From: an uncultured Methanoregulaceae archaeon
GTDB taxonomy: Archaea > Halobacteriota > Methanomicrobia > Methanomicrobiales > Methanospirillaceae
Assembly (NCBI GenBank): GCA_963717525.1
Contig: OY970343.1
Location: forward strand, 1,760,001 to 1,824,000
Reading direction: 5' to 3'
DNA length: 64,000 bases
Numbering within the stretch: the first letter of the stretch is position 1; every line of letters starts with the position of its first letter. Position numbers and translations under genes: made by a program. Positions 1-64,000 of this stretch are shown here, piece after piece. The notes under the pieces were generated by a model. The model worked only from the letters and a program-made list of their open reading frames with translations. It had not been told where the DNA came from and did no database searches.

Positions 1-87
1 TTCCTGCGGAATAAGACAGTGGCATGAACAGGAGGGGGATTCCCGGGATGTCAGCGATAAAAAAGGATAGGATATAAGGGTAAAATT

Positions 88-2283
88 TTATACGGACAGG
101 TAATCCGACGGGGTGGGCATCTGTTCTTTCAGGCCCTTTCTCTTGCGGATCGCAACGACGACTTCTTTGACCATGTTGTTCGGGACCAGCTCGAATCCTG
201 AGAACTCGGTGTTCCACATCGCACGGCCTTCGGTCGCGGACCGGATATCGCCGGCAAACCCGAAGAGCTCGGCAACCGGGGCTTTCCCGACCACCGTGAT
301 TGTGTCACCCTCGCTCTGCATATCGAAGACCTGCCCGCGCCGTCCCTGGATCTGGGAGGTCGCGGCGCCCATCTGGTCGAGCGGGACCGTGATCTGGATC
401 TTCTGGACCGGCTCCAAGAGCGAATCGCCGGCGATTAGCATACCGCCCTTAATTGCGCCACGCACTGCCGGGATGACCTGTGCCGGGCCACGGTGGATAG
501 CATCTTCGTGCAGCTTGACATCAACCAGTGTCATCTTGAGGTTCTGGACCGGCTCGTCGGCAAGCGGGCCTCCTGCCAGTGCCTCGTTGATACCCTCGAT
601 GATCAGTTCCATCGTCTCGTTGAGGTACTGGACACCTTTGGTCATATCAAAGAGCATATTCGTACCCTTGATATGCTTGACATTCTTTGCCTCGTCCTTG
701 TTCATGCCGGCCTTGAGAAGCACGTCACGGCGCTCGATCGCCGGCTGGTTCATCGACACTTCACCGGCCTTAATCAGGTTGACGATCTCGTCGGGAAGGG
801 GCTCGAGGTCGAAGTAGAACCGGTTGTGCCGGTTCGGGGACTTGCCTTCGACCGATTCCACCTTACCGGTGACGGTCTCACGGTACACCACGATCGGTTC
901 GGAGGTGATGATCTCGACACCCTTGTCGCGCTTGATACGGCCCGTGACAATCTCGAGGTGCAGCTCGCCCATACCGGAGATCAGGTGCTCGCCCGTCTCC
1001 TCGTTGATGGCGATGCCGAGCGTCGGGTCTTCCTTTGCCACCTGCCGCAGCACTTCAACGAGCTTGGGCAGGTCCTTCATGTTCTTTGCCTCGACCGCCA
1101 CGGTCATGACCGGTTCCGAGTAGTGCTTGAGAGACTCGAACGGCGCCATCTCCATGAGGGTGGTGACCGTGGATCCGACACTCGCGTCCCGGAGACCAGT
1201 GACTGCCGCGATGTTCCCCGCGACAATCTCCTCGACCTCGACACGCTTCGGGCCCATGAAGATACCAACCTGCTGGAGCCGGTTCTCTTTTTTTGCGGAA
1301 CCCATGACGTAGAGGCTGTCACCCCGCTTCAGGCTCCCGGAGAAGAGACGCCCGGTGGCCACTTCGCCCGCGTGGGGGTCGAACGAGATATCGGTGACCA
1401 TCAGCCCGACCGGGCCGGTCGCGTCGCAGCTGATCATCGCCTTTCCTTCCTTGGACTCCTTGTCACCGTGCCAGATAACCGGGATACGGCGCTTCTGTGC
1501 GACAAGCGGATCCGGGAGGTGGTGCACGACCATGTCGAGCACGACTTCGTAGAGCGGGCTGTTCTTCGCGAGGTACTTCATGTCACCGGAACGGCACTTC
1601 TCGTACACGTCCTTGAACGAGACGCCGCTCTTTTTCATGTACGGCACCGAGATAGCCCAGTTGTAGAGCGCGGACCCGAAGGCAACCGTACCCTGCGAGG
1701 CATCGAGCTTCCAGCCGTTATTGTAGGACTCCTCGTTCATGCCCTTGATGAGCTTGTTGACCTTGTCAATGACTTTCCCGAGCCGGATCTGCATCTCGGT
1801 CTCGTCGACCTTGAGCTCGTTGACCAGCCGGTCCACCTTGTTGATGAAGAGGACCGGGCGGACCTGCTCCTTCAATGCCTGCCGGAGTACGGTCTCGGTC
1901 TGGGGCATCGTACCCTCGACCGCATCGACGAGCACGACTGCGCCGTCGACCGCACGCATCGCACGCGTCACGTCGCCACCGAAGTCCACGTGGCCCGGCG
2001 TATCGATCATGTTGATCAGGTAATCATTGCCCTCGAACTCGTGGACCATCGAAACGTTTGACGCATCGATGGTGATCCCCCGGGCCTGCTCTTCTGCATC
2101 CGAATCCATGAAGAGCTGCTTACCCGCAAGTTCCTCGGAGATAATACCGGCACCCGCAAGCAAGTTATCGGACAGGGTGGTTTTGCCGTGGTCGATATGC
2201 GCCACGATACCGATGTTTCTGATGTGCTTGGGGTCCTTCATGAGCTCGACTACGCGCTCTACCGTTTTTTTGCCTCGTGCCAT
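88..2283 (-). CDS. fusA: Translation elongation factor aEF-2
   Basis: 731 aa; [19 protein letters not shown] and NKVD GTPase motifs; diphthamide loop LHEDAIHRG; follows rps12-rps7. Confidence 0.98.
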
Positions 2284-2306
2284 AAAATAACCTCAAAAAA
2301 GATGTT

Positions 2307-2927
2307 TTACCGGGCGGATTTTGCAATCCGCTCTTTTTCTTCCTTTTTCCCGACCGAGTAACATTTTGCGTCGCCTTTGGAGGCTGCAATCAGTTCATCG
2401 GCAAGGATCGCGCTTGCGGGCTTCTTGCTCTTGCGCGAGGACTTCAGGACTGCCTCGGCGATGAACCCGATGGCGGAGTCGACACGGCGCATGGGGGAGG
2501 TGTCGACGGATTTCGGAACGTTGATGCCACCGTATTTCAGGCGGACTGTCTCTTCCCGGGGACCGGTGTTGCCGATTGCCTCGACAAGCACTTCAATCGG
2601 GTTTCTCTTGGTCTTCTTGTTGATGAGCTCGAATGCATCCCGCACAATCCTTATTGCCAGCTCCTTCTTGCCGGTGTTATTCTCGGTCTGCATCAGGCCG
2701 TTGATCAGCCGCTCGACAATCATCATATTGGCCTTATTGAACTCCTGGCGTGAGTACTTGCCACAGGAATGGGGGATGATCTGGGGGGTGAGATTGACAT
2801 ACCGGATAAGGCTCGGATCGGTCACCCTGACCTCGGATACATCCCATTTGTTGAAGAGCAGTTTCTTTGCCTGTGGCTTTGCCTCGGTTGCAGCTTCAGT
2901 TTTTACTTTTGCTTCTGCTTCAGCCAT
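2307..2927 (-). CDS. rps7: 30S ribosomal protein S7 (uS7)
   Basis: PREETVRLKYGG...VDTSPMRRVD...KKEEKERIAKSAR; start at ATG 2927 (ORF extends to 2936). Confidence 0.97.
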   Translation of the reverse strand: MAEAEAKVKTEAATEAKPQAKKLLFNKWDVSEVRVTDPSLIRYVNLTPQIIPHSCGKYSRQEFNKANMMIVERLINGLMQTENNTGKKELAIRIVRDAFELINKKTKRNPIEVLVEAIGNTGPREETVRLKYGGINVPKSVDTSPMRRVDSAIGFIAEAVLKSSRKSKKPASAILADELIAASKGDAKCYSVGKKEEKERIAKSAR

Positions 2928-2932
2928 CACGA

Positions 2933-3361
2933 TCACCTGCGCGGTTTCTCTTTCCTACCGATGACCATCTCATGGAGGCAGACGTTGTTCACGCTCGTTA
3001 CGACGTACCGGACCCCCGGGATATCTCCCATGGACCGGCCCAGACGGCCGCCGATGCCCTCGATCTCGACTTCGTCGTGCTCATCGATGAAGTTAATGGC
3101 ACCGTCACCAACTGCAAACGCGGTTACCTGACGGCCGTTCTTGATGAGCTGGACGCGCACGCATTTCCGGATCGCCGAGTTGGGCTGCTTAGCCTCGACA
3201 CCGACTTTCTCGAGCACGATACCCCTCGCCTGTGGAGCGCCTTCCAGCGGATCCGACTTAACATCGAGGTTGAGTTCGCGGCGTGCGTAGTTCTTATCGC
3301 TCCACCGGAATTTTTTTGAGTCCCGAACCAGTTTTCTGGCTGCGAATTTACCCTGTCCCAT
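2933..3361 (-). CDS. rps12: 30S ribosomal protein S12 (uS12)
   Basis: [21 protein letters not shown] and GDIPGVRY motifs. Confidence 0.98.
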
Positions 3362-3527
3362 TAAAGAGCCTCATTTCAGTTGTTTTTGTGGTTATCGATA
3401 ACCCACACTGAGATATATACTAAAGCGGGGAACCGATTTATAAATTGTGGCATCCGCCTGCCTGTCTTATTCTATTATCCCTGACTCATAATAATATTAT
3501 ATCCTCCTGCCGCCAAACTTAGGGGCA

Positions 3528-3932
3528 ATGACCGTCGCGATTTACAAGGAAGTCCAAATCGATGCGAGCCACCGGCTGCTCCATTACCAGGGGAAGTGCG
3601 CGAACCTCCACGGCCACCGCTGGAAGATCGAGGTGTGGATAGAGGGTGAGCCCGACGCGACGACCTGCATCCTACTTGATTACAACGTCATCAAGCTGGC
3701 CATCGGGAAGTACGACCACCAGATCATCCTCAACCGCGATGACCCCATGGCAGCCTGCATCGAAAAGTTCCAGCACGTGCTCACGACCCCGGGTGATCCT
3801 ACAAGCGAGCTGCTTGCGCGGATTTTCAAAGACGATCTCGATGCAATATGCAGGGCGCAGGGTATCGCGGCGCACGTAACGAAGATCCGGGTCTGGGAAT
3901 CGCCGAACTGTTATGCCGAGATCGCAGAATGA
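3528..3932 (+). CDS. queD: 6-carboxy-5,6,7,8-tetrahydropterin synthase
   Basis: ASHRL...KCANLHGH, PTSE and WESP motifs; ATGA overlap with queE. Confidence 0.92.
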   Translation: MTVAIYKEVQIDASHRLLHYQGKCANLHGHRWKIEVWIEGEPDATTCILLDYNVIKLAIGKYDHQIILNRDDPMAACIEKFQHVLTTPGDPTSELLARIFKDDLDAICRAQGIAAHVTKIRVWESPNCYAEIAE

Positions 3933-4537
3933 AGGTCGCCGAGATTTTTGAAAGCCTCCAGGGGGAGGGAAATAACCAGGGTAGGCCCTGCCTTTTTATC
4001 CGGCTTGCGGGCTGCAACCTGTCCTGCCGCTGGTGTGACACTGCGTACGCGCAGCAGGGCGGAACGGAGACGGACTGCAAAGTGGTCCTCGAACAGTGCT
4101 GGCGAAAGAACCCGCACCTGGTATGCATCACGGGCGGCGAGCCGCTGCTCCAGAAAGACGCTCTTCTCGACCTGCTCCCCTCCCTCTCCATGCGCGGGAT
4201 TGAAATCGAGATCGAGACAAACGGCACGATTGCATTTACCGAGCTGCAGCCGTACGCCTCCATCTGCATGGACGTCAAATGCCCCTCATCGGGGGAGGCA
4301 AGCGATCTTGCGCTCCTTGCTGCAATCCGTCCTGAAGACAGCGTGAAGTTCGTGGTCAGGGACGAGGAGGATTGCCGGTACGCACAGGACGTACTGGAGC
4401 GCCACCCGATCGCGGGCGGGATCTTCTTCTCCCCTGTGTACGGTGCCGATTATGGGCCCATCATCCGCTACATCCTCGATAACGACCTGCCGGTCCGGTT
4501 TCAGCTCCAGCTCCACAAGATCATCGGGATGAGATGA
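3929..4537 (+). CDS. queE: 7-carboxy-7-deazaguanine synthase (radical SAM)
   Basis: [35 protein letters not shown]; start ATG 3929. Confidence 0.93.
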
Positions 4538-5205
4538 TGAACGCGGTCTGTCTTCTCTCAGGAGGAATGGACTCGTCTACCCTTGCGTACCTGGTAAAGA
4601 GCAAAGGCTACAAGATCCTCGCCCTCCACGCGAACTATGGCCAGCGCACTGAGAAGAAGGAGCGGGCCTGTGCACAGAAGATCGCTTCACAGCTCGATGC
4701 GCGGGACTTCGTTGAGATCGATTTGAGGTATTTCCGGCAGTTCGGGGCGAGCAGCCTGACCGACGAAAAGATCGCGGTCGACCGGTACGACCCGGCCCGG
4801 GCGCACCTCCCCAATACCTATGTCCCGTTCCGGAACACAAACCTCCTTGCCATTGCCACCAGTTTTGCCGAGGCCCGCGGGGCGGATGCGATCTTCATCG
4901 GCGTGCAGGCGCTCGATTATTCCGGGTACCCCGACTGCAGGCCTGAATTTATCGATGCCTTCCGGAAGGTAATCACGCTTGGAACCCAGGAGACCACGCA
5001 TATTGAACTCTTCACACCCTTCATCAGTATGACAAAGATGGATATCCTGAAGCTCGGAACAGAGCTCCACGTCCCGTACGAGCACACGTGGTCCTGTTAC
5101 CAGAACGAAGAGGAGGCCTGCGGAACCTGCGGCTCGTGCCATTTCCGGCGCGAGGCATTTGCCGCGCTCGGGATGACCGATCCAATCCCGTACAAGGAGG
5201 AATGA
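4534..5205 (+). CDS. queC: 7-cyano-7-deazaguanine synthase
   Basis: [27 protein letters not shown]...CGTCGSC. Confidence 0.96.
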
Positions 5206-5702
5206 TGGAGATCTTCCGCGGCAGACGCCTCTGGATCGAGAAGTCGAATGTACGGTTCCCGAACGGTGTCGAAGCGGAGAAAATAATCGTACACCCCGGC
5301 AGCGCGGTTGCAATCCTGCCGGTCACACCAACTGGGTACAAGCTCCTGCGCCAGTACCGGTACGCTATCGGCCAGTACATCTACGAGGTGCCGGCCGGTA
5401 CCATGGAAGAGGGAGAGGATCCGCAGGAGACCGCGCACCGCGAGCTTATCGAGGAAGCAGGCGTTTCGGCAGGAACGATGATCCCCCGGGGTTTCATCTA
5501 CACCACGCCCGGTTATACTGATGAGAAGATCTGGCTCTTTGAGGCTCGTGACCTCTCACCCTCGGACGAATTTGAAAAAGACGCTGATGAGGTGATCGAA
5601 GTGATGGATGTTACCAGAAACACAACGGACGCGATGGTTGCAGACGGCACCATCTGCGATGCAAAGACGATCTGCCTAATCCACCGGTGCAGGGAGGGAT
5701 AA
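5202..5702 (+). CDS. NUDIX hydrolase (ADP-ribose pyrophosphatase-like)
   Basis: Nudix box [30 protein letters not shown] overlap with queC. Confidence 0.88.
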
Positions 5703-6594
5703 TCGTGCGAACTTTTCTTATCGCCGCCGGCCTGGCCTGCCTTCTCGTTCTCGCGATCTGTGCCGGCTGCACGAGCTCTTCCACACCTTCGTATTCTGTG
5801 GACAGCAACGGCATCCTCTCGGTCACCTGCGCACCGGTCACCACGAGCGAGACCGTGCTCTTTACAAACGAGACCTATACGGAATCACAAATCATCCTCC
5901 ATACCCAAACCGGTGACGTGACCACGTACCTGAGCTACCCGAAAGACCCAAAAGCCGTGCTGCTGTACCTGCCGGGAGCCGGGGAGAAGATCTCGGGGCA
6001 TGCAGAAAGGATGGTCACGTACGCGGCAGATGGGTATGCGTTCATGTTCCTCGATTACCGTGGCCGGGGCGGGGAGACGGCCGGCTACCCGTTCAACCCC
6101 AATACGGATTACGCGCTGTTCGAGAACAAGGAATGGCCTGAGTATTACCTGACTATCTGCGATGTCTCGTCAGCCCAAGCGATGCTTTCCACCCGGTTCG
6201 GGTCCCGGTCTACGCGGTAGGAGGCAGTAACGGCGGCCGGTACGCCGCAGTGGCAGCCGGCGTCGACAAGAACTTTGCCGGCTACATCGGGATCTCCACT
6301 GCGGACTGGGGGGTCAAAGAGTCAGTCATCGCACAGGGGGGATCGGGCGACATCCTCCGGTTTGCCGAATCACTAGAACCCAGCACCTACCTGCCGACGA
6401 TCTCCCCGCGCCCGGTCTGGATGTTCCACAACGCGACCGACCCGATCATCCCATTTGCCGATGGACAGGCCCTCTTTGCGACTGCCAACCAGCCCAAGAC
6501 CTTCACCGAGTTTAATGGCGACCATGGAATCAACCCGGATGTTGACAACCGGCTTATGGCCCTCTTGGCGCAAATTTATGGTACACAAGCGTGA
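5687..6594 (+). CDS. Exported/lipoprotein alpha/beta hydrolase, split by a 1-nt frameshift near 6200
   Basis: Hydrophobic leader ending AGC; adding one G to GGG at 6200-6202 gives FGVPVYAVGGSNGG (GxSxG), joining to DPIIP...GDH; start codon uncertain. Confidence 0.75.
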
Positions 6595-6630
6595 ATAGGT
6601 ACGAGCTTTAGGAGAGGCTGAAAACCGCTC

Positions 6631-7902
6631 ATGACAGAACCCGGGGAGATGGACGAGGCACGCAGGCGCTACGAGTTCAAAAAGACACTCGAAAAACTGG
6701 AGGCGCAGGAAGGGGACGGAACGGAGCTCATCACGCTCTACATCCCTCCCGACAAGCAGATCTACGATGTGACAGGCCAGCTCAAGGACGAGTTCGGCCA
6801 GTGCGCTAACATCAAGAGCAAGCAGACCCGGACAAACGTCCAGAGCGCCATCTCCTCTATCCTGTCAAGGCTCAAGTACTACAAGCGTCCACCCGCAAAA
6901 GGTATGGCGGTCTTTTGCGGTACCGTCAAGCTCTACGGCGACCGTACCGACCTCCAGTGCACGATCATCGAACCGCCCGAGCCCCTCAATCTCTACATGT
7001 ACCGGTGCAGCTCGAAGTTCGAGCTCGAGCCGCTCAAACAGATGCTTGAGGAAAAATATGTCTATGGGCTTCTCGTGCTCGACCGGCGCGAGGCGTACTG
7101 GGGATTCCTGCGCGGCAACCGTATCGAGCCGATCGGTGGTTCCACCTCCACAGTACCAGGCAAAATGCGAAAGGGCGGCCAGTCGGCGGCCCGGTTCGGC
7201 CGGCTCCGCGAGATTGCGATCAACGAGTTTTACACAAAAGTCGGCGAGCGTTCAAGTGCGATCTTTTTGGCCGAGAAGAACTTCTTCGAGCGTTTCAAGG
7301 GGCTGTTGATCGGTGGACCGAGCCCGACCAAAGAGGAGTTCGAGGCCGGAAATTTCCTTCACCACGAGGTCCAGAAAAAGATCATCGGACTCTTTGACGT
7401 CGCGTACACGAATGAAGACGGCCTGCCCGAGCTCGTTGACGCAGCAAAGGACGCCCTTTCGGGTATGGAGGTTGTCAAAGAGAAGTCCCTCATGGAACGG
7501 TTCTTAAAAGAACTGGTAAAAGACAATGGCCTTGCCGCTTACGGGGAGGAGAGCATCCGGAAAAACCTCGAGGTCGGAGCAATCGATACACTCCTCCTCT
7601 CTTCGAACCTGAGGAAGTCCCGGCTCAGGATAAAATGCCAGAGCTGCGACTATACCGAGGAGCGGACCGTGAGCATGCCGGTGGGAAAGACCGTGCGGGA
7701 CATCGAGCTTGGCACGTGCCCGAAGTGCACCGCACCGCTCGTCCTTGACGAGGAGATCGATATTATCGACGAGCTTGCGAAGCTCGCCGATAGCTCCAGT
7801 GCAAAAGTGGAGTTAATCTCAGACGATTTTGAGGAGGGATCTATCCTATTCTCAGCATTCGGGGGGATTGCCGCCATTCTCCGGTACAGGACGGGATATT
7901 GA
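6631..7902 (+). CDS. prf1: Peptide chain release factor aRF1
   Basis: NIKS, YRC and GGQS motifs; CxxC...CxxC minidomain. Confidence 0.97.
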   Translation: MTEPGEMDEARRRYEFKKTLEKLEAQEGDGTELITLYIPPDKQIYDVTGQLKDEFGQCANIKSKQTRTNVQSAISSILSRLKYYKRPPAKGMAVFCGTVKLYGDRTDLQCTIIEPPEPLNLYMYRCSSKFELEPLKQMLEEKYVYGLLVLDRREAYWGFLRGNRIEPIGGSTSTVPGKMRKGGQSAARFGRLREIAINEFYTKVGERSSAIFLAEKNFFERFKGLLIGGPSPTKEEFEAGNFLHHEVQKKIIGLFDVAYTNEDGLPELVDAAKDALSGMEVVKEKSLMERFLKELVKDNGLAAYGEESIRKNLEVGAIDTLLLSSNLRKSRLRIKCQSCDYTEERTVSMPVGKTVRDIELGTCPKCTAPLVLDEEIDIIDELAKLADSSSAKVELISDDFEEGSILFSAFGGIAAILRYRTGY

Positions 7903-9575
7903 TGGTTTTTGATACCACGACAATGATTGCAAATGCATTGAAGGAATGCACGGGTACAGCAGACATCCAGCTCACCGACGGCGGGGAGCACGCGGATCTC
8001 GCATCAACCGTGGCGTTCTCCCTTGCAAAAGCAAAGAAACAGGCACCGGTAAAAATAGCGCAGGAGATCGCTGCCGCACTCAAAGACAACAAAGATCTCG
8101 CGGAGCAGGGTATCTCCGTCGAGGTGAAAGGCCCGTACATCAACTTCATCTTCGGGAGCGCGTACGTCAGTGCCACCCTCAAGGCCGCAACACAACCCGG
8201 CTACGGCTCTTTCCCGAAAAAGGAGACCCGGGTCGTACTCGAACACACGAGCGCGAACCCCAACGGTCCCCTCCACGTGGGACATATCAGGAACTCTATT
8301 ATCGGGGATACCCTTGCCCGGGCGTTCCGGAAGGCCGGCTACCGGCTCGAGGTCCAGTATTACGTCAACGATATGGGCCGGCAGATCGCCATCGTCGTGT
8401 GGGGTTTCGACCATCTCGAACACGCACATGCAGAAGGGGAAAAAGAGGACGCCCATATAGCCCGGGTCTACATTGCGGCAAACCGTGAGATCGAAAAAGA
8501 TCCCGATATCACCAAGCAGGTGGACACCCTCATGCAGCTTGTCGAGGGGGGAGATCTTGAGACCGTAAAAAAATTCCGTAGGGAAGTCTCCCGCTGTCTC
8601 GATGGTTTTGCAGTCACGATGAAGGCCCTCAACGTGAAGCATGATCGTTTTGTCTGGGAGAGTGACTTTATCAGGAACGGCGACACGAAAAGGGTCATCA
8701 GGAAGATCGAGAAACTCCCACAGGCCCGCACCGAAGAGAACCTGCTCGCGCTTGACCTTGAAGAGTTTGGCTTCAAGAACAAGTATGTGATCCGGCGGAG
8801 CGACGGGACCTCGGTCTACGCGGCCCGCGACCTCGCGTTCCATACCTGGAAGAGCGCGAACTTCGACCGGGTCATTGACGTACTCGGCGCCGACCACAAG
8901 CTGATCGGGGCGCAGCTCCAGTGCACCATGAAACTTCTCGGCGAGAAAGCCCCGGAGATCGTGCACTTCGAGTTTGTCTCGCTCCCCGAGGGCTCGATGA
9001 GCACCCGGGCAGGGAAGTTTGTCTCCGCCGACGACCTGATCACCGAGGTCACGAAACGTGCCTTTGATGAAGTGACCGCACGCCGGCCAGAACTTGACGA
9101 GGCAACCCGCAGGAGCATTGCAGGATCGGTCGCCCGGGCCGGCATCCGGTACGATATCGTGAAGATCTCGCCCGAGAAGAGCACGGTCTTTGACTGGAAA
9201 GAGGCCCTTGACTTCGAACGCCAGAGCGGGCCCTACATCCAGTACGCCCACGCCCGTGCGTGCAGCATCCTTGAAAAGGGCGGCGCCTTTGCCGAATGTT
9301 ATGATCTTGCGACAGAACAGGAGATCATTCTTGCAAAGAAGATCGCAAAGTTCCCCGGTGTCATTGAAAAAGTGGTCACCGAGCTCCGCCCTCACCTCCT
9401 TGCCACCTATGCCCACGAACTGGCCGACATTTTCAACACGTTCTACCACTACGAACCGGTCCTCAAAAGCGAGGGGAATGTGAGGGCCCGAAGGCTCACG
9501 CTCGTAAAGGCCGTACAGAACACCTTACAAGAGTCCCTCGAGACGCTCGGGATCGATGCCATCCGCACCATGTGA
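7899..9575 (+). CDS. argS: Arginine--tRNA ligase
   Basis: EHTSANPNGPLHVGHIRN, MSTRAG, PYIQYAHAR. Confidence 0.97.
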   Translation: MMVFDTTTMIANALKECTGTADIQLTDGGEHADLASTVAFSLAKAKKQAPVKIAQEIAAALKDNKDLAEQGISVEVKGPYINFIFGSAYVSATLKAATQPGYGSFPKKETRVVLEHTSANPNGPLHVGHIRNSIIGDTLARAFRKAGYRLEVQYYVNDMGRQIAIVVWGFDHLEHAHAEGEKEDAHIARVYIAANREIEKDPDITKQVDTLMQLVEGGDLETVKKFRREVSRCLDGFAVTMKALNVKHDRFVWESDFIRNGDTKRVIRKIEKLPQARTEENLLALDLEEFGFKNKYVIRRSDGTSVYAARDLAFHTWKSANFDRVIDVLGADHKLIGAQLQCTMKLLGEKAPEIVHFEFVSLPEGSMSTRAGKFVSADDLITEVTKRAFDEVTARRPELDEATRRSIAGSVARAGIRYDIVKISPEKSTVFDWKEALDFERQSGPYIQYAHARACSILEKGGAFAECYDLATEQEIILAKKIAKFPGVIEKVVTELRPHLLATYAHELADIFNTFYHYEPVLKSEGNVRARRLTLVKAVQNTLQESLETLGIDAIRTM

Positions 9576-10461
9576 CGCCCGGAGAAAACAGGGCTACCTC
9601 TTTTTTTCGCCAGCGTCGTCTGCTGCCCTCAAGCCGTGCCTCTGGTGCAAACGGGCCCTTACCGGCGGCGAGATGTGTTACAAGCACCAGTTCTACGGGA
9701 TCGACAGCCACCGCTGTGTCCAGATGACCCCCACCCTGCGCTGCAACCAGCGCTGCCTCTTCTGCTGGCGCTCGTTTGAGCACGAAGTGGCCGATGAGGT
9801 GGAGTGCCTACCGGAGACGATCCTTGCCGGCATAAAGAAACTCCAGAAAAAGGCGCTTGCCGGGTACAACGCGGTGCTCGATAACACCGTAACCGAAGAG
9901 CGCTGGCAGGAAGCGCTGGCACCCCGGCATGTGGCGATCTCCCTCTCAGGAGAGCCCACCCTCTACAGCAGGCTCCCGGAACTTGTCGATCTCTTCAACG
10001 CAAGCGGGTACACCACCTTTGTCGTCAGCAACGGTACGAATCCCGGCGTGCTCGCCCGGTGCCGGCCCTTCCAGCAGTATGTCTCGCTCAATGCGCCAAA
10101 TACGGAGATCTACGAAAAGACCTGCCGGCCCATGGGCGATGCAGAAGAATTCTGGAGCCGCATCATGGAAAGTCTCGCGCAGCTCCGGGCGAAGAGGTCG
10201 GCCGTGCGGATCACGCTTGTTTCCGGCCTCAATGATACGGACCCGCAGGGGTATGCCCGGCTCCTGCAGGACGCGGGGGCCACCTTTGTCGAGGTGAAGG
10301 GATACATGTATCTGGGATACAGTAGAAACCGTTTGCAACGGAACAACATGCCGGAACACGAGCAGGTGCGGGACTTTGCAGAAAGAATAGCCGCATCGTG
10401 CGATTATAAGATCCGGGATGAAAACCCCTTAAGCAGGGTCATCTGCATGGAGCGTGTGTAA
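9556..10461 (+). CDS. taw1: 4-demethylwyosine synthase Taw1/TYW1 (radical SAM)
   Basis: CYKHQFYGIDSHRC, CNQRCLFCWR, ISLSGEPT, VEVKGYMYLGYSR. Confidence 0.93.
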   Translation: MPSAPCDARRKQGYLFFSPASSAALKPCLWCKRALTGGEMCYKHQFYGIDSHRCVQMTPTLRCNQRCLFCWRSFEHEVADEVECLPETILAGIKKLQKKALAGYNAVLDNTVTEERWQEALAPRHVAISLSGEPTLYSRLPELVDLFNASGYTTFVVSNGTNPGVLARCRPFQQYVSLNAPNTEIYEKTCRPMGDAEEFWSRIMESLAQLRAKRSAVRITLVSGLNDTDPQGYARLLQDAGATFVEVKGYMYLGYSRNRLQRNNMPEHEQVRDFAERIAASCDYKIRDENPLSRVICMERV

Positions 10462-12045
10462 ATGAGATTCAACCCGCAGGACTGGAAAGAAAAATCCCAC
10501 TCTAACTTCGAAGGCGCATGGCACGAGGGTCCGTCCGTGGTCACCCCGCCCGGGGGAGACAAGAAATACCCCCGCGTCCGGTACACACGGGCGCAGGAGC
10601 ACCCGATCTTTGCCACCGTCAACCGGCTGCGTGAGATCTACCTCTCGATGGGTTTCGATGAGTGCGAGAACCCGGTGATCGTCGAGGAGAGCGATATCTA
10701 CCGGCAATTCGGCCCTGAGGCGATGGCTGTGCTCGACCGGGTATTCTATATCGGCGGCCTGCCGCGGCCAAATGTAGGGATCGCACGCGCCCAGATCGAT
10801 GCAATCAATGAGATCCTCAAAAAAACCATGCCGGCTGCGACCGAGGAGAAACTCCGCGAGACCCTCCATGCGTACAAGAAATCGGAGATCGATGGTGACG
10901 AGCTGACACACGAGCTGGCAAACGTCCTCGACACCGATGATGGGAACGTGGTTCATATCCTTGACGCAGTATTCCCGGAGTTCAAGGCCCTGGTGCCCGA
11001 ATCCTCGCGCAGCACACTTCGCAGCCATATGACCAGCGGCTGGTTCATGACGCTTGGCTCCATCTGGGAGCGCACGCCTCTGCCAATAAAACTTTTCTCT
11101 GTCGATCGCTGCTTCCGGCGCGAACAGGCAGAGGGGCCAACACGGCTCATGACCTACCACTCCGCGTCCTGTGTGGTCGCGGGAGAGGATGTTACCATTG
11201 AAGACGGCAAAGCCGTGAGCGAGGCGCTTCTGTCCGCGTTTGGGTACAAGGATTTCCGGTTCCAGCCAGACGAGAAGCGCTCCAAGTACTATATGCCGGA
11301 CTCTCAGACCGAAGTCTATGCAAAGCACCCGGTGCACGGCTGGGTGGAAGTGGCGACCTTCGGCATGTACTCCCCATCTGCTCTCGGCGAATATGGGATC
11401 GGTGTCCCGGTCATGAACCTCGGTCTTGGCGTAGAACGGCTTGCGATGATCGCGTATAATGCAAACGATGTCCGGCAGCTCTCATACCCCCAATTCTTCC
11501 CCCACCTGACAAATGACCGGGAGATCGCGCGTGCCGTGCACTTCAAAGAGGAGCCGGTCACTGTCGATGGAAAAGCGCTCGCGCGTGCCATTGCACAGGT
11601 TGCGACTGCCAATGCAACGGCCCAAGGTCCCTGCTCCTTTGATGTATGGGAAGGCACCCTGTACGGCAGGCACGTAAAGGTGACCGTAGAGGAGACCGAA
11701 GCGAATGCGAAACTCTGCGGGCCGGCCTGCGCAAACGAGATCTTCGTGCATGAAGGAAGCATCCTCGGCGTCCCCGATGCGGATAAATGGAAAGACGTGC
11801 GCACCCAGGGTGTCCCGACCGGTATCTCATACCTTGGCGCCGCCTCCGCTTTTGCGGCAGCGGAGATCGAACAGGCAGCCCGGTGCGGGAAGGGGACTCT
11901 CGTGCAGGTCAAGATGGCAAAGCATCCCAGCGACATCAACCTCAGGATAGAAGAGTACGCAATGCGGGCAATTACGGATACCAAGAAGAAAGTCGATGTC
12001 CGGGGCCCGGTCTTCCTTGCAGTCAGGTCGCAGGTAACTGAATAA
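10462..12045 (+). CDS. sepS: O-phosphoserine--tRNA(Cys) ligase
   Basis: [44 protein letters not shown]. Confidence 0.96.
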
Positions 12046-12225
12046 TCTTTTTTCCCCGAAAAGGAGGTTCAGCCCTCAGGATGAACGGGTATTACCTGCC
12101 CGGTCAGAGAGAGTGACTTTCCCGGAAATACCTCCCTATCCATCTTGGGATCGGCTGATATTTCCGGAGTGCGTGAAATACTCTCTCATCGGAGAGCGCA
12201 AAGTACTTTTCAGGAAAGAGACGGA

Positions 12226-13191
12226 TCAGGTTTGATCCTGCAGGAATATTCGCCGGTTGATGATCCGCCATGAGAGGATCAGCTGGACAATATCGGTCGC
12301 GGTCACGGTCTTCCGGTTCTCGAACATCGCAATGGGGGTCACCCCGGTCTGCTGCTCAATCGAGAGCTCCAGCTTCCGTACCGTGTCGTAATTCATCTCA
12401 CCGTCAAAGGTGAGGGCCCGCAGGAAGGGGCACTCGATCCGCCGGGTCGAGAACTCGATAGAGAAATCACTGTCATGAAAGGCAAGAAGTGACGTAAGAT
12501 CGATAGAGAGCGCGATATCGCGGACTGCCTGGTTCATCGGGTTCTGGAGAAGCGAGATTGAATAAACGTTTTTCTCCGGCCCCAGCTCCGGCCCGTACTT
12601 TCGATACCCGATCCGTATGATCGCATCGGCAAAGCAACGCTGGGGCTCGATATATGCCGTGTAATCCGCTTCGCGCCGGGCGATCTCGTCACTGACCTCG
12701 GCAGACAAATAGCCCCGCTGCCCGGTATCGCGCTGTCGTTTCCACGCGTACTTGACCTCCCGGTCCGGATCGACAAAAACCGAAAAGTCCATCAACGACC
12801 TCAGTGTCGGGGTATAAAGGGTGTGCAGCCCCTCAAGGATAAGGATCTTTTTTGAGGCAAACGGCACCGGAGGATCGAAGGTCCCGGTCACATGGTTGTA
12901 GACCGGTTTTTCTATTGCACGACCCTCTTTGAGACGAGCTACATCCGCTTCAAGTTGTGTGAGGTTGTTCGCCTCGGGATTGAGCGGGGTAACATCGCGG
13001 CGACGACGTTCATCTCGGTCAAACTTATGATAGTCATCGAGCGTAATGGTAGCAACGAGATCCGGGCCAAAGATCTGGCGGATGGCATTGGTAAATGTTG
13101 TCTTCCCTGACCCGCTGTCACCAGCAACACCTATAATAAAGACTCGCGGCGACCGGGCGATGATCTCCTTGAAATTAAGGACAGGGGGCAT
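12226..13191 (-). CDS. prk: Phosphoribulokinase (archaeal PRK)
   Basis: IGVAGDSGSGKTT, LDDYHKFDRDERR, YNHVTG, EGLH, RD.GQRGY, YIEPQ; start taken at ATG 13191. Confidence 0.85.
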   Translation of the reverse strand: MPPVLNFKEIIARSPRVFIIGVAGDSGSGKTTFTNAIRQIFGPDLVATITLDDYHKFDRDERRRRDVTPLNPEANNLTQLEADVARLKEGRAIEKPVYNHVTGTFDPPVPFASKKILILEGLHTLYTPTLRSLMDFSVFVDPDREVKYAWKRQRDTGQRGYLSAEVSDEIARREADYTAYIEPQRCFADAIIRIGYRKYGPELGPEKNVYSISLLQNPMNQAVRDIALSIDLTSLLAFHDSDFSIEFSTRRIECPFLRALTFDGEMNYDTVRKLELSIEQQTGVTPIAMFENRKTVTATDIVQLILSWRIINRRIFLQDQT

Positions 13192-13338
13192 GTGCACCTG
13201 TACGTTCGATGCAATCGGTCTTAAGTTCGCGGATGTGAGGGGAATGTACCGGAAGTGAGATTTCATATTTACTAAGTGTTAGAGATAAATAACATTAAAA
13301 GAAATAAGCGTTAGAAATATATAACAATCAGGGTGTGA

Positions 13339-13578
13339 ATGTTCATGCAGACAAGAATCAGGGAGTACCGGGCCATGTATGAGCTGACTCAGGACGACCT
13401 CGCAAAAAAAGTTGGCGTGCGGCGGGAGACGATTGTCTTTCTCGAACAGGGAAAATACAACCCCTCGCTCAGGCTGGCACACGATATTGCAAAAGCCCTG
13501 CACGCAAAAATCGATGACCTCTTTATCTTCGGAGACGATGAACCGGAGCCGGAGAGGCGGGTTGTGCTCGTGGACTAA
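13339..13578 (+). CDS. XRE-family HTH transcriptional regulator
   Basis: [32 protein letters not shown]; divergent from prk. Confidence 0.88.
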
Positions 13579-13590
13579 ACCGGTACGAAA

Positions 13591-15903
13591 TCAGGGAGCC
13601 GCAGGTTCCGGCCCGGCCGTGCATGCTCCCTCCATTTCATATTTCTCCGATTCCTGACACAGCTCACAAAGAATTTTTACCGTTGCCTCCTTGTCAAGCG
13701 GCACATTGTCATTGCCACACTTGGGTGAGTAAATGCACGAAGGGCAGCCTTTTTTGCATGGGCAGTCACGGACCAGCTCATGCGCGCTCAAAAAAAGTGC
13801 AGGAAGAAGGGTAAACGCTTTCTCAGCAAGACCGATACCGCCTTCGTACCCGTCATAAACAAAAATTGTGGGATCGCCATTCTCTCCAAACGCTGGAGAT
13901 GAGAGGCCACCGATATCCCAACGGTCGCACATCACATGCAGTGGCATAAGTGCGATCAGTGCGTGTTCCGCGCCATGCAGGCCTCCGGCAAGGTCAAGTC
14001 CGGCCCTGGATACAGATGTAGCAACCTGATCGGGCATGACAAGCCAGAACGCCTTTGTCCGGAACGTCAGTGGAGGAAGGTTCAGTGGTTCGACGCCGAG
14101 GATCGTGTCGCCTTTTTTGATCTTGTAGCCAGTGTACTGCTCGGTCACTTCTACATCGCCAAACGCACATTTTACACCCTTCAATTCACGGGTTTCCTGC
14201 GTTTCAATCACGCGGAGATCGACCTCCTTAAGCGGCTGGGTATAATAATCCACGTCAGTCTCGCTCACGCGGATCGTATGCATCTCAAGATCCATCTCGT
14301 TGACCACGTAGATCTCGCCTTGGTGGAGCATGATCGCCCCCTTGTGTGCATCGCGGTAGGCCTGCGCACGGTCCATTGTTTCAAGCAGCCGGCCGTTACA
14401 GAGTATCCGGAAACTCTCGGCCGCCATGCCATCGAGCCGTACAGCCTCGGCAGCCCGGCCACGGCCGGCGTAAACCCACCCCCGGGGAGTCTTCTTCAAA
14501 AGACCGCTCTCCGCAAGCCCGGCGAGAAGCGGAGCAAAAGATTCGCCAAACAGCCCTGCATCCGTTTCCTCGCGCAACGGCTGCTCTGCTGCAGCGCAGA
14601 GGAGATGCCCCGAGACGATATAAGGGTTCTGCGTATCAATGATCGCGTGCTCATGCGAGCGGGAAAAGAACGCCTTCGGGTGATGCATAAAGTACTGGTC
14701 GAGAGGGTTTGCCTGCGCCACCAGCACCGCAAGTGACTCGGCCCCTTTCCGGCCGGCACGGCCTGCCTGTTGCCGGACCGACATCATGGTCCCGGGGTAC
14801 CCGTCTATAATCACCGCGTCAAGGGATCCGATGTCGATGCCAAGTTCGAGCGCGTTGGTCGAGACGACTCCCCGGATCTCCCCGCTCTTGAGCTGCCGCT
14901 CGATAGTGCGCCGCTCCTCGGGGAGGTAGCCGGCCCGGTACGCTGATATTGATTGGGCAAGATGCGCCGACGTGCGCCGGGCATCCTCCCGTGCCCAGAT
15001 GGTAAAGAGCTCTGCCATTTTTCTTGAGCCGGTGAAGCAGAGGGTCTGGAGATCCCCTTTGACACAGGAAATGAGGAGGTCCTTTGTTTCCTGGTGGGCG
15101 GAGCGTTCGCCGATTCCGTCAAAAAAAGGATTGTAGAGGACAAAGTGCCGGGTCCCATGCGGAGAACCGTCGGTATCGACCAGCGTAAAAGGCCGGCCGA
15201 CAAGTCGCCCGGCAAACTCCTCCGGGTTTGCAAGGGTTGCCGTTGAGAGGACAAACTGCGGATCGGAGCCATATGCACGGGCCACCCGCGACAGCCGCCG
15301 GATCAAAAGCGCGATCTGTGAGCCAAAGATCCCCCGGTACCGGTGCGCTTCATCGATCACGACAAATTTCAGGTGCGAAAAAAACGGGCTCCACTTCGCG
15401 TGCCACGAGAGCACCTGGTGGATCTCGTGCGGGTTGGATATGACGATCCGGGAGTTCTCGCGGATCGCCGCCCGTTTCGATTGGGGCGTATCACCGTCAT
15501 AGATCGCTGGTTTTGCCGGGATTCCAGTAAACTTTTCCATTGCCGCAAGCGTGGAGTACTGGTCGTTTGAAAGGGCTTTTGTGGGATAAAGGTACAGCGC
15601 CCGCGCCTCCGGGTCAGCTGCAAGACAGGAGAAGACGGGGATGTTGAATGCAAGGGTCTTTCCGCTTGCCGTGGGTGTGGTAATAATCACGTTTTTTTTC
15701 GCGCGAAGAGCGTTAATCGCCTCGCACTGGTGGGAATACAGCCGGATGTTGTTCTGTGCAAGGTATGCATCAAGCGCCCCGGGGAGCGGCGCGTCCAGTA
15801 TACCGTAACTGGCCGGCTCAGGATCCTGGATCTGTTGGCTGGTGACCCGGCTGCGGTATACCGGATTGGTCCCAAGGAGCCGGATAACATCATCAACAGC
15901 CAC
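13591..15903 (-). CDS. DEAH-box helicase with C-terminal DUF1998 Zn domain (Hrq1/MrfA/SftH-like)
   Basis: TPTASGKT, DEAH, STAT, QQAGRAGR, LHGAEHAL, YDGYEGGIG, CPCKKGCPSC; GTG start 15903 after GGAGGAG. Confidence 0.9.
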   Translation of the reverse strand: MAVDDVIRLLGTNPVYRSRVTSQQIQDPEPASYGILDAPLPGALDAYLAQNNIRLYSHQCEAINALRAKKNVIITTPTASGKTLAFNIPVFSCLAADPEARALYLYPTKALSNDQYSTLAAMEKFTGIPAKPAIYDGDTPQSKRAAIRENSRIVISNPHEIHQVLSWHAKWSPFFSHLKFVVIDEAHRYRGIFGSQIALLIRRLSRVARAYGSDPQFVLSTATLANPEEFAGRLVGRPFTLVDTDGSPHGTRHFVLYNPFFDGIGERSAHQETKDLLISCVKGDLQTLCFTGSRKMAELFTIWAREDARRTSAHLAQSISAYRAGYLPEERRTIERQLKSGEIRGVVSTNALELGIDIGSLDAVIIDGYPGTMMSVRQQAGRAGRKGAESLAVLVAQANPLDQYFMHHPKAFFSRSHEHAIIDTQNPYIVSGHLLCAAAEQPLREETDAGLFGESFAPLLAGLAESGLLKKTPRGWVYAGRGRAAEAVRLDGMAAESFRILCNGRLLETMDRAQAYRDAHKGAIMLHQGEIYVVNEMDLEMHTIRVSETDVDYYTQPLKEVDLRVIETQETRELKGVKCAFGDVEVTEQYTGYKIKKGDTILGVEPLNLPPLTFRTKAFWLVMPDQVATSVSRAGLDLAGGLHGAEHALIALMPLHVMCDRWDIGGLSSPAFGENGDPTIFVYDGYEGGIGLAEKAFTLLPALFLSAHELVRDCPCKKGCPSCIYSPKCGNDNVPLDKEATVKILCELCQESEKYEMEGACTAGPEPAAP

Positions 15904-16966
15904 AGCTCTCCTCCAGCAAATACAGGAAAAGACGGGCGAGCGAGACCACATCCTGCCGGTTGTGGTCGACGATGGGGACAAGAGGGCCGCAATTGTTCGT
16001 TCGCAGGTAGGTCTCGTAGAACTCGGGCACCATCTGGCCAGGCACATCATCAGAACGGCTTACCCCGAGAATTGAAGACTCAAGCGCCGAGAGCCGGTAT
16101 GAAGCCAACTGACCTTTCCACCGGCGCCGCGAGAAATGCAGCATGTCAAAATGCAGGTTGCGGGGAATAGTCCCGAGGCCATAGTAAGCAAGCCGGTCCT
16201 GGATATAGGGAAGATCGAACGCTTTTCCGTTGAAAGTCACGAGTGCTGCCCCGTCTGACCCGCACCGGACAGCGGTCTCAGTAAGAGCGGCAGCCTCCTC
16301 ACAGATATCGCGCAGGAGATACTGTCGGACGATAAGTGATCCCTGTTCGATGGTGCCGATGCCAAAAAGGATGATCGGCCGGGAGAAGAGCCCAAGGGTT
16401 TCGATATCGAGAAAGACATAATCCTCAGGTGCAAACGAGCCGGCAGTCCCAAGTGCGAACCGGTGGGACTTCGCGTGCCTGCTGCCGATGAGATCCATTA
16501 CATCGGAGGGATCCGCACGGGTAAGCCGTTCAAGGACTTCCCGGGCAGCGAACCGGAATTTCGGGTGCTCTGCAAGATCTGCAATTGTCCGGTACCCCCG
16601 CACCTTCAGGCGCTGTTCCGATACCCCGCCCACCCCGTGTACAAGCGTGAGATCACTGAGCATGTCCTGTTTCAGGCCCCCGGTGTCAAACACAACCGAG
16701 GGCAGATCGTGACGACTCTCAAGCACCATGCAGCTGCCGCCCTCGTTTGAGACCACGTTTCCGGTAAAGAGGGCATCGAACCCGATACCATCGTACCTGG
16801 CCATCAGCTGGCCGAGCAGGGCACGGGCTTTATCGTACTCCGAGGAAAAAATGCAGCTGCCGGCAAGGCCTGCACCGAAAACATTCCCGTCGCGGACGAC
16901 ATCATATTCCTGAATGGCGTCCATCCGCTGCTGCCAGAGCAACGCAATCCTGCTTTCTGCCTGCAT
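15893..16966 (-). CDS. RNase H-like/DEDD exonuclease (MrfB/YprB-like) with HhH-like segment
   Basis: FLDIETLGL, VTFNGKAFDLP, HFDML, HNRQDV; overlaps helicase start. Confidence 0.85.
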   Translation of the reverse strand: MQAESRIALLWQQRMDAIQEYDVVRDGNVFGAGLAGSCIFSSEYDKARALLGQLMARYDGIGFDALFTGNVVSNEGGSCMVLESRHDLPSVVFDTGGLKQDMLSDLTLVHGVGGVSEQRLKVRGYRTIADLAEHPKFRFAAREVLERLTRADPSDVMDLIGSRHAKSHRFALGTAGSFAPEDYVFLDIETLGLFSRPIILFGIGTIEQGSLIVRQYLLRDICEEAAALTETAVRCGSDGAALVTFNGKAFDLPYIQDRLAYYGLGTIPRNLHFDMLHFSRRRWKGQLASYRLSALESSILGVSRSDDVPGQMVPEFYETYLRTNNCGPLVPIVDHNRQDVVSLARLFLYLLEESCGC

Positions 16967-17072
16967 AGCGGTTACCTGTACAGGACAGTCGGGAAACCGG
17001 ACAGTTAAAGGCCGGCCGTGGAGGGTGAAAGTGAAGCGAATCCTCATCATCAAGCCAGACACACTTTTTTTA

Positions 17073-17738
17073 ATGATTACGATCCTCCAGCACGGTGAGT
17101 ACGAACCTGCGGGCACTATCGTGGATTATCTGGATTCCCATCACGAACCGTACCAAATCCTCCGGCTCTACGAAGGCGATCCGCTCCCGGACGATCCGCC
17201 CGGCCGGTTTATAGTCCTTGGAGGCCAGATGAGTGCCAATGATGATCGGGAGTACCCCTTCCTTTCCCCTGAAAAAAAACTGGTACGGAGCGCGATCGGG
17301 CGGGATTGCACGGTGCTCGGGATCTGCCTTGGAGCCCAGCTGATCGCTGCTGCCTGCGGGAAAAGCGTGTATATGGGGATGGCGGAACTGGGATGGCGGA
17401 GCATTGAAGGGTGCAAAGGGTGCGGCGCCCCTTGGGATCAGCTCTTTCCGGCGTCGTTTGGGGTTTTTCACTGGCACCGGGAAACCTTCGATCTTCCGGA
17501 CGAGGCAAAACTCCTTGCCACGGAAAAGCAGGCGCCCAACCAGGCATTCCTGCTCGGCCACGCGCTCGGCGTCCAGTTTCACCCGGAGGTGACTCTCCCC
17601 GTGATCGCCAGCTGGGCACACGAGCTCAGCGCTGATGAGCAGAAACTGATGATCGTAGAATCAGAAAAAAAGATTGGAACAAACCGGCAGCTGTGCAGCG
17701 CGATCATGGATGCTTTCTGTACCGGCTGGAGCGGATAA
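17073..17738 (+). CDS. Class I glutamine amidotransferase-like protein
   Basis: LGICLGAQL, HWH, GVQFHPE. Confidence 0.88.
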   Translation: MITILQHGEYEPAGTIVDYLDSHHEPYQILRLYEGDPLPDDPPGRFIVLGGQMSANDDREYPFLSPEKKLVRSAIGRDCTVLGICLGAQLIAAACGKSVYMGMAELGWRSIEGCKGCGAPWDQLFPASFGVFHWHRETFDLPDEAKLLATEKQAPNQAFLLGHALGVQFHPEVTLPVIASWAHELSADEQKLMIVESEKKIGTNRQLCSAIMDAFCTGWSG

Positions 17739-17750
17739 GGCAGGCCCGGA

Positions 17751-18527
17751 ATGACTCTCGAAAACGTGAAAGGATTTCTCATCGATATTGATGGCGTGCT
17801 CACGATTGGGGAGACCGCAATCCCGGGAGCACGGGAAGCAATAGAGCTGCTCAAATCCCGGGGCTACCCGTTCCGGTGCATTTCCAATTCTACAAGGAAG
17901 TGCCGGGCCTCCCTTGCAGCCCGGCTGGACAGGCTGGGATTCGCTATCCCCAAAAATGCGATATTCACCCCGCCGCTTGCCGCGGTAAAGTACATGGAGG
18001 AAACCGGAAAACATCGGGCATATCTCCTAACGACCGGCAACGTTGATCGGGACTTCGCCGGAGCCTGTACTGACGAGGGCTCGAATTCTGTTGACTATGT
18101 GATCGTCGGTGATGCGGGAGATCGGGTCACGTATGCGAGCATGAACCGGGCATTCCGCTGCCTGATGGAAGGGGCAGACCTTATCGCATTGGAAAAGGAC
18201 CGTTACTGGATGGCGCCTGACGGGCTCTCGCTCTCGGCCGGGCCGTTTGTTACGGCCCTTGAATCTGCCACCGGCAAGACCGCAACGGTGGTGGGGAAAC
18301 CCGCAAAGGCATTTTTTGATCTCGCGATTCGCGACATGGGGCTTGCCGCTGAAGAAGTCGTGATGATCGGTGACGACATCCTTACCGATATCGGTGGTGC
18401 ACAGGCCGCGGGGATGCGGGGTGTCCTTGTAAGGACCGGCAAATTCAGAAAGGATGTATTCGAAAAAAGCAGTGTACAACCTGCAGCAGTTATAAACTCT
18501 GTCGGCGATATTGGATCCCTCATATAA
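17751..18527 (+). CDS. HAD-IIA hydrolase (LHPP/NagD-like)
   Basis: DIDGVL, SN, GKP, MIGDDILTDI, RTGK. Confidence 0.9.
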   Translation: MTLENVKGFLIDIDGVLTIGETAIPGAREAIELLKSRGYPFRCISNSTRKCRASLAARLDRLGFAIPKNAIFTPPLAAVKYMEETGKHRAYLLTTGNVDRDFAGACTDEGSNSVDYVIVGDAGDRVTYASMNRAFRCLMEGADLIALEKDRYWMAPDGLSLSAGPFVTALESATGKTATVVGKPAKAFFDLAIRDMGLAAEEVVMIGDDILTDIGGAQAAGMRGVLVRTGKFRKDVFEKSSVQPAAVINSVGDIGSLI

Positions 18528-18539
18528 CAGAATACAACC

Positions 18540-19646
18540 ATGTCCCGGACCGAACGATCCCTCGTTGTCATCATTATCGTGCTGCTTGCCATCGCCATTG
18601 CTGCCGGGTACCTGTATACCCGGCAGGCGGTTGTCGTCCCCCATATTGTTGTGGGATCGGAAGATTCGTCGCCGATTATGGCTACGCACACGTTCTCTTT
18701 TGAAAAGAACCAGATCACCATCTCAGTGCCGGTCGATGCAGCAGTCTATGACGGGGCAAAATCCACCGATAAATCGGTCTCCGTCTATGGCAATGTGACG
18801 GAGAGTGTATGGGTCACGGACAGTTACCTTGAGATGGTCAATGATCCGGCGCAGGACCAGATGTACACTGACCTCATCGCGCAGTTCCGGAAGATCCGGG
18901 ATGATGAGGGACTTTCAAGCGATGAATATCTCGAACTGATGGCCGCGTACACCCAGTCTCTAACCTACGAGACCACGCCGGACAACCCGACGAAGTACCC
19001 GGTCGAGACTGTCGTTGAAGGGGCCGGGGACTGTGATGACAAAAGCGTGCTGCTGGCCGGTCTCCTCTCACGCGAGGGGTATAAGGTATCACTTCTCTTG
19101 TTTTCCCCCGAGTCACACATGGCCCTTGGCGTCGGGTCTCCGGATTCGCTTTACAAGGACACCGGGTATGCCTACCTTGAGACAACCAACCTTTCCTATG
19201 TGGGAGTCCCTCCCGATGAACTTGAAGGGGGTGTGGTCCTCACGTCCGAGCCGCTGGTCGTTCCATTGGGGAACGGGACCACCCTCTATACAAGTGGGGC
19301 GGAGACGGCATACATCCACACTATGTCCACCCTGGCAGAACAGAAAGTGATGGGCGTGAACGCACAGGTACAGCCGCTCGCTTCCGATCTGACGACAAAA
19401 CAGAACCAGATAGCTCAGCTCGAATCCCAAATGCAGACAATGCGGGGTGCAGGAAATATCGGGGGGTACAATGCGCTGGTCTCATCCCACAACGAGCTCG
19501 TATCAGCCTATAACGCCGAACTTGCGACGTACCGCGATGATGTGGCACAGGGTAACACCTATGCAGAGGTTTATAATTACATTATTTCGCACGCATATGA
19601 CCGGAAAGGTACCTATGCCTGGGTAATGGCGAACATGCCCGGATAA
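18540..19646 (+). CDS. Membrane-anchored transglutaminase-like (Cys protease fold) protein with C-terminal coiled coil
   Basis: N-terminal TM; YPVETVVEGAGDCDDKS, HMALGV, YLETT. Confidence 0.7.
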   Translation: MSRTERSLVVIIIVLLAIAIAAGYLYTRQAVVVPHIVVGSEDSSPIMATHTFSFEKNQITISVPVDAAVYDGAKSTDKSVSVYGNVTESVWVTDSYLEMVNDPAQDQMYTDLIAQFRKIRDDEGLSSDEYLELMAAYTQSLTYETTPDNPTKYPVETVVEGAGDCDDKSVLLAGLLSREGYKVSLLLFSPESHMALGVGSPDSLYKDTGYAYLETTNLSYVGVPPDELEGGVVLTSEPLVVPLGNGTTLYTSGAETAYIHTMSTLAEQKVMGVNAQVQPLASDLTTKQNQIAQLESQMQTMRGAGNIGGYNALVSSHNELVSAYNAELATYRDDVAQGNTYAEVYNYIISHAYDRKGTYAWVMANMPG

Positions 19647-19684
19647 AGGTGCATCAGGTTAGGGGCCTCTTAAAAAACGGGATT

Positions 19685-20572
19685 TCACTTGTCAGGCTCT
19701 TTAGGCACCGGCAGGCGATGATCCGTTGCAGCCTGCAGGCGCTGTATCGCCGTTTCGCAGTACTGCCGGGAGCTGTCGATCCCGATAAAACGGCGCCCGG
19801 ACTTTGCTGCGGCAAGCGTGGTCGTTCCCGCGCCATTGAACGGGTCAAGCACGATATCGTTTTTGTACGAGAAAAGTTTCATGATCCGGCGAGGAAGTTC
19901 CTCGGGAAACATCGCGGGATGATCGAACTCCTTCATCCGGTGCTCGGGGGTGATCTTCCAGCGGCCGATCACCCATTCCTTGAATTCGTCAGCAGTGATG
20001 TCAATATCCTCACGCCGGCCGGTTTTTTTGTGGGTTCCCTTGTCAAAAATCTCGACGAACTCCCAGGTGTATTTGATATAGGGCATCGAGGGCGATTTCC
20101 AGCTCCCCCACGCTGTGTACTTGGCATTATAGTTGTTCTTTTCCCAGAGAAACTCCGCCTTCCAGAGCAGCCCGAGCCCCAAGAGCTGGTTCGAGATGAT
20201 GTGGTGGGTAGGAACATAATCCGAAAAGAGCGGCTGGACATTGACGGCCAGTCTTCCCCCGGGCCGGAGGACCCGGACACATTCCACCCAGACTGAATTC
20301 AGGGTAGCGAAGTATTCGTTCCACTCATGCGTATCGTCATGGGGGTCCTGTGCGTAGGCGTGGCCGAAGTTATAAGGCGGAGAGGTGATGACAAGATCGA
20401 TACTCTCCGAAGGTATTCCCGAAAGAACAGAAAGCGCATCGCCGCAGAGGATCCGGTTCACAAAGGGTTCTATCGCTAGGTTTTCACGGGAGTGTAGGGA
20501 CTCTTTTTGGTCCTTTGAGCCCTTGCGGACTTTGGCCTTACCCGCTTTATCCTTCACTTTTTCCTGCCGCAC
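19685..20572 (-). CDS. Orphan beta-class N4-C/N6-A DNA methyltransferase
   Basis: ITSPPY (motif IV) precedes HPAMFP and LDPFNGAGTT (motif I). Confidence 0.9.
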   Translation of the reverse strand: MRQEKVKDKAGKAKVRKGSKDQKESLHSRENLAIEPFVNRILCGDALSVLSGIPSESIDLVITSPPYNFGHAYAQDPHDDTHEWNEYFATLNSVWVECVRVLRPGGRLAVNVQPLFSDYVPTHHIISNQLLGLGLLWKAEFLWEKNNYNAKYTAWGSWKSPSMPYIKYTWEFVEIFDKGTHKKTGRREDIDITADEFKEWVIGRWKITPEHRMKEFDHPAMFPEELPRRIMKLFSYKNDIVLDPFNGAGTTTLAAAKSGRRFIGIDSSRQYCETAIQRLQAATDHRLPVPKEPDK

Positions 20573-20676
20573 GGATCACGCTGCCTTTAGGGTACTGATA
20601 GAGCGGAGAAGATAAAGAACGCATCTTCTCACCAGAACCGGAAGCCCAGCCCGGTAATTCTGGTCACAGAAACCAC

Positions 20677-23303
20677 TCAGTCGTTTTTCCGGAACAGCAC
20701 CGGGTTCTGCCGCTGGACCCACCAGCGCCGGGCGAATACTATTCCCATTGCAATGACCGCAACCCCCCCAATCCAGGCAAAGAGGGTAAAAACCGTGGAG
20801 TCGACTGACCCGTCAGTACCTGCGTTCGCGGACGGAACAGTCGTAGGCGAGGTTATCGTAGGAATCGTCCTTTGGGCGGATACCGCCACCGATGTTGTCG
20901 CAATACTTATAGGTGTTCGGCTGACCGCTGCTGCCAAGGGAGTGATTACGGTTGCCGCTTCATTCATGGGGATGGTGTTGCTCCTTGTCGTGATGGCAAA
21001 ATAGGAGAAGCCCGGCGTCGTTGCCGTAAAGTAATGGGCATCCCCGGAACAGTACAGGTATGTAGTCGGTAGTTCGGACCAGATGCCATAATTAAGGCGC
21101 ATGAGAGTGACCTGTGCCGGGGTAAGCCCGTTTGCCTGGAGCCACGCATCCGCCACGGCAAAGGTGATCGTCCCGGAGCTGATGACGGACGGGTTCACGG
21201 CAACCGGCTCAATAGCGACGACACCAGCGGTAGTTCGATTGTTGCCGGGAGGGGGCGTGATCGTGCCGGCCTCAGTCACGATGAGATCGGTGGAGCCAAG
21301 CGATCTGGACGGCACGATGGAGACAGAGACAATCGCGTAGGGATACTCCATGCGTCCGGTGCTGTTCGGTTCGCTGACGCCAAAAGACATTCTTGTGCCT
21401 GCATTTGCGCCTGGTGATGTGACCACTGTCGAGGAGCCTCGGCGGGATTTTCCGCTCTCTGGAGAACTGCCCCCGTCACCTGAGGTCACTGGTGGGGTTT
21501 GTATTGTGGTCGGTTTCGTTGTTGGTACTATGGTGCATTCTGTAGTTGGTATCGTTGTTGGTACTGTGGTCCATTCTATGGTTGGTACTATTGTTGGCAG
21601 AATGGTCGGCACCACCGGAAAAACGGTAAAGCCGTTCGCAAGCATCCATTCCTGCCCGTCCGGGTTGGTCACCACCACGTTCCAGCTCCCGGCCTCCTGT
21701 CCGGTCAGATCGAAAGTACAGGTAAGCTGCGTTGATAAGAGGGCGGTTACGTTGGTAGCCGCAATATCCGCATTCCCGGTGCGATTCAGTTTCACCGACG
21801 GCTTGATCGTAGTATTGAAATTGATACCGGAAAGATTCGTGATACTGACTGCTGTCATGTTACTACCACCCGAAGGAGTGATCCCGGTGATGGCAGGTGG
21901 CGGGACCGGGGCGGCGATGATGAAACCGTTTACCAGCATGCCCGGGGCACCCCCCGGGTTAGTGACAACGACGTTATACGCCCCGGGTGTCGCGTTTGTC
22001 AGGTCGAAAGTACAGGTTATCGTTGAACCAGAATGCACCGCAACGCTGGTTGCCGGGATGGAGGTCACGCTCCCAATGTCCACGATCTCGAGCGCATTGC
22101 CGATCCTGCTCGTCACATACGCATGCGGGCTGGATACATACACTCCTGACGGGACATTCAGCAGTGCACCACCGGCTCCGTTTGTTATGGTGCCAAGGTG
22201 CACCGGAACCGCGGGATTTGCAACGTCCACGATCTCCAGTGCATAGCCCCCGGCACTCGCCACATATGCGTAATGATCGGAGATGTACACCCCGGCTGGG
22301 TCACCCAGCAATGCATTGCCGACACCGTTTCGTATGCCGGATTTATGTACCGGGATGGCGGGATTTGCAACGTCCACAATCTCAAGGGCAGCATTGATCC
22401 CGGAACTGGTAACATAGGCGAAATTTCTGATGACGTACACATCTGTGGGTGTTTTCAGGAAGGGAACGTTTCCGTTACCATCTTTAATGGTACCCTTGTG
22501 AAATGGATTGGCCGGGTTTGAGACATCTACGATCTCCAGAGCGTTGTTCCCGGCACTGGTTATATACGCATAATCGCCGGAGACGAACACGCTGGTGGGG
22601 TTTTTGAGGCGAGTATCGTCTTTCATGGTGCCTGCGTGAACCGGGGAGGCAGGATCGGATATATCCACAATCTCAAGCGTATTGCTCCCATAACCCGTCA
22701 CATATACATAACTGCCAGAAACCGTGACCGAACGGGGGTCGGAAAGGAGCGCACCCCCGGTCCCGTTCGTGATGCTCCCCGCATGGACCGGGTGTGCCGG
22801 GTTTGAAACATCGACAATCTCCAGCGCATTGTTCCCGGAACTTGCAACATATGCATAGATACCGGATACAACTACACCGGTGGGAGCCTTCAGCAGCGCA
22901 CCCCCGGTCCCGTGGAGCAGGCTCCCTTTATGGACGGGATGTGCCGGATCGGTTACCTCCACAATTTCGAGTGCATCGCTCCACTTACTGGTGACGTACG
23001 CCATGGTACCTGAAGAAAAACCGCCTCCGGGCCATTCAGGAACGGGGCGGTGCTCCCCCCGTCAACGATGCTGCCGGAATGGACCGGGCAGGCAGCGGCC
23101 GGCACTATGAGGACCTGTGCACCGGTCGCAAAATCCGAACCAGATATATCTGCAGTGAGGGCACGGGTCGTATTTACCTCTGAGTCAGGAGTGATATCGG
23201 CAACGGAGGGCACAGGGACAACAGCACCGGTGATCCCTATTACGAGGGGCAGGAGAATGAGTGCGAATACGGTACGTGCTGACAGGAGTGCGGGAACATT
23301 CAT
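20677..23303 (-). CDS. Cell-surface protein: signal peptide, IPT/TIG domains, 7 LVIVD-like propeller repeats, Thr/Pro linker, PGF-pre-PGF domain, C-terminal TM; frameshift near 23018
   Basis: ORFs 22953-23303 and 20677-23004 join if one base is added to the A5 run at 23016-23020; repeats YAYV...ALEIVD..NP; ATTPGFSYFAI. Confidence 0.82.
21500..21612 (-). repeat. Degenerate 12-nt tandem coding repeat encoding (V/I)PT(I/T) linker
   Basis: Recurring gttggta(c/t) units; translates to VVPTILPTIVPTIEWTTVPTTIPTT. Confidence 0.7.
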
Positions 23304-23523
23304 GGAACAACCTCATCGTAAACAGTGCGTCAAGGGGCGAACAGGATTCCAGATCCCACAAACGGGTGACAGGAATAATGCATTTTCGGCAATAATACCT
23401 AAAATTGAAAGGCAAAATATAATAAATATTGTGAATTGTATTCTTTACAAAAATACAATTGAATATGCTCTTGAGACAAGGACCCTGAACCGGACCAGAA
23501 ACCGGCACACGCTATCGCAGTCT

Positions 23524-23619
23524 GGGGGGATACCCCCGGTTGTTCCGGCACATGGGGGGGAGGGTACCCCCTACTTGAAAAAAAGGTGGTAGGGGGGTGA
23601 GGATCACCCCCTCCCCCCC
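23524..23619. repeat. G/C-run nested inverted-repeat element in intergenic DNA
   Basis: GGGGGGGAGGG (23554-64) / CCCTCCCCCCC (23609-19); CCCCCTAC (23567-74) / GTAGGGGG (23589-96); GGGGG-ATA-CCCCC (23525-37). Confidence 0.65.
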
Positions 23620-23727
23620 TTTTCCTTTTCCTGCCGCCAAATACCGCAGGTTTGACACCACCACTCCGCATGGTATAGTAAAAAGCGTTTAATGCAGACA
23701 TCGACATACACTGATGCGGTTAATCGT

Positions 23728-24458
23728 ATGCTGGACATCGAAGACCTTCATGTGAATATCGGTGATAAGGAGGTGTTGCACGACATCAACCTCCACATCG
23801 ATGCCGGGGAGACCCACGTGCTCATGGGCCCCAACGGCTCCGGAAAGACCACGCTCTTAATGACGCTGATGGGATTTTCAAACTATACGATCACCAGAGG
23901 GAAGATCACCTACAACGGAGTGGATGTGACATCGATGCATGCCGATGAACGGTCCAAGCGCGGGATGGGGATGCTCTTCCAGCGCCCGCCTACCATATCG
24001 GGGCTTAAACTGGGGAAGCTCCTCACGGCCATCTCGCATGAGAAGGCTGTGGACATCCCGGACCTTGCCAAATCGGTTCACATGGGCACCTTTCTTGAAC
24101 GGGATATCAACAAGGGGTTCTCGGGGGGGAGATCAAAAGGAGCGAGGTGCTCCAGCTGATGATCCAGAACCCGGACTTCGTGATGCTCGATGAACCTGAA
24201 AGCGGGGTCGATCTCGAGAACATCTCTCTCATCGGGAACGCCATCGGATCACTGCTCGAAAAAGAGAAACGGATCGGAAAGAGATCAAAAAGTGGCCTTG
24301 TGATCACCCACACGGGATTCATCCTTGATTACATTGACGCGGACAAAGGGCACGTGATGTGCGACGGGATGATCAAGTGCCACGGGAATCCCCGCGAGAT
24401 CTTAAAGGACATCAAGCAGCGTGGCTATAAGGAGTGTCTGGAATGTCGCCAGAGCTGA
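23728..24458 (+). CDS. sufC: Fe-S assembly ATPase SufC/SmsC; frameshift in G7 run 24123-24129
   Basis: GPNGSGKT; with one more G reads FSGGEIKRSE; LDEPESGVD; C-terminal CxxC (ECLEC). Confidence 0.9.
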
Positions 24459-25558
24459 GTACGCCGGGCATATCAAAGGAGGACCAGGAGCGGCTCGTCC
24501 AGTCGGGAATCGAGCTCTCTATGGAAAACCGCTGCGGCAGTTACCTCCAGATGAACCAGGATGTCATCCATGCCGAGTGCCATCAGGAAGGTATCGAGGT
24601 TCTCTCGTACAAGAAAGCGATGGAAAAGTATGACTGGCTCAAGGAATACAACTGGAAGGCCGTCGACAAGGATAAAGATGAGATAACGAAATACGTTGCA
24701 GCCCAGAGCGATCCCAAAGGCTACGTGATCATCGCCCACAATGGCTCGAACAATATCCTCCCCATCCAGGCCTGCCTCTATCTCGGGCGCGAGACGATCC
24801 AGCACGTCCACAACATTATTATCGCCGAGGAGGGTGCGGAGCTCCATATTATTTCGGGATGCACGAGTGGCGGACATGTCGGGCAGGGTGCAGCACATTA
24901 CGGTGTTTCAGAGTTTTACATCAAGAAGAACGCGAAGATCAGTTTCACCATGATCCACACGTGGACAGAGAACATCGAGGTCTTCCCACGCAGCGCATCC
25001 ATAGTCGAAGAAAACGGGGTGTTCCTGTCAAATTACGTCTGCATGCAGCCGGTCAAAAAAGTCCAGATGTACCCGACGGCGACCTTAAAAGGCGAGAACT
25101 CGGTCGCGCGGTTCTCCACGATCACTATCGCGTCTCCCACGTCATACATCGATACCGGGTCGCGTGCAATCCTTGAGGGGAAAGGCTCAAGTGCGGAACT
25201 TATTACCCGTGCAATCACAAAAGGCGGGACCATCATCTCGCGGGGCCAAATTATCGGGAAAACCGCCGGGACCCGGGGACATCTCGAATGTAAAGGGCTG
25301 ATCCTTAAGGACGGAATCATCTACGCGATCCCCGAAATTGACGGAAGGGTGGTCGGCACCGAGCTCTCCCACGAAGCGGCGGTGGGGAAGCTTGCGCAGG
25401 AGGAGATCGAGTACCTGATGGCCCGGGGGCTCTCTGAAGACGAAGCGACCGCGACGATCATCCGGGGTTTCCTCGATGTCAAGATCGCCGGCCTTCCCGA
25501 GGCACTCCAGAAGCAGATCGATGCCACCATTGACGTGGCCGAGAAAGCAGGATTTTAA
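24443..25558 (+). CDS. sufB: Fe-S assembly scaffold SufBD/SmsB
   Basis: HIISGC, GHLECKG, ELSHEAAVGK, YLMARGL. Confidence 0.92.
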   Translation: MSPELSTPGISKEDQERLVQSGIELSMENRCGSYLQMNQDVIHAECHQEGIEVLSYKKAMEKYDWLKEYNWKAVDKDKDEITKYVAAQSDPKGYVIIAHNGSNNILPIQACLYLGRETIQHVHNIIIAEEGAELHIISGCTSGGHVGQGAAHYGVSEFYIKKNAKISFTMIHTWTENIEVFPRSASIVEENGVFLSNYVCMQPVKKVQMYPTATLKGENSVARFSTITIASPTSYIDTGSRAILEGKGSSAELITRAITKGGTIISRGQIIGKTAGTRGHLECKGLILKDGIIYAIPEIDGRVVGTELSHEAAVGKLAQEEIEYLMARGLSEDEATATIIRGFLDVKIAGLPEALQKQIDATIDVAEKAGF

Positions 25559-25573
25559 GAATCTGAAAGGCAT

Positions 25574-26227
25574 ATGACAGTCCCGTACCCGCGATCGGAC
25601 GAACGCCGCAGGATGGTGGATCTCCAGATCGCGGCACGGGGCATCCGGGACTCTCGCGTCCTTGCAGCACTGCGGGAGGTGCCCCGCCACCTGTTCGTCC
25701 CGCCGCCATACGACCGGGATGCATATGCGGACGCGCCCCTTCCCATAGGGAGAGGGCAGACGATCTCCCAGCCGTATATCGTGGCGCTCATGACCGAGCT
25801 GCTCCACCCAAAGTCCGTCGACAGCGTGCTCGAGATCGGGGCAGGGAGCGGGTACCAGGCAGCGATCCTGTCAATACTCGTCCGTAAGGTCGTTACAATT
25901 GAACGTATCGAAACGGTGGCAGCGCATGCACGGACCAGCCTTGAGGCAGTCCATGCGGACAACGTGGAGATCGTTCTCGGTGACGGGACGCTCGGGTATT
26001 CTCCGGGCGTACCATACAATGGTATCATTATCACTGCCGCAACACCGGAAATACCTGGCCCTCTCAAGGAGCAACTCGCTGAAGGGGGCAGGCTGGTCGC
26101 CCCGGTAGGAGATCGCATTCTCCAGGAACTGGTCGTGCTCGAACGGCACGGGAACCGGTTCACAGAGGAGCACCATGGTGGCGTACGGTTTGTACCGCTC
26201 ATCGGCAAACACGGTTGGGAGGACTGA
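25574..26227 (+). CDS. pcm: Protein-L-isoaspartate O-methyltransferase
   Basis: VPRHLF, GQTISQPY, LEIGAGSGYQAA, VRFVPL. Confidence 0.95.
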   Translation: MTVPYPRSDERRRMVDLQIAARGIRDSRVLAALREVPRHLFVPPPYDRDAYADAPLPIGRGQTISQPYIVALMTELLHPKSVDSVLEIGAGSGYQAAILSILVRKVVTIERIETVAAHARTSLEAVHADNVEIVLGDGTLGYSPGVPYNGIIITAATPEIPGPLKEQLAEGGRLVAPVGDRILQELVVLERHGNRFTEEHHGGVRFVPLIGKHGWED

Positions 26228-26234
26228 TTATACC

Positions 26235-26849
26235 ATGAAAATTATCGACATCACACGTACGCTCTCCGGCGCCGCGGTCTCGTTTCCCGGGGATCCACCC
26301 CCGCAGTTTTCCCAGCGGGATGCGGGGTTGTACCTGATCAGCGACCTGCATATGAACAGCCATTCGGGTACCCACATTGATGCCCCGGTCCATTACTTAA
26401 AAACCGGGGATACCATCGACACTATCCCTCTCGATCACCTGATCGGCCCATGCCGGGTACTGGACATGAGCCGTGCCGGGAGTACTATCACAGCAGCAGA
26501 TCTCAAAGGCAGGCTTGGTACCGCGAAGCGTATTCTCTTAAAAACGATGTTTTCAAACGAAGTCCTGTTCCGGGAGGATTACCCGCATCTGTCTCTTGAT
26601 GCAGCAGAGCTGCTCAGCGCTAACGGCATTCTCTCTGTCGGGATCGACTCGTTCTCGATCGAAGCGTTTGTCTGCGACGGATCGGTGCACCTGGAATTGC
26701 TCGGCAACGGGTGTATTATCATCGAACTCCTCGACCTTTCCGGGGTAACTGAAGGGGAGTACGAGATGGCTGCGCTGCCGCTGCGGCTGGCCGGCCTTGA
26801 CGGTGCACCCGCCCGGGTCGTGCTCATGCAACACAATGGGGGGACGTAA
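26235..26849 (+). CDS. Cyclase family (kynurenine formamidase-like) metal hydrolase
   Basis: HSGTHIDAPVH, VGIDS, PLRL.GLDGAPAR. Confidence 0.88.
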   Translation: MKIIDITRTLSGAAVSFPGDPPPQFSQRDAGLYLISDLHMNSHSGTHIDAPVHYLKTGDTIDTIPLDHLIGPCRVLDMSRAGSTITAADLKGRLGTAKRILLKTMFSNEVLFREDYPHLSLDAAELLSANGILSVGIDSFSIEAFVCDGSVHLELLGNGCIIIELLDLSGVTEGEYEMAALPLRLAGLDGAPARVVLMQHNGGT

Positions 26850-27487
26850 TGGATATTGTCGCAGATTCGGTGATCAGGCTCGAAGAGATCATCCACCACA
26901 GCGGCTGCGAGGAAACGGGGGTCCGGCTTGATGTTGATCCCGATGCAAAGACCTGCCAGTACGAGCGGGGTGCCTGCATGATCGCCTCATTCGGGGGGCG
27001 CAGTGCGGAATTTGTCACGGACGATCCGATCCGGGCAATGACGAAGATCTCCTTTATGTTCGGGGCGCCACTTGAAACGCCCGGTGTCCGCAGCGCCGCG
27101 TGTGCCATTATCAACGTCGCCACGGGATTCTTCTGCCTCTCCCGGGTGATGCATGCCTGCCCTCTTGCTTCGCATGCTGCATGCCTGCGTGAACTAACTG
27201 AAAAACTCAACGGGCACCGTGTATTTTGTGTCGGGAAGATCCCGGTACTGGAACGGGCAACCGGTCTGGAAGTGACCACGAATAGTGATGATGCAGATAT
27301 CATCCTTGTCAACAACGAAGGAATTATTGCACCGGGGACCGGGGACCTGGTGGCAGCGTGGGGCAGGAGAAAACAGATCATCTTCCTTGGGCCATCCACT
27401 GCCGGGGTCTCCCGCATCCAGCAGCAGGAACACTGGTGCCCGTACGGGAAGCAAACACCGGATTTCATCCCGGCTCCGTCACTGTAA
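26849..27487 (+). CDS. Hypothetical Cys-rich protein (possibly DUF364-like)
   Basis: Translationally coupled (TAATG) to the cyclase gene; AIIN and IFLGPST segments. Confidence 0.55.
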   Translation: MDIVADSVIRLEEIIHHSGCEETGVRLDVDPDAKTCQYERGACMIASFGGRSAEFVTDDPIRAMTKISFMFGAPLETPGVRSAACAIINVATGFFCLSRVMHACPLASHAACLRELTEKLNGHRVFCVGKIPVLERATGLEVTTNSDDADIILVNNEGIIAPGTGDLVAAWGRRKQIIFLGPSTAGVSRIQQQEHWCPYGKQTPDFIPAPSL

Positions 27488-27529
27488 AAAGGCTAAAACT
27501 CTTTTTATACAAACCACCCACCATGATTC

Positions 27530-28780
27530 ATGCTTTTTGGATCATCGGGTATTCGTCAGCGGTTTGACCGGTCGCTGGTGGAGATCGCTCTTGCGGTCGG
27601 TGCTGTCATGGGGGAGCGGTACCCGGATTGCATTGTGGGGACCGACACGCGGATCACAAGCCCGGTGCTTGCCCGGGCCATACTTGCAGGAATACTCGGA
27701 GCGGGTGGAAACGCACGCTTCACCGGGATCGCCCCCACACCCTCTGTCGCATATAGCGCCCGCACCGCGAAAGCCGGGTGCATGATCACCGCTTCCCACA
27801 ATCCGGAAGAGTACAACGGGATAAAACTGTTCAACCCGGATGGATCCTCGTTCACGCAGGCCCAGCAGAAAGAAGTAGAGGAATTCCTCAAAGAGCCGCA
27901 CTGGGCTGACTGGCGCCACCAGGGAAAAGAATGTTCCTTTGACGCTCTCGCATCCCATAAAAAAGCAATCCTGGATGCAGTCTCTATTGACCCCGGCCTT
28001 TCGGTCGTCGTCGACTGCGGGAACGGCGCCGGTTCCGTACTGACCCCAGGTCTCCTGGCAGATGCTGATGTGAAAACCGTCTGCCTCACCTGCAACCCTG
28101 CCGGGCAGTTCTTCCGTCCCTCGGAGCCACTGGAAGAATATCTGGGATATGTAGGGGAGATGGTCAAAAAGACCGGCGCGGACTGTGCGGTAGTCCATGA
28201 CGGGGACGCCGACCGCATGATGGCGTTTGACAACAAGGGCCGGTATATTGACGGTGACCACCTGCTTATGCTCTTTGCCGAACATCTGGGTGCAAAAAAG
28301 GTGGTCACCACGACCGATGCATCCATGATCATCGAGGAAGTTGCAGAAGTCCACCGCACACCTGTCGGCGATGCATTTGTATCCGAAGAATTGCTTTCGT
28401 GGGGGGATTTCGGGGGAGAACCGAGCGGCGCATGGATATTCCCGCATCACTCGTACTGCCCCGACGGCCCTTTCGCTGCGGCCCTCTTCTGCGAGATCGC
28501 ATCGGGCTGTGATGTCGCCTGCAGGCTGGATGCCATGCCGTCCTACCCAATCTTCCGTGAATCGATCCACAACGAGAGGGCACGCGAGATAGTCACGGGT
28601 CTTGGCGCAGGAAACCCGACGGACGGCATCCGCGTTGCACGGGAAAACGGGTGGTATCTCATACGGGCGAGCGGGACCGAGCCCAAGATCCGTATTACTG
28701 CTGAAGGCACCACACTTCCGGGAGCAAAAGAGATGCTGGAACAGGCAAAAAACCTCATACGGCAGGGGAAAACTGCTTAA
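27530..28780 (+). CDS. glmM: Phosphohexomutase (phosphoglucosamine mutase/PMM family)
   Basis: FGSSGIR, ITASHNP, HDGDADR, IRASGTEP; in a GlcNAc operon. Confidence 0.85.
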   Translation: MLFGSSGIRQRFDRSLVEIALAVGAVMGERYPDCIVGTDTRITSPVLARAILAGILGAGGNARFTGIAPTPSVAYSARTAKAGCMITASHNPEEYNGIKLFNPDGSSFTQAQQKEVEEFLKEPHWADWRHQGKECSFDALASHKKAILDAVSIDPGLSVVVDCGNGAGSVLTPGLLADADVKTVCLTCNPAGQFFRPSEPLEEYLGYVGEMVKKTGADCAVVHDGDADRMMAFDNKGRYIDGDHLLMLFAEHLGAKKVVTTTDASMIIEEVAEVHRTPVGDAFVSEELLSWGDFGGEPSGAWIFPHHSYCPDGPFAAALFCEIASGCDVACRLDAMPSYPIFRESIHNERAREIVTGLGAGNPTDGIRVARENGWYLIRASGTEPKIRITAEGTTLPGAKEMLEQAKNLIRQGKTA

Positions 28781-28803
28781 ATATTGCAGGATGAGCTGTA
28801 TCT

Positions 28804-30003
28804 ATGGAATGCGTTGTGCTGGCAGCCGGTGAAGGAAAGCGCATGCGACCCCTCACCGCCCGGCGCCCGAAAGTGATGCTCCCGGTAGCAAACCGCCCGA
28901 TGATGGAGCACCTCGTGGTCGCGGCCCGGGATGCAGGCATAACAGAATTCATATTTGTGGTCGGGTACGGGGAGCGTGAAGTCCGGGGTCACTTTGGGGA
29001 CGGGTCGCATTTCGGGATCCACATATCGTATGTCCCCCAACGCCAGCAGATGGGCACTGCCGATGCGCTCCGTTCCGCACAGGGTCTTGTTACCGGGCCG
29101 TTCCTTGCCATGAACGGGGACATGATCCTCACGGGAGCCGATATTTCCTGCATGATCCGGACCCCTGCGCCGTGTATGAGCACGAGCACGACCGATCATC
29201 CCGGGGATTTCGGGGTTGTCCTCGTGGAAAATGGTCTGGTCACGGCCCTCGAGGAGAAGTCAGAACAGCTCAAATCCACCATCATAAACGCCGGGGCGTA
29301 CCTGTTTCCTCCCGAAATTTTTGACCTTCTTGCACAGGTCGGACCCTCGTCACGCGGAGAACTGGAACTGACAGATGCGCTGGATATTCTGATCGGGGAA
29401 CACCGGCTCCGGGCCGTTCCCCTGTCGATATGGATGGACCTTGGCTATCCCTGGGATTTACTCGATGCTAACGCCACCCTTCTGGCTTCGCTTATATCGG
29501 GGAATCACGGGACCGTGGAGGAGGGAGTGCACCTGTCCGGCCCCGTGGTTATCGGTAAGAATACGGTGGTAAAACCGGGAACCTGCATTGAGGGTCCCTG
29601 CATCATCGGCAACAACTGCCGGATCGGTCCCCACGCGTATATCCGGGGAGCAACCAGCATCGGCGACGATTGCCATATAGGACACTGCACGGAAATCAAA
29701 AATTCCATCGTGATGGCAGGGACAAAGATTCCCCATTTTAACTATATCGGGGATTCGGTTATCGGGAGCGGGTGCAATTTCGGTGCCGGGACAAAGATTG
29801 CAAACCTCCGGCACGACCATGCGGCGGTCAGGGTTGGGGGAAAGGATACCCGGCACACCAAGTTTGGTGCTGTTATCGGGGACAACGTGAGGTTTGGGAT
29901 CAACTGTTCGGTTAACGTCGGTTCGGTAATCGGGAGTAATGCGACTTTCGCGCCAAACACGTACATTGACGGAAGTTTTGGCGAGAACTCAACTATAAGG
30001 TGA
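28804..30003 (+). CDS. glmU: Bifunctional sugar-1-P nucleotidyltransferase/acetyltransferase (archaeal GlmU)
   Basis: LAAGEGKRMRPLT..RPK; left-handed beta-helix with HFNYIGDS and NLRHD. Confidence 0.88.
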   Translation: MECVVLAAGEGKRMRPLTARRPKVMLPVANRPMMEHLVVAARDAGITEFIFVVGYGEREVRGHFGDGSHFGIHISYVPQRQQMGTADALRSAQGLVTGPFLAMNGDMILTGADISCMIRTPAPCMSTSTTDHPGDFGVVLVENGLVTALEEKSEQLKSTIINAGAYLFPPEIFDLLAQVGPSSRGELELTDALDILIGEHRLRAVPLSIWMDLGYPWDLLDANATLLASLISGNHGTVEEGVHLSGPVVIGKNTVVKPGTCIEGPCIIGNNCRIGPHAYIRGATSIGDDCHIGHCTEIKNSIVMAGTKIPHFNYIGDSVIGSGCNFGAGTKIANLRHDHAAVRVGGKDTRHTKFGAVIGDNVRFGINCSVNVGSVIGSNATFAPNTYIDGSFGENSTIR

Positions 30004-30007
30004 ACGT

Positions 30008-31162
30008 ATGCAGGCAGTCATTCTGGCAGCAGGAGAAGGAAAACGGGTCCGCCCGCTCACGTGGAGCCGGCCAAAAGCGATGATCCCGGTAGCAAACCGC
30101 CCCATCATTGCGTATACGATCGATGCGCTCATAAAAAATGGCATCCGTGACATTATCGTTGTTGTCGGGTACCGCAAAGAACAGGTGACGCGGTTCTTAA
30201 ACCAGCTCGACCTCCCCATTGAGGTCGTTGTCCAGGAGAAGCAACTCGGGACAGCACATGCACTCCTGCAGGCAAAATCCCGCGTCAAGGGCGATTTCCT
30301 GCTTCTGCCCGGAGACAATTACATAGACGCACAGTCGGTGGCAAAGATCAAGGATGTCAAAAACGCCATGCTCATAAAAGAGCACCCCAGTCCCTCCAAT
30401 TTCGGTGTGGTGACAATCCGTGAGGGCCGGGTGGAAAGTATCGTGGAAAAACCTGAACATGCGCCCAGTTTTCAGGTCAGTACCGGGATATACTCGTTAA
30501 ACAAAGACTTTTTCCGGTACATCCGGGGAAATGATATTACAGATGCCATTTCAGCCATGATAGAATCCGGTACAGGCATCAGTGCTGTCACCGCTGAAGA
30601 CTGGCAGGATGCGATCTACCCGTGGGATCTGCTCAAACTGAACCAGCGTCTTCTTAAACATCTTCCTGCGGCCCGGGAAGGTACCTCCAGCCGTCATGCC
30701 ACGATCCACGGGCCGGTTCAGATCGGGAAAGGCACCACTATCGGGCCAAACACCGTGATCTCGGGGCCGGTCATCATTGGGAATGACTGCACGATTGGGC
30801 CAAACTGTTGTGTCCTTCCCAACACCAGTATCGGGTCCCGGGTAAGTATAGAGCCGCTGAGTCTGATCGGGGACGCGATAGTGATGGATGACACCACCTT
30901 CGCCTCACATTCCCGGATCGTTGACTCCGTCATAGGTGAACGCTGCAGGCTTGCCGATCATACATCGACGGGGACAGCAAGCGGCATCCTGGAGATCGAG
31001 GAAACCCCGATACGCTCGCAGTTCGGCGCCATTCTCGGGGATAATGTCACCAGCGGTCCGTTTGCCCGGCTCCGGAACTGCATTATCGGGAACAATGTCA
31101 TTCTCGAGGGAAACCGTGACGTGATCTCCCGCATCATTCCGGATGGATCCCTGGTGATATGA
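30008..31162 (+). CDS. Second sugar-phosphate nucleotidyltransferase (GlmU paralog)
   Basis: LAAGEGKRVRPLT..RPK, VEKP, hexapeptide repeats lacking HxxYxGDS. Confidence 0.85.
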   Translation: MQAVILAAGEGKRVRPLTWSRPKAMIPVANRPIIAYTIDALIKNGIRDIIVVVGYRKEQVTRFLNQLDLPIEVVVQEKQLGTAHALLQAKSRVKGDFLLLPGDNYIDAQSVAKIKDVKNAMLIKEHPSPSNFGVVTIREGRVESIVEKPEHAPSFQVSTGIYSLNKDFFRYIRGNDITDAISAMIESGTGISAVTAEDWQDAIYPWDLLKLNQRLLKHLPAAREGTSSRHATIHGPVQIGKGTTIGPNTVISGPVIIGNDCTIGPNCCVLPNTSIGSRVSIEPLSLIGDAIVMDDTTFASHSRIVDSVIGERCRLADHTSTGTASGILEIEETPIRSQFGAILGDNVTSGPFARLRNCIIGNNVILEGNRDVISRIIPDGSLVI

Positions 31163-31163
31163 C

Positions 31164-32906
31164 GTGTGTGGGATTGTCGGGTATATCGGGAGAAGGCAGG
31201 CAGCCCCTCTCATCCTCGAAGGCTTAAAAAAACTTGAATACCGGGGGTATGATTCATTCGGCATTGCCACTCTCGGGAGCCGGATTGAGATCGAAAAACA
31301 CAAGGGCCGGATTTCAGAATATGCCGGTACGATCCATTTACACGGGACGTCCGGTATCGGCCACACCCGTTGGGCAACCCACGGGGTTCCAAACGATCTC
31401 AATGCTCACCCGCACACGGACTGCACCAGCCAGATTGCCCTGGTCCACAACGGGATCATCGAAAATTATTCCGAATTAAAAAAAGCGCTCATTGCACGAG
31501 GGCATGTTTTCCGGTCAGAGACCGATACTGAAGTCATTGCTCACCTCATTGAGGAGCATTTCTCAAAAACACGAGACCTGCTGTCCGCAGTAAGGGATAC
31601 TCTCCCGCTTCTCAGGGGATCGTATGCACTGCTGGTCATTGCAAACGGGGCAGACTGCGTGGTCGCGGCCCGGAACGGCAGCCCGCTGGTGCTGGGGATC
31701 GGAGACAATGAATATTTCGCTGCCTCTGACATGACCCCGGTCCTGGATTACACGGAGCGTGCCGTCTTTCTTGAAGATGGCGATATTGCCTGCCTGACAC
31801 GAGGCGGCGTTGAGATTTTCCAGGATACCCGGCCGGTGAGCCGGCCGGTGGAACTGGTTGACTGGTCACCTGAAGAGGTCAGGAAAGGGGGCTTTGACCA
31901 TTACATGCTCAAGGAGATCTACGAACAGCCCCAGGCATTCTTCAACACCCTGAGGGCCATCGATAAACAAACTTTCCCATCCTTTGTCTGCCGATCCTCG
32001 TCCGTATCCCTTGTAGCCTGCGGCTCGTCCTACCACGCCGGGCTGGTGTTTAAATACCTGCTTGAAGAGTCCTGCGGGATCCCCGCACGCGTGGATTTTG
32101 CCTCGGAATTCAGGTATTTCCACCCGCCACTGGACGGTCTTGTGATCGGGATCACCCAGTCAGGAGAAACCGCGGATACCCTGACCGCACTCAAACAGGC
32201 GCGGATACATAACTGCCGGACCCTTACCATAACCAATGTCCTTGGCAGTTCCGCAAGCAGGATCGCCGATGCTACACTCTTTATGCGTGCCGGGCCCGAG
32301 ATCAGCGTCGCGGCCACCAAATCATTTGTCGCCCAGCTGGCAGTCCTCATGCAGATCATCGATGCCCGCTGTGACGGCAGGTATGAAGATGTACTCCAGC
32401 ATGCGCACCAGGCAATCGAAGACGTGCTCCTGATGGATCTCTCGGCAGCGGTTGATCTGTGCAGGAATGCCGGGAGCATTTTTTATATCGGGCGCGGGCC
32501 ATTCTACCCGATCGCGCTGGAAGGCGCCCTCAAGATGAAGGAGATTTCCTACATCCATGCCGAAGGGTATGCAGCAGGGGAATTGAAACACGGGCCCTTT
32601 GCCCTCCTTTCACCGGAGACACCGGTCATTGCCATCTGCATGCCCGGCGAGACCTACGGCGTGATGGTCTCCAACATCAAGGAGTGCAAAGCCCGGGGGG
32701 CGCCGGTTATCGCCCTGGGCACTGAAGGTGACCCGGAACTTCCCGATATCGCCGACGTCTTTGTCCCCCTGCCCAAGACGCATCCCTTTACCGGAGTACT
32801 CACCAGTCTAGTGGTGCTCCAGATCCTCGCATACCGGACTGCCGTAGCGCTGGGCAGGGATATCGATAAGCCAAGAAACCTTGCAAAGAGCGTGACTGTA
32901 GAATGA
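31164..32906 (+). CDS. glmS: Glutamine--fructose-6-phosphate transaminase
   Basis: [34 protein letters not shown]. Confidence 0.97.
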   Translation: MCGIVGYIGRRQAAPLILEGLKKLEYRGYDSFGIATLGSRIEIEKHKGRISEYAGTIHLHGTSGIGHTRWATHGVPNDLNAHPHTDCTSQIALVHNGIIENYSELKKALIARGHVFRSETDTEVIAHLIEEHFSKTRDLLSAVRDTLPLLRGSYALLVIANGADCVVAARNGSPLVLGIGDNEYFAASDMTPVLDYTERAVFLEDGDIACLTRGGVEIFQDTRPVSRPVELVDWSPEEVRKGGFDHYMLKEIYEQPQAFFNTLRAIDKQTFPSFVCRSSSVSLVACGSSYHAGLVFKYLLEESCGIPARVDFASEFRYFHPPLDGLVIGITQSGETADTLTALKQARIHNCRTLTITNVLGSSASRIADATLFMRAGPEISVAATKSFVAQLAVLMQIIDARCDGRYEDVLQHAHQAIEDVLLMDLSAAVDLCRNAGSIFYIGRGPFYPIALEGALKMKEISYIHAEGYAAGELKHGPFALLSPETPVIAICMPGETYGVMVSNIKECKARGAPVIALGTEGDPELPDIADVFVPLPKTHPFTGVLTSLVVLQILAYRTAVALGRDIDKPRNLAKSVTVE

Positions 32907-33524
32907 TCGAATACGGGATCAATACCAAAGGAGCCGGCCTGCACGTGTTTGAGCCGGTAACACTGGGGTTTCCCTCCCGGGATTACATGGGAAAGACTGA
33001 ATTTACCGGTACCACGATCGGAAAGGATGCGGTGACTCAGGTCGGGCACCCTCATCTACTGCGATGTCACCATCGGGGATTGGTTCCAGACCGGGCACAA
33101 TGTCATAATCCGTGAGAAGACCCGGATCGGAAACCACGTTTCTGTCGGTACCGGGGTCATCATTGAAGGGAATACCCGGATCGGGGATAATGTCAACCTC
33201 CAGAGCATGGTATACATCCCCACAAATACCTCTCTGGGGGACCGGGTGTTCATAGGACCTAATGCAGTGCTGACCAACGACCGGTACCCTCCGTCGGGCA
33301 TTGGCGGGCTGGTGGGGCCGGTGATAGAACGCGGGGCTGCCATCGGGGCCAATGCAACCATCCTCCCGGGCATCCACATCGGTGAGGGCGCTCTCGTTGC
33401 AGCAGCTGCCGTGGTGACCCGGGATGTGCCGGCGCACATGCTTGCCGTAGGGGCACCGGCAAAAATACAGGATCTGCCATCAGCGCTCGGTCGAAAAAAT
33501 CAAAAAAATGCCGATCACCGCTAG
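32903..33524 (+). CDS. Hexapeptide-repeat N-acetyltransferase (WbpD-like); +1 frameshift near 33035
   Basis: Removing one base gives [39 protein letters not shown]. Confidence 0.8.
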
Positions 33525-33565
33525 CCGGTCTTTCCCAGAAGGAGCACGGCACAAACGAGGTACCC

Positions 33566-34702
33566 ATGAAGATTCTTCTTGTCTCCACCCAGGACTATAT
33601 CCACCATCCCGTCCCTTCACGGCATCACTATATCTTCGAGGAACTCGCCCGTCGCCACGAGGTACATGTTGCACATTTCCATGTTAGCCGGGGAAACGCC
33701 CGTCCCACCCGGCTGATCGTTGAGGAAGCCACACAGTTCCCGGTGAAAAGCCCGCTCCTGCACTATACCCTCAACACCCCGTACCATTACCATATCTTCA
33801 ACAAAATCATCCGGGACAACGAAATCGATATCGTGGTTGCTGCTCACGTCCTTGCCGGGGCTGCTGTCATCTCGGCAGCAAAGAGAAATAACGTGCCGGT
33901 AGTGTTCGATCTCAAGGACTGGTTCCCGGATTCTGCCGCAGCCTATTTCAAAAACCGGTTTGTTGCAGGGTGCGTCAGGAAAGGGGTCTGGGAGATCACC
34001 CGGAGAAACCTTTCCCGGAGCGACCGGATCACCACCGTCTCTCCGTCGCTGGTGGATAAACTCAAAGGTCTGGGGTTCTCCGCCGAACTCATCACCAACG
34101 GTGTCGACACGGATCTCTTCGTACCGCGGGATGGCGTGGAAACACGGCGGGAATTGGGTATAGGGGATGACGAGTTCGTTATCGGCTTTTCAGGGAGCAT
34201 CGAACGCTGGTACGCCATCGACGAGATGATCCGGGCACTGCCTGAGTTGATCCGTTATCGTAAAAAAACTCGCATCCTCATTGTTGGAGGATCGCTCTTT
34301 ACCGATTACGAGAAGGAGCTCCAGCAGCTTGCGGAATCTCTCGGCGTCTCCAATCACGTGATTTTTACGGGAACGAAACCCTATGCGGAGCTTCCGCGTC
34401 ATATTGCCTGCATGGATGTCTGCACGATCCCCCTCTCACCGCCGCAGTGGATGGACATCGCCCTGCCCAACAAGTTCTTTGAATACTCGGCATGCGGAAA
34501 ACCGATCGTCATGCGCCCGATCCCGGATGTCGCCCGTATCGGGGGGCCGAATCTCTTTGTGTACAGGACGCGTGATGAATTTATCACCCATGTCAAAAAC
34601 CTGATGGAAAGGCCCGCCACTTTTCATATCAACATGGAAAACTACAGTTGGAAGGAAAAAGCACGCCAGTTTGAATCCGTATTTTCAGGATTATGTCCGT
34701 AG
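33566..34702 (+). CDS. GT4 glycosyltransferase
   Basis: ITNGVD, PNKFFEYSACGKPIV, YSW. Confidence 0.9.
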   Translation: MKILLVSTQDYIHHPVPSRHHYIFEELARRHEVHVAHFHVSRGNARPTRLIVEEATQFPVKSPLLHYTLNTPYHYHIFNKIIRDNEIDIVVAAHVLAGAAVISAAKRNNVPVVFDLKDWFPDSAAAYFKNRFVAGCVRKGVWEITRRNLSRSDRITTVSPSLVDKLKGLGFSAELITNGVDTDLFVPRDGVETRRELGIGDDEFVIGFSGSIERWYAIDEMIRALPELIRYRKKTRILIVGGSLFTDYEKELQQLAESLGVSNHVIFTGTKPYAELPRHIACMDVCTIPLSPPQWMDIALPNKFFEYSACGKPIVMRPIPDVARIGGPNLFVYRTRDEFITHVKNLMERPATFHINMENYSWKEKARQFESVFSGLCP

Positions 34703-34759
34703 GACTATCCAAACGATTAATGCTCCCAAAAACGACCTTTTATCCAGCAAGGTGATACA

Positions 34760-37353
34760 ATGTTACAGCTCGATTTACATAGTCGCCGGAACTGGATGAT
34801 CGCAGGGCTTGTCGCTTTTTTTGTGATCTTTGCGGTCTGGCTCCGGATTCTGCCCATGTTGTCCATGGGCCACACCGATATCCTCTCGATGGTGGGCAGT
34901 GACGACCCGCTCTACAACCTCCGCCAGGTCGAGCAGCTGCTCGCCAACCATTTCGTCTATACCTGGTTTGATCCGATGACCCAGTACCCGGTAGGGAGCA
35001 CCGTCTACTGGGGCCCGTTGTTCATCTATATCTCGGGTTTTGCCTGCTGGATTGCAGGTGCTACAACCCGCCCGGAAATTATCGGCGTCTGCCTGCTTGT
35101 CCCGGTCGCAATGGCGGGAGTGACCGTCATCCTGATGTATTTTGTCGGGAAGATCTGCGGCGACTGGAAGACCGGGCTCCTTGCTGCAGGGTTTACCGCG
35201 GTTGTGTCAGGGCAGTTTTTCTACCGGTCCCTGTACGGGTACTTCGACCACCACATCGGGGAAGTGCTCTTCTCGACCCTGTTCTGTCTCGTATACTTGT
35301 ACATCCTCATATCAGAGAAGGATAGAAAGATAGATCTGAAAAACATCGCAAAGTGGAAACGAACAGCATTGTTGTCGGTTCTTGCAGGCATTGCCTACCT
35401 TCTTGGCCTGTTCTTGATGCCGACCATGATCGTGTTTGCCCTCATAGTCGTGCTCTTTACTGTCATCCAGTTTGTCATCAGTGTTTACCGCGACAAACCA
35501 ACGGAATACCTGCTTGTGGCAAATACCATTATTTTTGCTGTAGCAATCATTGGGCTCATGCTCTTCGGATTCAAAAGCGCCGGTCTTGACCTCGCTTCCT
35601 ATTCTGTCGGGCATGTCTATGCATACCTCGCCGTCATCGTGGGGACGGTGGTTCTGTACCTGCTCGCCAGGTACCTCAAAGGAAAGCCAAAATACTATTA
35701 TCCCCTTTCGCTCATTGGCCTGGCGGTTATCTGTACAGCAATCCTCTCTGTTGCAGGCCCGCAGTTCTTCAACCAGCTCATCAATGCAGCGGTCCAGTTC
35801 TTCGGTCAGGCACCGGTGACCAATACAGTCCAGGAAGCACGTGGCTGGTCCATTGCAGCTGCATGGACGACCTTCAATTACGGACTCATCCTTATGGTTG
35901 GCGGGATACTGGTTATCCTGTACAGTGTCTATCGCGAGGACCGCCCCCATGAGATCTTCACGCTGGTATGGTCGGCGATCATATTCTACTCGACCTGCCA
36001 GCACATCAGGTACGAATACTACCTTGCCGTCAATGTCGCATTGCTCTCGGCCCTCTGCGTGAGCTTCGTCTATGAGTGGGGGAGGGAGGACATTCGCCGT
36101 CTTCTGGCGGGAGTCACGAGCCGTGCCGGTCTGGATGAGAAAACCAACAAAACTGGAGAGCCGGCAGCAAAACGGAAAAAACAGAAAAAATTGCAGAAGC
36201 AGGACCCGGGATCGGCTTCACCCCGGTTCTTTGTTCTCGCACTAGTGGTGGTAGCAGCAGGCTTGGGCATTCTCTTTGTCTATACTTCCGCTACGTACAG
36301 TTACGTCAATGCATCCGGTAATCCCCTCATCATGAACCAGGACTGGAAGGAATCACTCCTCTGGATGGCAAACAATACACCGGCAACCGGGGTCGACTAT
36401 TACACAATCTATGACAAGAGTACGTTTGTCTATCCCAATTCGTCCTATGGGGTTATGTCCTGGTGGGATTACGGCCATATGATCACCTACATCGCACAAC
36501 GGATTCCTAACGCTAACCCGTTCCAGGCCGGGGTCAGCGGCCCTAATGGCGCTGCCGCCTATTTCATGGCGACCGATGAATCAACCGCGGACACGATCCT
36601 CGATCACGACGGTACCCGGTACGTGGTCACGGATATAGAAATGGACACCGGGAAATTCTGGGCGATGGCAACCTGGTTTAACACCACGGCTGCCGCTGAG
36701 CAGTACCAGATGACTGTCCTCATCCCCGGGCAGACCGCATCCAGCGGATACCAGTCTGCGATGCTCAACGAGGCTCCGTACTACGATACGATGATCTCGC
36801 GGCTCCATAACTTTGACGGGTCCATGGCAACAGCAACTACAGCATACTATGTGGAGTACGCGGACCAGAGCGTCACATATGTCTCGTACCCGGTCCTGAG
36901 CGATGCCGAGGCGATGAATGTATCCGCCGCAACAGCCCGGGCAGCGCAATACAACCAGAATCCCCCGCCGGTTACCATGCCACGGTCCTGAGTTCCTCAC
37001 TGGTTCTTCCGATCACCGATGTTCCTGCGCTGCAGCATTACCGGCTTGTCCATGAGTCCCCCACAAGCGAACTTACTACGAACACAACCGATGTAAAGTA
37101 CGTGAAGGTCTTCGAATACGTTAAGGGGGCCCACATTAAGGGATCGGGTATCATCGATATCCCCTTGGTCACAAACACCGGAAGGAACTTCACCTACCGG
37201 CAGCAGAGTGTCAACGGGGAATTTATCGTCCCCTATTCTACGACCGGCAATACCTATGATGTGAAAGCAACAGGCAAATACCAGATCGAGGGAACCGGCA
37301 TGACCTTCGACGTGCCTGAATCGGCTGTCATGCAGGGCCTGACCATCAATTAA
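34760..37353 (+). CDS. aglB: Oligosaccharyltransferase AglB; frameshift in C5 run 36962-36966
   Basis: DPLYN, DHH, TVQE, SWWDYGH, NPFQ; adding one C continues into ALQHYRLVHES...VKVFEYVKGA. Confidence 0.93.
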
Positions 37354-37475
37354 CCTTTTTCGGCTGTACCTGCAAGAGAGAAATCCGGTAAAAGGGTGCA
37401 AGCAGGGATCGCGACTGCACTTTCATGCCGGCACGGGCATAATATTTCTATAGTGCCATAGACTCATTCTTTTGT

Positions 37476-37772
37476 ATGCTTGCCGATGAGATCGCATTGG
37501 GGATGCGGGTGAGGTATCCCCGTACCGGAACCACCGGTGCCGTGGTCCGGATCGAGCAGATAGGAGGAAACCGGTTTGCCGAACTGGACTGTACTCACCT
37601 TCTCTATCTTACTGACCTGTTAATCCCCGCAGGACAGGCAAAACAGGCTGCCACCGCCACGCAGGAAGAAGACGCAAAAGAGATTATCCGGAGAGAGAGG
37701 GAATTTGCCGCAGGAAGCGGGCTCCAGGAAGCCCTGAAAAACATCGACCAGAGCTGCGAAGGTGGGGGATAA
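37476..37772 (+). CDS. DUF2098-like methanogen protein
   Basis: VRYPRTGTTG...C-terminal CEGGG. Confidence 0.7.
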   Translation: MLADEIALGMRVRYPRTGTTGAVVRIEQIGGNRFAELDCTHLLYLTDLLIPAGQAKQAATATQEEDAKEIIRREREFAAGSGLQEALKNIDQSCEGGG

Positions 37773-37965
37773 TCCCCGGGGGCTCTGCCGTTCTGCAAGA
37801 TACTTTAATAATAATCGGGAGTCCTTAGTAGATAGCAAACCATCACGTACCTTCTGGTCTGTGTCTCGTTTGATACCCGGGTGCATGTACCAGGGAAGGA
37901 ATTAATTCAAAAATACGTGTGTTGATGTTCTTGAGAATTTATAAGATAAGGAGGTTCGATTTCAT

Positions 37966-39200
37966 TTGCATGATGTGACAATCCCCAGTGTGAATATCGG
38001 GGTGGTGGGCCATGTGGACCACGGGAAAACCACGCTCGTGAATGCGCTCACCGGCACATGGACGGACCGGCACAGCGAGGAAGTGCGGCGTGGTATTTCT
38101 ATCCGGCTGGGTTATGCGGATGCGACGTTTTATAAGTGCGGACACTGCGAAGGCCCGGATGCATACTCGACAACGCCGGTCTGCCCGGTCTGCGGTGGCG
38201 AGGGGACGCCGTTTCGGTCAATCTCCTTTGTGGACGCCCCCGGGCACGAAACCCTGATGGCAACAATGCTGTCAGGTTCGGCGCTGATGGACGGGGCAAT
38301 GCTGGTCATTTCCACGACGGAAAAATGCCCTCAGCCCCAGACAAAAGAGCACCTTATGGCGCTGGGCCTTGTCGGCATCAGGAAGATCGTGATTGTCCAG
38401 AACAAGATCGATGTTGTCTCCCAGAAAGAAGCTATCGACAATTACCAGCAGATCAAAGCATTCGTGAAAGGAACCGTCGCCGAAAACGCACCCATCATCC
38501 CCGTCTCAGCCCAGAAAGGGATCAACATGGGAGCGTTGGTACAGGCTCTTGATATGACCATCCCCGATCCGGTCCGTGACCCCGCAGCAGAACCGATGAT
38601 GCTCGTCGCGCGATCCTTTGACATCAACAAGCCCGGCTGCAACTGGAAGGAAGTAAAGGGAGGAGTCGTTGGAGGGTCTCTCATCCGGGGCATCCTCCGC
38701 GACGGCGATCCTATTGAGATCCGGCAGGCCGGCAGACACAGGTCGAAAACAGGATCAAGTGGATCCCGATTATCACGGAGGTTACCTCCATCAATGCCGG
38801 TACAAAAACGGTAAATGAAGCGACACCGGGTGGCCTTCTTGGTGTCGGGACAAAACTTGACCCGGCACTCACAAAAAGCGATGCGCTCGCCGGTCAGGTT
38901 GTCGGCCATGTCGGCAAACTGCCACCGGTATGGGAGAAGATCAAGTGCCAGGTGACCCTGATGGAGCGGGTCGTGGGAGCAACGAGCGAACTGGTCATCG
39001 AGCCTTTAAAATACAACGAACCGCTCATGCTCTCCGTCGGCACCGCAGTCACCGTAGGGGTGGTCACGAGCACCAAAAAAGAAGCAGTCGAAGTGCAGCT
39101 GAAACGACCGGTCTGCGCAGAGCAGGGAGCCCGGATCGCTATCAGCCGGCAGGTGGGAGCACGCTGGCGGTTAATCGGGATGGGTGTCCTCAGCGAGTGA
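37966..39200 (+). CDS. eif2g: Translation initiation factor aIF2 gamma; frameshift near 38725
   Basis: [27 protein letters not shown]; adding one C restores EIRPG through to WRLIGMG. Confidence 0.95.
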
Positions 39201-39577
39201 AAGTCCTGCTGGACGCCAACGCGCTTATGATGCCGGCGCAGTTTAAGATCGATCTCTTCAATGAGATCCGTGAACTGCTCGGCAGTTTTGAGCCGGTGGT
39301 GCTGCCCGGTGTGGTGCAGGAACTGACCGGGTTGTCCCGGGCAAAAGGCAGTGAGGGTGCCTCTGCGCGTTTTGGCCTGGCGATTGCCGGGCAGTGCACG
39401 CTTGCAGAGGGCGGCAGCACCCCCCTGCCGGTAGACGATCAGGTTATTGCTTGGGCCACGGTTAACCGCGGCATGGTGGTGACCAACGACCGTCGGGTCA
39501 GGGATGCACTGCTTGCACAGGGTATCGGGGTTATATCCATGAGAAAACAGAAAAAACTCGAGATATTGCGAAGGTAG
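39197..39577 (+). CDS. PIN-domain (Fcf1/Utp24-like) protein
   Basis: VLLDAN, VDD, VTND; conserved position after aIF2gamma; GTGA overlap. Confidence 0.85.
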   Translation: MKVLLDANALMMPAQFKIDLFNEIRELLGSFEPVVLPGVVQELTGLSRAKGSEGASARFGLAIAGQCTLAEGGSTPLPVDDQVIAWATVNRGMVVTNDRRVRDALLAQGIGVISMRKQKKLEILRR

Positions 39578-39584
39578 GTGGGTT

Positions 39585-40226
39585 ATGTATTACAAGATGA
39601 CACTGGAAGACAAAGTCAGGGTGCCCCCCAACCGGCTGGGCGAAAAACTGGACAAGGTAATACTCGATGTCCTTCAGGAACAGCTTGAAGGGAGCATCGA
39701 CAAGGAACTGGGGGTCTTTATTGCCGTAACCAGGGTTGATCATGTTGGCGAAGGCGAGATCGTGCCCGGTGACGGCGGCGTCTATTACGATGTAAAGTTT
39801 GAGGGGCTCGTCCTCCGGCTCGCCCTGCAGGAGGTCATTGAAGGCCTTGTCGTGGAGACCACAAGCTTCGGGGCATTTGTGAGCCTCGGGCCGATCGATG
39901 CCATGCTGCATGTAAGCCAGATCTCTGACGAATACATCAACTTCGATGAAAAAAATGCCCGGCTCATATGCCAGGATTCCAAGCGCTTTATCGGTGTTGG
40001 GGATACCGTCAGGGTCAGGGTGGTAACTCTTTCCTTAAACGAGCGCGAACCACGCGACAGCAAGATTGGCCTTACCATGCGGCAGGCCGGCCTTGGCACC
40101 TCGCTCTGGCTCGAAGAGGAGATCGAAAAGGAAAAAGAGAGGGCGGCCGCCGGTACAATGGGAGCCCCGAAGGAGAAACCTGAGAAGGCAAAGAGCAAGA
40201 GGAAAGACCGTGCCGCCAATGAATAA
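39585..40226 (+). CDS. rpo7: RNA polymerase subunit Rpo7 (RpoE')
   Basis: VRVPP, GDGGVY, FGAFV, LHVSQI, IGLTMRQ. Confidence 0.96.
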   Translation: MYYKMTLEDKVRVPPNRLGEKLDKVILDVLQEQLEGSIDKELGVFIAVTRVDHVGEGEIVPGDGGVYYDVKFEGLVLRLALQEVIEGLVVETTSFGAFVSLGPIDAMLHVSQISDEYINFDEKNARLICQDSKRFIGVGDTVRVRVVTLSLNEREPRDSKIGLTMRQAGLGTSLWLEEEIEKEKERAAAGTMGAPKEKPEKAKSKRKDRAANE

Positions 40227-40416
40227 GAAAAAACAGGGGAAAGTCTGCCGGGACTGCCACCGGGTAGTTGACGGTGAGAACTGTGTGATCTGCGGGACGA
40301 CAAACCTGTCCGATGACTGGTCGGGATACCTTGTCATCATCGACCCGGAAAATTCTGATGTGGCAAAACGGATGAACATCAAGCTGCCCGGGCGCTATGC
40401 GCTGAAGGTTCGCTGA
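40219..40416 (+). CDS. spt4: Transcription elongation factor Spt4 (RpoE'')
   Basis: CRDCH...CVICG, DWSG, PGRYALKV. Confidence 0.95.
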   Translation: MNKKKQGKVCRDCHRVVDGENCVICGTTNLSDDWSGYLVIIDPENSDVAKRMNIKLPGRYALKVR

Positions 40417-40917
40417 ATGTTTGTGCTTCCCACGGAATCGCGCAAACTTTTCAAGGATCCCTTCGGAACGCTACACCAGGATATAGGCACAGTGCTCCCG
40501 GAACTTGCCGGTCATACGGTCTACTCAGTGGGCGATGTGGTGACTCACTCCCTGCAGCAGAACGGAATCACCCCTGCGATTGCAGTGGTGGACGGCCAGA
40601 CCATGCGTACGCCCTGCACAAAGATGCCCCATCTCTCCGGAACCTGCATCCGCGTGAAAAACCCCCCAGGGACCATTACCGATGAGCTGGTTGATGCGCT
40701 CACCTACGCAGTTGACCATACCCCCGTCACAATCATTGTAGACGGCGAGGAAGATCTTGCCGTCATCCCGCTTGTCATCGCTGCACCGCTGGCATCGGTC
40801 GTGCTCTACGGCCAGCCAAACGAAGGGGTTGTGCTTCGCGTGATCGATGATCGCGCAAAAGCCGCAGCATGCAACCTTCTCGGGCAGTTTGCCAGAACTG
40901 ATGCCCGACCTACATAA
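40417..40917 (+). CDS. GTP-dependent dephospho-CoA kinase (DUF359)
   Basis: SVGDVV, NPPG, DGEEDL, YGQP; conserved operon position. Confidence 0.88.
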   Translation: MFVLPTESRKLFKDPFGTLHQDIGTVLPELAGHTVYSVGDVVTHSLQQNGITPAIAVVDGQTMRTPCTKMPHLSGTCIRVKNPPGTITDELVDALTYAVDHTPVTIIVDGEEDLAVIPLVIAAPLASVVLYGQPNEGVVLRVIDDRAKAAACNLLGQFARTDARPT

Positions 40918-41017
40918 AACAAGAGAATTTTCCTTTTTAATTCCAGGAAATTTCTTCTCTTTTTCAGGACAGGGTCAGGTTTTAAATAACACGGTTCCCA
41001 ATAATTACAGGATATCG

Positions 41018-41317
41018 ATGGACTTTAAGATCGAGAGCGATAAAAGGAATGAGCTTTTATCACGGAGAGAGATTCAGTTTACTCTCACATACGATGGTGC
41101 TACGCCCTCACGCATGCAGATTATCGGTAAACTGTGCGCCCTGCTCAATACAAAAGAGCCGCAGGTTGTCCTTGACACCCTGAAAAGCAACTTTGGCAAG
41201 ATGGTTATCACCGGAAAAGCGCGCGTGTACGATACCGAGGATGCCAAGAAGAAGACCGAACACCCGTACCTCTCAGCTCGCGGTATGCCCAAACCCAAAG
41301 AGGAAGGAGCTGCATAA
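41018..41317 (+). CDS. rps24e: 30S ribosomal protein S24e
   Basis: [19 protein letters not shown]. Confidence 0.95.
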
Positions 41318-41319
41318 CC

Positions 41320-41502
41320 ATGGCTGCAGCGAAGAAAGCAGCCGCAAAGGGGCCGACACGCAGCAAGTTTTTCAAGGTTGAAGGAGACAAGGTCACCACG
41401 ACAAAGAAATACTGTCCCCGCTGTGGTCCCGGCGTCATGATGGCCGACCACAAGGACCGGGTTGCCTGCGGAAAGTGCGGGTACACCGAATTCAAAAAGT
41501 AA
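41320..41502 (+). CDS. rps27ae: 30S ribosomal protein S27ae
   Basis: [13 protein letters not shown]...CGKCGYTE. Confidence 0.96.
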
Positions 41503-41508
41503 ACACTG

Positions 41509-43092
41509 ATGCCTGATTTTGGGCGGATACTTGGCATTGAGGGTACAGCGTGGAACCTCAGTGCTGCCCTTTTTGATCGTGATCTTCTTGCCCTGTGCTC
41601 CCACCCCTATTCACCCGAACACGGGGGTATCCATCCACGGGAAGCCGCCCAGCACCATGCCTCTGCCATGCGGGACGTGATGGGTTCAGTCCTTAAGGAA
41701 CCGGATAAGATAGAAGGAATTGCATTTTCCCAAGGGCCGGGCCTTGGCCCCTGCCTGAGAACGGTCGCCACCGCCGCACGCTCGCTTGCTCTTGCGCTTA
41801 ATGTCCCGCTTATCGGCGTCAATCACTGTGTTGCCCACGTGGAGATCGGGAGCTGGGCAACCGGGTGCCAGGACCCGATCGTACTGTACGCGAGCGGGGC
41901 AAACACCCAGGTGATCGGATATCTCAACGGGAGGTACCGGATATTCGGGGAGACTCTCGATATCGGTATCGGAAACGCCTTCGACAAGTTCGCACGGGCA
42001 CGAGATCTTCCTCACCCGGGCGGGCCGCTGATCGAGACGCATGCAAAATCCGGAACATATTTCGAACTTCCCTATACCGTCAAAGGCATGGACCTTGCAT
42101 TCTCGGGACTGGTCTCGGCCGCGAAGGATTCCCGGCAGCCTCTTCCCGATGTCTGCTGCAGCCTCCAGGAAACCGCATTTGCGATGTGCGTGGAGGTAAC
42201 CGAACGGGCACTTTCGCTCACCGGAAAGGACGAGGTGCTGCTGGTCGGCGGCGTAGGTGCAAACGCACGCCTGCAGGAGATGCTCCATATCATGTGCGAA
42301 GAGCGGGATGCACGATTTTATGTCCCCGAGCGGAAATATCTCGGGGACAATGGTGCCATGATTGCTTATACGGGAAAGCTGATGCTCGAGAGCGGCCAGT
42401 CACTTGCCATCGAGAATTCGCAGGTAAACCCGTCTTTTCGATCGGATGAAGTTGAGGTGACATGGAAACATGAAACCAGCAATGCCCCGGATTGTGGATA
42501 CCATGGCAGTGCCGGCCAGAGACGCGGTGCCGAGGCCACCGTCAGTTTCAGGAACGGGAATGCCGTCAAGCAGCGGCTTTCCAAGCCATACAGGGTGCTC
42601 CCCCTTGACAGAAAACTGATCACGGAACGGACACGGGCAGAGGCCCGGCTCATTCACATGGCCCGGAAGGGAGGCGTCCCAACGCCTGTCATAAGCGACA
42701 TCACCCACGATTCCATTGTGATGGAAGAGATCCCAGGCACGCTACTTACCCATGCCCTCACGGAAGCGCATTGCAGGGAGGCCGGACGGATGGCAGGCCG
42801 GCTGCACACGGCCGGCATCATGCACGGAGATCTCACTACCAGCAACATGATCCTGCGGGAAACGGATGGCGGGTGTGTTCTCATCGATTTCGGTCTCGCG
42901 CAGGTAACATCGGAGATTGAACAAAGAGGCGTCGATATCCATGTCATGTTCCAGACGCTCAAAAGCACCAATCCACAGGAGGCCGGCCTTCTCAGGGCCG
43001 CATTTGCCCGGGGATATGCCGAGACGTTTGTGGGTGCAGGAGAAGTTCTTGGACGGGAGCAGGAGATCGAACTCAGGGGGAGGTACCTGTGA
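41509..43092 (+). CDS. kae1: Fused Kae1 (t6A synthase)-Bud32 kinase
   Basis: GIEGTA, GGIHP, HCVAHVE, DNGAMI; then RGAEA, HGDLTTSN, IDFGL. Confidence 0.96.
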   Translation: MPDFGRILGIEGTAWNLSAALFDRDLLALCSHPYSPEHGGIHPREAAQHHASAMRDVMGSVLKEPDKIEGIAFSQGPGLGPCLRTVATAARSLALALNVPLIGVNHCVAHVEIGSWATGCQDPIVLYASGANTQVIGYLNGRYRIFGETLDIGIGNAFDKFARARDLPHPGGPLIETHAKSGTYFELPYTVKGMDLAFSGLVSAAKDSRQPLPDVCCSLQETAFAMCVEVTERALSLTGKDEVLLVGGVGANARLQEMLHIMCEERDARFYVPERKYLGDNGAMIAYTGKLMLESGQSLAIENSQVNPSFRSDEVEVTWKHETSNAPDCGYHGSAGQRRGAEATVSFRNGNAVKQRLSKPYRVLPLDRKLITERTRAEARLIHMARKGGVPTPVISDITHDSIVMEEIPGTLLTHALTEAHCREAGRMAGRLHTAGIMHGDLTTSNMILRETDGGCVLIDFGLAQVTSEIEQRGVDIHVMFQTLKSTNPQEAGLLRAAFARGYAETFVGAGEVLGREQEIELRGRYL

Positions 43093-43667
43093 ACCGGACC
43101 CTGACCCTTGTCACCAGCAACCCCCATAAGGCAAAGGAGGTCGCGGCGTTTTTTGGCGGATCGGTCGAGATTAGCCACGTGGCGCTCGACATCCCGGAAC
43201 TCCGCTCCGATGACATTCAGGAGATCGCCCGCGAAAAAGCGAGGTATGCGTACGATCGCATCCACCGGCCACTTATGGTGGATGATACGGCCTTCTTTAT
43301 CGATGCGCTCAACGGATTTCCCGGCCCTTACGCAGCCTATGTCCTTTCAACTATCGGCAATACGGGAATCCTCAGGCTCATGGAAGGGGCACGGGATCGC
43401 AATGCCCGTTTCACCACAGCCATCGCTTTTGCGGATGAAACCGGCATTTTTGTTTTTTCGGGCACAATCAGCGGAAGGATCATCCCTGAACCCCGGGGGA
43501 GCGGAGGGTTCGGGTACGACCCTATCTTTGAGGTGGACGGAAAGACGCTTGCCGAGATCCCGCTTGAAGAGAAAAGCGCCATCTCCCACCGTGCACGCGC
43601 ACTCACGTCGTTCCGTGACTGGTTCATGAACAGGCAGGACCGATGCCTAGTCGATACAAACCGTTAA
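43089..43667 (+). CDS. rdgB: Non-canonical purine NTP pyrophosphatase
   Basis: TSNPHK, GFPGPY, GFGYDPIF, SHR. Confidence 0.95.
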   Translation: MNRTLTLVTSNPHKAKEVAAFFGGSVEISHVALDIPELRSDDIQEIAREKARYAYDRIHRPLMVDDTAFFIDALNGFPGPYAAYVLSTIGNTGILRLMEGARDRNARFTTAIAFADETGIFVFSGTISGRIIPEPRGSGGFGYDPIFEVDGKTLAEIPLEEKSAISHRARALTSFRDWFMNRQDRCLVDTNR

Positions 43668-43712
43668 AAGATCAAAGAACATTGTTATAAGGGCAGACAG
43701 GAGTGTATATCC

Positions 43713-43859
43713 ATGGCAAAGTTCCCTGAAGCCGAAGCCCGGTTACTCAATGTGAAAATTTGTATGCATTGCAATGCACGCAATGCGATTCGCGCGACGA
43801 CATGCCGCAAGTGCGGGTACAAAAACCTGCGCCCGAAAAACAAGGAGCGAAAAGCGTAA
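43713..43859 (+). CDS. rpl40e: 50S ribosomal protein L40e (absent from the ORF track)
   Basis: Translated by hand: [48 protein letters not shown]. Confidence 0.96.
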
Positions 43860-43918
43860 CTGAATTTTCTTTGCAATACTATCGTTCTTTTTTTTAGTTA
43901 TTTGCTTAAATCGAAGAG

Positions 43919-44569
43919 TTACGCTGAGTAATACGTGACCCGTTTTCCCTTCTGGGCATACTCACCGGCAAACGTCTCAAGATTGCGTTTGTACCCGATC
44001 CGGTCAATGAATCCGAGCCTGCGGAGATTCTCCCGCACCCGCATCACATCCGGCTCGTCAGCCCAGTCCCTGGTGTAGATATAGATTACCCTGCGGCTGT
44101 CCCGGGAGTCCGGGTTGGGTTTTGCCGTGCTGACCTTTGCCGAAATACCCAGCTCATGTGCCACCGTTGCATCCCTGACTTTTTTCCATGCATCATCTGC
44201 TGCCTCGGGATCCTGGAAGATCAGCCATTTGCCGGCATGTTCGTCCTCGATTGCCTCGGGCGCGCTGCCGGGAGCATCCTGCACAATCCAGTACATCTGT
44301 GTTGTTTTTGAGGGGAGGACCCCTTCCCCCTCGCAGAGCATGCGGTAGATCGTATCTACCGGTCCAAAACGTGCATGGAGCGCTTCAGCAAGCTGTGGGT
44401 ATTCATCCACAAACTGCCCGACCGTCTCAGCCAGGTCTGCGGTGAAGTCAATGCCTCCTTCTACGAGCGCATAGAGATACTTTCCCTGCGTCTGGAGTCT
44501 CCGGGTGAGAAGGTGATCGAAGATGCCGTATGCCACATCAGCCAGAGCCTCGGAATCGACTTCGTCCAT
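43919..44569 (-). CDS. DUF1917/Bles03-like protein
   Basis: GKWLIF, LGISAKVST, VIYIYT.D..D..DV.RV...LR.LG...YK. Confidence 0.75.
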   Translation of the reverse strand: MDEVDSEALADVAYGIFDHLLTRRLQTQGKYLYALVEGGIDFTADLAETVGQFVDEYPQLAEALHARFGPVDTIYRMLCEGEGVLPSKTTQMYWIVQDAPGSAPEAIEDEHAGKWLIFQDPEAADDAWKKVRDATVAHELGISAKVSTAKPNPDSRDSRRVIYIYTRDWADEPDVMRVRENLRRLGFIDRIGYKRNLETFAGEYAQKGKRVTYYSA

Positions 44570-44753
44570 AGTGTACTCGTCCGGTGTTTGGCCGAAAAAT
44601 AGTTTCTGCTTTGGTGCAGAAACTTTCCGGCACTTCCCGCCTCCGTATGGCACCTTGTCGGGATCTTCCGGACCATAGGATCTTCCCGGAGGAGGCGCTC
44701 TCACTGCTATGTTCGAATGATTTAAGAGAAGCGGCAGCAGAAATGTACTAATT

Positions 44754-45644
44754 ATGGAATGGAAAAGAGACTGGGGCCTGACAACCAGAGTGTTGCTGAC
44801 AGGATTTTTGCTGTTCATCCTCTACCTCGTGTTCATGACGGTACTTGTGGTGTTCTTCCCCGGGGTCAGTATCTGGCTGATTGTCGGTCTGGCGGTAGTA
44901 ATAGGCCTCGTCCAGTATTTCTTCTCAGACAAACTGGTGCTCTGGACCACACATTCGCGCATTATAACCGATGGTGAATACCCGGAACTTCACCAGACAG
45001 TCGAGAAACTTTGCCATGAAGCCGATCTGCCCATGCCAAAGATCGCCATCATGCAGAGCCCGATGCCCAACGCGTTTGCTACCGGCCGTAGCCCGAAACA
45101 TGCGGTGGTCTGCTGCACCGATTCAATCATGCGCCTTCTGACCAAAGACGAACTTGAAGCAGGTACTCGCACACGAACTCTCCCATGTAAAAAACCGGGA
45201 CATTCTCACGATGACTATGGCCAGTTTCGTTGCAATGATCGCTTCGATAATTATGCAGAGTTTCTTCTTTTCTGCGCTCTTCGGGGGAAATAATCGCAAC
45301 AATGGAGCAGGATGGATCATAGTCTGGATAGCCTCGATTATTGTCTACGCGCTGAGTACCTGTTGATTCTTGCGCTCTCCCGCTACCGTGAGTATGCGGC
45401 TGACCGGGGCAGTGCACTCATCACCAGAAACCCCCAGGCGCTGATCTCGGCCCTGAGTAAGATCAGTGGCAGGATGGAAGTTGTTCCCCCCCAGGCAAAA
45501 GCCAAAGTTGAAAGTGCAAATGCATTCTTTATCATTCCGGCACTCACAGGAAACACTATCATGGAGCTCTTCTCCACCCATCCGCCGATGGAGAAGCGGA
45601 TTGCCGCCCTTGAAAGGATCGCGGTCGAGCTTCGCGTAACCTGA
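44754..45644 (+). CDS. htpX: Zinc metalloprotease HtpX; two compensating frameshifts (~45162, ~45360)
   Basis: PNAFATGR; HELSH in the shifted middle segment; SRYREYAAD; FSTHPP. Confidence 0.9.
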
Positions 45645-45786
45645 TACCTCTTTCTTTTTTCTCCCGCTTTCCTCATGGATGCATGTGATCCCTTCTTGGC
45701 AACCTGTGCAGGAAGGAGGATGGATTTTTTTTATGCGGAAGAAGCAAGCCTTAATACACCACCCCGCCAAAATTGTAGAGCGCAGT

Positions 45787-45857
45787 GCATCGATGGTCTA
45801 GAGGTATGACTTAGGCCTTCCAAGCCTATAGCCCGGGTTCGATTCCCGGTCGATGCA
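45787..45857 (+). tRNA. tRNA-Gly(TCC)
   Basis: Acceptor GCATCGA/TCGATGC; anticodon arm TAGGC-CTTCCAA-GCCTA; GGTTCGATTCC T-arm. Confidence 0.96.
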
Positions 45858-45860
45858 TGA

Positions 45861-45934
45861 GGGCTCGTGGTCTAGTTGGCTATGACGTCGCCTTCACACG
45901 GCGAAGATCTCGTGTTCGAATCACGACGGGCCCA
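45861..45934 (+). tRNA. tRNA-Val(CAC)
   Basis: Acceptor GGGCTCG/CGGGCCC; anticodon arm TCGCC-TTCACAC-GGCGA; T-arm TCGTG-TTCGAAT-CACGA. Confidence 0.96.
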
Positions 45935-46052
45935 TATATTTCCGGAGCGGTCCGGTAAGGAAGAGATACCGGTTTTAGGCCGCACTCATTGTACCATCTG
46001 TTTTTCGGAGACTTCGCATGAAGAGAATGAATTTACACAAAATACCCCGAAT

Positions 46053-46082
46053 CCTTTGATTTTCCAGTGGAAACAAAGGGGT
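46053..46082 (+). promoter_or_regulatory. Origin recognition box (ORB)-like Orc1/Cdc6 site
   Basis: TTCCAGTGGAAACAAAGGGG at 46062-46081 matches the archaeal ORB pattern (TTCCA.TGGAAA dyad plus G-string). Confidence 0.65.
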
Positions 46083-46336
46083 ATAAATATGGACCTATGT
46101 TTTCACAATAGATTGCACTTGCATTGCACATGCCATCGTCTAGATTCTCACGAAGTTTCTTTTTATAACGGGATCCCCGGGAATCGATGCCCAGACGGGC
46201 TTCACCCAATAAATCGGCATCCGGATGGGATACATAAAAAGATACGTTCCCGTATAAGGGATTACTATGGGGAGCCAGACAGGACCGGATTATACCGGTA
46301 TTCTGCCTGGCTGCTAACAAACAAAAAGGTGATTGC

Positions 46337-46552
46337 TTATGCGTTCTTCATCTTGGCTTTTGCGACGAATCCGTCTTTGCCAATGTAATACATGAAGCCC
46401 TTTTCCTTGGCAATCTTTTCAGTACCGACTTTCTTCTTCTTGCCGGTCTTGTTGTGCTTCATCGGGGCTGCCCAGACATACCCGTCCTTCCCAATGAAGT
46501 ACAGGAATCCCTTTTCGCGCTGGATCTTTTCCTTTCCAATTTTCTGTCCCAT
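46337..46552 (-). CDS. Small basic two-repeat protein of unknown function
   Basis: 71 aa, 18 Lys; two copies of K(I/V)G.EKI..EKGF.Y.IGKDG.V....MK; GAGGTG RBS at 46558-46563. Confidence 0.85.
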   Translation of the reverse strand: MGQKIGKEKIQREKGFLYFIGKDGYVWAAPMKHNKTGKKKKVGTEKIAKEKGFMYYIGKDGFVAKAKMKNA

Positions 46553-46962
46553 TTAAACACCTCAAAACCACATTCGGGTTTTGATAATGAGAGTTAACGC
46601 CTGATAATATAAAAGGTTTCCGTCGAGAGCACGTCGAAATATCAAATTTGGCCATATTTTCATCGCTATTTTCGTTATTGTGGCGCACTAATAACCCCGA
46701 TTTAAATGGCTTGAAAAAAACCCGGTTTGCTCAAATAAGCCCAAAAAAAGGCCAAATGCACATTATTTCATCGGAGACTCAATGGTATGAAAGGACACAT
46801 TAGCGCATGAACCTGCCGCGACTGCGCACCCGGAAAGTGAATGAGAGACAGCCTGCTGTACAACAGGTGATAGGGAAACTTACCGGAAATACTGTGTATA
46901 TCTTCCGAAAGGAGCCCGCAAATTTATGGGTTGCCGCTTCCCATAACAACAGGAATCTGCTC

Positions 46963-48090
46963 ATGTACTTCCATCTCATCCTCACCGATGACTGTAACCT
47001 TTGCTGCCGGTACTGCCGGGCAAAGGCGTTTGATACAGAAGAGGATGGGGGACCGGAACCAGTAGATGTTGAGATCGACACTGATCTCTCACCGGATCTC
47101 AATTACGATCCCGAACTGCTCTACCGTTTCCTTGCAGGGGATCCCGCTCCCACCCTCACTTTTTATGGCGGTGAACCGCTCCTTCGGCAGGCTCTTATCG
47201 AGCGGATAATCCGTGAGGCGCCGGTGCAACGATTCATGATCCAGACAAATGGTATCCTGCTCGACCGGCTGGCCCCGGAGATTGTCAACCGGTTCTCCAC
47301 GATCCTTGTTTCCCTGGACGGGCGCGAAAACCTAACCGATGAAAACCGGGGAGCAGGGGTTTTTTCCCGGGTGATGAAGAATGTAAAGAAGATCCGGTCA
47401 AACGGTTATCACGGCGAACTGATTGCGCGGATGACCGTCACCGAGCGCACTGACATCTTTGACGCAGTCCGGTACCTCGCAGAGAACCCGGAATACTCCT
47501 TTACTTCCATCCACTGGCAGATGGATGCAAACTTCTCACGGGATCTCTCCCATCGCCGGTTTGCAGAATGGGCAGACATGAGTTACAACCCCGGGATACG
47601 GGCGCTCATTACCGCGTGGGTCGACGAGATGGAACAGACCGGCCGGGTCCTGTGCTGGTATCCCTTCATCGATCCCATGGAAGATCTCCTGCATAGGAGG
47701 GACAGCCTCCTGCGGTGTGGGGCCGGGTATGCAAACTATGCGATCATGACTGACGGCCACATCGCCCCCTGCCCGATCATGATCGGCATGAAACAGTACT
47801 ATGTCGGCCATATCCGGGACACGGACCAGCAGCACCTCAGCCGGATCCCGGTCGGGGGAGAATGCGGGGACTGCCGGATCCGGACATTCTGTGGCGGGCG
47901 ATGCCTCTACTCCGCTATTGTTCAGCCCTGGAGCCCGGCCGGCCGTCAGCTGGTATGCGGAACCGTCGAAAACCTGCGCAAAGCACTCACGGACGCACTC
48001 CCCCGTGTGCAGGCCCTGATAGATTCCGGTCGCATCAGCCTTTCGGATTTTGCGCATGAGAAGTTCAATGGGTGCGAAATCATTCCCTGA
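46963..48090 (+). CDS. Radical SAM/SPASM protein (resembles the AF0577/TIGR04084 putative peptide-modifying family)
   Basis: CNLCCRYC, FYGGEP, QTNG, SLDG; SPASM-type CGAG...DGHIAPC...CGDC...CGGRC. Confidence 0.8.
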   Translation: MYFHLILTDDCNLCCRYCRAKAFDTEEDGGPEPVDVEIDTDLSPDLNYDPELLYRFLAGDPAPTLTFYGGEPLLRQALIERIIREAPVQRFMIQTNGILLDRLAPEIVNRFSTILVSLDGRENLTDENRGAGVFSRVMKNVKKIRSNGYHGELIARMTVTERTDIFDAVRYLAENPEYSFTSIHWQMDANFSRDLSHRRFAEWADMSYNPGIRALITAWVDEMEQTGRVLCWYPFIDPMEDLLHRRDSLLRCGAGYANYAIMTDGHIAPCPIMIGMKQYYVGHIRDTDQQHLSRIPVGGECGDCRIRTFCGGRCLYSAIVQPWSPAGRQLVCGTVENLRKALTDALPRVQALIDSGRISLSDFAHEKFNGCEIIP

Positions 48091-48180
48091 ACGCCGTGAA
48101 GCAGAGTAACCGGAGAGCCTGATCCGATGGAGATGTATTTATACTCGATGGTAAAATGAATATGTGCAGATATAAACTGC

Positions 48181-48360
48181 ATGAGTAATACAATGGAAAG
48201 AAAAGGATTTGGCGGCCCGAGAAATTTCGGTCCCAGAGAAATGACAAAGACGGTCTGTTCAGACTGTGGAAAAGAGTGCGAAGTCCCCTTCAAGCCAACT
48301 GAGGGAAGGCCGGTTTACTGCAGGGACTGCCTGCCCAAGCACCGGAAACCCCGGTTCTGA
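48181..48360 (+). CDS. CxxC-x17-CxxC zinc-ribbon protein (absent from the ORF track)
   Basis: Translated by hand: MSNTMERKGFGGPRNFGPREMTKTVCSDCGKECEVPFKPTEGRPVYCRDCLPKHRKPRF. Confidence 0.9.
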   Translation: MSNTMERKGFGGPRNFGPREMTKTVCSDCGKECEVPFKPTEGRPVYCRDCLPKHRKPRF

Positions 48361-48452
48361 TTTCACAAATTTTATTCTTTTTTTGGTTTTCTGCACGGCA
48401 AGTATCCTATATGCCGGTCATTATATACCAGTTCCTGCACATACGTCCAATC

Positions 48453-48686
48453 ATGGCTGCATCATGGCGTGAAGCACGAGAATCAGCCCGGGAAAAAAAC
48501 CTCCCGCAGGTATACCATGATTGCGACACGGATACCTACGGTGCCTGCCACACGGGTGAGCCGCAGGGGAGTTTTAAAAATGGCGTCTTTACCGAGCACC
48601 GCTGTATCTGTATGCCGGCACACTTATCGGCAGAAGAACTCGCGGAAAAAGAACGGAAATTCCGGGCGGAGAATCCGGACTGGTAA
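48453..48686 (+). CDS. Small hypothetical Cys/His-containing protein
   Basis: MAASWREAR...HDCD...GAC...HRCICMP...ENPDW; TTATATA upstream. Confidence 0.6.
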   Translation: MAASWREARESAREKNLPQVYHDCDTDTYGACHTGEPQGSFKNGVFTEHRCICMPAHLSAEELAEKERKFRAENPDW

Positions 48687-48740
48687 ACGGGAATTTAAAA
48701 ATAAAACCCTTTTACCACACTTTTTCGCTGAAAGATAGGT

Positions 48741-49335
48741 TTACCGCCTTTTGATCTCATCTCGGAACCGGTGGATAATATCGTACAGCATCATTCGCAG
48801 TTCAGCACCGACATCGTCCCATGATTTCGGGGATGACACGGATACGGCGGGATTGGATGCAGATGCATGGACAACGGTATCGGACTCGTCCCGGATCTTC
48901 GCCTTTGCCCAGAGATCGCAGATGATCTCGATAGTACCCGGCCAGGAGCACGATGATAAAGACTACCGGGACGATCACAAAGGAGAGCAGCCAGAAGTAA
49001 TGGTAGATGTTGTTACCGGTGGCCGAATCGACCCATTCGAAAACCCGGAGCACGAACGCAATGATGAAGACGCTGCCAATAGCCTTGATGATCGGGGCCG
49101 GCAGGTTCATCGGGAATGGGAGTGCCCCGAAGATGTCAGCGATAAAGATGATGATGCCGATGAGGATCAGCAGCCAGAAATTCAGGTTCAGGAAATCGAC
49201 GCCCGCGTGGTACAGGGGATTTGACACGTAAAAGGTCAGGATGTTTGCGAGCACGACAACGATCAGGAAACAGATGATCCCAATCATCCTTGAAACAAAA
49301 ACCCACCCGAGCGAGTGTTGCTTGTTCGGCCACAT
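48741..49335 (-). CDS. Hypothetical 4-TM membrane protein; probable frameshift near 48930
   Basis: Four hydrophobic segments; removing one base gives an amphipathic tail ...PKSWDDVGAELRMMLYDIIHRFRDEIKRR*. Confidence 0.65.
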
Positions 49336-49448
49336 GGATACTCACATCAAGTGTATTTCTTAGTATTTGTCGGCGGGGTATATAGTCCTCGTGTACCGCA
49401 CAGGGAAACGTCACAATCCCTTTATTGTGCCGGCCCAAAGATTCCAGT

Positions 49449-49818
49449 TTGCGGATCTATTTCGAGCGGTATGCACTCTACCTTCTCCGGTGACAGGCGA
49501 GCACCCCGATCCTTGCCGGTGTCGGCATCCTCCTTGAGGGCATGGGATATCACAGCCGCGATTATCGCAAACCTGATCGGCGGCCTGATCTTCTTCTGGG
49601 TTGACCCGTTCATCTTCACCTCCCAATCGACTGCAACGCAGTAGGATGTACGGGAGAATATCACCTGCGTGGACTGCGGCAGGGTCACACGGGGGTACCG
49701 GCTGGTCCGGTTCGGGGATTATGATAAGAGTAATGATCCTGTCCCCGAGTTCCGGTGCGAGGAGTGCACGAAAAAGAAAGCAGAGACGCTCCGGAGTAAG
49801 GGGATAAAAACAGCATAG
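49449..49818 (+). pseudogene. Disrupted small membrane protein with C-terminal CxxC...CxxC domain
   Basis: YALYLLR*QASTPILA (TGA 49491); frameshift ~49548; ANLIGGLIFFWVD...Q*DVRENITCVDCG (TAG 49642)...FRCEEC. Confidence 0.7.
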
Positions 49819-49929
49819 CCGGGGGGAGGCGCAGTATCCCGTACCCGGTTCCCCGGAGATATGGTTCTTTTTTGCAAACGATCAGAAAGGTGTGACAATT
49901 CGCGGACTTTTTGCATAAACAAACAACAA

Positions 49930-49945
49930 TGTATAAATATGTACA
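49930..49945 (+). promoter_or_regulatory. trp operon TATA box overlapped by TRP-box-like pair TGTATA-N4-TGTACA
   Basis: TGTATA 49930-35, TGTACA 49940-45, TATAAATA 49932-39, A-rich BRE-like sequence upstream. Confidence 0.55.
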
Positions 49946-50026
49946 ATAACAACCAAAACTAAGCGTTGTAGCCGGCAATTGAGAGAGGCGGACATTCACC
50001 CAAACGTTCCTGTCCGGAATACTTTC

Positions 50027-50047
50027 ATGAAATCCGGCTGGTGGTGA
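50027..50047 (+). other. Putative trp leader mini-ORF MKSGWW*
   Basis: ATG AAA TCC GGC TGG TGG TGA, ending 10 nt before the trpE ATG. Confidence 0.45.
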
Positions 50048-50057
50048 TGCTCTTGGG

Positions 50058-51605
50058 ATGGAGAATGATACTATTCAGACTGCACTGAACCTGAACCTTA
50101 GACTGGATGAATATCTTACCGCAGTGGCAGACCAGCCAAAGCCGCTGGTTATTCCGCTCTGTGCTGAACTACCGCTTCCACGGTGCTCGCCACAGGAAGT
50201 ATTTTTGGAGACCCGGACCGGGGCCGGCTTTCTTCTTGAATCCCTGGAAGGCAGCGAGAAGATAGCCCGGTACTCGTATGTCGGTATAGATCCCTCGTGC
50301 GTGATCACGCTGGGCCGGGAAGTGTCAGTGACCGGCAACGACGCGTTTGTCGCCATTGCCCGCGAACCCGAAGGCACGAACCCGGTAGACCGGATCCGGT
50401 CGATCCTCTCGCGATTCCATTACGTCAACCTCAGGGCCCCGCGGTTCTTCGGGGGGATGGTCGGGTACTTCTCCTACGATATCGTGCATGCACTCTTCGA
50501 CCAAGTGCCGGATCACCGGAACCTTCCGGTGCAGAAATGCCCTGACGCCAGATTCATGCTCACCAAGGACTGCATCGTCTTCGACCACCGGGACCGCAGG
50601 ATGTTTATTTTCTCCAGTCCGTTTCTGACATACGATACGGATCCGATCACGGAATACAATCGCTGTGTTGCTCATATCACAGAACTTGTCGGCAGGATCG
50701 CGTCAATCCCAAGATCCCCGGCAGCGCCGGATGCACCAGCGCTCACCGGAACAAAAATATCCAAGAAATCTCCCGCTATCACCGACAACACCGGGCGCGA
50801 AGCATTCACGCATGCGGTCAACGGAATTAAAGAGCACATCGTGGCCGGGGATATCTTTCAGGCTGTACTCTCGCGAAGGATGGAATGTGCGGTCACATCA
50901 GACCCGTTCCCCATCTACGCGGCGCTGCGGACAATCAACCCGAGCCCGTACATGTATTACCTTGATTTCGGGGACGAACAGGTGATCGGCGCAAGCCCCG
51001 AGATGCTTGTGCGGGTCGAGAAACGGCGCGTGACCACGGTCCCGATAGCCGGCACCCGGCCCCGGGGCGCCGACAGGAGCGAGGATAAACGGCTCGCGCA
51101 GGAACTGCTGCTCGACAAAAAAGAGCGGGCCGAGCATACGATGCTGGTCGACCTCGCACGAAATGATGTCGGGAGGGTCTGTAAGTTCGGGTCGGTCGAT
51201 GTCACCGAATTCATGGGCATAGAAAAATTCTCCCACGTCCAGCACATGGTTTCGACCGTGCAGGGCACGCTCATGGACCACCTCGACTGCTGCGATGCGC
51301 TCAAGTCCTGCTTCCCGGCCGGGACCGTTTCGGGTGCCCCGAAAATCCGTGCGATGCAAATCATTGGCGAAACAGAACCTGACGCACGCGGGATCTACGC
51401 GGGTGCCGTGGGTTACATCGGGTTTGACCGGAACCTCGAATTTGCCATCGCGATCCGGACCGTGAGCGTGAGAGACGGCCGGGCCTCCATTCAGGCCGGC
51501 GCCGGGATCGTTGCCGACTCGGTCCCGGAGAACGAGTGGATCGAGACCGAAAATAAGGCCGCGGCGATGATGCGGGCGATTGAACATGCAGGGGTTGTGC
51601 CATGA
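50058..51605 (+). CDS. trpE: Anthranilate synthase component I
   Basis: LLES...ARYS, NPSPYM, PIAGTRPRG, KERAEH, FPAGTVSGAPK. Confidence 0.96.
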   Translation: MENDTIQTALNLNLRLDEYLTAVADQPKPLVIPLCAELPLPRCSPQEVFLETRTGAGFLLESLEGSEKIARYSYVGIDPSCVITLGREVSVTGNDAFVAIAREPEGTNPVDRIRSILSRFHYVNLRAPRFFGGMVGYFSYDIVHALFDQVPDHRNLPVQKCPDARFMLTKDCIVFDHRDRRMFIFSSPFLTYDTDPITEYNRCVAHITELVGRIASIPRSPAAPDAPALTGTKISKKSPAITDNTGREAFTHAVNGIKEHIVAGDIFQAVLSRRMECAVTSDPFPIYAALRTINPSPYMYYLDFGDEQVIGASPEMLVRVEKRRVTTVPIAGTRPRGADRSEDKRLAQELLLDKKERAEHTMLVDLARNDVGRVCKFGSVDVTEFMGIEKFSHVQHMVSTVQGTLMDHLDCCDALKSCFPAGTVSGAPKIRAMQIIGETEPDARGIYAGAVGYIGFDRNLEFAIAIRTVSVRDGRASIQAGAGIVADSVPENEWIETENKAAAMMRAIEHAGVVP

Positions 51606-52195
51606 ACGCACCGACCGTTCTTATCGTCGACTGCTACGACAGCTTCACATTCAACCTGTACCAACAGGTCGGAAAACTCGGGGCGCGGCCCGTAGTCCTG
51701 ACCTGTGATACGCCGCTTGCGAAGCTCGAAAAAACTGCCTGCGACCGGATCATCCTCTCGCCCGGTCCCGGAACGCCGGAAGAGTCCGGGGTCTGCCTGG
51801 AGGTCATTGATACGATGAGCAAAACGATCCCAACGCTCGGGGTCTGCCTCGGCCACCAGGCCATCTGCACCGCGTTTGGCGGCCGGGTTACCCGGTCGGG
51901 GCACCTGATGCATGGCAAGACCTCGGAGATCAAAAACGACGGACGGGGCGTGTATGTGGGCCTGCCAACCCCGTTTACCGCCACCCGCTACCACTCGCTG
52001 GTTGCAGAACGGGAGACGCTCCCCTCGGAACTTGAGGTCGTGGCCGAGAGCCTCGACGATGGTTTTGTGATGGGCGTCCGGCACACGAAATACCCGATCG
52101 AGGGTGTGCAATTCCACCCGGAGAGCATCCTCTCTCCCGATGGCGATGCACTCATGAAAAATTTTCTCTTTGGATCGCGGGTGAGGAACGCATGA
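51602..52195 (+). CDS. trpG: Anthranilate synthase component II
   Basis: [34 protein letters not shown]. Confidence 0.96.
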
Positions 52196-53211
52196 CCATG
52201 AAGGAAGCCATCGCCGCTGTGGTGGAGGGACGGGACCTTACACCTGTCGAAGCAGCTGAGGTGATGAACGAGATCATGAAGGGGCAGGCAACACCGGCCC
52301 AGATCGGCGGATTTTTAATCGCGCTCCGCGTGAAAGGCGAGACGCCGGAAGAGATAGCGACGTTTGCGCGCGTCATGCGGAACCATGCGATCAGCGTAAG
52401 ACCGCGGGTGCCCGGGACGCTGGTCGATACCTGTGGCACCGGGGGCGATGGGGCGCAGACTTTCAACATCAGCACCGCTGCCGCCTTCGTTGCCGCGGGA
52501 GCCGGCATTACGGTGGTCAAGCACGGCAACCGGGGCGTGAGCAGCCGGTGCGGATCGGCAGACGTCCTTGCTGCTCTGGGTGTCGCCATCGCGGTGGACC
52601 CGGGCCGGCAGGCAGATATCATGCAGGAGACCGGGATCATCTTCCTCTTTGCGCCCAGCCACCATCCGGCCATGAAACATGTCATGGCCACACGGCAGGA
52701 TCTTGGCTGCCGGACGGTCTTTAACCTCCTTGGCCCGCTCGCAAACCCGGCAGGTGCAGATGCGCAGGTCCTGGGCGTGTACACAAAAGACCTCACCGGG
52801 CCGATCGCGGAGGTACTGCGCATTCTCGGCGTCTCCCGGGCAATGGTTGTACATGGCAGCGGCCTTGACGAGATCACGGTCACAGGCGAGACTACCGTTA
52901 CGGAGCTTGACGGTAGCCGGATACAGGAGTACACCCTGTCACCGGAGATGTTCGGATTTGCCCGGGCTGCGCCTGCCGATATTCTGGGAGGCAGCCCGGA
53001 GGAGAACGCACGCATTATCAGTGCGGTTTTTGCAGGGGAGCTGGGCCCGGCACGCGACATCGTGCTCCTGAACGCGGGAGCTGCCATCTATGTGGGCGGC
53101 CGGGCTGCAACTCTTGCAGAAGGTATCCGGCGTGCTGCCGAATCCATCGATTCCGGGAAGGCGAAAGGAAAACTGGATGCGCTCATCAGTGCGACGCGGG
53201 GTGCGTCATGA
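52192..53211 (+). CDS. trpD: Anthranilate phosphoribosyltransferase
   Basis: [23 protein letters not shown]. Confidence 0.97.
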
Positions 53212-53963
53212 TCCTTGACGAAATTGTCAACCGAACAAAAAAGCGGGTGGAGCGGCTGCCGGATACCTTCCCGGAGCCGAATGGGTTCAGCCGCACAAGC
53301 CTTGAAGCAGCCATCCGTTCTTCAGAACAGAAGAACCCGGTGATCGCCGAGATCAAGTGCGCCTCGCCCTCCGGCGGGATCATTCGCAGGAACGTGGATA
53401 TGGGAATGATGGCCGGGGTCCTCGCGAACCATGGCTGTGTCGGGATCTCGGTCCTGACCGAGCCGTATTTCTTTGGGGGCTCGGGAGCAGACATTGCCCG
53501 GGTCAAAAAGGCGGTCGGTGTGCCGGTCCTGCGGAAGGATTTTGTCATTGACCTGCGCCAGATCCCTGAGACAAAGGCGCTCGGGGCTGATGCGGTGCTC
53601 CTGATTGCCGCAGTCCTCAAGGGCCGGCTTCCTGAGTTTGTCGACGCCGTATACAATGCCGGCCTCGAACCACTCGTAGAGGTTCACACTGCAACAGAGA
53701 TCGACTGCGCCCTTGCCACTAATGCACAGATGATCGGGATCAACAACCGGGATCTTGCAACCATGACCATCGACCGGTCCACAACACGAAAACTTTCAAA
53801 CCGGCTGCGGGAAGAAAACCGGCTCATTGTTTCCGAGAGTGGGATACGGTCGGCGGACGATATCCGGGAACTCCGGCCGTACTGCGATGCATTTTTGATC
53901 GGGTCATCGATCATGGCAGACAAGAGACCCGATAAAAAACTGGAGGAGTTCTTGTGCGCATAA
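53208..53963 (+). CDS. trpC: Indole-3-glycerol phosphate synthase
   Basis: [29 protein letters not shown]. Confidence 0.96.
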
Positions 53964-54530
53964 AGATCTGCGGGATCACCCGCAAAGAAGACGCACGGTT
54001 CGCGGAGTTGGCCGGGGCTGATGCAATTGGTGTTGTCATGTTCTCCCCATCCTCGCCCCGCTCGGTGACTGAGGAAAAGGCCCGGGAAATCTTTGGCGCG
54101 CTCGGGCCGTTTGTGACCCGGGTCATTGTCACGCACACGCGATCTGATGATGATCTCAAGCGAATTCTTACGCTCCGTCCGGATGCGATCCAGATATCGC
54201 ACCCATTTGTCTTTGCTGAAGCGCCGGGTGCCCGGGTGCTCCGGGTGATCGGGCGCGGGGACGCCGGGCCTGCGGACTGCGATGCAGTGATCGTGGACGA
54301 AAGCATGGGCGCTGGCCGGCACTTCGACCGCGCGTTTGCGAAGGAGATTGTAGCAGAGATCCGCGGTGCCGGTCATCCTTGCCGGGGGGCTCACCCCGGA
54401 AAATGTCGGGGACGCGATCCGGGAGATCCGGCCCTACGCTGTCGATGTCGCAAGCGGTGTCGAAGAGAGACCGGGAATAAAGGATCACAAAAAAATCGCG
54501 GCTTTCATCGTCGCAGCACGGGTGGCATGA
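53954..54530 (+). CDS. trpF: Phosphoribosylanthranilate isomerase; +1 frameshift near 54356
   Basis: IKICGIT, SPR; shifted frame reads [13 protein letters not shown]...AVDVASGVE...KD, stop at 54530. Confidence 0.92.
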
Positions 54531-54531
54531 T

Positions 54532-55698
54532 ATGGGAGGGAAAGGACGGTTCGGGAAGTATGGGGGGCAGTACGTGCCGGAAACACTCATGAACGCACTC
54601 ATCGAACTCGAAGAGGCCTACCGGAATGCAGCGCACGACCCGGCATTTGAAAAGGAACTCGCCGCATACCAGTCGGAATACGCAGGCCGCCCGACACCGC
54701 TCACGTTCTGCGAAAACATGTCCCGGGACCTCGGTTTCAGGGTGTACCTGAAGCGCGAGGATCTTGTCCACGGCGGGTCGCACAAGCTCAACAACACGCT
54801 CGGGCAGGCACTCCTTGCAAAACGGATGGGTAAGAAACGACTGATCGCTGAGACCGGCGCCGGGCAGCACGGGGTCGCAACCGCAATTGCCGGGGCGGTG
54901 CTCGGTTTTAAAGTCGATGTCTTCATGGGCGAGGTCGACACGAAACGCCAGGCCCTCAACGTCTTCCGGATGGAACTGATGGGCGCAACAGTCCACCCGG
55001 TAAATTCCGGAACAAAAACGCTCAAGGACGCTACAAACGAGGCACTCCGCAACTGGGTGGCAAACGTAAATGACACGCACTACCTGATCGGATCGGTCGT
55101 CGGCCCGCACCCGTTCCCGACTATTGTGAGGGATTTCCAGTCGGTGATCGGGCACGAAGCCCGGGAGCAGGTCATGCGAAAAGAGGGAAGAATGCCGGAC
55201 GCCATCGTTGCCTGTGTCGGCGGGGGCTCGAACGCGATTGGTATCTTCCACCCGTTCCTTGACGATGACGTGGAGTTTATCGGCATCGAAGCGGCCGGCA
55301 AAGGACTCGATACGCCGGAGCATTCCGCAACCCTCTGCACCGGGGATCCCGGTGTGCTGCACGGCACGCTCTCGTACCTGTTGCAGGATAAAGACGGGCA
55401 GGTGCTTCCAACGCACAGCATTGCGGCCGGTCTCGATTACCCCGGCGTCGGCCCCGAGCATGCGATGCTCAAGGACTCGCACCGGGTTTCCTACCACGCG
55501 GTCCGGGACCCGGACGTGCTTTGTGCATTCCGGTACCTCTCGCGGACTGAGGGGATCATCCCGGCGCTCGAATCCTCCCACGCGGTCGCGTATGTCCTGC
55601 AAAACCGGGACCGGTTTGACAAGGGTGACGTAGTGATCATCAACCTGTCAGGCCGGGGCGACAAGGATGTTGCGGGAATTGCACCGGAGGTGGAGTGA
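54532..55698 (+). CDS. trpB: Tryptophan synthase beta chain (TrpB1)
   Basis: LKREDL...[27 protein letters not shown]. Confidence 0.98.
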
Positions 55699-56492
55699 TG
55701 GGGCGAATCGATAAAATTTTCCGGAAGAAAGGCGCAACGGCTTTTATCGGTTTTGCCGTGGCAGGGGATCCGGATAAGGAAACCTCGGTCCGTATCGCAA
55801 AGGCGCTCATCGATGGCGGGACGGACATCCTCGAACTGGGAGTTCCGTTCTCGGACCCGGTGGCAGACGGCCCGACCATCCAGCGGGCGGACGACCGGGC
55901 GCTCGCTGCAGGCACCACGCCCGATACGATCTTTGCGATCGTCCGGGATGTCAGGGCATATTCCGATATCCCGATTGTCTTTCTCACGTACTTCAACACG
56001 ATCTACCGGCGTGGCATCGACCGGTTCTACTGCGAAGCTCACGAGGCCGGCGTTGATGGCATTCTTGTGGCCGACATGCCGGTCGAAGAGTCCGGCGAGG
56101 TCATGGAGATCGCGCAGAAATATGGGATCGATCCGATCTTCCTTATCACGCGAACAACGTCTGATGAGCGCATGGATACAATCGTGCGGCGGGCGCGGGG
56201 CTATCTCTACCTCGTCTCGGTGCTTGGTGTCACGGGCGCACGAAAGGAGGTCTCTCCCGAGGCCCTCGCCCTTCTCCACAGGGTCAGGAAACATACAAAG
56301 ATTCCGCTCGCCCTCGGGTTTGGGATCTCCACACCGGATCATGTGGCAACCTGCCGGCGGGCCGGGGCAGATGGTGTAATCGTCGGGAGTGCCATTGTGG
56401 ATATTGTCGAGCGGCACCTTGGCGATCCCGATGCGATGGAGACCTCACTTCGTCGATATGTTACCGGGATGAAAGACGCAGCGGAAAAGTGA
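55695..56492 (+). CDS. trpA: Tryptophan synthase alpha chain
   Basis: [30 protein letters not shown]. Confidence 0.97.
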
Positions 56493-56594
56493 GATCTTCA
56501 AAATGCGGGCTGGATTTGAAGAACGTGAACAAACCCCGAAAAACAATTCGATCTTTTTTTATGACGGACGGGTAAACATTGTTCGATCTGGATC

Positions 56595-56924
56595 ATGAAA
56601 TCGAGATTCGCTGTAGTTCTTATTCTTGGACTCTGTGTTGCTGCCTGTATCATCATTGCCGGCTGCACCCAGCAGTCCTCATCTGTACCGACAACCGCCC
56701 CCACGCCGGCCACGACCCCGACCGTTCAGGCTGTCCCGACCGGGACGGCCGGTATGCCCAATCCCGCCGCGGTCAACTGCGGCAATGTTGGCGGTACCAC
56801 CGAGATCATGATGAACCCTGACGGCAGCCAGTACGGCATGTGCAATTTCCCGAATGGAACGTCCTGTGAGGAGTGGGCGCTCTTCCGTGGCGAAGGCTGC
56901 AAGGCTGGAAACGTAACTGCATAA
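56595..56924 (+). CDS. DUF333-domain lipoprotein
   Basis: Lipobox-like IAGC, Thr/Pro linker, MPNPAAVNC...GG...GMC.FPNG..CEEWALFRG. Confidence 0.85.
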   Translation: MKSRFAVVLILGLCVAACIIIAGCTQQSSSVPTTAPTPATTPTVQAVPTGTAGMPNPAAVNCGNVGGTTEIMMNPDGSQYGMCNFPNGTSCEEWALFRGEGCKAGNVTA

Positions 56925-57026
56925 GCGGAAAACACCTTTTTTTATGAGATTAAATCCCGGCCTGACCGGGAAGAGTCCCTGCCCGCACGATAAAATATAC
57001 CCATAGTGCCGGCAAACAACATCATC

Positions 57027-58367
57027 ATGCAGGCAGACATCCCCCGGATCGTGATTGCCGGCACGCACAGCGGCTGCGGCAAGACCACGATCGCAAGCGG
57101 CCTGATGGCAGCCCTCGTGGCCCGTGGTCTGGACGTCCAGCCGTTCAAGACCGGGCCTGACTTCATCGATCCCTCCCACCACACGCTCATATGCGGCAGG
57201 GCGTCGAGAAATCTCGACCCCTGCATGATGGGAGAGTCCGGGGTGCTCCGGACCTTTGCAGATGCAACAACGGGCGCCGATATCGCCGTCATCGAAGGGG
57301 CCATGGGAATGTTTGACGGGACCGGGGGCACGGACACCGCCAGTGCGGCCCATATAGCCCGGATTCTCAAAGCACCGGTCATCCTCGTTGTCGATGCGCA
57401 TGCGGTCTCACGCAGCATCCACGCCGTCATCCGGGGCTTTAAGGACTTCGATCCCCGGGTGACCGTTGCCGGTATCATCTACAATCGGATCGGGAGCGAC
57501 CGGCACCGGACGATGATCGCGCGGGAAGAGATCGTCCCGGCGCTTGGCTGGGTGCCCCGACACCAGGAGTGCGAGGTCAAGAGCCGACACCTCGGCCTTG
57601 TCATGGCGTCCGAATCGCCGGCAATGAAGGCATTCGGTCGCGTGATCCAGGAGTCATGCGATCTCGAACGGATACTCGCAGTTGCAGCAGCGGCCCCCCC
57701 GCTAGCGGTTCCCGGAAGCTCAGCGCACAAGCCGCATCCATCGCACCGCCATGCGGTGATCGGGGTCGCGCATGACGACGCGTTCTGCTTCTATTACCAG
57801 GACAATCTCGACCGGCTGAGCCGTGCCGGGGCGGAGCTCCGGTATTTCTCGCCTCTCCTGGACACGGAGCCGGAGGTGGATGCGGTCTACATCGGGGGAG
57901 GATACCCCGAGCTCCACGCAGCAGCGCTCGAACGCTCGCGGTTCAGGAAGTACCTCCGCAACAGGGTCACGGAGGGCATGCCGGTGTACGGGGAGTGCGG
58001 CGGGCTTATGTACTTGTGCAGATCCCTTAAAACAGACAGGAAATACGCGATGGCCGGAGTGTTCCCGGCCCGGGCGGAGATGACAAAAAAACTCCAGGCG
58101 CTGGGATATGTTCGCGGCACATTCACTGCCCGGCCCGGCCTCTGGACAGGAACGTTGGCGGTCCGGGGCCACGAGTTCCATTACTCCCGGGTCGGATGCG
58201 ATGCCGATGCCCGGTTTGCGATCCGGCTCGGGCAGGGGTCCGGGATCCGGGAGGGAAACGACGGGCTTGTGGAACATGCAGCAATCGGCGCGTACACCCA
58301 CGCGTATTTCACCGACGCGTTCGCGCGACGCTTTGTTGATGCCGCGGCGGCCTCTTCACGACATTAG
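57027..58367 (+). CDS. Cobyrinate (or Ni-sirohydrochlorin) a,c-diamide synthase, CbiA/CfbB family
   Basis: SGCGKTT, KTGPDFID, EGAMG, SRHLGL, GGYPE, ECGG, HEFH. Confidence 0.9.
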   Translation: MQADIPRIVIAGTHSGCGKTTIASGLMAALVARGLDVQPFKTGPDFIDPSHHTLICGRASRNLDPCMMGESGVLRTFADATTGADIAVIEGAMGMFDGTGGTDTASAAHIARILKAPVILVVDAHAVSRSIHAVIRGFKDFDPRVTVAGIIYNRIGSDRHRTMIAREEIVPALGWVPRHQECEVKSRHLGLVMASESPAMKAFGRVIQESCDLERILAVAAAAPPLAVPGSSAHKPHPSHRHAVIGVAHDDAFCFYYQDNLDRLSRAGAELRYFSPLLDTEPEVDAVYIGGGYPELHAAALERSRFRKYLRNRVTEGMPVYGECGGLMYLCRSLKTDRKYAMAGVFPARAEMTKKLQALGYVRGTFTARPGLWTGTLAVRGHEFHYSRVGCDADARFAIRLGQGSGIREGNDGLVEHAAIGAYTHAYFTDAFARRFVDAAAASSRH

Positions 58368-58456
58368 GGGAGGAACATAAAAAAACGCCCCGTATGAGGG
58401 GGATTCCCCTAACAGAAATGGTATAAAGGCTGCAGTCCATCCTCAGAATGTGGACT

Positions 58457-58888
58457 ATGACCGGTAGACTCCGCATCCTCTTTATCTGCACCGCAAACGC
58501 CGCCCGTTCCCAGATGGCGGAAAGTTACCTCAAGACGAAATACAGCGACAGGTACGAGGTCTTCTCGGCAGGATTCCGCCCATCCGGGCGGATAAGTACC
58601 CGTGCGATTGAGGTGATGAAAGAGATCGGAATCGATATCTCCGGCAACCAGCCGAAATCACTCGATACGTTTAAGGGTGTCCCGTTCGATCTCGCCGTCA
58701 CGCTCTGCGACAACGCCCGTGCGGTCTGCCCGGTCGTCCCCTCGGCAAAAAGGACGATCCACCGGGGGTTTCCCGACCCCCACCTGACCCCGGGCACCGA
58801 TGCGGAGATCCTCGAAGGGTACAGAAGAGTGAGAGATGCAATCTGTACATGGATCGATGCCAGCTTCGCGCACGGGCTGCCCCTGTAA
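58457..58888 (+). CDS. arsC: Arsenate reductase / LMW-PTP family
   Basis: CTANAARSQMAE P-loop; TLCDNARAVCP; DP. Confidence 0.8.
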   Translation: MTGRLRILFICTANAARSQMAESYLKTKYSDRYEVFSAGFRPSGRISTRAIEVMKEIGIDISGNQPKSLDTFKGVPFDLAVTLCDNARAVCPVVPSAKRTIHRGFPDPHLTPGTDAEILEGYRRVRDAICTWIDASFAHGLPL

Positions 58889-58957
58889 CCACCCTGTTCT
58901 CATAATAAAGTTCATCATGCCCCGCTGCCACCATTGAACTATCGGTGCGTGATTTCC

Positions 58958-60175
58958 ATGACCGGACTGAAAAAAAAGCGGACAAACATCTACGCGGACT
59001 CACTTGCATTCCACGAGAAATATCGCGGGAAGATCGAGGTCCACTCAAAAGTCCGGCTGAAAAACCGTCGGGATCTCTCTCTTGCCTATACCCCGGGTGT
59101 CGGTGCGGTCTCAAAAGAGATCGCAAAAGACCCGCAGCTCGCTTGGAAATACACGCTCAAGGCCAACACGATTGCGATTGTATCTGATGGTTCCCGCGTG
59201 CTCTCCCTCGGAAACATCGGGGGATATGCCGCTATACCCGTAATGGAAGGAAAGGCCCTCCTCTTCAAGAAACTCGCCGGCATCGACGCCTTCCCGATCT
59301 GTTTTGAGAGTTACCACACGGAATTTGCTGACGATATCAAAAACATCGCGCCGGTCTTTGGGGGTATCGCGCTCGAGGACATCGCGGCGCCGAAGTGCTT
59401 CGAGCTCGAAGAGGCGTTGCAGGGCATCGGGATCCCGGTGATGCACGACGATCAGCATGGCACCGCGGTGGTCGTGCTCGCCGCACTCCTGAACGCTTGC
59501 CGGGTGACGGGCAAACCGTTCGGGGACTTAAACATCGTCATCTGCGGGGCCGGGGCGGCGGGCTTTGCTATCACCCGCATGCTCCGGCACATCGGCTACG
59601 ACCCCGGGCTTTTCCCGAGCGTGAATGATATCATCGTCTGCGATACGCAGGGGATCATCCACCGTGAGCGCGAAGGACTCTACACGAACAAATACAAGTT
59701 CATCATTGCCGAGGAGACCAACCGGGGAGGGCGCATGGGGACGCTTGCCGATGCGATGGATGGGGCGGATGTCTGCATCGGTGTCTCGGTGCCGGGAATC
59801 GTGACACCTGCAATGATTCGGACGATGGCAGATGACCCGATCATCTTTGCGCTGGCAAGCCCCCTTCCCGAGATCCTGCCAAAGGACGCCCTGCTTGCAG
59901 GGGCGGGCGTGGTAGGCACGGCGCGCAGCGAGTACCCCAACCAGATTAACTACGCTCTCGCCTTCCCGGGGATTTTCCGGGGGGCTCTCGACGTATGTGC
60001 GACCCGGATCTCCGATGAGATGAAGGTCGCAGCCGCACACGCCCTTGCCGGGTACGTCAAACATCCCCGACGGGATCGTATCCTGCCCCGGGTCCTCAAC
60101 CGCGACGTGGTCAAAGCCGTGGCAGGGGCCGTGAGCGAAGCAGCGATCGCGAGCGGCTGCGCCCGGGAATTTTAA
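58958..60175 (+). CDS. NAD(P)-dependent malic enzyme
   Basis: AYTPGV, PVMEGK, LEDI, HDDQHGT, GAGAAG, FPGIFRG. Confidence 0.93.
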   Translation: MTGLKKKRTNIYADSLAFHEKYRGKIEVHSKVRLKNRRDLSLAYTPGVGAVSKEIAKDPQLAWKYTLKANTIAIVSDGSRVLSLGNIGGYAAIPVMEGKALLFKKLAGIDAFPICFESYHTEFADDIKNIAPVFGGIALEDIAAPKCFELEEALQGIGIPVMHDDQHGTAVVVLAALLNACRVTGKPFGDLNIVICGAGAAGFAITRMLRHIGYDPGLFPSVNDIIVCDTQGIIHREREGLYTNKYKFIIAEETNRGGRMGTLADAMDGADVCIGVSVPGIVTPAMIRTMADDPIIFALASPLPEILPKDALLAGAGVVGTARSEYPNQINYALAFPGIFRGALDVCATRISDEMKVAAAHALAGYVKHPRRDRILPRVLNRDVVKAVAGAVSEAAIASGCAREF

Positions 60176-60190
60176 ACGACCGGGCCGGTG

Positions 60191-61027
60191 TTATGGCTGT
60201 TCCGGCCGGATCACCTGACAGATCTGCTTCATGAGGGTATGGTGCCGCCGGAGCTCGGCACAATACGTGCCGCTGCAATCGCTCTTTTCCACCGGCTCCC
60301 ACAAAAGCCCGCAATCGGTATCCCAGAGCACGAGCCCTTCCGCCGGCGCCGGCTGGATCGGCCGGTTCGCCGTCTCGTTAAGCAGCAACAGGATCCCATC
60401 CATATCCAATTCACCGGCGCCAACGGAAAGGAGTGCAGTGGCCATGCACCGCACCTGATGCCAAAGGAAACTTTCGGCCTTCACTTCGAGATACGTGAAC
60501 CGGCCTTCGGTCCCGATACGGGCTTCGAGAACCTTCCGCCACGGGTTCTTATCCCCCACACGGGCCAGGTTCGAGAAGTTGTGCTCGCCAATGAAGATCC
60601 CGGCCGCCGCTTCCATTGACTGCAGATCGCGCACCTGCACGGAATAATAGTACCTGTACGTACGCGACCGGGCATCGAACCGGGGGTGAAAGGCATCTGC
60701 GACTTCAGCAGACGCGGTGCACCAGACATCGAGCGGCAGCTGGAGGTTGAGCGCCTGACGGGCGCGGTCCGGATACGACGTGGAAAATGCGATGACCTGC
60801 CCGCAGGCATGTACCCCGCGATCGGTTCTCCCGGCAGAGCAGAAACCGGCTGCACGCCAGTCGGAAAAAAGATCGAGGCGCCGACACGCGGCGATAAACT
60901 CGCCTTCGACCGTGCGGCTGGACTCCTGCTGCTGCGAGCCATAGAACCGGGTACCGAGGTACGAGACCCGGAATGCAAGCCTCACCGGACGCGGAACCGC
61001 CGGGTCAGTCGTTTTATCCGTCTCCAT
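60191..61027 (-). CDS. truA: tRNA pseudouridine(38-40) synthase
   Basis: AGRTDRGVHA, RTYRY, SFLWHQVR, APAEGL. Confidence 0.95.
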   Translation of the reverse strand: METDKTTDPAVPRPVRLAFRVSYLGTRFYGSQQQESSRTVEGEFIAACRRLDLFSDWRAAGFCSAGRTDRGVHACGQVIAFSTSYPDRARQALNLQLPLDVWCTASAEVADAFHPRFDARSRTYRYYYSVQVRDLQSMEAAAGIFIGEHNFSNLARVGDKNPWRKVLEARIGTEGRFTYLEVKAESFLWHQVRCMATALLSVGAGELDMDGILLLLNETANRPIQPAPAEGLVLWDTDCGLLWEPVEKSDCSGTYCAELRRHHTLMKQICQVIRPEQP

Positions 61028-61659
61028 GTGTTGTTCAGCGACTGGCGGGTATACGTGCGCAGGGGCGTCTTTCTCCCGCCGCAGAAAACCTGCCCCTTCC
61101 GGATAGCGGTGAAGATGGCCTGGATATCCGGCTCTGCTTCGACAAACGTCCTCCCAAATCCCACAAACCGGGCGTTGTGAGCATCGCTTCCCCCGACACA
61201 GGGCTTGTTCAGCCGCGCCGCTATCCGACCAGCCTTGCGGTTGGCCGAACCCACGATGTACCGGCTGTTGAAGGCCTCGACCGCATCCACGATATTCATC
61301 GCGACGCGTATTCTCCGGGCGACGCCATGCCGCCAGACGTGGTACGGGTGGGGGAGGATCACCAGCGCCCCCATGCGCCGGGCGATCCTGACCGTCTCGC
61401 GCACATCAAGGCCTGCGGGAATAACCTCGGTCACACCCAGCACCAGCAGGTGTCCCTGCAGGGTCGAAACTTCGATGCCGGGGATAACAAGAACCGGGCT
61501 GTCGCATGCGAGCGCCTTCTTCGCCCCGTCAACGCAGTCATGGTCGGTAATGGCGATCACGTCGAGCCCGACTGCCTCGGCCTGACGGAGGATCTCTTCG
61601 ACACTGCTCTCGCCGTCCTTGGAAAAATTCGTGTGCACATGCAGATCGCAGGTCAGCAT
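60982..61659 (-). CDS. PHP-domain phosphoesterase
   Basis: DLHVHT, ITDHD, GIEVST..GH, HP, GGSDAH. Confidence 0.9.
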   Translation of the reverse strand: MLTCDLHVHTNFSKDGESSVEEILRQAEAVGLDVIAITDHDCVDGAKKALACDSPVLVIPGIEVSTLQGHLLVLGVTEVIPAGLDVRETVRIARRMGALVILPHPYHVWRHGVARRIRVAMNIVDAVEAFNSRYIVGSANRKAGRIAARLNKPCVGGSDAHNARFVGFGRTFVEAEPDIQAIFTAIRKGQVFCGGRKTPLRTYTRQSLNNTWRRIKRLTRRFRVR

Positions 61660-61700
61660 CTGATCATAGTGTTTTTATCTCTCTGGTATTAAGAAAACGT

Positions 61701-63114
61701 ATGCGTATCCTCCTCCCCACCGGGGCCGCTACGGCTGAGACGGTGCGCCGGGCAGCGGCCGGCTTCGACGCCGAGGTGGTGGTGACTGGAAAGATCGCTT
61801 CGTTCCTGACCCCGCATGCACTTCGCAACCTTATCACGAAAGGCACATACGATGTGGTATTGGTCTCCGGGATGTGCACGGTCTCGTTTGAGCGGGTGGA
61901 GCACGAGACCGGGGTGCCCGTGTATCGCGGCCCCCGGCACGCGGCTGACCTCGTATGGGTACTCCCGCTCGTGGGAAAGGTCCCGCTCTCGCGAACGGTT
62001 CCTGCCGATGATTTCCTCGCTGCAAAAAATGCAGAGGACGCGATGGCACGGGTAACGGCAACCGAGGACGGGGCGGAACCGGAGTTTGTGATCCGGGGCA
62101 CAAAAATAGGCGGGAATTCACGGATGAAAGTGCTCGCCGAGATCATGGACGCCCACCGGGTGGAGGATATCCGGGCGCTTACAGAACGGGTACTTCTCGG
62201 CCGGGGCGGATATCGTCGACCTCGGCTTCGGCTTCGATGCGACACCGGAAGATGTGAAACAGGTCTTTGGCGAACTTGCGGATATTGACCGCCCGCTCGC
62301 GGTGGACACGCAGGATCCTACCCTGATCCGGGCTGCCCTCTTCCGGGCCGATCTCGTGCTCTCGCTCCAAGAGAAAAATATAACGCTTGTGGGTAAAGAG
62401 GTGGCCCGGGCAGGGGCGGCGGCGGTTGTTGTGCCGGGCGAAAAAACGCTCATGGCAAATATCGCCCGGGCCCGACGGGCCGGGATCTGCTGCATCGTTG
62501 CTGATCCGCTCCTCCAGCCTGCCGGCTCGGGGCTCGTCACCTCGCTTGCGCATTTTAAGAAGTATAATTGTCCGCTCTTCTTTGGGGCGGGGAACGTGAC
62601 CGAGCTTCTCGATGCGGACTCGATCGGTATGAACGCCCTGCTGGCCGGCATGGCACAGGAAGCCGACGCTTCGATCATATTCACGAGCGAGCACTCGGAC
62701 AAGACCCGGGGCTCGATCCGGGAGATGCACCGGGCAACCGAGATGATGGTGCTTGCCCGGGACCGGCCCTACGCAAAGGACCTCGGTATTGATCTGCTGG
62801 TGCTCAAGGAAAAAAGGCGCCGGCGCGAACCGCCGCTCGACTATGAAACGGCAGTTGCGGCAAAAAGGATGCCCGATGAGATCACCTATGACCCCAAAGG
62901 CAACTTCCGGATCGGGATCGAAGGAGATCAGATCGTGGCTGAGGTCCACGGGAAGGCCGTGAAAGGGAGCCGCTGGCAGGATGTGCTGTACACGCTGATC
63001 GAAGGAGGCCATGTCTCGCTCCTCGACCATGCCGGCTACCTTGGCCGGGAGCTCTACAAGGCTGAACTTGCAATCCGGTACGGCAGGAGCTTCGAGCAGG
63101 ACGGAGAGTTTTAG
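61701..63114 (+). CDS. Dihydropteroate synthase-like protein with C-terminal DUF4346-like domain; +1 frameshift at GGG 62188-62190
   Basis: GPRHAADL, KVLAEI; corrected GADIVDLG; GNVTELLDADS; DPKGNF; HAGYLGREL. Confidence 0.85.
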
Positions 63115-63169
63115 CCGTGCGCGACATATTTCTCAACCCTTTTATCTCAAAACCTTCCTATCACTATAC

Positions 63170-63451
63170 ATGACCACACAGGTACGCGCATCCCACATCC
63201 TCGTAACCAAAGAGGACGATGCACATAAGATCTTAAAACGAATCAAAGACGGCGAGGACTTTGCCGCAGTCGCAAAACGCTTCTCGTCATGCCCGTCGAA
63301 AAAGAACGGTGGCGATCTTGGCTGGTTCGGTAAGGGACAGATGGTCCCCGAGTTCGAGCAGGCTGCATTTGCCGCAGAACAGGGTGCCGTCATCGGGCCG
63401 GTCAAGAGCCAGTTCGGGTACCATGTCATCAAGGTGACCGGGAAGAAATAA
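63170..63451 (+). CDS. ppiC: Parvulin-type peptidyl-prolyl isomerase
   Basis: RASHILV, SSCPS, GGDLG.F..GQMVPEFE, FGYH. Confidence 0.93.
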   Translation: MTTQVRASHILVTKEDDAHKILKRIKDGEDFAAVAKRFSSCPSKKNGGDLGWFGKGQMVPEFEQAAFAAEQGAVIGPVKSQFGYHVIKVTGKK

Positions 63452-63703
63452 CCCGATCACGTGGATGACACAATAATACATTCCAACTTTTTTCCTGACA
63501 CCGCGTTTGCGATGGCGATATTTGTTGTCAGGGCAGCAAGCAGTCAGCACCGGTTTTAAAAAAGTCCCGGCGTTCATCTTACGATCATGTCGTGGAGGAA
63601 ATTTCGGTATCCCGGTGCCGTGCTCCCCGGTAAGCTGCGAGCCTTTTTTGCATACCAGAACGAATGGATCGGTACAAGCGCCGGGACGCTTTTTTCGTGT
63701 ACC

Positions 63704-64000
63704 ATGACGACCATCCGCGGAATCAAACAGGACCTCCTCAGGCTGCTGCTCGAACTGGGCAAAAACAGTCACCCCAAAGAGTTCGCCGCACTCCTCAAAG
63801 AGGAAGACGGGGTCATCAGCGAACTCAACCTCCTTCCCGGCACCATCACCGGCAGCGCGTCCGCCTCGATCTTCTTTGATATGATGCCACTTGGCACCCA
63901 CACCGCGGGAAGCGCCCACTCCCACCCGAATGGGGTGCTCCGGCCATCGAACGCTGATGTGAATTTCTTTCCCCGGGCAGGAAGGTACCACCTCATCATC
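63704..64000 (+). CDS. JAMM/Mov34 (MPN+) metalloprotease, truncated by window end
   Basis: Translated by hand: HPKEF...GSAHSHPNGVLRPSNAD. Confidence 0.85.
   Translation, partial: MTTIRGIKQDLLRLLLELGKNSHPKEFAALLKEEDGVISELNLLPGTITGSASASIFFDMMPLGTHTAGSAHSHPNGVLRPSNADVNFFPRAGRYHLII

What the first reader, a model, noticed from the sequence alone, without database searches (positions are those of the whole stretch)
49960..50060. Trp-Trp leader mini-ORF fused to the trpE ribosome-binding site: candidate archaeal tryptophan-sensing attenuator
Seen in sequence: the roughly 95-nt predicted 5' leader of trpEGDCFBA contains ATG AAA TCC GGC TGG TGG TGA (MKSGWW*, 50027-50047), and the same frame is open from a TTG at 49979 (22 aa). 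The tandem Trp codons and stop overlap GGTGA (50043-47), the likely SD, 10 nt before the trpE ATG. The leader also has alternative pairing options: TCACC (49996-50000) against the SD, CCCAA (49999-50003) against TTGGG (50053-57), CGGACA (49989-94) with TGTCCG (50011-16), and AGCCGG (49970-75) with CCGGCT (50034-39). Established: tandem Trp codons in a leader peptide are the hallmark of bacterial trpL attenuation, which is not an established mechanism for methanogen trp operons. Inference: ribosome pausing on Trp codons could switch the leader structure or control re-initiation at trpE. Caveats: GGTGGTGA is also what an SD sequence looks like, so WW* may be a by-product, and a ribosome stalled there would itself cover the SD, so the logic would differ from E. 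coli.
Basis: partly seen in the sequence, partly recalled or inferred. Interest (0 to 1): 0.8.

Follow-up and report, generated by a model that had tools for sequence, protein, structure and literature searches.

The report
Trp-codon switch on archaeal trpE start
In this methanogen and most of its order, a tiny upstream reading frame places a single tryptophan codon right on top of the start of the first tryptophan-making gene, which probably lets a ribosome starved of tryptophan slip or restart into that gene, a kind of control for which I found no published report in archaea; this genome's own copy is worn.

Summary
The described MKSGWW-stop (50027-47) is in the sequence but is a by-product: 1 of 144 comparable loci (this genome) has it, the leader folds no better than shuffles, and no terminator was found. 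One frame over lies a conserved element: SD-GTG-ATG-Pro-NTG-(Asp/Glu/Gly)-Trp, whose UGG overlaps the first trpE codon (A/C-UGG). It is present in 144 of 204 Methanomicrobiales trpE loci across all families sampled, and not seen in 40 loci from other orders. Outside Methanoregula it is fed by a promoter-proximal ATG in its own frame (55 of 57) or by the TrpB2-like stop (41). Half the loci have CTG instead of ATG, and 30 of those 72 have no ATG/GTG/TTG before the TrpE core. The codon before Trp ends only in A or C (16 switches, never G/T), and the SD sits too far from trpE for normal initiation. Best reading: the ribosome stalled at the empty UGG itself makes TrpE, by a -1 frameshift (favoured) or by re-initiation, under a TrpY repressor layer. 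This is inferred, not tested. The window's copy (50044-50088, MLLGW...) is degenerate, and its three closest relatives have lost the element.

The parts
49930..49945 (+). TATA-like box (49932-39) overlapping two hexamers 4 nt apart, the second TGTACA: candidate TrpY operator (TRP-box consensus recalled, not from a call)
   Evidence: TGTACA within 36 nt of the TATA-like start in 94 of 137 trpE loci that have one, against 2 of 167 TATA-like sites in this genome; this paired form occurs 2 times in the genome
49962..50057 (+). predicted 5' leader of about 95 nt (start inferred, not mapped)
   Evidence: in relatives the first ATG lies mostly 29-40 nt after the TATA start; no RNA run available
49987..50018 (+). 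worn copy of a Methanoregula-clade hairpin whose loop is conserved in relatives
   Evidence: 16 sequences, 8 of 10 pairs with two-sided changes, 88% of cells paired against 29-56% when slid; the window lacks the first of the two hairpins and part of the loop
   Evidence: 1 of 144 loci; 7 of 30 genomic TGGTGGTGA have an in-frame ATG
50043..50048 (+). SD-like GGTGAT, complementary to this genome's 16S 3' end; 5 nt before leader codon -2, 10 nt before trpE
   Evidence: 16S end read from the genome; intact in 130 of 144 loci, and 11 of the other 14 keep a duplex of -7.8 kcal/mol or stronger through an upstream purine run
50044..50088 (+). conserved-frame leader ORF (V)MLLGWRMILFRLH-stop; order consensus V-M-P-[V/L/M/S]-[D/E/G]-W, then 0-28 codons
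   Evidence: translation; 144 of 204 loci, codon tables and lengths
50055..50061 (+). proposed shift or restart site G GGA UGG; Trp codon 50059-61 overlaps trpE ATG 50058-60
   Evidence: G at -4 in 144 of 144; base -1 is A or C in 143 of 144
50058..51605 (+). trpE, anthranilate synthase component I; first gene of trpEGDCFBA (to 56492) with 4-nt stop/start overlaps at E/G, G/D, D/C and B/A
   Evidence: TIGR00564 and TIGR01820 above cut-off; ORF coordinates

Best explanation
Methanomicrobiales gate TrpE synthesis with a translated leader ORF whose single Trp codon overlaps the first trpE codon. With charged tRNA-Trp plentiful, the ribosome reads UGG, stays in the leader frame and stops 0-28 codons later, so no TrpE is made. 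With tRNA-Trp scarce it waits with UGG in an empty A site; the SD 8 nt upstream of the P-site codon holds the mRNA, the peptidyl-tRNA slips back one base (G_GAC, G_GAA or G_GGA), the A site now shows CUG or AUG, and elongation continues as a leader-TrpE fusion. Overlap coupling passes the effect to trpG onward. TrpY adds transcriptional repression. SHOWN: conservation, frame, overlap geometry, codon constraints, lack of other starts, presence of trpY. INFERRED: translation of the leader, stalling, the shift itself, Trp dependence. About 0.75 that the stalled ribosome itself makes TrpE by either route, about 0.45 for the -1 shift specifically. In this genome the copy is degenerate (no Pro codon, no promoter-proximal in-frame ATG; possible starts are TTG 50053, ATG 50047 or GTG 50044); about even odds that it still works.
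For: Motif in 144 of 204 loci, in every family code sampled; flanking positions -22 to -17 are 31-47% conserved against 89-100% at the fixed motif positions. No locus keeps the intact 5' part with a non-Trp codon. Leader frame is fed: outside the Methanoregula-like group 55 of 57 own-promoter loci with an anchor have an open leader-frame ATG 22-42 nt after the TATA start (11 of them the motif's own ATG), against 2 of 57 in the trpE frame and 0 in the third; 41 more are fed by a long upstream ORF's stop overlapping the ATG (TrpB2-like in the 2 tested). trpE frame: CTG 72, ATG 71, TTG 1; 50 of 72 CTG loci have no ATG and 30 of 72 no ATG/GTG/TTG between the upstream stop and the conserved core, while 59 of 60 loci without the motif have an in-frame ATG. 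Codon before Trp: GAC 72, GAA 55, GGA 15, other 2, never GAT or GAG, with at least 16 GAC/GAA changes on the tree; ordinary D/E columns of the same genes end in G/T in 22-91% (26 columns); 10 of 10 metagenome trpE loci are also GAA/GAC, while 49 of 110 non-trpE matches are GAT/GAG. G at -4, the base a slipping tRNA must re-pair with, is invariant although its codon changes amino acid; 0 of 58 four-fold sites in TrpE reach 95%. TTG, which GAT would expose, is 3% of Leu codons against 27% for CTG. SD-to-ATG spacing in this genome: 50 sites at 3-7 nt, 2 at 10 nt among 878 ORFs. 9-14 nt is the spacing for SD-stimulated -1 shifts in bacteria (PMC5009743, passages). One-base insertions that put the leader ATG in the trpE frame occur in L008 and in L133/L138, and L133 has lost the trpE ATG.
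Against: No expression, Ribo-seq or proteomic data. GAC to GGA is a poor re-pairing for tRNA-Asp and is the commonest form; slow A sites matter more for +1 than for -1 shifts (PMC5009743 passage). Half the loci keep a true ATG there and the overlap copies the common NTGA coupling junction, which fits re-initiation as well. No conserved 3' stimulatory hairpin: mean z about -1 in windows over the motif and near 0 just downstream (72 of 144 loci). Lost in 60 of 204 loci, about 13 changes, 37 of 64 in Methanoregula, including the window's three closest relatives L083, L002, L004. Only 9 of 38 Methanoregula-like own-promoter loci have the promoter-proximal in-frame ATG. The motif score uses some of the positions later counted, the TATA anchor patterns were tuned after seeing the sequences, loci are related, and the tree is FastTree only.
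Confidence: 0.45

Rival explanations
1. Conditional termination-reinitiation: the hungry UGG acts like the UGA of an AUGA overlap. The stalled ribosome is released or rescued, the small subunit stays on the SD and restarts at the overlapping AUG or CUG. Same sign of control; TrpE begins with its own Met.
For: Geometry equals the NTGA overlap, the commonest coupling junction (PMC12548453 passage); coupling at overlaps is shown in Haloferax, with a variable SD contribution (PMC6728339 passages); a stalled bacterial ribosome can be restarted by initiator tRNA at a nearby start in an SD-dependent way in vitro. ATG in 71 of 144 loci.
Against: Does not explain why GTG is never and TTG once (a degenerate locus) found while CTG is found 72 times, nor the invariant G at -4. 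The restart would move away from the preferred SD spacing, to 10 nt.
Confidence: 0.3
2. Attenuation or polarity: the leader ribosome's position controls transcription termination (FttA-type polarity or an RNA switch), and trpE is started afresh at ATG/CTG once the ribosome has passed.
For: Archaeal polarity is attributed to FttA (PMC12548453 passage); local hairpins can be drawn in many loci and windows over the motif fold slightly better than shuffles; a covarying hairpin exists in the window's clade.
Against: No shared pairing across 144 loci (highest mean pair probability 0.25); in several lineages the transcript would begin only a few bases before the motif, leaving no room for a switch; a ribosome stalled on UGG covers the SD and start; does not explain CTG or the A/C rule.
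Confidence: 0.1
3. The motif is a binding site for a protein or RNA (or just a weak SD plus ATG/CTG start), and the Trp frame is incidental.
For: Several third positions are invariant, so selection acts on nucleotides; any ATG followed by G gives TGG in the next frame (249 of 878 starts).
Against: 55 of 57 promoter-proximal ATGs are in the Trp frame at varying multiples of 3, with free intervening sequence; the Pro codon varies at its third base, 19 changes; TGG is kept where ATG became CTG.
Confidence: 0.08
4. One reading: MKSGWW-stop is a trpL-like sensor.
For: The ORF exists and its stop overlaps the leader ATG at 50047 as the TrpB2-like stop does in other genera, so it could feed the leader in this genome.
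Against: 1 of 144 loci; no SD before 50027; a stall on its Trp codons would cover the SD and lower TrpE in starvation, the wrong sign (inference).
Confidence: 0.04

Closest known systems
Bacterial trpL leader-peptide transcription attenuator (E. coli type; Rfam Trp_leader)
   Same: Short leader ORF with a Trp codon ahead of trpE; senses charged tRNA-Trp through ribosome stalling (inferred here).
   Different: One Trp codon, not tandem; it overlaps the trpE start; no terminator/antiterminator; no Rfam match at E up to 5 in 48500-51500.
Bacterial release factor 2 (prfB) autoregulatory +1 frameshift
   Same: Short first ORF, internal SD, slow A-site codon as sensor; the product is made only when the sensed factor is scarce (PMC5009743 passages).
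   Different: Sense codon UGG rather than UGA; -1 rather than +1; SD 8 nt rather than 3 nt from the site; archaeal; controls a biosynthetic operon.
E. coli dnaX and IS-element SD-stimulated -1 frameshifts
   Same: 5' SD at a fixed distance before the site; direction -1.
   Different: No X_XXY_YYZ tandem slippery heptamer, no conserved 3' hairpin; would be conditional on a hungry codon.
Termination-reinitiation at AUGA overlaps in archaea and bacteria (Huber et al. 2019, PMC6728339)
   Same: Identical overlap geometry with an SD inside the upstream ORF.
   Different: UGG in place of UGA, so coupling would be conditional; CUG in half the loci.
TrpY repressor and TRP boxes of Methanothermobacter thermautotrophicus (described in PMC6737238)
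   Same: TrpY-family gene present with Trp2 as its only Trp; TGTACA beside the TATA box.
   Different: trpY is unlinked here (G000:C1:798606-799106); it is a separate, transcriptional layer and does not account for the leader motif.

Membership tests
trpL-type attenuator | conserved leader ORF with tandem Trp codons | tested here: not met
   WW-stop in 1 of 144 loci; the conserved ORF has one Trp
trpL-type attenuator | mutually exclusive antiterminator/terminator hairpins with a U tract before trpE | tested here: not met
   no + strand terminator-like site; leader z -0.72; no shared pairing over 144 loci; no Rfam hit
trpL-type attenuator | Trp-dependent premature transcription termination | not testable with these tools
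   no RNA holder listed
programmed -1 frameshift (dnaX/IS type) | two overlapping ORFs, the second in the -1 frame without its own good start | tested here: met
   trpE is in the -1 frame by the motif definition; 30 of 72 CTG loci lack ATG/GTG/TTG; the other half keep an ATG
programmed -1 frameshift (dnaX/IS type) | 5' SD 9-14 nt before the shift site | tested here: inconclusive
   SD fixed and compensated; 7 nt from the end of GGTGA to the first shift-site base, or 10 nt from the end of the equivalent GGAGG register, so it fits only in that register (range)
programmed -1 frameshift (dnaX/IS type) | tandem slippery heptamer X_XXY_YYZ | tested here: not met
   G_GAC/GAA/GGA_UGG allows only single-tRNA slippage
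programmed -1 frameshift (dnaX/IS type) | 3' stimulatory stem-loop | tested here: not met
   no conserved excess of structure 10-50 nt downstream; hairpins in some lineages only
programmed -1 frameshift (dnaX/IS type) | transframe protein demonstrated | not testable with these tools
   needs proteomics or a reporter
termination-reinitiation at overlapping genes | upstream stop codon overlapping the downstream start (NTGA) | tested here: not met
   the overlapping codon is TGG; the leader stop lies 0-28 codons further on
termination-reinitiation at overlapping genes | SD in the upstream ORF before the downstream start | tested here: met
   the spacing of 10 nt is atypical for this genome
TrpY/TRP-box regulon | TrpY-family gene in the genome | tested here: met
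   NF053754 at 220 bits, cut-off 180
TrpY/TRP-box regulon | TRP boxes at the trp promoter | tested here: met
   TGTACA at 49940-45; 94 of 137 loci against 2 of 167 background; the consensus itself is recalled
TrpY/TRP-box regulon | Trp-dependent binding and repression | not testable with these tools
   the T. kodakarensis homolog does not regulate trp (PMC6737238), so homology is not proof

The most novel reading that the evidence does not exclude
An archaeal order uses a conserved, SD-assisted -1 ribosomal frameshift at a single hungry Trp codon as the ordinary way to make anthranilate synthase, so that the ribosome itself is the tryptophan sensor and TrpE is a recoded leader fusion whose start is wrongly or not annotated in half of these genomes.
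Probability: 0.45. Interest if true: 0.92.

Novelty: new variant of a known kind. Interest (0 to 1): 0.8.

Why it matters
The only archaeal trp controls found in the papers I saw are DNA-binding regulators (TrpY and Tar, PMC6737238), and the archaeal -1 frameshifts listed in PMC5009743 are viral tail genes and magnesium chelatase. A codon-level amino-acid sensor conserved across a whole methanogen order would show that archaea regulate biosynthesis at the ribosome. Either route would be new as a natural control: a hungry-codon frameshift, or a sense codon acting as a conditional stop for re-initiation at AUG/CUG. The two routes predict different TrpE N-termini in cultured genera (Methanoculleus, Methanofollis, Methanoregula), so one proteomics experiment can decide. 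It also explains trpE genes with no normal start codon.

Tried and rejected
Rfam scan of 48500-51500: nothing. Folding of five leader spans: z from -1.1 to +1.05, none better than shuffles. Conservation of the WW-stop ORF: rejected. A conserved trpE-frame peptide (G-D-A-G-G) as the cause: rejected, because that frame is closed by nearby stops in many loci and its third codon changes at positions 1-2 while third positions stay fixed. Spread beyond the order: the exact pattern matched genomes of other families, but none of 30 such loci fetched had a trp gene by tblastn, and 40 trpE upstream regions from other orders, read by eye, lacked it; L216 is a chance match at the start of an unrelated membrane-protein gene; L299 and L300 are not trpE. 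First SD-spacing control was too noisy and was redone (spacings 6 and 9 are inflated because TGA is then the in-frame stop that defines the ORF). Conserved 3' stimulator: not found. T-box-like or extended 16S pairing ideas: considered, not tested. RNA evidence: no RNA holder listed. One Pfam call failed on a coordinate slip and was not needed. PMC7531240 and PMC7261190 gave no passage on CUG starts in archaea, so CUG initiation efficiency is unknown to me.

Full report
Observation. The window carries trpEGDCFBA at 50058-56492. The leader folds no better than shuffles (z -0.72), has no Rfam match and no + strand terminator-like site. TGGTGGTGA occurs 30 times in the genome, 7 with an in-frame ATG within 30 codons.

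Comparative set. I collected trpE loci of the order from named genome contigs (80 kept of 570) and from a 251-genome search (182 with a match; 30 loci returned, 100 further regions fetched, 18 more with a trpE hit among 20). Named records are Methanoregula, Methanoculleus and Methanofollis; the order name rests on these. Of 228 loci, 2 fragments and 22 exact duplicates were dropped, leaving 204; near-duplicates may remain.

What is conserved is the next frame. In 144 of 204 loci (score at least 12 of 15) the sequence reads GTG ATG CCN NTG GA(C/A) TGG, with the Trp codon overlapping the first trpE codon. Codon counts: GTG 134; ATG 143; CCG/CCA/CCC 142; NTG 135 (TCG 7, other 2); GAC 72, GAA 55, GGA 15, other 2; TGG by definition, and no locus keeps the 5' part with another codon there. 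The bases just 5' of the motif are 31-47% conserved. The leader stops 0-28 codons after Trp, directly after it in 11 loci. The motif occurs in every family code sampled, in 117 of 140 loci outside Methanoregula and 27 of 64 within it, with about 13 changes of presence on a FastTree of 202 rows. It was not seen before trpE in 40 loci of other orders, and none of 30 pattern matches fetched from other families lay near a trp gene.

The leader frame looks translated. Outside the Methanoregula-like group, 41 loci have a long upstream ORF whose TGA overlaps the leader ATG (TrpB2-like in the 2 tested). Of 61 with their own promoter, 4 had no TATA anchor; 55 of the other 57 have an ATG 22-42 nt after the TATA start that is open to the Trp codon (11 are the motif's own ATG), against 2 in the trpE frame and 0 in the third (anchor patterns adjusted). 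The ATG-to-Trp distance varies in multiples of three with unrelated sequence between. In the Methanoregula-like group only 9 of 38 have such an ATG; there the NTG two codons before Trp, 5 nt after the SD, is a candidate start (26 of 27).

trpE lacks an ordinary start in many loci. The overlapped codon is CTG in 72, ATG in 71, TTG in 1. Among the 72, 50 have no ATG and 30 no ATG/GTG/TTG between the upstream in-frame stop and the conserved core; 59 of 60 loci without the motif have an in-frame ATG. In this genome GGTGA lies 3-7 nt before ATG in 50 cases and 10 nt before in 2, among 878 ORFs, so the SD is badly placed for starting trpE; yet it is kept, and 11 of the 14 loci that alter it regain pairing upstream in the same register. 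One-base insertions fuse the leader ATG to trpE in L008 and L133/L138, and in two further lineages the promoter-proximal ATG is now in the trpE frame.

Nucleotide rules. The base before UGG is A or C in 143 of 144 loci, with at least 16 GAC/GAA switches and no synonymous GAT or GAG, whereas D/E columns of TrpE end in G/T in 22-91%. The G four bases before UGG is invariant while its codon changes residue; no four-fold site in TrpE comes near (0 of 58 at 95%). This G was part of the motif score, but an explicit filter on it removed no locus.

Mechanism (inferred). A ribosome paused on UGG covers the SD and the trpE start, so control by freeing the site for a second ribosome has the wrong sign; the paused ribosome must make TrpE itself. 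A -1 slip of the peptidyl-tRNA accounts for the fixed G, for CTG (read as Leu, needing no initiator), for the absence of GAT (it would expose the rare TTG, 3% of Leu codons) and of GAG (its tRNA could not re-pair; inference; both Glu tRNAs are encoded), and for the twice-arisen G_GGA form, which re-pairs fully. Against it: weak re-pairing for Asp, no conserved 3' hairpin, and slow A sites favour +1 shifts more (PMC5009743). Re-initiation at an AUGA-like junction is the close rival. I give 0.45 and 0.30.

This genome. The copy reads GTG ATG CTC TTG GGA TGG (50044-61; ORF to 50088). It has lost the Pro codon, has no promoter-proximal in-frame ATG, keeps a true trpE ATG, and its three nearest relatives lack the motif. 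Its clade has a two-hairpin leader; the second hairpin covaries (8 of 10 pairs, 16 sequences; related sequences inflate this) and has a conserved loop of unknown role, worn in the window. A TrpY-family gene with Trp2 as its only Trp is present elsewhere in the genome, and TGTACA follows the TATA box in 94 of 137 loci.

Literature. Nine searches listed no paper on such an element; for most papers I saw only the listing and the start of the abstract. I read keyword passages of PMC6737238, PMC5009743 (first 300,000 characters held), PMC7531240, PMC6728339, PMC7261190 and PMC12548453; no supplements were opened. The original TrpY papers and the TRP-box consensus are recalled. The library lacks most subscription papers, so absence from print is not shown. 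Unchecked notes of this scan describe what seems to be the same element in another methanogen and similar layouts in other archaea; they are leads, not support.

Verdict. Observation confirmed, interpretation partly supported: the WW ORF is incidental, but it sits on a conserved single-Trp leader junction that very likely senses tryptophan at the ribosome. Interest 0.8; new variant of a known kind, categorically new if the frameshift is shown.

Noticed in passing
window 53954-54592 (trpF), position 54353: trpF looks frameshifted (only the first 80 aa match), but contigs of all 4 runs laid lack one base at 54353, so the break is an assembly error.
   Followed up: yes
window 44754-45644: A membrane zinc-protease-like gene (HtpX-like by recalled resemblance) appears split over two frames; probably another assembly indel.
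   Followed up: no
window 49315-49818: A small membrane-protein-like ORF directly upstream of the trp promoter is interrupted by a stop near 49642-44, with a Cys-pair-containing frame continuing after it.
   Followed up: no
G000:C1:798606-799106 (L301): TrpY-family regulator with Trp as residue 2 and no other Trp; a tRNA-Leu gene lies about 270 nt upstream on the other strand.
   Followed up: partly
L001:2412-2472 and 14 related Methanoregula-clade loci: Covarying 10-pair hairpin with a conserved C/A-rich loop that resembles the 16S anti-SD, 30-45 nt before the SD; role unknown.
   Followed up: partly
L064:1102-2460, L078:1081-2490 and about 40 other loci: A TrpB2-like gene heads the trp operon in several genera and its stop overlaps the leader ATG, so the Trp-codon gate lies between trpB2 and trpE.
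   Followed up: partly
L113, L118, L120, L121, L123, L125, L128, L130: Lineages without the motif in which the promoter-proximal ATG is in the trpE frame; L113 keeps a remnant of the motif inside the new N-terminus.
   Followed up: partly
TrpE of the 144 motif loci: TrpE holds 0-2 Trp residues (53 with none, 86 with one, 5 with two; some rows may be cut short), as expected for an enzyme made in Trp shortage.
   Followed up: no
G000 tRNA scan: ARAGORN without intron search listed 47 tRNAs but none for Trp or Tyr, and three called Cys; the missing ones are probably intron-containing.
   Followed up: no
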